A stretch of DNA of 63,397 nt, filler included, from Craspedostauros australis (Eukaryota), in the NCBI GenBank assembly GCA_030167865.1. It is 8 parts of 8 records of this genome, joined end to end, with 100 filler letters (N's around TTAATTAATTAA, not from the genome) between each part and the next. Parts side by side here need not be neighbours in the genome. Positions count along the whole stretch, not along the records: positions 50,013 to 59,347 come from JALAGF010003285.1; positions 59,448 to 63,397 come from JALAGF010003287.1; 6 more parts are not named here. The stretch is one strand, 5' to 3'. Numbering within the stretch: position 1 is the first letter of the stretch; every line of letters begins with the position of its first letter. Positions 1-63,397 of the stretch are shown in pieces. The notes under the pieces are model-generated. The model ran no database searches, was not told where the DNA came from, and saw only the letters and a program-made list of their open reading frames with translations. The translations under genes were made by a program, and so were the position numbers.

Positions 1-870
1 TGTGAATGGAAACAACAAGTGGAGAGGAAGGAACTTCCTGTTGTCATAGTCTTCCACCGAGGAAGGCTACTCAACAGCATAGATAAGGCTAGACAGTATT
101 GATGACGTCATTGTATGATTAATTTGATTATTTCAGTCCCTCCAAGATCCAACGCGAACGCGAACATTTGGGGAGAGCTCCCCACTGGTTGTCACCACGA
201 CAGGTTCCAGGGGTGGCTTCATTTTACATGCGATATCTCCCTAATGGCGCAAGAACGAAACATGACATGCTCGGGATGCCGTGGACTCGACTCAAAAGGT
301 ATCTTGTGGAGTTCGTGATTCAAAGGTACATATATAGTGTCTGAAAGACGTTGAAGCAAAAAGCTGCGTTGAAATAGTAAAATGGCTTTGAATGTGGAAG
401 AAAACGAATGAAGAAAACAAAACTGGGAGCACAGGCACCACAACTTCTGTGGTTGCATTGAACGGAACATCAACCCTGGTGTTGTTGGAATGATGTGGGC
501 GATGGGAATCAAGAGAGTGTGCATGATGCGAGCGTGACGCCCGCAGAGTGGATCGTCCAGTGATGCATTCCTGAATGCGGAAGTGCGATCATGAGTACGA
601 GTACGAGTACAAGCAGGTTTGTGCGTGGGGTGTTGTGGTTGACGCAGTTCTCTATTCGTCGTTCTTACATGTCTAAGTACACTTGTAGTTTTGGTACAGT
701 GCACGTTGCTTGTTCTATGTGTCCCATTTTCCCCCTCAAACTGTCCCTGTAATGGTACAGGGTGCTGTACGTGCGTTATGTGGTCGAACATACGAGTGGG
801 CTGATCGGTGGCATCGCTTCGCATGCGACCAATCACTGGGGCTGATTCGTGATGTCATGGATCGGCGGAA

Positions 871-1518
871 TTAAAGGACGGCCATCATGCGATCGACAGG
901 TATCATTCCCGAGCCGCCATCACCCAACTCTGCGAAGAGCACTTCCACATCATCCGATGTGACTCGGTTTTGCAGCTCGATGTTGCAGATGACGCGGTTC
1001 AATCCTTCCACGCCGATCTGTGTGTTGGAATTGGAGACAGTTGCGGCCTTGAGGACGTCCTTCTTGAAGCGCGATGGAATCGTTTGCGTGTAACTGTTGC
1101 CGATGGTGACGCAGAGCAGATGAATAACGTGGAATGGAGGAAGGGACACGTTGTGTGAGCGCGACTGTGAGTTTGACTGCGAGCATCAGGGAAAGAGGAA
1201 TTCAGTTTGGGCGGAGCAAGGATGAATCGCAGCAGGCAAACCAACAGGCTGGTGCATGCCGGCTCACCCTTCTTCCTTCTTGCTTGGTTGGCCGATTGAA
1301 TGAGTGCATTCCTGCATTACCACGTTCGTGCGCGTGATCGGGGGCACTTACTTTTGACATCTGTACTCCTCGAGGGCATCTCGAAGACGCAGGAGCGCCG
1401 CATTGCCGTTGGTGGACAGCTCTCTCTTTTGGGCGGCTGCCATGTGAGAGCCCATTGTGGTCATGGTTTGGCGGCGTGCGGATGCCATGAATGCTGCTTT
1501 CATCAGTTGACTTGTCAT
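871..1518 (-). CDS. Small (~129 aa) uncharacterised protein with mitochondrial-type presequence, paralog A; exons 1518-1352 and 1093-871
   Basis: Exon 1 MTSQLMKAAFMASARRQ...LRDALEEYRCQ ends at an AA|GTAAGT donor. Acceptor AACAG|T restores N-YTQTIPSRFKKD...LFAELG...IPVDRMM. Clear homologue at 8499-9305 has the same intron position and phase. Confidence 0.8.
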
Positions 1519-3323
1519 TTTGTTGGGCTGTATAGTAGAGTATTGGTATTTGGCGTTGGTTCGGTAGGATGTGGTTGGTTCCTTTGCTTTGCTTCGGTTT
1601 TGTTGGTTTGTTGCTTCGTTTCTTTGGTGCCTGTGGGTGTGGAGTTGCTTGTTTGAGTTGCTTGTTTGAGTTGCTTGTGGATTGATTTTGTGAGTGTCTG
1701 ATGACCAAGAGGTCGCCTGTGTTCCAGAGTTTCGCGTTGCGCTGTTTGCCACAGGAGAGCAGGTATTTGTTCCTCGTTTTGTCGCCGTGTTGGCGAGAGA
1801 GCGAGTCGGGAGTGGTTGATTGATCGGCTTTGCGGGTGTCATCACCAGTTGACGTGCACTGTTCGTGATCTGTTCGTGTGTCGGAATGTGTTCTCACACA
1901 CGACATCGAGTCCGAATGGAATTGAGAAAACTGCATGGGCCAACCAAAAACAAGTGAGCAGGCAAAACTTCGTGAGAAGTCCATGGAGTTTCCGATCCAC
2001 GTCGCCGCTGGCACAGTTGTCACAATTGGCGTGATGGGTGTCACCCAATGGTTTCGGCGCTGACATGGCGGACATCACCATACGTGTCGCCCAATCGTGC
2101 ACAACGGACTCCCCTGTGTCAGTCGACGAGGAGAGAAGAAACACTTCGCCAACGGTCCGTTCTCCCTTGGCTTTCGTCGCTCTTTGCATGTCTTGCGACA
2201 GGGGGAAAGTGTTCGGTGGTTTCCACGCGAGAAAGAAAGACGGAGAAGGGTATCGGCAAGCATCCTTGAAGCATCACCACCACCTGTTGACGATGATGAC
2301 AAAACCATCCCTGAGAGTGGCGTGGCCGTGTTTCATTCTACTACTATTCCTCCAGCAAGAATCAGCGTCGCCAAGAACATGCGGAGTTGGCACTCAACTC
2401 CGTTAGAGCTGTCTGAGGCGATGACAACCTTGCGGCGTTCATTGGCGTTGGAGGATCTTGCGAGCAATTGTCTTGCGAAAGTCACATCCTGAGACATGCA
2501 CAGAGTCTCTTTCCCCATACGTCTGTTCATACTACGAGCACTGCGTCCTGTCCAGACTCTCCACCCCTTCGATCGAGGTCAAGATCTGTCGGAATCCTCC
2601 TACGCCCAAGAAAAGTAGTCGTATTGCATCATGGTGCGGATTGGCCACTTGCGCGCGCGAGAGAGAGAGAGAGAGAGAGAAAGCATGGCTGTGCTGTGCC
2701 ATCATGGAGGAGGTGACAGGCCGACCATCGCACCCTGGCCCAAGGTTCCCTGCGATTTTTTCAGTCTGCGTTGCGGTCATCGCTATCGCCATCGCCAACA
2801 CTGGCAGCAACATGACCAATCCCGACGCTTTGGGCTTCGGCATTCTCAGGGCTCTCCGACGGACCTCGATTCGTATTGTTCGCGGCAAGGATCGCCTCCT
2901 CCCTTGCCTCCGCTTGGTCTCATGAACTGCGCCTGTGCTGCGTCTGTCCTGCTGGATGGTTTCGAGGCAAAATGAATGTGACTATGATGATGCAGGCGAC
3001 CGTCGCTCAGACTGTGCGAACATTGATGCCCACGTCCGCCACAACTTTAAACGCATTGCACGTACGAGCACTGTGGTTCATGCAAGTCGCCTAAGCGATG
3101 TCGCGTTCAAGCATGCATCTGCAAGCATGCATGCAATCATCCGGAATGTTCAGCCTCTGTGTGGAGAGTGCTGTTTGGCCATTGTGCACCATACGCGTAT
3201 GATGTCATTTGTACACGTGCTGTCTAGTACATCTCGTATCCTTCCAAGTATGACGTCCTACTGTCCACTTAGTTGTACTCGTACGAGCTACAATAGGTAA
3301 TCACCTCATCATCATCATCATCA

Positions 3324-5506
3324 TCACATTCCACCTGAAGAAGCCATGACATCCGAGATGGTCGGCTTCCTCGAGGTGACTTCGGCAAGAGATGTGGGAC
3401 GTCGTTTGCGCAGACTGCGATCCGCCTGTTTGGCAACGGTTGCAGTGCCCTCCTGGTTGGTTTCCTCTGTTGTCTCCGGCGTCTTGCTGCCCATCTTCGA
3501 AGACCAGAGCTTCGACCCAAGCCTTGCCATACCACGTTGCATGACGTACGGTGCGCTTGCCTGGAAGATGTCAAAGTCTGGATCCCCGGTCAGCGCGATG
3601 CCCTCGAGCAGACCAAGCCCTCGCGTCACGAGGCTGAAGAACGGCGGCACTTCGAAAGGGTAGTCGAAGAACAGCTGGTTCAGCTCGTTGGAAATGTCCA
3701 TCAGGGTCGCCTTGCGCCGATGGAGGTCGGCTCCGACGGAGGCGTCCACGAGACCGCTGTTGAGGATCTTGAGCAGCACAGGTCGGAGCTTCTCCGTGTC
3801 GTAGTCATGCGGCAAGAAGCCGAGGCCCTTGATGTCCTCGGCAATCAAGGATTCAAAGTCGCGCTGCAGCAAGTGCACCATCGCCTTCAGTATCGCCCTG
3901 CGCTCCTCCTTTTCCACCTCGGCGACCAAGCCGAAATCCAGCAAGCATAGCCTCGTGTTCGGCTTGGATCCTTTGCTGGTCATTCGTCCAAACCAACCTT
4001 TCTCCGTGTTTCCGTCGGATGGTTCATCGGTCACCACGAGCAGATTGCCCGGATGCGGATCGGCATGGAACTTGCCAAGCTCGAGGAGCTGGATCAAGAA
4101 CAGCTCGACTCCCAACGGGATGAGCTGTCGGATCTGCTCCGGTGGGGCATCGGCAAGCTTGCTGCCATTGACCCAGTCCGATACCAAGATCCTTTCCGTC
4201 GTTAGATCACAGTGCACGTTGGGGACGTGGACGGTGCCGCCTGTCAACGAGTCCAACTCCCTCTGAAATTCCATCTGATTCCGCGCCTCAGCCTCGTAGT
4301 CAAGCTCCTGGTACGACCCACGCGCAAATGCTGTCAAGAATGCCTGGTTGAAGGGGCGTTGCTTGGAGATTAGCGTCGTGACGTGGTCCAACAATCTGCC
4401 GTACTGGCGCAGCAAGAAGAGATCGAGGCTGAACGATTTGCGCATTTCCGGTCGCTGCACTTTGATCGCCACCGTCTGTCCCGTGGACTTGATTTTGCCA
4501 CGATACACTTGTCCCAAGCTTGCGGAAGCCACCAATTCGAGCTCTCCCTTTCCTTGCTGCTGATCGTGTGATGCGCCATCACTGTTGCTGCTGCTGTTAT
4601 TTTCCCTGCCGTCCTTGTCATGAATACTGTCATCCGCAGCGACGAATACGTCATCCAGATTGCTGACACCAAGCTCCGCTCGAATCACGTCCATCGCGAC
4701 GTCGTCTGGGATGGGCCGCACAGAATCGCAGAGCTTCTGCAGTTCCTTCAGCACATGCGGCGGCACAAGGTCGGGACGGATTGAAATTTGCTGACCCAGC
4801 TTGACGAAGGCTGGTCCCAGATCCGTCAAGGCCTCTCTGAGCTGGATGGCGGACTTTCGTTGCTTCGCCACTCTGGCCTGCTCCTTTTCATCGTCATTGC
4901 CATGGTTGGCGTCTGCTTTATTGCTGTTGCTTGCATTCGCAGCAGCTTTCAATTGCTTCCGTTGGCGTCTCTCCCACAGGTAACTGGCGATGATGGGCCC
5001 GAGCTCCGAAACGATCTTGGCAACACGCACCGCAATTGAGATCTTTCGTTTTGACCAGTATGAGTCGATCTGTTCGGCATCGTACATGCGAGGCAGCAGG
5101 ATGCCATCATCGTTTGCACGAAGGAGCTGTGTTTCATTTCGATCCAATGTGTCTGCGTATGATAGATGGGATGACGCGGTGATTGATGGATTCATGTTCG
5201 GGTTGTGACAGATTGTGAGAGTGGCAACTTCGGCAGGTATCCACGGTATGAGGACGCACTGGTGATCGAAGAGGATACGCAGCGCTACATGTGAAGCACC
5301 ATGACTACCACCTGTCTTCCTGACGACTCACCTGCCGTGGTTTGCGCACGAGACAGTCGCTGTTGCTCTTGCTGCTGCGATTCGAGCAGATTGGCATTAT
5401 ATTCCTCAATCGTTGCGCCCACCGTGGCAACACCAAGCGCGGCTGTTCCTATGGAAAGGAACGGCCTGCGCTTCACCACATGCCGGACAGCCAAGAGTCC
5501 ATTCAT
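3324..5506 (-). CDS. ABC1/UbiB/ADCK atypical protein kinase; probable exons 5506-5332 and 5227-3324
   Basis: ABC1 motifs LGPAFVKLGQ, ASASLGQVY, VAIKVQRP, ELDYEAEARNQ, FHADPHPGN and LLDFGL. The upstream exon MNGLLAVRHVVKRRPFL... ends G|GTGAGT and joins in frame at an AAG acceptor (5228-5230); this 5' exon is less certain. Confidence 0.92.
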
Positions 5507-6114
5507 GATATCAGTTCACCGTTCGACCTGCCCTCGCTCTCTCTCTCGTTTGTGTCCCCTGTGTTACGTTGTTCGCAGGACCTTGTGACATGTAACATCC
5601 GACTACTCTTCCAAACACACAGTATAGTAGGTACACTGTGCCGAAACGTTCGATCATGTGGCGACCCGTTTACTGCGTCATCGTTTTTGTTCTTTCGCTT
5701 TTGTGTGGGGCAGAACGAATGATGTGGAAAAACTGATGTTGCGTCATGCGGTCGTGTGAGTCAATGGTTGAAAACTGGTGTTGGTCGAATTAGTCGATGT
5801 GGTCGATGGTATCCCATTCGTCACAGCGACAGGAACAACAACAACCGCAACAACAGAGGTGTGTGTTTCTGTGTGACGATGGCCAACAGCAACGGCCGAA
5901 GGACGCGATCCTCGCAGTTCCATCGTTGCTCGATGCGCGTTGGCGCTCTGCCATCACCACCACCACCACCAGCGACACCAAGATCAACAACAACTACATC
6001 CGACAAGGAAGGCTTCGCTGGTTGTTCAGCGATTGTTCTTACCAACGAAAGGAGAAAGAAAGACGGTGCATCAGCCTCTGCTCCCACCCAGCATCAGAAG
6101 AGGAACTTGACACG

Positions 6115-7296
6115 ATGGTGAAAGGACTGATCGATTCCTTCCGTACCTCCCTGAAGTACAGAGGAGGATGGCGCAAGCTGCTTCAGCACATGTACGCCGT
6201 AAGTGCTTTCCAGTTGCTATCATGCTGATCTCATCATGCCTGTGCCACTGGTCTTGGACGCTGTGGCGAGAATTGCAGCATTGACTTGCGCTCATACGGT
6301 TGACCCTTTTCATTCCGAGTACTTTGACCATCCTGGATTTTGGGCCAAGCGTCTCGACTGGTGCTCGCAACCATACGCCAAGATGGATGATCTGCGAAGG
6401 TGCTCCGTCGTGCACTCGCCTCTGCTCTCCAGACAGAGTATACTCCACGGATGTCCACGAGGACGCCTGGTGTCTGGTGCTGCATTCTTTCAACAGCTCC
6501 ACTCTGACTCGTTTCTGTCTCTGATATCTCTCTTTTTGCCTCCATACTTGTTTACTCCATTCGTGTACTCGCCAACCCATGAATGCACGCACCCCCATGT
6601 GCCAACTTGATGGGACCTATTATACTTCACTCCATCATTCTATCGCCATAGAATGGAGACTACCCTTTCAAGGTGGGTACGTTCATCGGTGCTGATGACT
6701 TCGGCAACCGCTACTACGAGAATCGCGTGGACTATCCCTTCGGACAGCACAGATGGGTGGAGCCGGCGGACATTCACAACTTCGACTCCACCCACGTCCC
6801 CCCGGACTGGCACGGCTGGATGATGCACATGCACGACGAGCCGCCGCACCAAGAGGAGGAGCAGTTCAACCGCCTCAAGCAGAACATCGACCCCAGCGCA
6901 CCTTCGGATGCCCCGTACGACCACAACATCGGTTACCAAAACGAGGTCTTCAACTTCAACGGCATGCACAACCAATCACAGATTCGCTCCCGCGGATACG
7001 GAATCGGCAACTCCATCGTGGGCCTGCCCGCGAACGCCCCAGATGCCTACTACACCCAACCGGGATCGCCTTACAACCCGGCCTTCATCCGAAAGTTTGA
7101 ATACAAGGGTGATTTGGACGAGGCCACTGGCGGCGGCCGTCCGTACAAGAACGATGTCTGGAAGAAGCGACTGATGACGGCGGCGGAGAAGGAGGAGATT
7201 GAGAACCCGTCGGACACCGTCGACAGCTCTCACGCGATGCTCACGCCACGAGAGGAGGCCATCCTTGCTCGTGGAGGAACCCTCCCAAAGAAATGA
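6115..7296 (+). CDS. NDUFA12: NADH:ubiquinone oxidoreductase (complex I) subunit NDUFA12/B17.2; exons 6115-6198 and 6652-7296
   Basis: Family motifs GTFIGADDFGNRYYE, GQHRWVE, VPPDWHGWM. The GTAAGT...ATAG phase-0 intron joins the exons in frame. Confidence 0.92.
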
Positions 7297-8498
7297 AGCA
7301 CGCCACACCATTGTTCTGTCGCCACGACAGGCGAACTGAACGCAATGGCGGTTCAAGTAGAAGAACGTCTTCTATGCACACGCACTGATAAGATAAACGG
7401 AGCAAGGTACCCACTCCACTAGTAGACCAGCGCTCATATCGACAAGTCAGATCCCCTCGGCTCCGCAGCATTTGACACCGCATAAACAGACAACCACGGA
7501 AGAGGACTCTGAAAGATTCTCTGCCACACATATGATATTGTATTACAGGTAGTCATAAGAGCGAAACATCAACAGTCAAGCAGATCACCGTGCCGCTATA
7601 CCGATGTCCTGGAGTCCTCGTTCTCTGCGCAGTAAGAAATCGGAACAACCCAGAAGTGTACGAGTACTCATAGAGACCATGGTATGGCACGACTAAAGAA
7701 CTGTGTGCAGAAGACGAGTAGTGCGATGTGATAAAACCGCAGAGATTGATGTGCCGCGTCTCCATCTTTCATGATATTTCTCTCTTTACTTAGTGCTAAT
7801 AATGCTATTAGTAAAGATACTCTGCACATGATGGTGCAGGATGGCGGTTGCGAATTGTCTGGTGCCTGTCGCGAAAGCAACAAGCGTGACTCTTGAGGTA
7901 AACCTCGATGAGAGTACCGAGTTGAGTCCGGACATGAACGCATGTACCGGTGCGGATCGTGGGTAAGTATGTTATGTATGTAGAGCAAGAGTGCTCGTAC
8001 TCGTGTTTGTATGGTGTGCGTGTGCGCGATTTCACGTCTCATGAAGTTGACGTATCGTCTTGTGTTGAGATCAGATCAGATCACGGAGGCACACACGCTC
8101 GACATTTGGCCTTCGATGCTGAGCACCTTGAGATCATGCGGTAGAGCATGATGATTGGAGCCATCGGCTACTTTGTGAAGTCGCGTAGGGAGGATGCCAA
8201 CAGTTATGGAGTATGGAGTTTGAGGCATGCACATTCCGAGCATCCGATCTGATGGATCGGTAGCCAAGAAAGGCCTCTCATTGGACATGGATTGGTATTG
8301 CTACCTCTTGCTGTTGCATAATAGTTGCTTGTGCTCTCGTTTGCTTTGTACTGTGTGCGTGTGCATAGATCCGCGCACTCCTTGATTTGAGTGTATCTCG
8401 TGGCTGTCGGTGAGCATCGATGTACTCCTATCGTGCTATATTGATGTGTATTGTATTCATGGATTGATTGGGTGGAAGGATGCATGGATCCCTCTTCT

Positions 8499-9305
8499 TC
8501 AGAGGATCTCCATCATCACATCGACGGGGATGGCCCCAGTACCTTCGCCGAGCTCAGCGAACAGCACGTCGACATCTTGAGCAGACACCTTGTCTTGGAG
8601 GTTGATGTTCTCCAGCACCTGGTTCAATCCATGGGTGACGACAACGCTGCTGGCCACAGTGCCAGCCGAAAACGTCTGGGCTGCGATGACGATATCCTTC
8701 TTGAAACGGGACGGGAGCTCCCTGCTGTAGCTGTTGATCGTGCGTTGGTAGAGTAGAAGAGTCGAGCAGAGTAGTTGGTTCCGCGCCATTGCGCCACAAG
8801 CAAACGCAAAGCGGAAACAAGCATGTGCGATCAATACGATGCGGTCAGGTTCGATGGCGCAGGGATGAGACATGGATGACACAGCGAACGAGTTGTCAAG
8901 AAAGAGAAACGATGAGAACTACAGTCTGACCCGGTGGTCAATGTTGTATTGCATGGTGCATCGCGATTCAATTGTACTCGAACGGCAACATGCAGATGGT
9001 AGCACGTGTGGGCGAGATTGAAGCTCAACGACATCAATGGCAGATGCGGCATTCTCCCATAGCCAGACGGACTTGATACGCAGTGAGAGGAGACGAGATG
9101 CAACATTCTGATCATGCCATGTCGACACCGAGACTTACTTTGCTGATCGATACTCCTCCAGTGCGTCCTGCAAACGCCTTAGCACGAGCGATCCTTGGCT
9201 GGTTGATTGGAACCGTAGCGGCGTAATTTGCGGAAGCTTGGATCGAATTGTCGAACGAGATGTGCTTGTGGCAGAGCGGAGCAACGATGGGAGAAACATG
9301 GTCAT
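8499..9305 (-). CDS. Small (~132 aa) uncharacterised protein with mitochondrial-type presequence, paralog B; exons 9305-9139 and 8730-8499
   Basis: MTMFLPSLLRSATSTSRSTIRSK...LRRLQDALEEYRSA, then AA|GTAAGT...AACAG|C, then YSRELPSRFKKDIV...LFAELGEGTGAIPVDVMMEIL. Homologous to 871-1518. Confidence 0.8.
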
Positions 9306-11150
9306 GGTCGTGATGAATAATTGGGTGGGTGATGCGGTGGCGCGGTGATGTTTTGTTGGAGGACGCGTGGCTTGGACGAGCGATGTTCAATGGTATTACA
9401 CGATGCAATGGGAGAGATGATTGATTTTGGGATCGTTGGCTGCTGTTGGCGAATTATGGCAATGTTGATCAGGGGTGGGCGCGTGGCCCAAATCTGTGAC
9501 TGGTGCACCGCGACACCTTCATTTCACTCATTGATCTGTATGGGTAACGCTCATCTCCGCACAAGGGACAAAAATTGAGGTTGCTCCCGATGGTCGCGGA
9601 GTGGTCAATCGAGATGAACGGGAACGGATGCTGGCCTCCGCACCCCTCCTGCTGAGAAACTCTCTGCCTCCAGGAGTGAGAAAATGCCATCATCGCGTGT
9701 GATGTTTGGGTTCCCACGTGGAAGGATCTTCATCCGAGCGCCTCACAAAGCCCCTGTTTCGCTCATTGAGCTGGATCCATGCGAACATCACGGAATGTGA
9801 CGACGTGCGACGACACGCGCCGAAACTAGGAACCACCCTTGACAGCATCACCAACATGCGTCATGGGTGAGAAGCATGGGCAAGAATGACAAAATGAGAG
9901 TTCGCCGTACGTCAACAGATTGCGTGCCCCAGACTCAGCTCCAGAACATCATCTGCTGGTCAGGCAGCCGTGCTCCCTCTCTTTCTCTTTCTCTTGGAAT
10001 TCTTCAATGATTCTTCGATGACGACCCCATCCACCAGAGAGGTCGTGCCGTCAGCATGCGACCAAAACCAACCAACCCTCTTGTCATAGCCGCAGAGTCA
10101 CGGTCACATCAATGGTGCTCTTTCCTTTTCTGAGCCAGGTCAGAGTTGATTGTGTCATCATGTGAGGAGACTTCGGCTGCGCCCGTGCGTTCTCGCTATC
10201 GTGGTTGGTGTGAGCGCAGGTTGGACGCACCTTGGTAATGTTGGTCGAGAGACAAACCATTTCGGACAGAATCACGGTTGTTGATGCGTGACGTCATGTT
10301 GGCATCAACTTCAGTCGTGTCACCAATGTCATTCATGAGCATTTCTGCATTCCGGAGAGTCGGAAGATCATGTTTAGATCCATCGAGTCGAAAACTGCCA
10401 GCCATCCTCGTTCTTCTTCGAATCCATGTCTCCGTCGTTTTGATTGGATAGCGAACATGTTCTCCCTATCATGTGTGCCGAATCGAACATGCAAAATGCG
10501 AAGAAGGCCGAACCAGCTGCGCGGAATACCATTGGCTGACAAGGAGCAACAAGTCTGTGGCAGCTGCGCCAGCGCGTCGTATCGGTGGTTGTCGTTGTGG
10601 GTTTCTCTGTGCTCTGGGAATGGGATCGTGGTGGATGTGCAGATCGGGACACATCAACACCACTGCCTCTCTCGGTCTCCAACAACGCAACTGACGACGC
10701 CGGCAACATCTACGGCTCAGAGGACCACCCCGAGACTGATCGCAGACATCAAACGATCATTCAAGCCATCAGCATTGGGATCCACAACGGCATCAACCAC
10801 AACCTCAAGAGGACCCATCATTGTCCAAAGAGATAGAAAAAAGGGACAGCAAACCAAGAGGGAGGAAAGAAGCAAGAAGAGGCAAGAGAGGCGACGAAAA
10901 TCGAAGGCCACCAGCTCAGCACCAAAGGAAAGAACACAAATCCGAAGAAACGAGAAAAAAGCGAACATCCGTCCGCAGCAGCAGCACCACCAACAGGCAG
11001 CCGCTTTGCGAAAGATCACAGCCACAACCAAAATCAACACCGCACCGAACCAGCATCAACACAACCAGGACGGTTCCTCAAAGCGTCAACTAGGAGCATA
11101 GAACGACGAGCAAGAGCACTGTTCCGCTCAATATCAATCAGCGATCCATC

Positions 11151-13378
11151 ATGAGCCTTTCAATCACATTCTCCCGAACCGCGCTGGTAAGTTGAAATGC
11201 CAACCTCGCACTGTGCACGTTGACGAGCTTGCGCTGCAATGACCCTGCTGGTGGATGTTTGTGGCCTGGGCGAGTACACCTCGATTGGACCTTCGAACGT
11301 TCGGACCCCGGACGCCGACTGCATTTGAGAGCGTTTGAGTGGGCAACAGCGCGGCTCCATCAGTTGCTGTTGTCGCATCCAAGGGTCCTTCCAAATTTGC
11401 ACCACGGCAGTGCAAAAAGTGAAAGGCCACAATGTTGCAACGACACGGCAATGCGGCCATGATGACTCCTACCTGGAGGGTTGATGGCAAGAGCAACGAG
11501 ATGGGCACATATGCCGTTGCGCTTTTATCTGACACGTATATCATTCTTCTATTGCGCTTGCCTCAACGATGTTTCATCTCTCTATCTGCATCTTGGCTTG
11601 GTATGCATTTGGCGCAAACTGGCTGCGCAACCGCACAATAATTCTGCTCCACCGTCATCCCCCCGCTTGCGACGGCCAATTCCCTTCTCCTCCACAGTCT
11701 TTTGGCAGAAATACACGCAACCTGCGGGCAGCGAACATCACCTCGACAGCACCAATCGCATCAGCTGGCCATGCGCGATGCCTTTCATCTGATTCCGAGT
11801 CGTCGCTCAAGCAGGCTGCCACAAGCGCGACACCAACCACTGGCAGCAATCCCGAACGCATCAAGTATTTCAAGGTGTACCGATGGGATCCAGAGCAGGC
11901 ACAAAAGCCGTACGTCAGCACGTACCCAGTGGATTTGAACGGTATGTGCGCGCAACTGCAATTCAGAATGTGGTTCGTCTCTCCTACGCGCTGCGGGATT
12001 ACTACCAGCATCTCCTCGTGCAGGAGTTCGATGTCCGACTTATGTATCAACACAGGCGTGGCATTGCGAAAGTATATGCTCTGCTGCTGCTCGCACCGAG
12101 GAACCGGAAAGTTGCGGCAGCGATACACGAAAATAGCAAACACAATGCGCACCCTTGTGACCCATGACTGTGCCTTCCATCCCACCTGCACAAGCAAGCC
12201 GCTCCGACAGAGGATGACCGCAATCCCCACATGATGCTTTTTGATGTGCTGGCCTCATGCCAACTCTCTCAGCCTGCTCATCTCATCTCTCACGAGTATC
12301 GTTCGTTTTTCTTTCATTCTGTGTTCACCATCAACTCGGGCAACGATTTTCATGCTGATCCAAACATTCATTCTCCCAGACTGCGGCCCGATGGTTCTGG
12401 ATGCGCTGCTCAAAATCAAATCTGAGCAGGACCCCACCTTGACCTTCCGCCGATCGTGCCGCGAGGGGATCTGTGGATCGTGCGCCATGAACATCAACGG
12501 ATCCAACACGCTGGCCTGCTTGTCCTACATTGATGATGACACGAAGGCGGCGACCAAGGTGTACCCATTGCCACACATGTATGTCGTGAAGGATCTGGTT
12601 CCAGATCTTGGTAACTTTTACGAGCAGTACAGATCCATCGAGCCATGGCTGCAGCCGGAAGGGGACAAGGAAAAGGGACAGGCCGAGTACCTCCAAACCA
12701 AACAAGACCGATCCAAGCTTGACGGGATGTACGAATGCATTCTCTGCGCTTGCTGCTCGACTTCCTGCCCATCCTACTGGTGGAACTCTGACAAGTATTT
12801 GGGCCCAGCCGTTCTCATGCAAGGTACGAACAGGAAACGGAAAACACAACAACACTCGCGCACGGAACAGTCCCACCTGTTGCGAATGTCAACGTGAACC
12901 CAAACATGGATGCATTGATGACTGCGTACATGTACAAGGAACCGGGACGATGATGTGTGCTGGATGTTGTGGATAGCGATGCCTTTTATCGACCTGATCT
13001 ACGAGTACTCCACAGAATTGTGCCAGCATTTGCAATGCTGTTTGCGAAGAGTCAACGACATATCCTCTGTTCCACCCCCACGCGGCCTTATGCCTTTGTG
13101 TCACTTGTCCAAAAACAAACATACTCACCCGCCCCGGCTGCCTTCGCCGTCGTCGCCTTTGTGCTCTTGTTACCATTTTTGGGACTCCTCCTTCAGCCTA
13201 CCGTTGGATCGAGGATTCCCGTGACGGATCCACCAAGAAGCGATTGGAGGATCTGGACGATGCCTTCAAACTGTATCGCTGCCACACGATCATGAACTGC
13301 ACCAAGGTGTGCCCAAAGAACTTGAATCCTGGACGCGCCATCGCAAACATTAAGAAGAAGCTCGCGAGCGAGCATTGA
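11151..13378 (+). CDS. SDH2: Succinate dehydrogenase iron-sulfur subunit; exons 11151-11186, 11698-11941, 12380-12823, 13197-13378
   Basis: Motifs [76 protein letters not shown]. All introns are GT-AG and in frame. The N-terminus [19 protein letters not shown] is Arg/Ser-rich like a mitochondrial presequence. Confidence 0.97.
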
Positions 13379-15199
13379 ATTGGCGAAGTGCCGACGAGGA
13401 GCAAGAACAGTTTCGTTTCTGCATGATAAACCAAGGCGTGGCATGCCATGACTATGGCTATCACTCTCACTATGACCCATCGAAGCAGTCTCTGTGTGGC
13501 ATCAAAGCATGGTAACCACAAATATAGTAGCAAGCGGCGAGGTGTCCTCTCACAATTATCATACCGGCAGTCTAACATGAGCACCCCAGTTTGATTCAAC
13601 AGTGGAAGTTTCTTGCCGTCCATCAGCTTGGCTCGGCCCGCGGCCACGCCCTGAGCCCGTAAGGAACATTCGCGGGGGCGAAGGGGTTACTTGTGCTCCT
13701 GGAAGGTTTCATTCATGCTGCTCTCTGCGTCGCGCAATCCATCAACAAATACAACTACTCTCGACACAAACAAACACTACGATGCATCAGTTGAAAATAC
13801 TCTCGCAATACCACGCGAACACCTCATACTTTCATACTCGTGCTGTGCTCCGTCCGAAGCGCCAGAGAAGATACAACTATTGCCATTACTGGGATGTAGC
13901 TCGTCCACATAGACCCGTGCGACTTAGTGTAGTCGTGCACACACAGCGAATCGACGTTCACCATCTGTGAGCATCACCAACATCGACACGCAGCTCGTTT
14001 CGTGAGGTTGGGACCTTCACCAAACGCCCCGCCTCCGAACACACAGCATGCGATTGACTCAGACGCAGGTGGGACAGGCCTCTCTGTGTTAGATCTTGCG
14101 GCCTGTCGTGGCTGGTATGGTGCACAGAAGTTGTGGGCGGCTGACCACGCCCCCATCTTGTTGCGGGTCCTTTTACCTTGTTGTGTGCGTGCGGACAAAT
14201 GGGCGGTCTCGTCCACACCACTGCAGCATCTCTTTGTGTCAGGAAACGCGACCAATTGCATGGTCTCCATGCGTCACAACTCGGATGTTTGGTCCTTGTT
14301 GCCGTCGATGCAAGTCACGAACAGGTTCTTGATGAAAGATCGTCACGCAGCTCGACTTGGTGCACACAGCGGGACGGGGACTGTCGACGAGGTGCACGGA
14401 TGCGGTCTTCAAGTCAGGTTGTTGTTGGCTTGTCCGCCACATTTGAGACATGACAACACCGAAGCGAAGGGATGCACTGGCGTTTGCAAAGTGGCAACGC
14501 AGAACCATCACAGGAGAAAAGAGGCTCCGGCCCTTGTGATGACCTCCTGGCTCGCGACTGCACGGTTGGGTGGTGTCAGTCCACAATTCTTGCATCTTTC
14601 GGCACTGAGGTCGTGCCCGTGTGTACCTGTAACAATACCGCCTCCCTTGATACAAATTCTCTGATCGCTTCCGCCATGTTTACGACGTGATCTTCGTCAT
14701 GATGAAAACACGAAGCACTTTTTCGCTGCAAACCAAAGTGTTGGTGACATCGGCGTCACAAAACCCAGTGCAACTGCTTCTCCTTTCTCCCAACAACGAA
14801 TGCAGTGAAGGCGCAGCAAAGTACGGCCAAGCCCCCTTGGAGAAGTACCTCTTAGCGTTCGGCAGGGGAGAACTGAGAACTCAAACCAACAACCGAAGGA
14901 GAAAACGACTCTGGTGTCGCCCTGTTGCCAAAAACATGATTGGGCCAGAACTCCTCCCTTGGTGGGAAGCAGTGAACATGTTCTTTGTACCCTCGGTCCG
15001 AGCTCGGACCAGGCCGGTACGAGCAGCTCCAGAACACGAGTCCAAACGTCCCGATTTCTGCGAATCCCTCCACCAAGAGCCAAGAGACAAGACCGCGACA
15101 GGAGACTCTCCATCCCAACCCAGGGCTGCTTGTCAACAACCACAGGTACAGAAACTCACTTTTGTTGGTACCTCTTCGTCATAAATTCTAACAATCGCA

Positions 15200-17350
15200 A
15201 TGTATCTGCCCAAGATGGACCAGCAAACGATGCCCATCGTGGACGATGGGACCCAGTCTGCTTACGGCGATGGAAACGACGTTGACAGCACCTTTGCGAC
15301 TGATGATGGTACCAACGAGATCGAAGAAGTTCGTCACGAGTCTCGCTGGGATACAATCAAGGTCCGCATCTGGCGTATTCTTTTGACCGCATCGTTGCTC
15401 ATCACAGCCTGCGCAGTCACGTGGATCACCTACCGATCTCTCGACGATGAGCAGAACGACAACTTTGAGACCGCGGTGAGTTCATCGAACCATGAACGTG
15501 TCACAACGTCGTCACTCGCCGAGTGTCAACGTCATCTCGGTCCGTGTGAAGCTTCCACGAGTCTCTTGCCAGCGGCATCGCGTTGTACAAGCACACACCT
15601 CTCACACTCCAAACCTCTTCCCTCTTGTCCTATCGTGCTATGCTGTACCATACTATGCCATGATCTGCATACTCTACTTTCTCGGATGCATCATTCCCAT
15701 CTGCTCGATCCCTGAATGCCTCGTCTCGCCTCACACACCACACGCCACGAAACATGGAATGCACTATACACAACATGCAATACACAACACGGCCAACAGT
15801 TCGAACAATTCTCGAGAACTATCGGCGATGCCGCCGTGGACCAGCAGGAGGCCTTGCACCTTGCCTACTACGGTTTTGCTGACACGATCTCGTCACAAAC
15901 CGACGGAAGCGGGAAAGAGTGGCCATTCGTCTCGATCCCATTCTTCAACAAGAATGCAGCCACTGTATTGAAGGAATCTAGAAGTGAGGGGCTCCTACTG
16001 AGTCACGTCGTGAAGTCGGAGCAGCGAGAGGCGTGGGAGAACTGGACCATCCATCATCACATCGATCTGGTGGAGGAGGCCCACATGCTGGAGGATGGCA
16101 ACCTCGACGATCTCAATCCCGTCGGGTTCCACCCCTTCATCTCCCAGTTCGCACGAAATGGATCATTCATTCCTGACAAAGAGCGTTCCATGCACTTTCC
16201 AGTGTGGGAATACGCACCTGCTCCCTTCACCTTCGGTTTCATAAACTGGAATGCGCTGAATGACCAAACGAGGATCAACGCCCTTTTCAAGCTTAGTGAC
16301 GAACTGCTTTACAGCGACATTGATGCCTACTACGATGCCTCTCTCGGCGTCGCTTTCACTGAAGAAGAACACGAAGCCATGCACTCTCAACTTGGCGACT
16401 CTGATGTCAGCCATCCCCACAGCTACTTCGATCTCCCAGTGCACAAGAAGGTGGGCGATCCAAGCTCTGAGGTCGTCGCAATCCTCAGCGGCGCTGTTGC
16501 TTGGGATGCATCTCTGAACAAACTCTTGCCGGATGGAGTGGAGGGTATCATCACAGTGGTAAAGAACACATGCAACCAATCCTTCACATACGAAATCATC
16601 GGAGCTGACGCTGTCTTTCTGGGAAATGGTGAGTCACAAGCTCTTCGCTACACTGGTCTCATGTTGTGAACAAAGAAGCAGAAACCAATGCCTTCAACTG
16701 TGCACATATTGCACCTCCGGAGTCCGAATACCGTACTTGCTCCACCAACACGATCTAACCCACCCTCTGCTCTCCACACATTCTCCGTGCTTCGTGCTTC
16801 ACACTTGCATGCCCCACAGGCGACAAGCATGACACGAAATACGACAAGTTCGAAAAGTCTGTCACTCTCTCCCAGCCCANGAACAAGACCCGTCTTGCGA
16901 ACGANCCAGGACATTGCATGTACACCATGCACATCTACCCGTCGCAAAGATTTGAGGACANGTACGACACCTTCACNCCCGAAAGGTTCGGAATCATCGT
17001 CATGGCGACCTTCGTCTTTGTCATCGCCGTTTTCTTCGTCTACGACCTGTTCGTCTACAAGCGAAACGAAAACCTGGTGGAGAATGTTGCAAGATCCAAT
17101 GCCATCGTATCATCCTTGTTTCCCAAGAACATCCGCCGCCGATTGTTGGAGCAGGAAGCGATTGCTCGCAACAGCGCAGGTGGCGATGGCAAGACAGCAG
17201 CCAACAAACGCATCGCAAACTTGAAGAACTATCTCAGCGGACACACGTCGGAGGATTCGGCGAACGAAAAGCCATTGGCCGATCTGTTCCTGGAAACGAC
17301 CATTCTGTTTGCTGACATCGCTGGTTTCACAGCCTGGAGCTCAGTCCGAG
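15200..17350 (+). CDS. Receptor-type adenylate/guanylate cyclase, 3'-truncated by the contig end; exons 15200-15475, 15800-16628, 16820-17350
   Basis: N-terminal TM segment, extracellular sensor region, second TM (FGIIVMATFVFVIAVFFVY), then RSNAIVSSLFP and the class III cyclase start KPLADLFLETTILFADIAGFTAWSSVR. Canonical splice sites. Confidence 0.88.
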
Positions 17351-17538
17351 GTAAGCGGTTGCGCCCGTAGTGTTGTCCGAGAGCTTGAATTGCACTGTCG
17401 TTAATATCCGACGTTGTTGTTGCCATTGCTGCTATCATTGCTGCTGCCATTGCTACTGCTGATGTGCTGCCGCCGCTGCTTCGCCATCGTCCTTCTCACG
17501 TTTTCTGGATTATGCTTTGGATTGCTTCGTTTCAACCC

Positions 17539-17638
17539 NNNNNNNNNNNNNNNNNNNNNNNNNNNNNNNNNNNNNNNNNNNNTTAATTAATTAANNNNNN
17601 NNNNNNNNNNNNNNNNNNNNNNNNNNNNNNNNNNNNNN
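17539..17638. other. Artificial 100-nt contig spacer (N...TTAATTAATTAA...N); identical spacers at 23920-24019, 39268-39367, 42284-42383, 45406-45505, 49913-50012, 59348-59447
   Basis: The same six-frame-stop 12-mer sits inside N runs, with a total length of 100 nt each time. Confidence 0.98.
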
Positions 17639-18589
17639 AATAGGCGAAGAGAGATGGGTGTTGGAATGGTGCGCGCACACACATGCGAGGAGATGAGTTG
17701 GTTGTTGATGCGTTGCCAAAATGTGGAGACCGACAACAATTCACTCCCATCATCATCCCTGGTGCATTTTTCTCTCAACTCGACTTCCCCAACACAAGGA
17801 AGGACATCGCTCCATCAATAGCACGACAGAGTCGAGGACGAGTTGAGGCGACGTAGTTGGCATGTGGCGTTATGTGTCCAATGGCCAGATGGATCATCGG
17901 TGCGCACTTGAACGTATCCATTCTGTTCTATAATGTTCTACAATCATTGAGTGGAACGCTCTGCAGCACTACAGTTCTATTCGAATGCAGTATTGTGCTC
18001 ATCTGCAAACATGATAGTATGACAGCGTTGTGCCGAGATCAGATAACGGCGGTGATGCTCTTGTTCATGTGTTGGATGGGCACCAGACTGTCATCGCCCT
18101 GTGTCCAGGAACGACGACGCCCAAGACAACGCCAGCCACTGCTGAGTGTGATTGTTCATTCATTCGCAACGCATGTGTGCAATGGCTTATCATTGGGAGA
18201 TCTATTCTATGATTCCGTATCTTTCGTTGCATACTTCATTGTTTCGTTCCTCCATCGCTTCATTTGCGTGTTGCTTCATTCTGCGATCCACTCATTCAGC
18301 CAATCATGTGTGCAGACAGAAGCGTTTTGTGGACTGCCTTGTGTATGGTATGGTACATCCACCTCCCGTCCGACTCGCTCGTTGTGGAATCAGTCTCCGA
18401 ACAATCAAATGCAACGGCTGTGACCCACCTTTACCTTCAATTGAAAGGAAATTCACGCATCTGACCACGAGCCGGGTAGTGGTTGGCACATGCCCATGAT
18501 AGACCACTGATGTCAGGAATTTGTGAGAAATGTGAAGATTTCTGATTGGTCGACGGGTGTCACTATTGTTAGAGATATGGTGTTGCGCT

Positions 18590-20160
18590 GATAGACTCAG
18601 TGCGGATTGTGCTGACCATCGCTGCGATGAACGACCTGGAGGTGCTGGCATGTGACATCCAGAATGCATACCTGGCAGCGGAATACCGAGAGAAGGTCTG
18701 GACCAGGGCAGGGCCGGAGTTTGATGATGAGGAAGGACAGATCATGCTCGTGTGCAAAGCCTTGTACGGGTTGAAGTCCTCCGGAGTAGCATTTCGGGCC
18801 AAATTGGCAGGTGTACTGCATGACACCTCGTTCCGATCGTCAAAGGCCAATCCAGACGTATGGCTACGAGCGGCTACCAAACCTGACGGTTTCGAATACT
18901 ACATGGTCGTGCTCTGCTATGTCAACAACGTGATGGCAATGAGCCATATGCCCAGCGAGGCCATTGATGGCATTGCTTCCGTCTTCAAATTGAAAGGGAA
19001 CAAGGTTGAGCCGCCAGACATGTATCTTGGTGCATCGCTCAGTCATAATAGCAATGATCACGGCACGCGGTGTTGGAGTGTGTCATCAGAGAAACACTGC
19101 AAGGCAGCTATCGAGAATGTCAAGGAGAAGCTGGCCAAGCAAGGACTACAACTACCATCAGGATGCCGAACACAATTCACTTGCACCTACCATTCAGAAT
19201 ATGATCAGATGCCAGAACTCAAAGCAGACGGACTGCGGCGGTTCCAGGAGCTGATCGGAGTGCTGCGATGGGTGATTGAGATTGGCAGAGTCAACATGTT
19301 GCTGGAAGTGTCACTGCTGTCATCCCACCTTGCCATGCCACAGGTCGGACATCTTGAGCAGGCTTACCACATCTTTGGATACCTGAAAAATACTTCGTGA
19401 CGGGCGATGCTGATGGACCCTGACCACCCCAGGATATCAGAAGATTGCCTCCAGTCATTCGAATGGGAGGACTTCTACCGCGATGCTGAAGAAGCCACGC
19501 CAATGGACATGCCAGAGCCCAGAGGCAAAACAGCATTGACACATTGCTTCGTGGATGCCAACCACGCAGCTGACAAGGCGACAAGGTGATCGCGAACAGG
19601 GATACTCATCTTCCTGAATCGTGCGCCAGTTCTATGGTACAGCAAGATGCAGAACTCAGTGGAGACCTCCACCTTTGGGTTGAAGTTCACTGCAATGAGG
19701 CTCGCGGTGGAGATGGTGTCGTCGCTTCGATACAAGCTGCGCATGTTTGGGGTACCTATTGAGGGACCGACGAATATATTCTGCGACAAAGAGGCAGTCT
19801 TCAAGAATGCATCAACTCCCCACTCGACACTGTCAAAGAATCACCACAGCATCTCCTACCACCGATGCCAAGAGGCTGTTGTCAGCGGTATCATTCGCAT
19901 AGCGAAAGAGGATACCATGACAAACCTGGCGGACATATTCACGAAGACAATGGCAGCCCCAAAGCGTGAGATGCTGCTTGGTCGATTCTTGTACTAATGA
20001 GATAGACAACAGAGTTCCATACAGAGTTGCAAACTGAGTCGCGATGCGCGAGGTTTTTGGTAGGCAAAATGCCATTTCCCTACGCGCCAAAATAGGGGAC
20101 ATTGGGCAGACACAGAGGGCGATCCAGGGGGTAGACAAGTGCCTACACAACGAGGGGACA
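18590..20160 (+). mobile_element. Decayed Ty1/copia (CoDi-like) retrotransposon: RT-RNase H fragment followed by a polypurine tract
   Basis: Motifs DSVRI, CDIQNAYL, KALYGLKSSG, FQELIGVLRW, FVDANHA, WYSKMQNSVETSTFG, HHSISYH, NLADIFTK in copia RT-RNase H order. Catalytic YVDD reads YVNN. In-frame TGA at 19398-19400 and 19587-19589. PPT-like GAGGGGA at 20152-20158. Confidence 0.93.
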
Positions 20161-21532
20161 GAATGAGTTTAGAGATCATACGGGTCGGACCGTCTGGCGG
20201 TCGACCGGTGCAGCCATCCAATCTTGTGCAGTGACTCCTACGCGCCACCGGTCTAGTGGTATCGGACGTGAGCATGTGTCAGCAACAGAATCCTATCAAA
20301 GTAGGAGAGAACACACAATTTTGAGGACCACAGCTCGAAACAGCAGCAGCAACAACAACAGCCACCAACACTAGATAGGATCGTCTTCTGTGTGTCTTGA
20401 GGTCTCTCCTTTGCAGCATCTACCAACTCCCAAGCGTCAGAATTCATTGTGTTCTTCTCCTCGCGGTGTATTGTGTGGTTGAAGATAGATTTCAGAATGA
20501 TTCAGACGACTCCCTCAGAAAAATGGAGTCGGAGAACCGAGTTTGGAGAACACCCACGCGAAACGTGTCTCGAATTCCATGTGACGAAAGTGGAGTGGAC
20601 GAAACACGATGGTGATGGATCTTGTGCCAGACAAGGAACACAAAAACCTCACCCTCTCTCGTTCTTGCTCTCTCATTCTCTCCCTCTCTTTGGAGTAGAG
20701 GCAACAACTCCAGCGAGTTCATCATCAAACAATGCTTGCCACGAAGCCGTGCATTCCGAAATCCACGCTGCCGAAAATGGACCAGAGCAACCAACACCAA
20801 GGGGGAAGGCAAAGACACCACTGAAAAAGAGATAGTGCAGCAAAGCCTGAGTGTTCTGCGAGTCTACTCCGTATGGTTGGCGCTGCACAAAGACGCACAA
20901 ACGCATTCAAACAGACATGAAGTTGAGGAGACCAAGAACAACAAGTTGCTGTTGTGAGCGTGCCTGTCGAACACTCTCTCGAGACTTTCCTCGTTCCGCG
21001 CTTGCAGACACATCGAAGAGAGCGCAGCCATTGTCATCATAATTATCATCATAATCACAATCATCATCAACAACATCGACGTCGACATACCCACAACACT
21101 CAACACTCAACCATCAGAACCAGCCACGCCTTCGCTAGACCCCACAGTCCCCGTATTGGTTATTGGTTGGCTGAGGAGTCCTCGTGGAGCAGTGGAGAAA
21201 GCACACACATACACAGCCTCATACACAGACGGATTCATCGCAGGTAGCGAACAGGGCTGCTGCCACTGCAACTGCCACTGCACAACACGATAGCATACGA
21301 TCTAAGGCTGTCCGAAGGCGACCGAAGGAATCAAAGCTGAACGGAGCCTGACTGGAGTTCTCACGAAGGCAGAACAACACAAGACAAGGTGAGCAGAATC
21401 AAACATTGTTGTTGCTATTGATGACACCAACACTCACAACAACACTCACAACAACACCAGAACTCCACGGTTTCTTGTTGCTGTCGCCCTTTCGCCTCCA
21501 ATCACTTTCGCCGAACGGCTGTCAACAGCAAG

Positions 21533-23919
21533 ATGAGCGACGACACGCCGATGGCAGTCGGCGGCACTCAAGAGGCAACGACTGCGGACCAGACAACACT
21601 CAACGAGCTCAACTCAATCTTCGACAATGTGCCTTTCTGGGCCAATGAAACGAGCCTCGAAGAGGGCGAAGCTCGGCAACGTCTGAAGAAAAAAATCGAA
21701 GAGGACCTTCAAAAGCGAGGCAAGACATGTTCAGAGAGGAGATTCAACAACGCGCTTGTGTCAGAAAAATACGACAGGGATCGCATTCTCCACCAGGTCC
21801 GTGAAAATGGTGACGCGCCAGGTTTGGAAGCACGCCTCCTCGAATCCATCGACATTGATGATGCAACCTTGACCGAACAATGGCTCTCGGCTTGGCTTCG
21901 TGTCAAGAATGCAATCCCCAAGTGCATCCTCGACGCTGTGCGACAATCCAACAACGATCTCAAACTCGCTGATCCTACTCACCCACGCCGATCAGTTCTC
22001 AACCTGTTGAAGGAGATCCGCGGTTACGACCCCAATGGCTTTCGTCGTCTGAAGTACACCTCGAACATCATCCACCGAAATGAAACTGAATACGCACACT
22101 ACATCGGCAAGGCCAACTTTCGACATGGAGGAAGTATCGGTATGGTCCCCAAACAAGTCTTCATCAACGCGTCGATCCGACGAGGATACCTCCACGACGA
22201 CCGGGTTCATGTGTACCACGAAGAGAGTGGTAGCGGCAAGACCGTTGAGCTTGCGGCGAGCGCATTTACCAGAGACGCTCTGTTCACCATCATGCTCGAC
22301 ACTGACGATGTGAAACTTCTCGCTTCATGGAATGATGATGCAGTCAAGGAAGACCGAATGAACAAATCCTGGACGAAGCTCACAAGTGAAGTCAAATCGG
22401 TCCTCACGAGAGACGAAACAAGTCTCGACAGGCTTGTCAACTTCCTGAAAGTGTTGGATGGTAAGATGCAAGAGAAGACCACACTTTTCATCGTCGTTGG
22501 GATTGACGAAGCAAGCAAGTCCCCAAACTTCGTCCGGGCCATCATCCAGAGCCACAGAGACTTTGGAACGGATCTGGGGAAGTTCATCCAGTACAGATGC
22601 ACTAAAAAGTTGATGGAGAAAGACATCCTCCCTCTATCAGGAGCACCACAAGGCTCTTCGAATGCAAGCAAACCGAGCTTGTCCTTTCAGGAGTCCAACA
22701 ACAAGCTGACAGACTTGGAACGAAGCGGACACCTCTGTCCTCTCAAGCACATTCACATCAAAGTCCTATTCTCTGTGGCAGGCACCGGTGCCACCCAAAA
22801 ACCGACGGGATCAATCCCCAAGAGCTTCACTCACCTCAATACTTCTGCAAAGGTGAACCCCGCAGACGTCTACTACATTCTTCGCAGCGAATACACGCAA
22901 GGCGGCAAGCCTACCATCATACCAGAGTACACAGAGGTTAAGAAGTTCCCTCTTCTCAAGGCCATCGTTGATTCCAACGCCCGGATGATCTCGATCTACA
23001 TGCGAGTGTCAAGAAGTCAAGAAGACATCAACCGAAGCAACGGAAAGAAGTCAAGTGAGAATGAATACGAGCAGAATGCCATCCTTTCCGAAACCTTCAA
23101 AGTCTTCATGAAAAGCAATGGCATGAAAACTCTGGTGCACAATCCGTACCTTGCGCGGCTCACAGCATCCCAGGCTTTGGCAGTTCTTCTTTTCCAACAG
23201 AATGAATCTTTCAGCAAATCGCTCACCAATGATCAACTGAACAACATGGATTACGGGATCACCTTCCAACGCTTCAAGGGCGACGCGGGCGATGCCATCA
23301 TGCATCGGTTGGTCGTCACGTATGGCTTAGTCACTGCAAGGCCACTCAGAGGTGATGGTAGCTTCAAGCCGCAGGCAAGTCCATTCGCGCTCAGCGATGC
23401 CATGCAGCTCCTTTGCCTTTGGCTCATTCAAGGCGGTGAAGCAATTGCGGCTGAGAAATCGTTTCTNGGAACAACCTCAGCNAGCTTTGAGNCTCTCACT
23501 GCGTTGCTGGCCGGGGCCGCCATCGCTGCGTCCTCCGTCGTGAAGAAGGATAAGCACGGGCGCGTCGTTGCTGCTCCCGCCAATGGTCCCAATCCAAACA
23601 CGGTTGGGCAGCAGGAAGCAGACATCTTTGCTGCTCTGCGCAAGGTCGGCATGAGAATCGAAAAATGGGTGACGACCAACAACAACATGTTTTCCCACTA
23701 CGCATGCGGAACGACCAGCAAAGACTCAGTTGTGGAAAACGGCCCCGGCCATCTCTTTTGGTCTCTCAAGGGCACCCACCCGGCACTACTTCCAAGAGAC
23801 CTCGGGATTGCTCGGGTGTACTTCCACAAGTCAACGATGACTTGCGTCGAGACCGAAGCGGACAAGCAGCGCATCATGGATGCTGCTGCAAACAAGCCGG
23901 GCGCTGTATTTGGCAAAAT
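21533..23919 (+). CDS. Large P-loop NTPase, Crinkler/RHS-like, 3'-truncated by the contig end
   Basis: Open frame of ~795 codons. Walker A-like ESGSGKT (~22223-22243), Walker B-like FIVVGIDE, then VLFSVAGTG and SNARM motifs. Confidence 0.65.
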
Positions 23920-24967
23920 NNNNNNNNNNNNNNNNNNNNNNNNNNNNNNNNNNNNNNNNNNNNTTAATTAATTAANNNNNNNNNNNNNNNNNNNNNNNNN
24001 NNNNNNNNNNNNNNNNNNNTGTGTGATGTGTTTTGTGTGATGTGTTTTGTGTCATGTGTGTTGTGACGAGCAAAATGTGAGATCATGTCGCAGATGCTAA
24101 CGTGTATTTAACGCGTACCAAACGAACGACAATCCCGGCGTCTATTCCGTGACTGGATGACATGGGGTAAATGCACGAGAACATAATCGAACTTTCTGCG
24201 AAACAACTAGGAAGTTCACGGGGGTCGACCCATACGACTTCACAAAACNNNNNNNNNNNNATAAAACTTAAAATAGGATCTAACTAAAAAATCCATCGGT
24301 TAATTATTTGTATTAGACCTGCAAGGATTACGAATATGTGCTTGGTTGGGATATTCAAGATAAATTTTGTAGACGCCAATAACGGAGTGCAGGTCGACTC
24401 ACTGATCGGGCTCGTATGTGTGCGATCGATGCAATTCATCGGACAGATTTGGCATCAAATACTCACTCACGGGTATGGCTTGATGACTCGCATCACCACA
24501 TACCCGCGAGGACAACGGTTGACCTTGGTCGACATGGGCTCGTCCACAACGTGTTGAAGTTTGATAGTTCCACCATACTTGTGCTGGTGCACGACGTGCT
24601 AGTAATCTACACTAACGGACGTAGACTTGACACTGGTGAATCAACGAATCAACCAACGAATCAACCAACAAACCAAATGTCTTTTTGATCTTTTGCGCTT
24701 CCGAGTGACCGAGAATGGTGCGCTGCGTCCTGTCACATTTTGCGGTTCTCGCAGATCGCGCATCTGCCGACATCCACAACAAGCCACAAAAGAACCAGCG
24801 CCTCTTCTTCGGCATCAAGAGAGCAAAGCCCACAGCAATTACAAGAGTGCATTCCCAATACTCGTAGCTCAGGCTTCCTCTTCGCCTTGCCCTAACGAGG
24901 TGCGATCTGGCTTGCAACCACCTCGATACGGGCGGATCCACACGGACAAGAACGAAGAGTAAGTGAG

Positions 24968-26839
24968 ATGAAGACCATGCACAACTTCAGCAGTCTCCTC
25001 ATCAAGACGGCCTTTGCATGCCTCATCCTTCTCTGTCATTCTCGTCAAGGCGCGCAGTTTGCGTTTGCCATGATTGATGATAATCTCAACGCTGCCGCAC
25101 CATGGATGCACGATCGTATCTTGCGTGATCAGGAATTGCCCGAGGACCCGCTCCTCGAGCTGACCAAACTGCAACGACGAAAGCTGCATTCGCGACAGAA
25201 TGCCGCCAAGATTCGTGAATTGCAAAGCAAGACGGGGCAGCTCAACGTGCTGGTGCTGCTGCTGCGCTGGTCGAATCATGTTGGCCGATCGCTGCCCGAT
25301 GTGGAATTGATCCGCAACATGTGGAATGCGGAAGGCACGGCTTCCGAATGGGGACCCACAGGCAGCGTCGCCAATTGGACGAACGCCAACAGCTTTGGGA
25401 AGCTGCAGCTGGAAGCCACCGTCATTGACTGGATGACGACGGACAACACCGAGGCCCACTACGCGGCGGGCAGGAGCGGGCTGCCCAGCAATGCCGCGAG
25501 CGACGTCATCGATATTGAAAATGCCTTCCATCCCTTGCTGGATGAGCTCGACAATCAGGACTTTGATTTCACCAAGTTCGATCAAGACAGCGACGGGAAG
25601 ATCGACATCCTCGTCGTGTTGCATTCCGGCTACGCTGGCGAGGAGGCCGATGTGGCCTGCGACGGAGCAGCACGCTTGGACCGTATCTCGAGCTTCCAAT
25701 CGTCGCCGGATTTTGTCGATATTTGGCAATCGTCGCAGAGCGTGCCCATCCAACTCGGCAGCTTCGCCATCGCATCTGCAATCCGCAATCAGGGATGCAA
25801 TTTCAATATCGCCCGGTTGGGGACCATGACGCATGAGATGATGCACGCCTTTGGTCTGATCGATACGTACGACACGGACGGGCCAGCTATGCCCGGCAAC
25901 GTCGGCGGAATTGCTGGGTACGACATCATGGCCAACACCGGCGGTCAGAAATTCAACAAGGCACGGTGTGGATTCCTCAGCGCCTACAGCAAGCTTGAGA
26001 TGGGTTGGCTGACGCCGACCGAGATTACTGCCGACGGCATCTACCAGCTGCGTCCGGCCGAGCTCTTTGAGGATGCCTACATCATCTCGGCGCCCTACCC
26101 TGCTGGCGAGTTTCTGCTCATCGAATTACGCCGCCCGATTTCCTTCGACGAGTTCTTTTGGGACGATGGCGGCATCGTCATCTTCCACGTCGACGAGACC
26201 TTGCCAAATCCAGGCAAGAATGGCCAGCGCGGATACCCAGGGCAACAGGACTCCGATTCCGGCCTGTTCTGGCCACAGAACGGTAACCACTACCGTGTCG
26301 CCGTGGTTCAGGCGGACGGCGAGTTCGAGCTCGAAAAGGCGATCAACAACGGCCACACTGAGGATGTGTGGATTGCCGGCCGCGAATTGAAGCCAGGCAA
26401 CGGTGAACTTGTTGCGAGCAGCGCCGGGACTTACCCAAACACTGATTCGTACGCCTCTGGCAACATCCAGGTGACAGGCGTCACCATCAAGAACTTCCAG
26501 GACCTTGATGACGGCTCCGGTGGGATGAGCTTCGAAGTTATCGGGCTGAGCACTGGGGCGCCGACGGGCCTCCCTACCATTTCTGGCAGTCCCACATCAC
26601 CAGGTGACACTCGAGCACCAACTCCAGCACCGGTCGCACCCTCCGCGATGCCCGTGGATGGGCAATCGCCAAGCATGTCAGCCGCACCAACGACACCGAC
26701 TGGACCGGATGCGACTTCCACGTCTGCGCCTACTTCTGACAACAGTTCTGCGTCTGGCTACGTCGCAGGATTGAGTGTTGGTTTGTCGACAATGCTGATC
26801 GTCGCGTTGCTGTCTGCGAACGGAATCCATGCAGTTTGA
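24968..26839 (+). CDS. Secreted M6 (immune inhibitor A-like) zinc metallopeptidase with Pro/Thr-rich stalk and hydrophobic C-terminus
   Basis: Signal peptide, NSFGKL, DSDGKIDILVVLHSGYAGE, zinc site HEMMHAFGLIDTYD, Met-turn YDIMAN, SAYSKLEMGWL, VAVVQADG. Intronless. Confidence 0.9.
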   Translation: MKTMHNFSSLLIKTAFACLILLCHSRQGAQFAFAMIDDNLNAAAPWMHDRILRDQELPEDPLLELTKLQRRKLHSRQNAAKIRELQSKTGQLNVLVLLLRWSNHVGRSLPDVELIRNMWNAEGTASEWGPTGSVANWTNANSFGKLQLEATVIDWMTTDNTEAHYAAGRSGLPSNAASDVIDIENAFHPLLDELDNQDFDFTKFDQDSDGKIDILVVLHSGYAGEEADVACDGAARLDRISSFQSSPDFVDIWQSSQSVPIQLGSFAIASAIRNQGCNFNIARLGTMTHEMMHAFGLIDTYDTDGPAMPGNVGGIAGYDIMANTGGQKFNKARCGFLSAYSKLEMGWLTPTEITADGIYQLRPAELFEDAYIISAPYPAGEFLLIELRRPISFDEFFWDDGGIVIFHVDETLPNPGKNGQRGYPGQQDSDSGLFWPQNGNHYRVAVVQADGEFELEKAINNGHTEDVWIAGRELKPGNGELVASSAGTYPNTDSYASGNIQVTGVTIKNFQDLDDGSGGMSFEVIGLSTGAPTGLPTISGSPTSPGDTRAPTPAPVAPSAMPVDGQSPSMSAAPTTPTGPDATSTSAPTSDNSSASGYVAGLSVGLSTMLIVALLSANGIHAV

Positions 26840-27063
26840 GGCACGTTCATTCTTTTCTTTGGACTACATGGAGGTTGTGCACAAGGAGGAGGAGGCCTCC
26901 CTCTGGTACCTAAGTATGTAGATTAGATATGTGAGTGAGATTTTGATTTCGTTGCGTTGCGTTATGGAAATGATTCGTTCCATGCATGAACCGCATGTAG
27001 CCGGGAGGCACGAAGCTCCGCATGGTTACGATCGTTCTGGTGGTTGCGTCGATCGATGGCCCA

Positions 27064-29572
27064 TTACACGAGAGGTGTTGTGGAAGACGACGACGACGAT
27101 GATTCTTGCTTGGAGCCGTTGGATCGTTCGATGTTTGTGTCCGTCGTGTCAGAATACAGCATCTCAAAGAGCTTCTTGTCTTCAACATCATGGTTTTCGT
27201 TTGCCTCCTCTGGCCCTCCAACAGTAGCGTCCGCCTGCAGCTGCTTGGAGATGGCATCCTCAATCATGCCGACAGCTTCCTTGTTCTCGACATTTTCGCT
27301 GGTGTGCGCGACAGTGGAATCGCTTGTTTCTGCGTCTGCGGATGGCGCAGTGGACATTTCTGTTGCTGATGCTACTGTGGGCTGAACTGGCACTGGCATG
27401 GCCGTAGTTGCAGCTGCCGCGGTGACTGTGGCTGGAGTTGAGGCACCTTCGAACGATCCTGTCTTAGCTTCCTCTGGGACTTCTCCCAGGACGCGCTTTC
27501 CAGCGAACCGAGCCACACGGCCAACGGTGTTGGATAGCACAGAGGAAACAACTCCATCAGCAAACATGACGGCTCTCTTGCGTCGTGACAGCTTGGGTGG
27601 CATGACAGACTTGGTGATCATTGGAAGCTCCTCGTATGCTGCTTCGTTGGATGGGGCGCGTGCCTTGTTTGCGTCCTCCAACGTGTGTGCTGAAGAATCA
27701 GTGCTTTGGATCTCTGCCGAAGTAGGCGTAGCCACTTCTGCCGCTGCCGCCGTGGTTGGTGTCACCCCAGCGACGCCTGATGCAGCAAGCGTTGGCTCCA
27801 TGCCTGGTCGGCCAAGCTCCCGCATGCGCTTGAGTTCTTCTCGCTTCACCATGCCCTTGGTGACTGCCCCGATGACCTTGAGAGTTGGGCATGGGCTAGT
27901 CACTTGCCTTGGCTCTGGCCACTTCGCACCTGTGATGGCATTGGCGTAATCGAACAGGTTCACGGAGGTGTCAAGATTCAGGACCTTGGCTGACTGGTCG
28001 TTCTCAAAGATCGAGTCCCAGCCACCGCCAGCGCCACCTCCGCCGGAGATCTGGCCGCCTTTCTCCAGTGCCTCTGCGCCGCGTCCTTCACGCGGGCCGC
28101 CATTCCAGGACCAGTAAACACCTGACTTTGCGCATCTTGGATCGTGGGCGACTTGAAAGAGTCTCTGTCCAGCCTCGTGCTCTCCAACAAACCCACCTGT
28201 TGGCGGATATCGAGATGGTACAAAACATGGGAACCCGCGTAAAAGAGCGGGGTGGGTGTTCATTGCCATGCGTGAGATGGGTGCAGGAGGATGTCAACAA
28301 GTCATCAAATCTTTTATGATATTGCGAATGGCCTCAGAGAGCAATCAGCACAGTGTGCAGAGTTGTATAACACATGCGAGTGGAGTGCAGTTTTGAAGTC
28401 CACTCATGTTGGCAATGAGTCACGTACCTGTGATGAATTTCATGAAGATTGGGAAGTATTGACGGAACCACGATCGCTTCTCTCTGAATAGAGGGGATTC
28501 TGCGATGCATCCAGGGTACAGGCTTGAGAAGGCGACGCCCGTTTGCTTGTGGTACTTGTAATGGAGCAGGTTGGAGAGCATCATGAGGCACAGCTTTGAA
28601 TCCTTGTACGCCTTGGCGCCAACAAAGCCATACCCGTCGGCCATGGCGATTGGATTTTTGAATCCAGCCTTGAAACCCTCGAGCTCGTGCAGATCAGCGA
28701 TGGGATAGACGCCACCGCCGCCGACTGTGTTGTCATTGCCGGTGACCGATCCTACCATCGTCACGCGAGCGTCTGGGGAATCCAGCATGCCGTCAAGAAG
28801 GATCGATGTCATGAGGAAGTGCGAGAGGAAATTGATTTGCATCGTCTGTTCGTGATTGTCCTTGCTCCACTTGGCATGTTCCAGCGACGGCTGGTAGACG
28901 CCCGCGTTGCAGATCAATCGGTCGATGGGCTTCGTCATGCGGAAGTCGTCGACCTTCTTGCAGAATTCACGCACGGAGTCGAACGAATTGAGCTCGCAGT
29001 GGATGGGTGTGAAGTGCTCCATGTTTGGGAAGTTGTCAATCTCGGCAACGGCCTGCATCTTGTCGAGATCACGCACGGCTCCGATCACGTGGTACTCTCC
29101 GGATCGCAGCAATGCCTGTGCGGCCTTGCGGCCCAGGCCCGAGGACGTTCCGGTGAGCACGATGAGCTCTGATGCGAGTAAGTTTGGTCATTGTTGTGAA
29201 TGGCAAACGGCGAATGGTAAATGGTGAGCGTTGGTGAATGTGAGCATGGTCTTGGTCATCGAAAGGGTGCAAGCCGACAAACGAACACACAAACACAAAT
29301 GCAAAAGGCGAAGAGCCAAAACGAAAGGCATCCAGAGCCGTTCTGCATCACGTAATCCGTGATGGGCAGTGGGCAATGGGCACTTTGGCGCAATGAATCA
29401 AGATTTAACGCAAGATGTGGATAGGAGTGCACTCACTCTTGTCACCGAAGCGCGCCTGGACTTCCTCGCTGTGGGGGTTGGCCGTTGGGAGTTTCCACTT
29501 GCTCATGAATTGGAAGCCATGGCAGGTGGGGGTGAATGCCGCAAAGAGGAGCATGATGGATGCCAGAATCAT
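27064..29572 (-). CDS. POR: Light-dependent protochlorophyllide oxidoreductase with long C-terminal extension; exons 29572-29437, 29168-28428, 28196-27064
   Basis: Bipartite presequence (signal peptide then G-FQF). Motifs TGTSSGLG, LICNAGVYQP, GSVTGN, catalytic AYKDSK, SLYPGCIAESPLFREK, SGVYWSWN. Splices are in frame. Confidence 0.95.
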
Positions 29573-30700
29573 GGCTGATGGCAGGTTTCTGTGCCTGCGA
29601 GGCACACTGGCACGGATGTGCGTCATGGTATTGATGTTGGTAGGGTGTAGTGGGATGGAGTGGGGTAGCTCGATGGGAAGACACTTGCAGTGAATCGAGT
29701 TTTATGACAATACGACAGAGACCTGCCAGCTTGTTGATTCCTTCGTCTTCGATTCATTCGTTCGTTGCGGCGTGTGGCCTGGTTGCTGTGCCGCAGCCAT
29801 CAATTAGCGGCCAACGGTTTGCGGGCGTCGGAAGCGTCTTGGAACTGCCTCCATCTGTGTCCCACTGCTGCTGCTGGCGCGCTCTTGGTGACTGGTTCTG
29901 ATTTGGGGTCCGATCCTTTTCTTCGCCAACCCATCAAAAAATCGTTGAAGGTATCTTCGGCATGTGATGGGCGTGTTCCACGAGGAACAGTTGTTGCCTT
30001 TCTTTGTGTGTTCTATGACCGGAGAGTCTTAAATGAAATCGGCGTGACATCTGCTTGTTAGAGCATCTGCGTCCGTTTTGTGTCTGTTCTGTGTGCACAT
30101 GCGAAGCGGCCCTTGTTGATGGGTGGCTGGGAGAGCAACTTGCGCAGAATCTTCAACACTTCAACGACAGACGTCGCGTACATGCGTACTCGTCTCCTTG
30201 GAGCTCGCGCATGCGTGCGACAAAGACCTGTTCGGTTCTGCGCAACCCGAACACGAAGATGAAGATCCCTTGCGGTGGTGATGGATCCGTCGTTGGCGAC
30301 AACCAAATCCGGCACCTGCGCCGGTCTCTCTGCCGGTGTTCTTTTTGGGCAAACAGGATCGAGGTCGTGGTTGTTGCCAAGGTCGAGGTTGCTGTTGGGG
30401 CTGAGGTTGCTATTGGGGTTGATGTCTTCTCTGCCAAGCAACGGCAACAGATCAGCTCGTAACACAACAGAAACACCACCACCACTCACCATCCACCACC
30501 ACTTCAACCAGCACGATCCACTCCCTGCATTGCCACAAGAGAAGCATTGGTACCATACCCCGACCAAGAACAGATCGAATCGCTGAAGTGCCAGAGTCGG
30601 ATCCACCATCTCAGCACCATTGCGAGAGCACAAAAAAGAAAAGACCAACAGCCCTCACCAGACAACTTTCATCACCCATCCACCTACTCTCACGAACGCA

Positions 30701-31804
30701 ATGAAGCACCTTCGATCCTGCGCACCCTCCCTCCTCCTGCTCTTCTGCCTCGTGCTGCAATGCACGCAGTGCGTGCTGGGATTCACACCATCGGCGCTAT
30801 TTGGCGAGAGGTCGTCGGATGCTGCGGTGAGCCGCCGATTGCGACTCTCGCTGTTCGCAGCCACGATGCCACGCAGTGACAAGGAGACAAAGAAGGAACC
30901 AGTGAATCTAGCGCAGCCATTGGCCAGCACAACGGCATCGGAAGACAAGAAGGGATACGTGCCAAAATGGACCAAGAAGACAACCGTCGCGGAGTCCTTG
31001 GGCTCGACGAAGCAGCTGGGATTTGACAAGGTTGGCTTGAAGGGCGACATCCCCGTCGTTTTCCAACAAGGCAACGAAACCCGCACGAGCATGGCGTGGG
31101 TTGGACAGCCGTATCGCGACGTCGGTAAGTTGGGTAGAGTAAATGCTGAACGTGGAGAGCGGCTGGGCGTATCGCTACATAATCGAATGGGGCAATTCCG
31201 AAAGAACCCGCACGTGCTCTGCTTCATGCATGCATGCTGAATTTGTTGGAATGCAGCATGATCCAACTATTCCCACACACGCTCTCACAACTGGTACAAT
31301 ACGACAATCATTCGATTCATCACCTCAACGAATGCCACTACTCTGCTCCACCCCTCTCTCCCATTTTCTCCCACATTTCTCCACATCAACATCATTTTGT
31401 GACGAACAGCCACACAAGCAGGACAGTTCATCAAATACGGCTGCGGCAAAGGCGAATGCGGAACCTGCGAATGCATGGTGAATGGAAAATGGATCCGCCC
31501 CTGCGTCGCCAAAGTCCCAGCCTTGTCCAAGGAGGATGGCGAGGACGGCAAGCTCATCGTGAAGCTCAAGGCCGTGAAATCGAAGTCGACCAGTTCCGGA
31601 ACCTTCTTCTCGTTCCGCTCATTCTTGATGGGATTTTGGAACAACTTGCTGGGCATGATCGGCTTTGTGAAATTCATTGACGCCGCCAAACGCAACTGGG
31701 AGGAACGCATCGAATACGAGGAACGCGTGAGACAGCGCACGAAGGAGATCCGCGAAGCACGCCTTCAGGCCGAAGCATTGGCAGCATCCGGTGCCACAAG
31801 CTAA
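30701..31804 (+). CDS. Plastid-targeted 2Fe-2S ferredoxin-like protein; exons 30701-31124 and 31410-31804
   Basis: Signal peptide ending VLG-FTP. The spliced frame gives IKYGCGKGECGTCEC...IRPCVA (C-x4-C-x2-C...C). Confidence 0.8.
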
Positions 31805-32679
31805 GTGCATACCCGCTCGTACATATGATATGGTGTCGTGAATTTCGAGCGCGGTATGGCACAACTCGTGAGACCCCATCGCTCTACTCTTTACACACTC
31901 CATGATAATGTATTTTAGACAAGTAGCAGATATTACCCGCACCATGACACATCGTCTTGATTTGATGATGGGCGCTGTATGGTAGACAAGGCCACGTTGC
32001 GGAAGCGGGTTGCGAAAGCGAATTGCGCCATCTTTTCACCATCGCAGACGCCAAGATGCAAAAAAGAGGAAGGACTCGAACCCGGCACAGCATCCGTCCT
32101 CTGGTCTCCAACAAACTACATGGTTAGCCTGCCAGCATCTGTGTCTGCATCGCGCTTCCATCAACAGCCGCAACAAAAGAAGATGCCCAGCGCAATGATC
32201 ATCATTGTCGGCTGAAGCAAAAGCATCACGGTCACGCATCCACCCACTGCGCGAGGTTGGGATGTCCAGTTGCCTGACTGACCCGTCGACCCCGTCATTA
32301 TCGCCACACATGCGCCTGCTTCCGCAAGCACACAGATGGCAACAGCAAATCATGGCGTGATGATGCTGCTATTTGTGGGGAAAAGGAAATTGATAAAGGC
32401 TTCCGTCTGTCCGTCTCCCGATAGATACCAAGATGCTCACGCACTTCAACACGAGATCGATTGTTTGGTTGGTGATGGGTGATGTCAACCGAAATTGCCT
32501 CGTTGTTGTTAATGTGTTTGTGTGGGTGGCGACTACGGCTACGAAGACGACTGCGACTACGGCCTTTGGCAATACCGACGACTGAGAATCACCTGTCACT
32601 TTCGTCAGATCACTCAACGTAGAGCACGGAGAAGTCAAACCACGAAGGTGCAGCATCAGATCTCGAAGGCAGACTGATC

Positions 32680-34053
32680 ATGACGAAGTTGGAAACGATG
32701 AGCCCCACGATGAGCATCGCCATGACTGTCGCATTGATGATGATGATGATCGCGGCAACCTCACTGTCCGCAACCAGGCAGGCCAACGCATTCGCGCCTT
32801 CCATTCAGCAATCTAGTCTGCGATGGCAACATTCACATTCGCAGCAACAGCGATGGCGTCTCCCATCTTCATCGCCATCGCCATCGTTCGCAGCATTGCA
32901 TGCGAAGGACAAGAAGCAATCTGACGATGATGAAAGCACTCCAGATGCGAAATCTGCCATGGAGGAAGCGTTCGCCAAGTTGGATGACATGAAGAGTCTC
33001 GGCGACGGTGATGCGCCAGGCGCAACTATCAACGATGCGGACTTTGCAAAGGCCATGAAGGATCTGGATCTGTCCAAGCTGATGTCGGAAGGGGAGGCTG
33101 GCGCTGAGAAGACAGCGCAAGATGAACGGCAGCCCGAGAAAGAGTTGAAGATCTATGAGGACATGGTATCGGAGATTGAGACTGGCGATTTCAACGACGT
33201 CAAGGATTCCGTCAAATCAAAGCTCATGGACAGCAGCGGGAAGGGATTTGGCAAAAAGTCGATCTCCGTGAACCTCGATGACATTCCAGCATTCGATCCC
33301 ACGGAGTCAGGAGTTGGCAGCGACAGCGCTGCAACGGATGCCTTCATGAACAAGGCGTTGGATCAAGCGTTTGACGAGGCCAATGCGCAAGGTGGAGAGA
33401 TGGGTGTCAACAAAGAATCCTTCATGCAAGACGAATCCTTCAAGGAAGAGATTGAGGACATCTTCACAAAGGCCAATGCCAAGCTGGTGGAATCGCTGGA
33501 AGAAATCCGAGCAGATCAGGTACGAAGCTTGCAGGCACACAGCTTGATTTTAATTGACGCGGTCGTCAAGATGCTGCAGTCGGACATTCTGTCGCAACAC
33601 CGTATCATCATCTCTCGTTTCTCACACACTTCTCATCGATTCCTATCGTTTCCGCTTCACGTTGTCCAGAAACTCTTTGCCGAAAAAAGCGCTCTCGAAG
33701 CCGAGCAACGTTCCATCGAGCGGTCGGCCACCAATGAGGAACGCATTGCCATCGCCGAGGACAACATGCGCAAGGTGCTGGACCGCGTCAATGATGAGAG
33801 CAAGGCCGTCGAGGGCGCCATCGAAGATCTGAAACGTGCGCAGGAAGAAGCCTCCGGCGACGAGACCCTGACCGATCTGCGCAGCGGCGGGATCGTGAAG
33901 CAAGCGGCCTTGGTGGGAACCCTGCTGTTCACCGTGCGGGGTTTGGGAGAGACGGTGGCCTTCACGACAGGGATGGGCGAATCGCATTTGATCCCGGCCA
34001 TCGTGCAGTCCGTGCTGGCGGTTGTTTGCATTATCATTCTCAAGTTCCTGTGA
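32680..34053 (+). CDS. Plastid-targeted acidic/coiled-coil protein with two C-terminal hydrophobic segments; probable intron 33520-33669
   Basis: ANA-FAP plastid cleavage motif, long acidic helical region, C-terminal hydrophobic segments. The CAG|GTACGA...TCCAG segment has intron-like composition. Confidence 0.8.
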   Translation: MTKLETMSPTMSIAMTVALMMMMIAATSLSATRQANAFAPSIQQSSLRWQHSHSQQQRWRLPSSSPSPSFAALHAKDKKQSDDDESTPDAKSAMEEAFAKLDDMKSLGDGDAPGATINDADFAKAMKDLDLSKLMSEGEAGAEKTAQDERQPEKELKIYEDMVSEIETGDFNDVKDSVKSKLMDSSGKGFGKKSISVNLDDIPAFDPTESGVGSDSAATDAFMNKALDQAFDEANAQGGEMGVNKESFMQDESFKEEIEDIFTKANAKLVESLEEIRADQVRSLQAHSLILIDAVVKMLQSDILSQHRIIISRFSHTSHRFLSFPLHVVQKLFAEKSALEAEQRSIERSATNEERIAIAEDNMRKVLDRVNDESKAVEGAIEDLKRAQEEASGDETLTDLRSGGIVKQAALVGTLLFTVRGLGETVAFTTGMGESHLIPAIVQSVLAVVCIIILKFL

Positions 34054-34218
34054 TGCGGCCATCGTCGCGTTGCAAGCAAACGTGCTTGCATGCATCCTAT
34101 TGGTAGAGTAAAGTGAACGAATGCAGGCAAAGGTTTGTAACGGCGGAATTAGCGCTATCCTACAGTAGATTCTCATTCTTCTCTCCGTACCTCCAGAGAG
34201 ATGGCCCCCTTGCAATGG

Positions 34219-36072
34219 TCACCAATCAGGAAATCGCTGAATCCCCAATGCCGCACCGTACTCTTCGTATTCTGCCTTACTGAGCCACAGCTGCTGGAAG
34301 CTCCCCAACGACGTCAGGATGGAACCCCCGATCCAGCTCGACGCCGATCGCTCAATCGCGAACTTGGAAGCGATCACCTTGGGCTTGACAAAGTTGGGCA
34401 GCTCGTTGTGCGTCAGTTCGTACGACAATCGCTGCTCGAGGGCGTTGTGCAGCAGCATGGCCGACGTGCCGCCAACGAGGACGATGTGAGAGGCGAGTTC
34501 CTTCCGCACATCGACGTCAGACACGGCCATGAGGGATGCGCGGATTAGTTTGGGCAGCGGGAGGTTGCTGAGGGTGGATTGTGTTGACGTCGCTGCTGGC
34601 ACTTTGCCGTTGTCGACATGTTTTGGTAGAAAGGGCGTCTCGTCGGTGAATAGCAGCTCATGGACGTTGCGAATATCATTGCCGACCGACGATCCATTCA
34701 AATTGACTTTGGTGCCATCCGGCAATTCAAAGATGGACGGCGGCTCTTCTTCGCTGCTGCTGCTGCTGCTGCTGCTGCCACTGTCGCTGTCATCACTTTT
34801 GCCGTCAGTTGGTTGCTGCGGTGATGAATCCACCCCTGCTCCGGAAGCATCCTCCATGGCAACATCGTCTTGGTCTGCATCATCAAGTTTCTCCTGCGCA
34901 ATGGCTTCTGCCGCCGTTGTCGCCTGTGATGATGCTCCTGCTGCCGCCGTTTCATCATTCGCTTGCATGGAACGATGCAACTTCATGAAAGGAATATCGC
35001 GACTCGCGTCCGAATCCGACCCTCCGCTCGCCGCAGTGTTCCAGACGTTGATGTCGGACGGCGAGAACGATCGCAGCTCGTACATTAGACTTTGCATGGA
35101 CCACGTATGGAACGCGGACGATCTGGCCTGTGCAGAGTTCGATTTCTTCTGATACCGCGCCGAGACGGACGATCCCGACGATAACAGCGCCTGCCACGTG
35201 CAATGATCCAACCAATGCGCCCCACGTCCCGACCGTCGTTGCGCCGTGCGCAAGACCAGGCCATCGACGACGGGCGTCACGCGTGTCCCGCCGGCCCCAA
35301 TATCCACCACGAGCGCCGTTTGGCGGCCAACCGAAAATGCCGACAACATGGGACTGCTGGCCAAGAACACGGCCGGTGCACCCAGCGATTCCAGAAGCAT
35401 CTCGGTGTACTGCGTCTGCTGTTTGCGCCGGATGCTTTCCTGGTACAGTTTGCCCGTGGTATTGTGTGGCACACCGCCATCATCATCGCTTGGGACCACG
35501 ATCTCCGTGAAACCAGGCGTGATGGCCAACACAGGATGAATGCAATTGCCATCCACACCTTCGGCCACACGTTCCTGATCCCCGTTGCCACCCTTCGTAT
35601 GCTTCATGGAATGGAATGCGCGCAGGGTGGACATGCCGTGCTGCCACGTCGTTTGCGCCGCATCCCAGTCCTCCACGACCTGGCCCTGTGCGAGGAATCG
35701 ATTCGGATCGCAGATCGGGGATGCGGCGTCTGCACCAGCAGTTGCCTTGGATGCATCATTTGAGTTCATGCTGGAATTGGCAACCTGCGAAGACTGATGC
35801 GTGGCCATGCTCATGATGGATCGCACCTCCTGAGCTGCCACCCTGGATGACAGGCATGATGTCGGGACGTGCCATGATCGTTGCGCCGTTCCTGTCTTCG
35901 CGCTGGTCGTTGCGGTGTTTTCATCGTCTCCGCCAGTGCTGCTGCTGTCAAACGCAGAAGCAACGTAGGGAGGGACAACGAGCTTGGGGTTGTCCTCTCC
36001 ACCGTATCCGAACTGGCAGGAATGAGATCCGATCTGTCCAATGTACGATCCTGTCTCGTCTCCGCAGTACAT
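34219..36072 (-). CDS. ARP4: Nuclear actin-related protein 4
   Basis: MYCGDE start, FGYGGEDNP, AFSVGRQTALVVDIGA, TPVVDG, FELPDGT, DVDVRKEL, WIGGSILTSLGSFQQLWLSKAEYEEYG. Confidence 0.9.
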   Translation of the reverse strand: MYCGDETGSYIGQIGSHSCQFGYGGEDNPKLVVPPYVASAFDSSSTGGDDENTATTSAKTGTAQRSWHVPTSCLSSRVAAQEVRSIMSMATHQSSQVANSSMNSNDASKATAGADAASPICDPNRFLAQGQVVEDWDAAQTTWQHGMSTLRAFHSMKHTKGGNGDQERVAEGVDGNCIHPVLAITPGFTEIVVPSDDDGGVPHNTTGKLYQESIRRKQQTQYTEMLLESLGAPAVFLASSPMLSAFSVGRQTALVVDIGAGGTRVTPVVDGLVLRTAQRRSGRGAHWLDHCTWQALLSSGSSVSARYQKKSNSAQARSSAFHTWSMQSLMYELRSFSPSDINVWNTAASGGSDSDASRDIPFMKLHRSMQANDETAAAGASSQATTAAEAIAQEKLDDADQDDVAMEDASGAGVDSSPQQPTDGKSDDSDSGSSSSSSSSEEEPPSIFELPDGTKVNLNGSSVGNDIRNVHELLFTDETPFLPKHVDNGKVPAATSTQSTLSNLPLPKLIRASLMAVSDVDVRKELASHIVLVGGTSAMLLHNALEQRLSYELTHNELPNFVKPKVIASKFAIERSASSWIGGSILTSLGSFQQLWLSKAEYEEYGAALGIQRFPDW

Positions 36073-37021
36073 CTTTTGCTCTTTCTTTCGACAACGCCCC
36101 TATTGTGGCCTCAACTCCGTCTCCTCCTGATGATAACGATGGAAATGACAACGGTCACGATACGTAGTCGTAGCTTGTGGTCTGCGAGATATGATATCAG
36201 TGCGGTGCCATCGATCTCGCCATGGTCATTTTGCCGATGTTGTTGTGCAGATCAAATCTTTTTGGTTTGGTGTTGTTGTGGTTCGCAGATATGGTTTGGA
36301 TATCACATGTTACGGATTGTCTGACAGACTGACATGATGAGCATTAATGTCTGAATTGGACGTTGAATCACCGTTATCACGGTTCGAAAAAGCGCGGTGC
36401 CGTCCAAGCGCGTGTTGCTCTGCGCGAGCAAGCCTGTTGCTGGCAAGTTCGAATCTATCGAGCGTTGACACTGTTGTCGGCAATGACAATGGTCATGGTC
36501 GGAGGCACCGCGAACAGAACGGAACGAAACACAACGCACGCAGACGGAACTGACACAAACCGTGAGGCGAATGAAGTGCTCACAATTCTTCCACCCTCTC
36601 GACCGTTTTCGCACCTTCCACAGTACCTGTACTACAAGAACGCCAGGATACGTAAGACCAGCCGTTCCATCAACGTCTTCTGTCATCGCCAATTCCCCAT
36701 CCTGACATCAATCAACGCCGCAGAGATACAGTACCTTGTTGCTCTCTGCTCGAATACTCTCCTCTCTCTTCTACGCGGTCGAAGTCGTCAAGCAGCACTG
36801 GTTGGAAAGACGAAGAATCGGTTGTCTCTCCATCAAACCAAATTGCTCCGCTCTGCTCGACACACTCTGCGTTGAGTACCATACACGGAGTCAGGTCTCA
36901 CAATCTCGAATTCAATCTCGCGACCGCAGAAGCAGATAGAGTACTCTCTATTGCCCTCTCTCGAGCAAAGCAAGCATCAATCAACCACCGACCATCATCT
37001 TGACAGCCAGCGACAGCCAAC

Positions 37022-38554
37022 ATGCCGACCTACCCGTACACACCCGTGAAGCAAGACCCAACTGCTACCGCTGGTACGCCAGAAACAGTGGCTGAAGAGG
37101 ACGATGAGATCACGGACAGAAACTTCAGCCACAAGGGCTCATTCAACATCAGTGACCAGGCCGATGATGATGGATATGACTTCGTCAACATCTTCAAATG
37201 TGTCTACTCCACCGTGTTGCTCATCTTTTCCATCACCACCGTCGTGGCGTTGATCTTCACGCGGCAGACCAGGATCTCCCATGATTTCCACCCGGCGGTG
37301 GCCTTCGTCACGATCTGCGCATGTATCATGTGGATCACCATGGTGGAAGGCAGCCAAGGTGCCTTCGTCGGACTGCAACCGGTCGACAGAGAGCTGTACC
37401 GCAGCACGCATCCCGTCACGCACAAGTGCACCTCCATCTGCCACAAGGGAGAGAATCTCAACCGCTTCATCATCGGCAGGCAGCTCATCATCCTGCTCAT
37501 CGTCTTCGTCACCAACCTCTGCGGCGCGCCAATGGACACCAATCCCGAGGTACTGGGATTGCCCACCATCGTTACCCAGATCTTCCTCAGCTCCGGCCTC
37601 GTCACCATCCTCATGACCGTCATGGCCGGCCAGCTCAACGGTCAGGTGAACGCCATCGGTAGCATGCTCGATTTCATCAACAACCACTTCGCCGTGTTCA
37701 CCCTCTTCGTGGCCTTGTCCATCGAATTTTCCGGTTTGCTGCACATCACCCACGTCGTGCAGATGCTGGCCACGTGGATGTCAGGGCAGGTGCAGGAATC
37801 GAAGGAGCCTCCGCGCACGGTGCCGCAGTCCATCTTCTTCTGGTTGCGCGCAATCTTCTCCCTCACCGTCCTCGCATTCGCATTCGCCGTGACGCTCACA
37901 GCGCTTGCCAACGGACAGACCACCATGTGGGACAGCGTCCCCACCACCGCTTCCATCATCCTCTTCTTCGTCTTCATGGCCATCGTCGGCATGCTCGAAG
38001 GCATGCAGGTCGCGTTCTTCGCCATGGCCAAGCTCCCCAAGCACGAACGTGGCGACGACGCCATGGCCATCAAGAACTGCGAGATCCTCTTTGGCGGCGG
38101 CGGCGACAACCACCCGCGCTTCATGATTGGGCGTCAGATGTGCGTCACCATGTGCTTCTTCCTCCTCGCACGCGTCACCACCTTGAATGTGGAGATCGGC
38201 GTCGACGACAACATCTTCGGCGTGTCCAACGGCGTGCAGGAGTTCTTCAATACGGGATTGCTCGGTGCCTTGATCACCACCATCGTGGCATCCATCATCT
38301 GGCAGCTGGTCGCATCGGCGTTCCCTGTCATCTTCGTCTCCAATCGGTTGGTGTACATCCTGTTGTGCATCTGTCTGGCGCTGGAATCCACCGGCATCTG
38401 CTCCGGAGCACGCGTTGTGGCAGCCACGCTGCGCGCCATTGCCGGATACAGACCAGATGCAGAGTACCTGCAAACAGAAAAGGAGATGGATGTCGAATCG
38501 CCACGCAAGAGTCTGAAGTCGTCCGTGGCATCGTTGTCGTATGGCGGCGTGTAG
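37022..38554 (+). CDS. SIT: Silicon transporter (SIT)
   Basis: 510 aa with about 10 hydrophobic segments. Paired EGSQ/GRQ and EGMQ/GRQ motifs, plus MLDFINN, LSIEFSGLLH, FFNTGLLGALITTIVAS, LESTGICSG. Confidence 0.97.
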   Translation: MPTYPYTPVKQDPTATAGTPETVAEEDDEITDRNFSHKGSFNISDQADDDGYDFVNIFKCVYSTVLLIFSITTVVALIFTRQTRISHDFHPAVAFVTICACIMWITMVEGSQGAFVGLQPVDRELYRSTHPVTHKCTSICHKGENLNRFIIGRQLIILLIVFVTNLCGAPMDTNPEVLGLPTIVTQIFLSSGLVTILMTVMAGQLNGQVNAIGSMLDFINNHFAVFTLFVALSIEFSGLLHITHVVQMLATWMSGQVQESKEPPRTVPQSIFFWLRAIFSLTVLAFAFAVTLTALANGQTTMWDSVPTTASIILFFVFMAIVGMLEGMQVAFFAMAKLPKHERGDDAMAIKNCEILFGGGGDNHPRFMIGRQMCVTMCFFLLARVTTLNVEIGVDDNIFGVSNGVQEFFNTGLLGALITTIVASIIWQLVASAFPVIFVSNRLVYILLCICLALESTGICSGARVVAATLRAIAGYRPDAEYLQTEKEMDVESPRKSLKSSVASLSYGGV

Positions 38555-39367
38555 AGCAGAACAGAACAGAGTAGACTAGTGTGTTATTAGTATGGGAGGC
38601 AGTGTCAATGTCGCAAGTTTTGGAATCCGGATAGCGAAGTAAAGTAATGTGAAGCAAAGTGGAGTTAATTGCTCAAGTGCGTTGACAGATACTATTCGAG
38701 GAGGTATCGAGGAGGTATCGATGAGTAACGCTGCGTGGGAGTGGAATTCGAACCCTTGGAGGGACGAGAGGTTGTGGTACTCATATAGTGCGATTGCAAA
38801 GAGAGAGGTTGCTGATTGATGGCCTCTGTGATGGAGCTGCTGATGATGGGATGAATGTTCTTCTTCCATGCGGAGCCTCGATGTTATGACCCAGGTGAGC
38901 GAGTGGACCAACCTTTGGTAAAGTAGAGTGGCACTTTTTCTTCGATTTCAACACAACCAAGAATATAAACCAACTCATTATAGTGTCCATAGCAACAGGA
39001 AAATTACCCAGAGCCTTGAAGTCCGTAGTTTAGGTTTTATGGACCTGTCAATGTGCNNNNNNNNNNNNNNNNNNNNNNNNNNNNNNNNNNNNNNNNNNNN
39101 NNNNNNNNNNNNNNNNNNNNNNNGTGTTCTTGGTTTTGGCGAATTTGTTCACATTTTGAATTAATTAGTCCTTATTTTGTTCATCCATTTTCGCCGCCAG
39201 TCTCCGTCTCATCCTCGTGCGAATCGCATCCCTCACTTCTTGCGGGACCATCTCTTCGTTCTCCGCGNNNNNNNNNNNNNNNNNNNNNNNNNNNNNNNNN
39301 NNNNNNNNNNNTTAATTAATTAANNNNNNNNNNNNNNNNNNNNNNNNNNNNNNNNNNNNNNNNNNNN

Positions 39368-41450
39368 CAGCCATGCCAACAACACCAGGAGCGGAACCAG
39401 CAGGAACAACACACGCAGAAACAGCACCAACAGACGAAGCACACGGGGCCGCATGTATGAAGCATCAAATGAAGGTGACACTGCCCTCCCCCCAGTGGCA
39501 CCGATGGCACAAATGAGAGCAGCAGCAGCCCATGGGATGGGTCATCTGAAATATCAGATGATGTGGAGGACACGGATTCTGACAATGACATGGCATACCT
39601 TGGCACTACCAACTAACCAGGCCAATGTGGATCTACGATCACCCCCTATGACCCCATCACTGCAAGATTCGGCCACTTTTTTACATATCAGAGTCCCAAC
39701 AAGTTGCAAGGTTTCGGAAGCTGAGCCGCACCATTGAGGTCTTCCACACAACCCAGGTGTGGAGACCTCGTGGTGAAAGGTATCGCATGGTTGGGGTCGA
39801 CTTCCACATGCCTACATGCACCACCAGGAATGATGTGACATTGACCATCCAAAGTCGGAAGGTGGATGGAGTACCTCGGATGTTCCTGGTGTTGCTATAC
39901 AAGCCACCAACAGCTATTGGAGATGATGGAAGCATCGTGGACATCCTGATTGACAAGTTGGGTCATCCTTTCTCTGATGCAGGGCAGAAACGTTCTGCCC
40001 ATTTGCAACAGTTCCAGAATGAAGACTTTGCAGACTCATTCCGTTCGGGAATGTTTGTGCCCATGCCATTTCTGTGGCTCACCATGCCGAAAATTGGGAG
40101 GAGTGGTCTGGTTACATCATGCTGTGAAGGACGATGATGGTGCAACCCACAACATGCTTACAATAATGGTACGTTTGAAGGAAGCAACCAATGTTGGCGT
40201 GACCTGGCACTTTTCTGTATGCCATGGTCTGGGCTTTGCAGATGGTGATGGAAGCCATCCCGATGGCCATGACGAAGTCACTAACACACAAAGCTGCGCC
40301 ACTGATGTCGCCACCCACAACATCAACAACACTATGACGAGCACAAGGAACACGACGGTCGGCACTGCAGCTGCCATGGCTGGCAACAGCATGACACCAT
40401 CAACACACCAACCTACAATCAACCTAGGAGGTCGTCGCCCCACCCCAGCAGCGGACAGTCTGCGCAACAACAACGGACACCTACCATCAGCAACACAGCC
40501 AAGGCTGCATGGCCAACAGGCCACGCCCACAGTTCCTGCAATCAGTCATCAGACAGCAACCCTGACTGCCACTGACGACATCATTTCAGTTTTTATGGAC
40601 AGTACCAAAATAATGTGAGATCGAATTGAAATCAAGCGGGCAACCCTTGAGATGATGGAGGCTGAGATGGCTCTCAAGGTGGAGGAAAAGCGTGCAAAGC
40701 GGGCATAGGAGGACGCCTTGCAACAGAGGCCCAGATTGTTTGCCGATGTCAATGAAGAAAGCTGAGCAACAAAGAAGCCCCGCATTCTCAGAGAAATGCC
40801 CCTGGCAGGTGGCCCCAAAGTCAATGCGAACGTCTCCCCAAATGGCAACAGATGGTGAGAGCACGAGGATATCTCCCTCGATGCGGCATTGGTTGATACT
40901 TCTGGCTAGTTGGCAAGCAGATCAGGTGGTGAAGATCCAGCAGCAGCAGGTGTGAGAGCCAATGCAGACCAGTACATGCACCGTCGTCCTGCTATGGACG
41001 AAAGAAGCTGGAGCAGTCGCATTCTCCCATCGCCCGTACGGATCCTACCAGCCCATGCAGTCGACACCCATCACAGAACACAAACAGAGACATGAACAGA
41101 GACACAGACAATGCCACCACCACGATCACTGGCGTCAACACTGGGAGCCAAAACTACCATAATCGGGATGCCATTGCCAACAACAATGCTGGAATCAACT
41201 GTGGCGGTCCCTGAAGATGATGCAAGAACAGGAGAGACAGTGGAAGGAAGCGCGGAACAAGCACTGCAGCCTGCAGCAGCACCGACAACATCAGCGGAAG
41301 GAGGGATGGAAGAACAACAACCACAGCACCAGCATAATGACCAAGAGAAAGAACAAGGAAAGGCTGCTACTACTGGGATGAGGACCTGGGGGAGGGCTGC
41401 ATGACAAAGCCACAGTGATGCAAGTTAACATTCTCTTTCAAGGCAAACAA
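39368..41450 (+). pseudogene. Decayed gene of the same unnamed family as 58011-59347, with a low-complexity/coiled-coil tail
   Basis: Frame-shifted and stop-interrupted segments VGVDFHMPTCTTRNDVTLTI, LYKPPTAIGD, HPFSDAGQKRSAH, MFVPMPF, LTIMVRLKE align by eye, in order, with the 58.6-59.1 kb protein. Ends approximate. Confidence 0.5.
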
Positions 41451-42400
41451 GAATACCATAAGTAGTGGAGTAAGAATGTGCAACTCTTGCTTGTTGTAAC
41501 TAGACGAATCCTGTTGATGGAATGCAACATGAAACTGGCAAGAGAGTTGGAACAACATCTGTAACCCCCTTTGGAGAGAGCAGAACAGGCTGCCTCTGTG
41601 GCTGTCGAATGTGTGGGATCGCATGGAGAGGCGAAGGATCCGTGGACCAGAATGAAAAAAGCAAAAAAACAACAAGATGCAGTCCGTGCACAACACGATA
41701 ATGAGCAAAAAAGTCACAAGTTGTTTTCGAAAATACGCAAGAATGTTTCGCCATTTGGTGGCCCGAGTTGGTATTCCGTGTCTTTCGCACGTTGTCAGGA
41801 GGATAGTCTGTCCTTCAACCGGTTTTGACGCCGTTTGATGTTGAGGACAAAGCTNNNNNNNNNNNNNNNNNNNNNNNNNNNNNNNNNNNNNNNNNNNNNN
41901 NNNNNNNNNNNNNNNNNNNNNNNNNNNNNNNNNNNNNNNNNNNNNNNNNNNNNNNNGAGTAAAAAGGTGGGGTTCGTGCTGTCGTACTTCAGCCGTTCTT
42001 TGTTGCGCAGCAGCATGCCGTGGTGATCCTGCACACATACAGCCTTCCAGTATCATCACCCGTAGAGCAGTAGCCGATCCATTCACATGGATATGCTTCA
42101 AGACAGATGCATGTTCGGCAGGGTGACGAGATGGACAGGTGGCAGGGGTGCATGAGCTGGAGGGCGAGCAACGCATGGATTGCAGTTCAACTACACATGG
42201 TGTGTGTGGTAGCCTTTCATCACAGTATCGGTCTTGGGTACCGAATACCGTGTACGCGGAATGGACAGTCAAGTCCCGAGTCANNNNNNNNNNNNNNNNN
42301 NNNNNNNNNNNNNNNNNNNNNNNNNNNTTAATTAATTAANNNNNNNNNNNNNNNNNNNNNNNNNNNNNNNNNNNNNNNNNNNNACTCCGGAGCAACTCAC

Positions 42401-42612
42401 CTTTTCGCAAGATGCTGCAGCATCGCGATGTGCCCCAGATGCGGCGGATTGTAGGATCCTGCCAGCGTCACCGTCCTCGGATCTTTCTTCGACGGAATGT
42501 TCCATGGGAACTCCACTATCCTTGGGAAGATGATGGGATAAATCAGCAACACCGCGCTTGTGATCACAATGAAGAACGTGAGGCCCAACAGAGCCAATAG
42601 ATAATCCATCAT
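42401..42612 (-). CDS. First exon of an HxGH (cytidylyltransferase-like) nucleotidyltransferase with an N-terminal TM segment; remainder beyond the contig end
   Basis: VTLAGSYNPPHLGH motif after a hydrophobic N-terminus. The exon ends at an AG|GTGAGT donor. Confidence 0.72.
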
Positions 42613-43314
42613 TGTGCAGTCAATTTCCGATGCTTGTCAATGTGGTGATGACATGAGCGCAATACTCGCATTCTCTCTGGGGGGCAGAGCTCAGTACGCT
42701 CTGCTTTCGTTTGGTCCGACTGCGTTGATGGATGTCCTCCAAAGTGGTGATGCTTTGTGTGTTCGCAGACGCCACAAGCTGGTTCCATTCAGGCGCAATC
42801 GACGACGGACAACAGACAGACGAGTATCTACCGAACGCGCCAACAATTCTTGATGCCACCTGAAACAACGAATCTTCGATGTTGCGCCCATGATCCATCA
42901 AACAACACCAACACAAAGAGAGAGAGAGAGAGAGATGAAACGGTATAACTGCAATCTGTGCTTGCATCGATGGAGGTTTCAGCCAACGTGCCATACACAG
43001 AAATTACCAGGAAAGAAATGAACCAAGGAAACAAACAGCCACGCGAAACGCACTGCGCCGAAAATGAGATGGAGATGATGATGCCAATGATGCTCATGAT
43101 GAATGGCAAGCGGCGACGAACAGCGATCTCCGATGTGCCTCATCGCTCAGAAACATCAGAAAGGAAGAAACCAAACCAATTGTTCTGGAGTAGAGGAGAG
43201 CTTGGGACATGGGAAATCGCAGCACCAACAGCAATGACAAGGCATGTCATGGCCCGAGGTGCGGTCTGGATTCAAGTCATCAGTGGCAGCGCCGTCCGTC
43301 TCAATCACTTCGGA

Positions 43315-45182
43315 TCAGTTGGTACTCAGAGAGCGGACGAAGTCCACCAATGTCGCACAATCCATGTATGAATCCACTTGTTCTGTACCCTTGTCCTCAT
43401 CTATGACCTTGTACAGGTCCATCATGGACATATGACTGTACTCGTCGTCAATACCATCACTCTTGGCTCCCTCACTGCGGAGGGCAAGAATACTTATCAT
43501 CAGTTGGGGTTGTAGAATCAGTTTGCTTAAATCTAGATGAGTGAACATATCTTTATCACTTTCAGCTGCCATTCTCATCGCCATATCCTTCAACACCACG
43601 CAGTTGTGCTGATGGGCGAATATCAGTGCATCTATCATGGTGTCTTCTGTGAGATGCTTGTGGGCCAACTCTGCTTCAAGAACAAGCTTGAGTCGCCAGA
43701 AACCGAACTCGTTGGCCACAAGAATCAGCTGTTGCAGATCATCTTGTCCAGTGAGGATGGGAGTTGGCTGGTAAGAGGCATCCACATCGTGGTGAGTGTG
43801 GGCGTGAACGTGGGCGCCAACATGAGCACTGGCGTGAGCAGCAGAATTGTCACGAGCGCTGTCATTGAAGAATACCTTGCCTGTGTAGATGTATTGGAGG
43901 ATTTATCGGACATGCCTTGGTTGAAGATTGGGAAGAGGAATGGTTACTTGCATGGATTCAGTTCCATCGTGAGCGTCATCATTCGTGTGCTGATGTCGGA
44001 TTCCTTTGTCGATCAGTGTCTCAATGGATGGGACGGTGATCATGAGAAGTTCAGAGTTTGCTTTGATTCGTTGTTGTTCGTCGCCTTGTCCACACAAGAA
44101 GATGGTGTCTGTCCTGTTGTCGGTTTGGAAGGATCTGAGCTGTCTTCTCCAATGCTGACGTTGGTCCTCTTGTGGGTACTGTGTTTGTGCTCATTCTCTT
44201 GCTTCTTTCGCTTCAACTGCTGTCTCAGCTGTTGTTGCAGTTGCTCATTCTCTTGTTCCTTCTGTGTCAACTGCTGTCCCAACTGTTCTTGTGGCTGCTT
44301 ATTCTCTTGCTTGTTTTGTTGTAAGTGTTGCTGCAGTTGTTGCAGTTGTGGGTGAACTGAAGGTGAAAGTCCTCTAATGAGCGACTCGATACACTCCAGG
44401 TGGCCTTTGCGGCATGCAGCATGAAGGGGAGTGTCACCATCATTGGCGGTGCAGTTGATGTTCGCCTCACATGATTTGATGAGGTACTCCATACACTCCA
44501 GCTTGCCGTTGCGGCATGCGTCATGAAGGGGAGTGTCACCATAGATGGTTTGGCAGTTGACGTCGGCCCCACATGATTTGATGAGGTACTCCACACACTC
44601 CAGGTGGCCGTGTGTGCATGCGTCATGAAGGGGAGTTTCATCTTGGTTGCTGTTGCAGTTGATGTTCGCCCCACATGATTCGATGAGGTACTTCACACAC
44701 TCCAGGTGGCCGTGTGTGCATGCATGATGAAGGGGAGTGGAACCATAGTTGTCTTGGCAGTTGATGTTCGCCCCACATGATTCGATGAGGTACACAACAC
44801 ACTCCAGGTGGCCATCGCGGCATGCGTCATGAAGGGGAGTGTCACCATCGTTGTCTTTGCAGTTGATGTCCGCCTCACATGATTCAATGAGGTACTTGAC
44901 ACACTCCAGGTGGCTGTTGTAGCATGCCAGATGAAGGGGAGTGTAACCATTGATGGTTTTGCAGTTGATGTCCGCCTCACATGATTCAATGAGGTACTTC
45001 ACACACTCCAGGTGGCCGTGTGTGCATGCCACATGAAGGGGAGTGCGACCATTCCAGTCTGTGACATTGTCGACACCATTTCCTTCATTATGTGTCTCGT
45101 TCTGCTTCTTCCACTCCTTCAACACTGACAAGTCACCGGCCTTGGCAGCATCAATGAGTTGTTCGTTCGTAACATTCGGCAT
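43315..45182 (-). pseudogene. Ankyrin-repeat + coiled-coil + BTB/BACK-like protein, disrupted by a frameshift (~44100-44150) and an in-frame TAA (43903-43905)
   Basis: About 7 near-identical 34-aa ankyrin repeats (GxTPLHxACxxGHLECVKYLI). In another frame DTIFLCG...IKANSELL...RHVR*ILQYIYTG...LILVANEFGFWRLK...LIFAHQHNCVVLK, a BTB/BACK pattern. Confidence 0.78.
44360..45055. repeat. 102-bp tandem repeat (ankyrin-coding units)
   Basis: The units ATGAAGGGGAGT and ACACTCCAG recur every 102 bp. Confidence 0.9.
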
Positions 45183-45505
45183 TTTGAGAGTGTGGTGGAT
45201 GGTTGCTGGACGTTGGACGTTGGACGTTGGACGATTTACGTTGGATTGGCTGTCGAGGATGTCTGTGGTCGGAGCTGCCTATGGAAGAGATATCGATGTT
45301 TGTGTATGCAACAGCTTGTAGTAGTATGAGTATGAGTACCATACACTGTGTGATGAATATGAGTGGCAATTCGATGTCTGTTGTTCACGCGGTTGAGTAT
45401 GGGGTNNNNNNNNNNNNNNNNNNNNNNNNNNNNNNNNNNNNNNNNNNNNTTAATTAATTAANNNNNNNNNNNNNNNNNNNNNNNNNNNNNNNNNNNNNNN
45501 NNNNN

Positions 45506-46941
45506 TCACCAGTGGGATTCATGTTACTGTCACTGCCTCCCTTTGGACAGGCCCCATCGATATCGCTGATGATGTAAACCTCGTCGGAGTTGCACTCCGT
45601 CTTCGTCATGCATCCTCTGCATCCTTCGATACTGCCACATCCACCAGGAGGGACGACGAGGTCGGTTCTCATCCTGTCATGGAAGCCCATCTTCTCGCAT
45701 GAGCCATCGGCGGCACAGCCACCAGCACCAATGGTCAAGCTGCCTGCATACTTGCCAGCAGTACCATGGTTGACAGTGGAATGGGCATCCTTGCAGGCAT
45801 TGCTGCCAATGCACGCATTCGCCCCGATGTGGATGTGGCTTCGGAAGCGAAAGGATGGTGCTGATTGCTCCACACGACGGCCAGCTGCATTGCATGCCTC
45901 TGACCCAATGCATGCACCAGTCTGGATGGTGACATCACCATGAGAGCGGCGTCCCACTCCCTCACAAGATTGAGAGGTGGTGCATGCCATCTCACCAACG
46001 AAGGTGACTCCTGTGATGAAGGGATTGATCTCATTCTCATTCATCAACTCGCATGCGCTATCTCCAGTGCAGGAGGAATCGAGGATGAGGGGATTGGGGC
46101 CCATATCCTTGCATGCGCTGTCACCAGTACATGCCGTGATCGCAACGGTCATGAATGGAGGAGAGTTGGAGGCGGAACCGGTGACTGAAGTGCATCCCGA
46201 GGATCCTTGACAGCATGGGGTGGCGACACGAGGCGATTGCATCGCAGCGATGGCCGCGCATGCTGCCTTCACTGCGTCTGGTCGTTCGGTGACAAGGATC
46301 GCGTTGGTGGCAGCGATCAGGGACAATTGGCCGGAGAGCACGTCGTTTGACGAGTACTTTTGGAAGAGCTTGCGTGCGGCTCCTTCACTGAGGTCTCCTG
46401 CACATCCAAAGAAGTTCTGCAGTTGCTTGGATTCCTTCACGGCGGTCACGGCCTCGCGGCAGGATGGCTTGGCAGAGTTGCAGATGATGGTCTTGGCGCT
46501 TCTCTCTTCTGTTGTGAGGGTGGTGGCACCATCGGGCTTGCAAATGACCTCGATGGTGGAATCGAAGACCACTGGGGCAGCTGATGGTTTGGATGTTGGC
46601 AGGCGAGTGGGCTGGGAGGTCGGCGAGGCAGTTGGCTGGGTGACAGGTGTCATCGAGGGCGATTCGGAACGCAAGTCGGTCGGCGGTCCAGTAGGCAATG
46701 CGGTTGGCGCGGTCGTTTCTGGATCAGCCGGATTGTCGGTAGGTACCTCGGTGTTTCTCTTCCTGCCTTTGATGGCCTTCTTGTCACCATCGGCGTCCTT
46801 GAGGATGCGGGTCTTCATCATCATCATGTGGAGTTCCTCGATTGGATCCATGGGAGTCCTGTTGCCGCGGAGCACGGCGTGCACCGTTGCCATATCGGCA
46901 AGAGCGAGAAAGGCGACGAAGGCTGCCTTGGTGTGAAGCAT
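45506..46941 (-). CDS. Secreted protein with Pro/Thr-rich linker and Cys-rich repeats; C-terminus runs off the contig
   Basis: Signal peptide MLHTKAAFVAFLALADMATVHA, then LRG, RIL followed by a Lys-rich stretch, PT repeats, and repeated (A/S/G)C-x5-C units (ACTGDSAC, SCTGDSAC, ACIGSEAC, ACIGSNAC). Confidence 0.8.
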
Positions 46942-47172
46942 GGTTGTCGGTACTTGGTGGTTAGTGATTGATCGTTCGGGGTTGATAGTTGTTTGTTTGG
47001 TGTGATTGGTTGACGACTTGGATGGATTTATGAGATGAAGAGTTTGATTTGTTGGTTGTTCGGACCATTTTGCTTGCATGTTCGATGTTGTGCGTGAGGC
47101 AACATGGTACGAGAATGGCATGACGCCAAGGAGGCCAAAGCTCCGCCACAACCGGAACCTTCACGACCTGGC

Positions 47173-47462
47173 GGATCGATGCCGATGCCCAGCATTTATG
47201 GTGCAGGATGACCCTCCCTGATGGACATCATCCATTGGGCCTGGACACGTCCGAGCAAAGCGCATGCGAGTATGGCGGGACGAGCAGACAAGGAACCTTC
47301 ACAACCTGGAACCTTCACAACTGGCGACATCACCATTGGACAGAAAGACTCCGTGGATCGATGCCCATGCCCATCATTTATAGTGCAGGATGACCCTCCC
47401 TGATGTACATCATCCATCGGGCCTGAACTATAATACGTACGAGCAGAGTGTACGCGAGTATG
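47173..47462. repeat. Imperfect direct repeat, period ~182 bp
   Basis: GGATCGATGCC...GTGCAGGATGACCCTCCCTGATG...CATCCAT occurs at 47173 and 47355. Confidence 0.85.
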
Positions 47463-50012
47463 ATACGACTAGGACAAGCAGACATGGAACACGCCGCTCT
47501 TGCTCATCTCCACATGTCATCATCGTCGTTCTTCTTGATCCGCAATTCTCGTCTGTGCTTGGGCAGGAGGTTGTTGCGGTCTGATTTTTCACAAAGGTAA
47601 ACTCTCTGTGTTTCGGCACGCAACACGCAACCACCACAACTCATTCGGCAAAAGAACGCTCTTGGAGCAGAGCAGCGGAAAATACTTCAAGATCTTGATC
47701 ATTTCAACGCAAGAACGCAAGCGATAAATCGGTATCTGGGTTTGCACCTTCCCCAGCAAAAAAAAGGAGAGAAAAAGACTCGCCAACTGATGGGGTGGAA
47801 GGGTCTTCCGTGATCGTCACCTTCGTGACACGAACACAATCAGGTTGTCGAAGCTCGTAGGGAACGAGAGCTGAATGTGCTTTGCGGAACGAAACACCTT
47901 CTTCGAATTTTGGTCGGGCGCACACGGCGGGAGGACGGTTTATAGTGGTCTCGAAATATGTATCTTGGAGTAGAGTATCGCTTCTTGCGACTTACAATGA
48001 TGGGTGAATTAGGCCTGTGCCCCTGTGAGCGCAGCTTTGGCATGAACACTCCAACGCTTATACAGTTTACTGTGCAGCTGCACCACTCAACAATTGCGAA
48101 CGTGCTGCACTGGCTCAGGAGACGCAAGTGGGGGTTTCTGCTCTTGAAAGTAGGAACCGTTTCGCGTTGGTGCCGGACTTTGTGGCTCTCCACTTCACCC
48201 TCACAAGGCATTCGCGTGACGAATACAACACAACTCTGCACAAGTTTCGTGACCTGTTGTGGACAAATGTTCGTCCGCACAGCGAAGACTCTCTGTTGGG
48301 CGAAGACAGAGAGGCATTCGATGACCCTTGAGATCTTCTGTGACTGTCGGTGACCGCTTTGACGACTACCTTCTCCAACCACGTTCACCGACATCGACAA
48401 GACCAATGTGTTTGTGAAGAGAGTGAAGACACCATCAGCAAATCCTCCTTCTCTTCGTGCGATCTTTGAATTGGTGTCATGCATCATGTGCGGACACAGC
48501 CAACATCGACATCAACATCGACATGATGACAACAGAACGCCACTTGCGTCGCGAAGAGATCCTTCCGCAGCAATACGAGCATCGTGTGGATCAAGGTTGA
48601 AATGGCCCCGAACGAGCAATCTGGGAATGAAGGATGGAGGATAGAGGATAGAGAGTGTACCTGAATGCATCTGTGGTGCCACCACGCCGCGGAAGAACGT
48701 TCAGAGGCCATGAACAAAGCATGGACAAAGCATGATGGAAGCAAGAGACGACCTTGCATGAAAGTCGCCGACACCGACCACGCCATGGCTCCTTTCTTGT
48801 GTAGCTCCATTCCATGTCACCTCCAGGAAGGAGCAGATTGTACACCAGGTACAGCCAAGATCTCAACAACACCAGTGGAAGCACCAGCGCGGAATGAAAC
48901 GCATGTACGACCTAGGCGTAGCACCTCCAGCTGCAGCGTCTGTTCCGCGTCCATCTCTGCAAATTCTCTATTGGAGCGTCATCATCGATTTGGGCATCAT
49001 CAACAGCTCGAAGAACCTCCTTGATAGTTGGAATGCTGTCGCTCAATTGTGGCATCGGTGTCGTCTCCAACGACTCATCCGCTCAGGTATCCACTGGCCA
49101 CTGGATCGGTCTGATCTTGATCGTTCCCAGCACCACCCGTGCGCATCTCAACAGCAACATGATCGTGATCGTGATCGTGATTGTTGTCCAAGTGTGCCCA
49201 ATGACAGGAGCCATCAGCTACCGTGGATACTGAGAAGCCACAATTAAACTCAAGGGATCCTGGAGCGGCTCGGGGATGCGGATGATGTTCCCCACGATTG
49301 GGAATGTCGCACATTAGTAGGTATAGTACAGCATGCCAGGATTCAAATCAATCGTTCCACATGACAACCTACTGAGCGGATTCTTTACGGTGTGATCATA
49401 CAAGCTACATGAGCCACAACGTGCGACTGTCAGAATGCAAGCGCGGCCCGAAGTTGGAAAATGATGATGCGCGCACAGACGCGGGACGGCGCATCATCCT
49501 CACCCTCCACCAGCCCTCCAGCTTAAGCTTCGTCTGACAGCTTATCGACAACGCTGTGCTGTTCAGCAAGGGGCTGTTAATGTACACGGGCAGCCAGCGG
49601 TGCATGGAGAATTTCTGGCGGTCAAAACCCACCACGCATCAGATAGATGGAATCATGCCGATCATTACATCACCATGGTCAACAATCAATCCCGCATCCA
49701 CAAGAAGACGGTCCACGAATGGGCCAAGCTCTTCAGTGACTAAGCGCAGAATGATCCAGCGGAGAATGGTGAGGCATTCGTTGATGGTGATAGCTGCTTC
49801 AGTATGAAGCACTGAAGCACGTAAGCAGTCGTACAGCGCACCTACAGCCAACAATAGCTCATGCATGAGGAACAGCAGGACTTGCTCCGTTTGCGCAGAT
49901 TAGCGGCAATCANNNNNNNNNNNNNNNNNNNNNNNNNNNNNNNNNNNNNNNNNNNNTTAATTAATTAANNNNNNNNNNNNNNNNNNNNNNNNNNNNNNNN
50001 NNNNNNNNNNNN

Positions 50013-52093
50013 TCGATGATGACTCCACCGAATCCCTCGTCGAGCAGGAAATCCATTTCTTCCTCGGTTTCGACGTCCACGTACTCGCCGTTGTCGTCCT
50101 TGATCATGGCGCTGCTCATGGCGATGATGTCCTCCGAGAACCATGCTGTCGTCGATTGGTTGATTTCCGAGGTGCATCGGATACCAATGGTGTGGATGAG
50201 TCCAACTGCTTGCGCGAATCTTTCTTCAAAGGCCACGACGTGTATGGCGTCCTCTTTTCCATCGGCCATATGCGTTGTGCTGACGTCATGGATCATCGGG
50301 CTTCCGTCCACGGTTTGCCTCGCCAGGAATTCACGCAGAGTCGTGGTATTGGTCTCCGGATCTTTCGTATCCAGCGCGAAGTCTCCTTTGAGCTGCTCGT
50401 ACTTAAGTCGTCGTACGTAGTTCTGGTGCTTACGTATCATTGCTTGCACCTTCTCCGCTGTCTTGGCTCCCATCACTGATGTGCCGGGTTTTGGCACATA
50501 CCTGTAGTTCAAGCCTTTCCGATCGCCGTCCTTGGTGTTGAAGATCTTGCCAAGCAACTTGGAAGCTCTGCGTGCGTCCTTGACGTCTGCGTGCAGGTGG
50601 AGGGCCATCCACGGAGAGTTGTACCAGCTTCCTCCGTTCTGAAGGTGTTGGTCCTTGACTTCCTCTGACACTTTGCCCATGAACTTGACCCTTCCTCCGA
50701 CTTTGAGTTTGGCTCGCTTCTCCTCCAGTAGTTGATTGATGACCTTCAGCGCCTGTTTTGCCTTGGTAAAGTTTCCCGAGTATGCCATGAACCCAATTTC
50801 CGTGGTGTGTTCAGCGTCCTTCAAGTCCTGTATGTAGGAGTATTCGCCTTCTTGGTACGCTCCTTCGAGTTCCGTGTTCCAGCTTGTAAACATTTGCATG
50901 TCCACGTTGGAAGAGAGCAGGATTTGCAGGTAGACGTCCTCACTTTTGGATGTTGGGTTGGCTCTTCCGATGTAGTATCGAAGGTCCTTCCATGCTGCTG
51001 GGATGTCTGCCGATGTGACGATGCACCCTTTGGACTTGTTCTTCTTGTACCAGGGGCTGATGACTAGGCTTGCGTCCATGCCTTTTGCCTCCTCGTACCA
51101 CATCCCGAATCTTTCTTGGAAGTCCCTCACCGGAGTGCGCGATCCTTTAGCGATTTTTAGTCGCATCTCGAACCTTTCGTAGTATCTGCGTTTTGGGGTG
51201 GAGATTTGCGTTGGCTTCTTTTTCTGCGTTGTCCATCCCTCTTCTTCGGTTGGGCGGTTGCTCGGGTTGTTGTCCGTTGCTGCTGGAGCTTTCGCTGTGC
51301 TGAGCTTTCCGTTTGCGTCTCGCGGAGCTGGCGCTGTTACTTTGGTGGTGGTAGTGAAGGCTGTGAGGTTGGATTGTTTGAGCGGTTTCTTGTGGATGAG
51401 TGCTTGAAGATCGTAGCTGTCGTCGTCGCTTTCAACTTGCATTCCCTCTGTGTCTGTGTTCACCTCTGGGGGCGGGTTCTCATCCATGTATTGACACCCC
51501 ATGTAGTTCGTGGCTGCTGCCCACAGGATGGTCATCTGGTTGGTGGCCATGGTCTTCCCGCCTGGCTTGAGCGCGTCCTTAAAGCACTTTGCTGGATCTG
51601 TGAGAGACAGATCTGCAACGAGTTGCTTTATGGCTACCCTCGCTGGGTCGTCTGGCTGGACCTTGGCTTTGCCCAGTCGCGTGGTGCGCCCGTCCATCAC
51701 CGTTTGGAAAAATGTCGTGGTTTCTTTGATGGTGGGCATGGCCGCCGACACAAGTGCCGTGTCCTTGCCCTCCCACGTCGCCTTCATGACAAGCGTTTTC
51801 TTTGTTTGGTTGTGAAGTGCTCTCTCCTCCTCGCCGTATACCTCCCCCGGCTTGAAGCCTTTGGCTTGACGTGCGATCGCTTCTTGCAGCTTTTTCCACC
51901 TCGCTGTGTTGGGGTCTTTCCATGCTGTGGACACTTCTCCTCTTTTCTCCATCATTTCTTCTGCGTTTCCTTTCGGATTTGGCTTGGGTGGTGGCTTGGG
52001 AGAAGCTGTCTGCACAGCCGGTCCTTGGGCATCCTTCATCTCGGTGTCGTCGACGATGTCGTCTGCGATTCTCACTTGTTTGGTCGTCTTCAT
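50013..52093 (-). mobile_element. Probable ORF1 (gag-like) of a diatom non-LTR retrotransposon (Ambal-like); ORF2 would lie beyond the contig end
   Basis: Intronless open frame of about 690 codons from MKTTKQ. Lys/Pro-rich N-half, then ISPW...DIP...YY, EIGFMAYS, ALH, YRYVP, KHQNY pattern recalled from diatom LINE ORF1 proteins. A/C-rich leader. No RT is visible, so the assignment is inferential. Confidence 0.55.
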
Positions 52094-52240
52094 TGTCGGT
52101 TTTGGATCTTTCGTGTCACGTAGAGATTGCTGTAGATTGAGTACTGGTTGTTTTTTGGTTTGTGTGTTTTTGTTTTGTTCTAGTGTTATCGTTGGTTTCG
52201 TTTTTTCGGGTTCTGGTATTATGCCTCTGGTATCAAGAAG

Positions 52241-53687
52241 ATGCCCATGAAGTGGGACCTTCTGCCTTGGCGTATCAGCCACTTTTCTGTCACGGCCAGT
52301 GCTGCCCAGCGGCTTTTCCACAAGCTCATGGTGGCTGAGGTTCTTCAGATTTGTGCTCGTGCGGTCCTCAACGCAAAGAAACACAGCCCAACCATGGATG
52401 ACTTCACAAAGCTTGTATTAGGAGAACACTCCATCACCTTTTCATCAGGTTTTGGTCCAGCAGGGTTGGGCATGAGGTTCAAAAACTGTGTGCAGTTCAT
52501 GATTGGCTTCACAACTCAAGCATGCTTCAATCTTTCAGTGGAGGAGATGTACTCCACCAATATTCTTCAAACTGGCAGTGGATTTCCAACCAGGGAGGAG
52601 TGCATGCAAGCATGGGACCTCATTAAAGATTTCGACAAAGCACCAGAAAGGGATCAACCTACTTACCGATGGTTAACTCTGGAGAAGTGCTGCAACGAAG
52701 TGCTGGATCACATGGTGCTGCAAAGTATGACATCTGAGAGGTACATTGCCCTTGACAACGACAAAGTGCAATGCATAAGTCGTGGCAGCAAGAGCAACCT
52801 TTGCAGAGTACGACACATCCAAAAAATTGGTTTGGGTACGTGTGCCATGTCCATCGCAATGTTTGAGTGATCGTGTGCTTTGCTTCTTGGCTGAGTTGAA
52901 GCCAAATGCATCCATACTCTCAACCTATGTTCTTTTCTTGCATTCTACTCTCCTTCTATTCTTCCTCAGCCTTGTTGCCAACACAATGACATTCACCTGT
53001 TCCGGTATGCCATGTGGTCTGTTCTAGCTCAGGAGATCTCAAGGCGGAGATACAAAGTTGACACTGGACGCCATCAAGCAGCAGCTCGGGAAGGGAATGC
53101 TGTGGCTGGAGGATGTAACCGTCTTGTTTGACCGAGGCTACAGCTGCGAAGAGATAGTAAAAAATCTTATCGAAATTGGAGCTGATATCCTCAGCACCCA
53201 CAAGCGCGACGGATACCTCCCATTTGATTTTGGTCAACGCGAACGGAGACAAAAAGGTCAAATGGATCTTCGGATGAAGGGGATACTGTACATTTGGATT
53301 GCTTCCACTGACAAGATACCAAACAAGGTATTGGCAGGCCATGTCATGAGGGACAACAGCAAGATAGTGTTTGGAGTTGACACCAAGAGGGGTGGCTTTG
53401 AGTGGGATCTGACTCATGTCAACTTTGCTGATGGAAGCTGTATGACAACCTTGTCAATGCTCCTACTGATGCAGACTTGCAGAAGTCTTCCTTCCCCAAT
53501 GTTTCATACCATTTGCATACAACTACGGCGCATGCCTTGCAGTGCAAAAAGGAGAGAGGAATTTGGCGCATGCTGATCATCTCTTCCTTGTAACTGATGG
53601 TGGAGACCAAAGACGAGATGCCATGGCTCAGGTCCACATCGCCCAGGAGGAATTGCAACGCCAACAAGAAGCGGCCACAGCAAGATG
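52241..53687 (+). pseudogene. Decayed DDE transposase, piggyBac/IS4-like
   Basis: YIALDNDK (first catalytic-D region) and VTVLFDRGY...GADILSTHKR...LPF (second D region) in broken frames. Cut on the right by the LTR at 53688. Confidence 0.55.
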
Positions 53688-54348
53688 TGTTAGGAATCGA
53701 GGGTACGACTCTGTCGAAGATACCCATGATTTCCGCAACTCCCAACATTATTCGTCACACCTTTGGATATTATTCATTCCACCCACGAACCAAATCACAC
53801 ATGACTGACCTCAGTCTTACCAAGTAAATCAGCCTGTCCTCCATGAATCAAGAAAAGCCACGACATCGGAAAACAGGACGTCCCAGCATCAGACACGGAA
53901 TCATGATCAAACCAAATATCGACGTCATGGTGAAGGAAGATGGTGACTGACAGATTGGTGATCACCCCATCTGGAGAACAAGACACGTGCCACTCACGGA
54001 CTAGAACAATTCAGAAAGGTCATCAAGCATGACACCAATCGTAGAGTTTGGTGTCAGGAGATCAAAAGAGAAACGCATGACTGTGGAATCGTACCACAGC
54101 GAATGTAGATGATGATATGCATGACGAGATGCATGATGATGATGCCTGCGGATTGGATTGATGAATGCAAGCGAGAGGTTCATGATGATGAGATGCATGA
54201 ATGCAACAGTATAACATGATGCTGCTGCAGAAGATGCTATATGAGAAATGAAAGTTGAAAGAGCTGAAGAGAATGAGCTTACAGTTCTAAGACAGTACAA
54301 TCTAACAACCAAATAGTTCCTACTAACATTAACCCCGGATTTCCAACA
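53688..54348 (+). mobile_element. Solo-type LTR, copy 1 (661 bp)
   Basis: Starts TGTTAGGAATCGAGGGT and ends CCCCGGATTTCCAACA. Both ends are homologous to the reverse complement of 55290-56075. Flanks (AAGATG / TTCGTC) are not a TSD. Confidence 0.75.
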
Positions 54349-54441
54349 TTCGTCTTAATTCGTTGGCTAGTTGATATTATTCATTGCAGTAAGGTGGCCA
54401 TGAGGTGGATCATAAGTGATAGTCTATCAGTCTACACACGC

Positions 54442-56336
54442 CTAGTCGTGACCCATGCCTTCGCGAGCGGTCAGAAGCGCCTTGTCTGGATCGAATGCAG
54501 GGTAGCCGTTCCCAAGTTCGATTTGCGTGATCACAGCAACAGCATGAAACACAGTTTGGTGTTTGTCGACATGGTGGCGCCATTTCTGGCCTAGACGACC
54601 CCACTGCTTGAGTCTGCCGTTGATCGTTTCGTGACGAGCTCGCAAGATACCATCAGCCTTGTACGTTGGGAGGAACACGGAATCATCGCCCCTGTACCCC
54701 TTGTCTGCCAAAACGAGTTCGCCTCGGCGCAGTTTGCCTTTCAGCTCCATGCGAAACAACGTGAGATCATTGGCCAAGCCACACGGGAACGGTCCATTCA
54801 CCCAGACAATTTCGCCGTTCGTGATGGACACGGCAACTTCGTACCTCAGTCCTGCAGCATGGAACTTTTGCGAATACCACACTCTGTTGAACGGTCTTGG
54901 TTCGTTGGTGCGGAAGTCGGTCCCGTCCACAGTCATGAACGCACTAGTGTGTTCCGATGCGCCGAGCATACGATTCTCCCAAATGATCTGTTGGACCCCA
55001 ATGAGTCGTGTATCGTGTTCAGTCGTGGATGAAAATAAGGGAAACAACGCGTGGTGAGGGTGGGCGTTTCAGTCAGTCCCAGTTGGATCCTGTGTGGCGG
55101 TTGACATTCGCATTGCAATCAATGTAGTCGTAGCATGTTCAAATTGTCGCGCAATAGAGCAAGATGTTAGACTGTCCTTACCACATCATCCTTCAGATCC
55201 GCTATCAACTTCGCCATGGTCCACGCCCATTTGCGAAAGGTCTTTGGTAATACCTGCATCATTCGTGCCACGACTGTCTCCGCAAGATATGTTGGAAATC
55301 CGGGGTAGTAGTATAGTCTAATGCTTATTAAACTGTACCGTTTCAGAACTGTGAGAACAACATCTTCATTTCTCGTTTCCTCAAGTCGCTTGTTCATGAT
55401 AATGCTGGAGGCACCCTGTAGTTGCTCCTGCATTCATCATAACAATCCTCCTCCATTCACATCTTGTTGTTCATGACAGGTGTATTTCATCATGCTTGTT
55501 CATAGAGGTCTCCTCCTTCACTCCTGCGGTGCATGCATGCCGATGCTCGATTCACTCTCTTCTGATCAGGCATCCATCACTCATTCAGTACACTCTTCCG
55601 TGTTGTTCACTCACTCTTCTCACATGTTCACTGGTGGTCACACTTGGTTCAGAACATGGAGTTCTGGCACGATTAGTCCAGTCCTTCGATGATGCTCCAG
55701 TCCGCGCTTTGTTCTCCTTCGGCGGTTCTCTGCCAGTCACGTAATCATGTTCTGAGTTCTGATTGACACAACAGTGATAGCGATTTCGCATAGATATTTC
55801 GGTTCGACTGGTCAACCCTCGTGCTTGGAACACTTCGGTGTTCCAGTCTCCCTTTTGCATCCATCGTTCGCCATGTTAGTTCGCCAATCATCTCAAAACA
55901 TGTCACATCATTAGTCTGTCCGTCTTCCGTCATACTCTTGACACACAGAGGAGGAGGTCCACAATCGACTTGGGAGCGTGTCCGACTTTGGTAGATCAAT
56001 CAGTCTATTTTTGGTATTTTGGGAGGTGCGGCAATCTAGGATAACACGGCATAGTCGCACCCTCGATTCCTGACAAAGATACATTCGGAGAAACGCGCAC
56101 ATCCACAGGAGATGTTTTGGCTTCACATGGTCGGGCAAGAGGTTCGCCCCAAGCAAGTCATCCCACAGGAGGTGCAAGATGGAGGGATCTGTGCCAAATA
56201 CGGACCGATAGTCTCTCGTGAGCAAGTTTGTCACGTGCTCGGCCCCAGCCAAATCCAGATTCGTGCCAATTAAGGCGAATCCTTCAACAGCAAAAGTTCC
56301 ATCAGCAACCGTGTGAGGGTCTGTTGGCACGTCCAT
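54442..56336 (-). mobile_element. PIF/Harbinger-type (DDE_Tnp_4-like) transposase interrupted by a solo LTR; coding pieces 56336-56076, 55283-55182, 54987-54442
   Basis: N-terminal YRSVFG...LW...KHLLW..FLRMYL, then AETVV...KTFRKWAW...IADL, a GTAAGG...CAG intron, then IIWENR, VDGTDF, WYSQKF, GLRYEV, VWVNGPFPCG, ADKGYRG, RARHETINGRLK. The D-D-E triad is intact. Confidence 0.88.
55290..56075 (-). mobile_element. Solo LTR, copy 2 (786 bp), with 6-bp TSD AAGATA
   Basis: TG...CA termini with imperfect terminal inverted repeats (TGTTGGAAATC vs TGTCAGGAATC). AAGATA lies at 55284-55289 and 56076-56081. Removing the insert restores the transposase frame. Confidence 0.88.
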
Positions 56337-59300
56337 GGTTGGTTCGTGAATGCGTGCTGTGGGCTGGCGTGTGGTGCTCACTTTGTGTGCGCAACGGTAC
56401 CGTGTGCCATGTAGCAGCTTGCTCTGCAAAAAACAATCGATACCCAATCCACACAGAGTGGAGTAGCACTAGAGCAGAGCAGAGCAGAGCAGAGCAGAGC
56501 AGAAGAGGACAGTGATGCAGCACAGAATTGGGAAGAGTACAGCATCAACTTGCCTGCCATTTTGTTGCTATTCTGCTGCATCGTATTTCTGTTGGTGTTT
56601 TTGGCGCTCGTGAACAGAAACTGCAACAAGTGTGCATCTCCTGTTGATGAACGCAGGCCACAACGGAGGTGGATTTAGTCGCACGATGGGAGAAGCGTCG
56701 TACAGTCGTCTGTAGAGGAGTCTAATTTTTCGCGAGAAGCCTACGACTAAAAAGCACGACTGTTCCGCGATTCGACGCGGTCGACTAAAAAATTTGAAAC
56801 GAGTCTTGGATTAGTCTTCTAGATGAACCGAAGTACCGCTACAATTCGTGGGACACAGTTAGGCGACACCTCGCCCCACCCGTTGGACAAGAATGCAACG
56901 GGAACAACCGCGAGCGTGCTCGTCACTAGGCGAGCGTATTGATGACATGTGCCACACCGTGCATGGGCACCGCTACCAACTTCGCTACCAACTCTGCAAC
57001 AATGTCACCTGTGTTGTGCCTGCCAGAGACAAAAGCATCGCAAGAACTATCGCTGAGAAACAGGAGGTGCCGATTTGTACGGTACAGTACTCCAGTACTC
57101 CTTTCGTAGAATACTACTCAACGGTAGCACCCAACGACAGTTACGAAATGCAACTTGTCGTTGGTAGGAACGAACCCGAGGAGGCTTGGAGGGAAACGCG
57201 AATAGGAGAAGCGATTGGGGGAGCGTTGAAGCCGGGAATGGAAAGAGAGAAGAGGAATTGGGAAGAGAAACCACATCCAATTCCACGAAGGAAATCCTGA
57301 GCGTTCCGTCTAGTTTACTCCTTTTGTTCGTGACAATGTAGCGATGAAGTGAAATACAGCACTGGAGATAAGGCAATAATCCCGTCTCCATTTCCCATGG
57401 GGGAAATGGAGAGCGATTCATCGATGATTCCTGTGGATTACCGTTGGATCGCCACGACGATTGCGTGGAAATCTATTCGTCTCGGTAATCCTCCCTCCCC
57501 ATCGCCATCACCCCAACCTGATGGATCGCCATGGCAAGCGGATCGGATTAGGCGGGAATCCGTCCATCTGAACAGTCTGTTGCAGTTTTTCCTCACCAAC
57601 ATTGTCCTCCAATCAAGCGTTCGTGTAGACTAACGGAAATGCTAGTTTGTCATGGGACTAAATCAAGCATTCAACCAATGAAACATCTACTTCCACATGG
57701 CCACACTGATCCAGTATGCCATATGAAGGGGAAAGGAGCTTGAAAATTTGACAAGTTCAGTGTCTGTTGCAATCAAGACACCCTCTGCCAATTTTGTGTT
57801 CCCGATTTGTCTAGACTCAATTGAAATTTCTGTTTCTCACAGTATCATCTATGCTGAATGCAACTAATGCAATTGTGGCTTGTTGGTAATCATCCAAATC
57901 ATCATGCCAAGCAACATACATAGCTTTTACTACAACATGTTGCTTCACAGGAGTTTGCAAAACCCTGCATTTACATCTCATGAATCAAAGCCAACACTGA
58001 GGTGCACACAATGCCACGACGCTGGACACAGACCTGCCACCAAGTCCAACTCCTAAAACAGAAGATCAGGAGTGGTGAAATCCCCCCTGAGCAATCCTGG
58101 CGACAGGTTTGGAACAACAATGAAGAAGCAAGGTGCTTCATCGAACCAGAATTCAAACATACCCTTCGTCGACTCCGCCAGAAGGTTCTCGAAGAAAAAC
58201 GTAAGTTCCTTGTTGACCTGAACAGCTGCTTCCTGCTGATGTCATGACATTCCTTTCCTGCATTGGCACTCACACTTTCTCAGGTTGCAGAGGCGCAATA
58301 GCGTCTCCCACCGTGACAGAGCTCGCAGAGACGCAATAGCGTCCCCCACCGTGACAGAGCTCGCAGAGAACGCTCGAGACATCCGCGACGCTGCTCGCAT
58401 GGTTCGGATCGAAATTCCCCCTCCCCTTCCAGACCCACACTCGGACCACGCACCAACATCAACCACGACTACAACACTCGCGCCTTCCACAGCACCAACT
58501 GCTCCCACACCATTCGCCCAAACACAAACAACTACCACAGACACATCAACACCAACCATGTTCACCCACCAACCACATCAACCAACCAACCAAAACAACA
58601 ACAACATGGACATGAGCGAATGGCTAAAGGAGAATGGTAACTTGAACCTGCCTGTCTTGCGCACTTGCTACCTGAGTGACAATGGTGCTCGCATCCTTGA
58701 CCTCATGTTTCAAGTGCCAGGGGGCAGTTGTCTCGAGGATTTCACAGTGTCAGTGGTACCGGGGCATGTCTGTGCGCGTGGAGATGGAGCAGATGGCCGC
58801 GCTTGCTGACGTGGAGGCCGTCCACACTGTTCTTCGTGCCGCTGGCATGGCTGAAGGCAATTCTGTTGTGCCTTTCGCTGACGAGCAAGCCCGCCGCGAC
58901 GCTTATGGCTCCTCGATCGCCAGCCTCAAGCGTTCGCCCAATGGCAGGCCCGTCCGTTGCCAGACCGTTAACCTACCGTTTGCGGTTAACTGGAGATTTG
59001 AAGAAAAGCAGCGATGGTGTGCTGCCTGGTGTGACATTAGTGGAAATCGAAATTCCTGACCCAGCCAATAATGGCTTTTCTAACGCCGGAGTTCTCCTTG
59101 TTCGCATGGTGGAGTTGCATCCGGCCCAACCGCTTTTCTCGCGCGCGACACATGCCAAAAAGCCGCCTTCTACATACCCGATCGCGAACATGAACGCCGT
59201 TGCAGGCATTCCAACATTTAACCGCGCGCCTTCCCACCACTCGATTGCGCGCGACGACAACACCTACACATCAAGCATTGCCACCTCGACGAATGTGTCA

Positions 59301-62300
59301 ACACAACGCCTTCAAATCGGCGTTAAATCAAATGTGAGTACAGTGAANNNNNNNNNNNNNNNNNNNNNNNNNNNNNNNNNNNNNNNNNNNNTTAATTAAT
59401 TAANNNNNNNNNNNNNNNNNNNNNNNNNNNNNNNNNNNNNNNNNNNNAAGATACATTCGGAGAAACGCGCACATCCACAGGAGATGTTTTGGCTTCACAT
59501 GGTCGGGCAAGAGGTTCGCCCCAAGCAAGTCATCCCACAGGAGGTGCAAGATGGAGGGATCTGTGCCAAATACGGACCGATAGTCTCTCGTGAGCAAGTT
59601 TGTCACGTGCTCGGCCCCAGCCAAATCCAGATTCGTGCCAATTAAGGCGAATCCTTCAACAGCAAAAGTTCCATCAGCAACCGTGTGAGGGTCTGTTGGC
59701 ACGTCCATGGTTGGTTCGTGAATGCGTGCTGTGGGCTGGCGTGTGGTGCTCACTTTGTGTGCGCAACGGTACCGTGTGCCATGTAGCAGCTTGCTCTGCA
59801 AAAAACAATCGATACCCAATCCACACAGAGTGGAGTAGCACTAGAGCAGAGCAGAGCAGAGCAGAGCAGAGCAGAAGAGGACAGTGATGCAGCACAGAAT
59901 TGGGAAGAGTACAGCATCAACTTGCCTGCCATTTTGTTGCTATTCTGCTGCATCGTATTTCTGTTGGTGTTTTTGGCGCTCGTGAACAGAAACTGCAACA
60001 AGTGTGCATCTCCTGTTGATGAACGCAGGCCACAACGGAGGTGGATTTAGTCGCACGATGGGAGAAGCGTCGTACAGTCGTCTGTAGAGGAGTCTAATTT
60101 TTCGCGAGAAGCCTACGACTAAAAAGCACGACTGTTCCGCGATTCGACGCGGTCGACTAAAAAATTTGAAACGAGTCTTGGATTAGTCTTCTAGATGAAC
60201 CGAAGTACCGCTACAATTCGTGGGACACAGTTAGGCGACACCTCGCCCCACCCGTTGGACAAGAATGCAACGGGAACAACCGCGAGCGTGCTCGTCACTA
60301 GGCGAGCGTATTGATGACATGTGCCACACCGTGCATGGGCACCGCTACCAACTTCGCTACCAACTCTGCAACAATGTCACCTGTGTTGTGCCTGCCAGAG
60401 ACAAAAGCATCGCAAGAACTATCGCTGAGAAACAGGAGGTGCCGATTTGTACGGTACAGTACTCCAGTACTCCTTTCGTAGAATACTACTCAACGGTAGC
60501 ACCCAACGACAGTTACGAAATGCAACTTGTCGTTGGTAGGAACGAACCCGAGGAGGCTTGGAGGGAAACGCGAATAGGAGAAGCGATTGGGGGAGCGTTG
60601 AAGCCGGGAATGGAAAGAGAGAAGAGGAATTGGGAAGAGAAACCACATCCAATTCCACGAAGGAAATCCTGAGCGTTCCGTCTAGTTTACTCCTTTTGTT
60701 CGTGACAATGTAGCGATGAAGTGAAATACAGCACTGGAGATAAGGCAATAATCCCGTCTCCATTTCCCATGGGGGAAATGGAGAGCGATTCATCGATGAT
60801 TCCTGTGGATTACCGTTGGATCGCCACGACGATTGCGTGGAAATCTATTCGTCTCGGTAATCCTCCCTCCCCATCGCCATCACCCCAACCTGATGGATCG
60901 CCATGGCAAGCGGATCGGATTAGGCGGGAATCCGTCCATCTGAACAGTCTGTTGCAGTTTTTCCTCACCAACATTGTCCTCCAATCAAGCGTTCGTGTAG
61001 ACTAACGGAAATGCTAGTTTGTCATGGGACTAAATCAAGCATTCAACCAATGAAACATCTACTTCCACATGGCCACACTGATCCAGTATGCCATATGAAG
61101 GGGAAAGGAGCTTGAAAATTTGACAAGTTCAGTGTCTGTTGCAATCAAGACACCCTCTGCCAATTTTGTGTTCCCGATTTGTCTAGACTCAATTGAAATT
61201 TCTGTTTCTCACAGTATCATCTATGCTGAATGCAACTAATGCAATTGTGGCTTGTTGGTAATCATCCAAATCATCATGCCAAGCAACATACATAGCTTTT
61301 ACTACAACATGTTGCTTCACAGGAGTTTGCAAAACCCTGCATTTACATCTCATGAATCAAAGCCAACACTGAGGTGCACACAATGCCACGACGCTGGACA
61401 CAGACCTGCCACCAAGTCCAACTCCTAAAACAGAAGATCAGGAGTGGTGAAATCCCCCCTGAGCAATCCTGGCGACAGGTTTGGAACAACAATGAAGAAG
61501 CAAGGTGCTTCATCGAACCAGAATTCAAACATACCCTTCGTCGACTCCGCCAGAAGGTTCTCGAAGAAAAACGTAAGTTCCTTGTTGACCTGAACAGCTG
61601 CTTCCTGCTGATGTCATGACATTCCTTTCCTGCATTGGCACTCACACTTTCTCAGGTTGCAGAGGCGCAATAGCGTCTCCCACCGTGACAGAGCTCGCAG
61701 AGACGCAATAGCGTCCCCCACCGTGACAGAGCTCGCAGAGAACGCTCGAGACATCCGCGACGCTGCTCGCATGGTTCGGATCGAAATTCCCCCTCCCCTT
61801 CCAGACCCACACTCGGACCACGCACCAACATCAACCACGACTACAACACTCGCGCCTTCCACAGCACCAACTGCTCCCACACCATTCGCCCAAACACAAA
61901 CAACTACCACAGACACATCAACACCAACCATGTTCACCCACCAACCACATCAACCAACCAACCAAAACAACAACAACATGGACATGAGCGAATGGCTAAA
62001 GGAGAATGGTAACTTGAACCTGCCTGTCTTGCGCACTTGCTACCTGAGTGACAATGGTGCTCGCATCCTTGACCTCATGTTTCAAGTGCCAGGGGGCAGT
62101 TGTCTCGAGGATTTCACAGTGTCAGTGGTACCGGGGCATGTCTGTGCGCGTGGAGATGGAGCAGATGGCCGCGCTTGCTGACGTGGAGGCCGTCCACACT
62201 GTTCTTCGTGCCGCTGGCATGGCTGAAGGCAATTCTGTTGTGCCTTTCGCTGACGAGCAAGCCCGCCGCGACGCTTATGGCTCCTCGATCGCCAGCCTCA

Positions 62301-62719
62301 AGCGTTCGCCCAATGGCAGGCCCGTCCGTTGCCAGACCGTTAACCTACCGTTTGCGGTTAACTGGAGATTTGAAGAAAAGCAGCGATGGTGTGCTGCCTG
62401 GTGTGACATTAGTGGAAATCGAAATTCCTGACCCAGCCAATAATGGCTTTTCTAACGCCGGAGTTCTCCTTGTTCGCATGGTGGAGTTGCATCCGGCCCA
62501 ACCGCTTTTCTCGCGCGCGACACATGCCAAAAAGCCGCCTTCTACATACCCGATCGCGAACATGAACGCCGTTGCAGGCATTCCAACATTTAACCGCGCG
62601 CCTTCCCACCACTCGATTGCGCGCGACGACAACACCTACACATCAAGCATTGCCACCTCGACGAATGTGTCAACACAACGCCTTCAAATCGGCGTTAAAT
62701 CAAATGTGAGTACAGTGAA
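56076..62719. repeat. 3272-bp duplicated segment: 56076-59347 equals 59448-62719 (offset 3372), on either side of a contig spacer
   Basis: The ORF track repeats identically at +3372. No differences were seen by eye. Confidence 0.95.
58011..59347 (+). pseudogene. Putative transposon accessory gene, divergent from the Harbinger-type transposase (copy 1, truncated at the contig end)
   Basis: Exon MPRRWTQ...LRRLRQKVLEEK, a GTAAGT...TCAG intron (58201-58283), a PT-rich linker, then a beta-rich-looking domain. Frameshifts at 58294-58369, ~58762 and ~59005. Confidence 0.6.
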
Positions 62720-63397
62720 ACGCGCTACTTATGGTTCTATTGTCGTTGCCTTCTTTCCAAGACTAACCCACTGCATTCATTCACTTTCTTTATTGTTCTT
62801 TGTCATGTGACATGTCAGAGTGCAATTCGCTTGTCTGAACGTGGAAACGCAGCGTCTGTCCGTAGCTCGTCGCGCACTGTTCCAACTCGTAGCAGCAGGA
62901 CCTCCATGCGCAGCTCCACCAGCAGCAGATTTGCTGCCTCTGCATCTCTGCGCCATAAAACCGGTCGCTACAACACTCGTCGTCGCCATGCGAAAAGAAC
63001 ACCACCACCACCAGCTTGGCGAAACAACATGGGCCGCGCCATGCGCCATGGCGCGGCCATGGAGACCTTTCAAGACAGAGAGATGATGCCACCGCCACCA
63101 TCCCTCCCACCAGGCCGTCTTCCAGTCATCACAATGGCGGAAGCAAGAGCTCTTGTGGCAGCTCGCCACCGGGAAGATGGCTTCTTGGCATGTGGACCTC
63201 GGGCAGCACAAGGCAAGGCAGCAGCAGAGGCACAAGACAAGGCAGAGGCACAAGACAAGGCAGAGGCACAAAACAAGGCAGAGGCACAAAACAAGGCAGA
63301 GGTGGCAGCACAAGCAGAGGTGGCAGCACAGGCAGAGGTGGCAGCACAGGCAGAGGTGGCAGCACAGGCAGAGGTGGCAGCACAGGCAGAGGTGGCA
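61383..63397 (+). pseudogene. Same accessory gene (copy 2), with a further exon from 62819 running off the window into Ala/Glu/Gln repeats
   Basis: A phase-0 intron AAT|GTGAGT...TCAG|AGT leads to an open frame SAIRLSERG...MAEARA...(AEAQDK)2(AEAQNK)2(AEVAAQ)n with no stop before the window end. Confidence 0.6.
63224..63397 (+). repeat. 18-bp coding minisatellite (GCAGAGGCACAA(G/A)ACAAG then GCAGAGGTGGCAGCACAG units)
   Basis: Directly visible tandem units. Confidence 0.92.

Follow-up and report, generated by a model that had tools for sequence, protein, structure and literature searches.

PIF/Harbinger elements carry two genes between short TIRs that start with G, one encoding a DDE_Tnp_4 transposase and the other a Myb/SANT/MADF helper with an N-terminal three-helix domain, and those in the strict sense use TWA as their target. 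To our knowledge, the functions of the second Harbinger protein beyond DNA binding are still poorly known. In Harbinger3_DR, according to an excerpt of the published account, both proteins are required and interact with each other (PMC9710019). NuwaI, reported from animals only, encodes a recognisable Myb/SANT protein (Han et al. 2015, PMC4482050). Other relatives depart from this scheme in their second ORF: in Pangu and Harbinger2, which are present in stramenopiles, it has no known Pfam motif, and in ISL2EU it encodes YqaJ, with duplication of ANT by Pangu and of AT by ISL2EU.

Here we analyse a window of 63,397 nucleotides from Craspedostauros australis (assembly GCA_030167865.1; eight joined parts, separated by filler), in which a DDE transposase gene lies head-to-head with a partner gene. 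The two belong to a DNA transposon of the cut-and-paste type, within the PHIS/Harbinger superfamily, and we put at roughly 55% the probability that the partner stands in for the Myb-like helper and assists in assembly of the transposition complex.

Results

A transposase and its partner, both damaged in the window

The original prediction of a reconstructable DDE transposase on the minus strand was borne out: the gene at 56336-54442 matches PF13359 (E 4.9e-10) and, minus a 786-bp insertion, reads as 302 codons with one intron and no frameshift. Its catalytic D, D and E residues are conserved without exception in 10/10 aligned relatives, giving the PF13359-type transposase with intact triad that characterises the PHIS superfamily. 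On the plus strand, position 58011 marks the start of the partner, which lies head-to-head with the transposase and 1,675 bp from its start, in keeping with the spliced gene predicted about 1.7 kb away; its putative first intron (GT-AG) is shared with an intact copy on contig C1935. Also present are the partner peptides quoted in that prediction, along with its PT linker, a beta-rich domain, a basic Ser/Arg region and Ala/Glu/Gln repeats. The features are as follows.

53688-54348, no strand: TG...CA repeat related to the insertion at 55290-56075, without matching flanks; occupies the expected left end of the element
54442-54987, minus: transposase exon 2, catalytic DDE domain (the PF13359 match); stop at 54442-54444
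54988-55181, minus: transposase intron, 194 nt, GT-AG, at the same position in relatives
55182-56336, minus: transposase exon 1, 121 codons, split by the insertion
55290-56075, no strand: 786-bp multicopy TG...CA repeat within transposase exon 1, outside the element proper; 6-bp duplication AAGATA on both sides
58011-58200, repeated at 61383-61572, plus: partner exon 1, predicted three-helix domain (18-member alignment and model)
58201-58283, repeated at 61573-61655, plus: putative partner intron 1, GT-AG, phase 1, position conserved in the intact C1935 copy
58284-59333, repeated at 61656-62705, plus: partner exon 2, PT linker and predicted crystallin/CS-fold domain (58600-59147; fold from the intact C1935 copy), with three frameshifts
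59448-62719, no strand: repeat of 56076-59347 through contig redundancy, carried by the contig that follows
62706-62818, plus: putative partner intron 2
62819-63397, continuing past the window, plus: partner exon 3, basic Ser/Arg stretch, Pro run and Ala/Glu/Gln repeats

The insertion in the transposase has about 30 near-full-length matches at 83-92% identity, among 40 scored of 579 candidates. Frameshifts had been expected to need repair, and three were found in the partner but none in the transposase, which has the insertion instead. Measured against the intact C1935 copy (71% identical), the partner carries a 38-bp duplication after 61656 that leads to a stop after 81 residues, a loss of 2 bp at 62132 and a gain of 1 bp at 62365. 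With neither gene functional, the window copy would depend on proteins from intact copies to move. The partner core is under purifying selection, with dN/dS of 0.09-0.34 in 19/19 close pairs. In one RNA run, coverage was confined to a part near the partner's 3' end and did not include the coding core, an observation that is neutral on expression.

The second partner copy in the window is an assembly artefact. Stretches 56076-59347 and 59448-62719, on either side of an N-spacer, are identical at 3272/3272 positions by direct comparison, and because contigs C3285, C3287 and C3288 all carry this 3272-bp stretch, we attribute the copy to contig redundancy and reject a tandem duplication.

Both genes lie in one TIR-bounded element

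It had been noted that no TIRs were visible, which is correct inside the window; TIRs do exist outside it. The right TIR lies beyond the window, at C3288:4327 and C1935:9107, and the left TIR of the window copy is missing, the element's left end having been lost. A 93% identical relative on C1587 matches the window from 54348 rightwards only and has its TIR about 1 kb past the transposase stop. Comparison of multiple copies, the check originally suggested, yielded both TIRs and target: the element spans 5-7 kb, and its two head-to-head genes are framed by short TIRs that begin with GG(G). Two complete copies enclose both genes, the one on C6649 within an 18-bp perfect TIR with CTCG on both sides and the one on C5506 within TIRs with CACG on both sides, so that a TIR-bounded element with a short repeated target is documented on these two contigs, the window copy being without its left end. 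The transposase and partner genes thus belong to one element, whose boundaries include the partner.

Of 49 pieces bearing the partner, 19 have a head-to-head transposase; among the 16 partner loci with at least 4 kb of upstream sequence the count is 12, and the other four had no transposase on the same contig. The pair recurs in at least seven subfamilies and, with the same intron positions, on an AT-rich contig of another organism, the single locus there (1/1) having been found by the transposase profile alone. That organism's partner lacks the long tail, which is therefore not essential to the design. A head-to-tail layout on C1935 was rejected as the true gene order and ascribed to nesting, since the two genes there are separated by a TIR. 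Over seven pairs, identity in the transposase covaries with identity in the core (rho 0.49, reached by 119/5040 permutations), a value resting on two close pairs, and the partner tree is mostly without resolved branching. The core was not detected near more distant transposases with at least 4 kb upstream (6/6), nor at C6438 and C6634a; related transposases therefore occur without a detectable crystallin-fold domain nearby. A beta-rich gene beside the distant C6630 transposase gave no profile match to the core.

Over 29 distinct ends, targets were CWG at 12, CGG at one and CNNG at 16, with TWA at 0/29. The window's subfamily shows CWG at 12/13 ends, read from ends on separate contigs, and a sister subfamily CNNG at 16/16. 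Searches for empty sites found none, and no subterminal repeat common to both ends stood out.

A predicted crystallin/CS fold joined to a three-helix domain

The beta-rich domain of the partner is predicted to have an alpha-crystallin/CS fold with a helical insert, in line with the HSP20/CS-like sandwich first suggested. The model of the intact C1935 core (pLDDT 74.6) is an alpha-crystallin-type beta-sandwich interrupted by about 45 helical residues, and it superposes on the small heat-shock protein 4rzk (Z 10.6, rmsd 3.7, 87 aligned) and nearly as well on the CS domain 2xcm (Z 9.3, rmsd 2.9, 88 aligned). The best ten Foldseek matches of the core were all small heat-shock proteins, with no match at E 0.001 or better for either partner domain. 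By sequence profile, the best core match among 1.8 billion proteins was a weak one to a plant protein with Pfam HSP20 (E 3.9e-7), and 0/14 partner members matched PF00011 itself. Nothing useful came from word-index protein searches with the core and longer proteins, PDB sequence profile searches, viral contig searches or a metagenome contig search with the core as query, and the ESM Atlas search gave no match (best 0.77).

The N-terminal domain is modelled as a three-helix bundle (helices 10-21, 30-36 and 45-61; pLDDT 89) whose last helix is basic. It resembles homeodomain, GARP/Myb and SANT chains weakly (Z 3.5-4.7), within an overall range of 3.5-5.5 that marks the level of a common helical arrangement; FF domains rank level with or above the Myb-like chains, and RecC above. 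At the sequence level, 0/18 partner members matched the Myb, SANT or MADF Pfam families, and a profile comparison of this genome's N-domain with Myb scored 8-9 against 5.6-11 for shuffled controls (3/20 Myb rows being in the wrong frame). A trihelix family search gave no match anywhere, its controls being equally silent. In metagenomic relatives the first helix shows a weak alignment with Myb over 18 columns (probability 29). P0003-type proteins have an N-domain without a direct match to that of this genome; their higher score with alignment A8 was discounted as circular because A8 includes one of them. The predicted unlikeness to Myb/SANT proteins thus holds for sequence, but the fold weakly resembles Myb/SANT among others. 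Given these weak matches, the partner may have arisen from a Myb-type helper that diverged and acquired a crystallin-fold domain, and that domain is the new part of this helper.

Discussion

The element shares its transposase type, two genes, short TIRs starting with G and a helper with a (here predicted) N-terminal three-helix domain with PIF/Harbinger elements, and differs from them in its CWG or CNNG target and in a partner that lacks a Myb sequence match and carries the predicted crystallin/CS-fold domain. Compared by description, the window's subfamily resembles NuwaI in its apparent CWG target and G-rich TIR start, whereas the CNNG sister subfamily and the absence of a Myb/SANT sequence match set it apart; the second ORF likewise resembles those of Pangu and Harbinger2 by description, in having no known Pfam motif, but the ANT target of Pangu was not found here. 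Neither the YqaJ protein, whose absence had been anticipated, nor the AT duplication of ISL2EU was found. The domain shares its predicted sandwich with small heat-shock proteins and the CS domains of Sgt1, PIH1D1 and p23, and differs in its insert, its fused helical domain and its place in a transposon. The label "undescribed system" was too strong, as the gene layout is the usual Harbinger one. No transposon-encoded crystallin-fold helper was found in the literature searched.

The partner is most likely an accessory subunit of the transposition complex. Its three-helix domain would probably bind DNA near the element ends, and its crystallin/CS-fold domain would probably bind protein, holding or chaperoning the transposase, which is small at 302 residues, and helping, by analogy with Harbinger3_DR, to build the transposition complex and carry that complex to the nucleus.

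Alternatively, the partner could be an anti-silencing factor, its helical domain targeting the element and its crystallin-fold domain recruiting or blocking host chromatin proteins, with transposition chemistry independent of it. In Arabidopsis, purification of an anti-silencing complex recovers two Harbinger-derived proteins, HDP1 and HDP2, together with IDM2 and IDM3, which have alpha-crystallin domains (PMC5339849, in excerpt); epigenetic cargo is described for fungal Harbinger-type elements in part of another report (PMC12730594); and the partner diverges faster than the transposase. Yet the same excerpt of PMC5339849 gives no direct binding of HDP1 or HDP2 to IDM2 or IDM3; the Arabidopsis proteins are separate host proteins joined through IDM1, and the likeness to them is one of arrangement; and Myb-like helpers usually diverge fast too, as far as the excerpted sources go. 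As the only helper gene in the element, the partner most likely does the usual helper job, and we regard a purely anti-silencing function as possible but doubtful. A combined proposal is unlikely to hold in full: that an algal PHIS lineage encodes a crystallin-fold chaperone-adaptor fused to a DNA-binding domain, which both assembles the transposase on the ends and engages host silencing, so that one mobile protein would parallel the IDM arrangement of plants, while subfamilies with almost identical TIRs differ in the spacing of their targets (CWG or CNNG).

We consider it quite unlikely that the partner is an ordinary diverged Myb/SANT-type helper whose crystallin-like fold is simply the shape taken by the C-terminal half, so far uncharacterised, in many Harbinger helpers of stramenopiles, in a family that may sit in Repbase unannotated as such. 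The head-to-head layout is usual (bioRxiv 10.64898/2026.05.26.728016, in excerpt), the GARP/Myb and SANT fold matches and the weak alignment of the first helix of metagenomic relatives to Myb point the same way, Pangu second ORFs also lack known motifs, and diatom Harbingers are already catalogued (Harbinger3_TP, Harbinger4_TP). However, this genome's N-domain scores no better than shuffled controls against Myb, the termini of Harbinger4_TP are unlike these, and the literature searched held no such fold in a helper. Capture of a small heat-shock gene, carried along to serve as a stress chaperone of general function, would account for the fold and profile similarity to HSP20, but is improbable for a core below Pfam detection, with a helical insert inside the sandwich, joined to a helical domain in every case where the N-terminal exon can be seen, and fixed in place beside a transposase. 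That a host gene lies there by chance is least credible of all: the missing TIR inside the window and the four loci without a transposase would fit, but the complete copies on C6649 and C5506 refute it, and recurrence across subfamilies and in a second organism speaks against it.

The folded and conserved crystallin-type domain offers a defined module for deletion tests, with substrates at hand in near-identical intact copies (C347/C4220 and C2749 families). Should it prove to chaperone the transposase or to recruit chromatin factors, small-heat-shock folds would be linked to transposition, in parallel to the plant anti-silencing complex. Because the two sister subfamilies differ in target length, they also open target-site choice in PHIS elements to experiment.

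A two-gene element bounded by terminal inverted repeats

Here we show that the DDE transposase and its partner, a helper-type gene with a helical N-terminal domain, a beta-rich core and a basic, repetitive tail, form a two-gene element bounded by TIRs. Its boundaries are settled by two complete copies, C6649:3421-9439 (18-bp perfect TIR, CTCG on both sides) and C5506:3124-9506 (CACG on both sides), each enclosing both genes. Genome-wide, at least 152 matches to the transposase and at least 57 to the partner core were found. Among 49 partner-bearing pieces fetched, with some near-identical duplicates left out, a head-to-head transposase lies beside the partner in 19, and in 12 of the 16 with at least 4 kb of upstream sequence; one of the remaining four loci overlaps a transposase-bearing contig. 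The membership of both genes in one element, proposed in the original prediction, is thus borne out. Partner loci include many identical copies and at least seven subfamilies.

The window's subfamily (TIR GGGAGG...) is flanked by CWG at 12/13 distinct ends, and a sister group (TIR GGGAA...) by CNNG at 16/16. The G adjoining the target may belong to either the TIR or the target, giving a duplication of 3 or 1 nt (CWG) and of 4 or 2 nt (CNNG); searches for empty insertion sites found none. Identical copies in the C347 family (3,744 bases common to four contigs) and the C2749 family (6,735 bases common to five) suggest recent movement, with assembly collapse inflating the identity.

The window carries a disabled copy

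Features in the window
56336 to 54442, minus strand: transposase gene; last exon matches DDE_Tnp_4 (Pfam, E 4.9e-10)
58011, plus strand: start of the partner gene, 1,675 bp from the transposase
55290-56075, 53688-54348 and 52907-53687: TG...CA-ended multicopy repeat, with a duplication of 6 bp
52184-53576, plus strand: two broken frames resembling another DDE transposase (weak match only, NF041680, E 0.043)
49961-52417, minus strand: 818-codon frame, no Pfam match

The minus-strand DDE transposase and the head-to-head gene about 1.7 kb away were both found as predicted. Contigs are strung together in the window with N-spacers at the joints, and 59448-62719 repeats 56076-59347 at 3272/3272 bases. 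GT-AG introns mark the host as a eukaryote, and its gene motifs suggest a diatom. Since C3285, C3287 and C3288 all carry this stretch, the apparent second partner is assembly redundancy, and a real duplication is ruled out. Past 62719, C3287 and C3288 diverge by a few percent and the DNA beyond the right TIR differs; the two may be either alleles or two copies.

The expectation of frameshifts held for the partner, with three relative to the intact C1935 copy, but not for the transposase. Comparison with relatives showed the latter to be broken by the TG...CA-ended repeat at 55290-56075 (AAGATA on each side), which has about 30 near-full-length matches among 40 scored of 579 candidates. With the insertion removed and one 194-nt intron, 302 codons are read with zero frameshifts. 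The window partner as it stands stops after 81 residues; the C1935 copy, at 71% DNA identity, encodes 664. The left TIR is absent from the window copy: the match to a 93% identical relative (C1587) begins at 54348 and extends rightwards only, its TIR lying about 1 kb past the stop. The window copy is disabled; the feature itself is real and coherent.

A nested arrangement was seen on a piece of C1935 (L009 3977-9107): the right end of the window element is followed by the intact partner, which has a right TIR of its own, and next by a C347-family transposase.

Predicted folds and selection

The core (58600-59147 in the window), modelled from 14 sequences (pLDDT 74.6), is a predicted beta-sandwich with helices inserted at 67-108. 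The top ten Foldseek rows were small heat-shock proteins (probability 0.97-1.00, best E 3.6e-3), and a wide structure search scored an alpha-crystallin domain at Z 10.6 and CS domains at 9.3, with these two related folds making up nearly all of the best 50 rows. Independently, the best of three matches in a profile search of 1.8 billion proteins was a plant protein (E 3.9e-7) in which Pfam recognises HSP20 domains, in agreement with the HSP20/CS-like domain first proposed. Pfam gave a significant family match in no partner member.

The N-terminal domain, modelled from 19 sequences (pLDDT 89), has three helices. Foldseek matches were weak, homeodomains first (E 3-5), as were structural matches to RecC (Z 5.5), FF domains (4.3-4.7) and GARP/Myb, SANT and homeodomains (3.5-4.3); neither Pfam nor profile comparison gave a Myb sequence match. 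The suggested unlikeness to Myb/SANT proteins therefore stands for sequence but is less clear for fold, and a Myb-like origin is neither shown nor excluded.

Selection maintains the partner protein, with dN/dS of 0.09-0.34 in 19/19 core pairs of >60% identity. Transposase and core identities covary over seven pairs (rho 0.49, 119/5040 permutations), driven by two close pairs, and little of the partner tree is resolved.

Relation to known elements and possible role

According to the accessible portion of Han et al. (PMC4482050), PIF/Harbinger is defined by TWA with a Myb/SANT protein, ISL2EU by AT with YqaJ, Pangu by ANT with a second ORF lacking any known motif, and NuwaI, reported only from animals, by CWG together with Myb/SANT. 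By these published definitions the family fits the PHIS superfamily and misses a defining feature of each testable group. Kojima (PMC12730594, in the portion available) catalogued the diatom elements Harbinger3_TP and Harbinger4_TP, the latter with termini unlike those of this family. The two-gene layout is already known from the usual Harbinger; what is new is a crystallin/CS-fold domain on the helper, together with unusual targets. That the partner is simply an ordinary diverged helper, already catalogued, we consider distinctly unlikely. A literature search, with most subscription papers outside its reach, found no transposon-encoded crystallin-fold helper; the available part of one diatom preprint (10.64898/2026.04.27.720831) has both terms, handled separately.

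We favour, at a probability of roughly 0.55, a helper role in which the helical domain would bind element DNA and the crystallin-fold domain would bind the transposase. This is proposed by analogy with Harbinger3_DR, whose Myb-like protein binds both a subterminal motif and that element's own transposase, as reported in the available text of PMC9710019. An anti-silencing factor, somewhat unlikely in our view, would find a parallel in HDP1/HDP2 acting with the crystallin-domain proteins IDM2/IDM3, but direct binding between the two pairs was not seen, as far as the accessible text of PMC5339849 goes.

A universal need for the partner is countered by several transposases: the core was undetected beside 6/6 more distant ones with upstream room, and near those of C6438 and C6634a. 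Some distant families carry other genes (L154, a piece of C6630, 3-2558; also C863, C3155, C584 and C5614), among them two tandem copies of the partner's helical domain (probability 78) and a beta-rich neighbour gene that the core profile does not match.

Relatives outside the genome and a multicopy repeat

When contigs of prokaryote genomes were scanned using only the transposase profile, one of 33 candidate stretches was confirmed, the intron-bearing, 2.8-kb contig L159 (1-2810). Introns on an AT-rich contig within a bacterial bin make it most likely a eukaryotic contaminant. In its head-to-head gene, profile comparison recognises the helical domain at a probability of 95 and the core at 57 (E 1e-4); intron positions in the pair match, and the long tail is absent. 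Three further metagenomic proteins combine the core with a helical N-terminus. At L159 152-1099, the partner's retained in-frame intron reads as a hydrophobic run that could pass for a membrane segment.

The TG...CA repeat of the window bears a motif near-identical to the element's TIR, placed about 55 bp from one end of the repeat, and may be a solo LTR or a non-autonomous DNA element.
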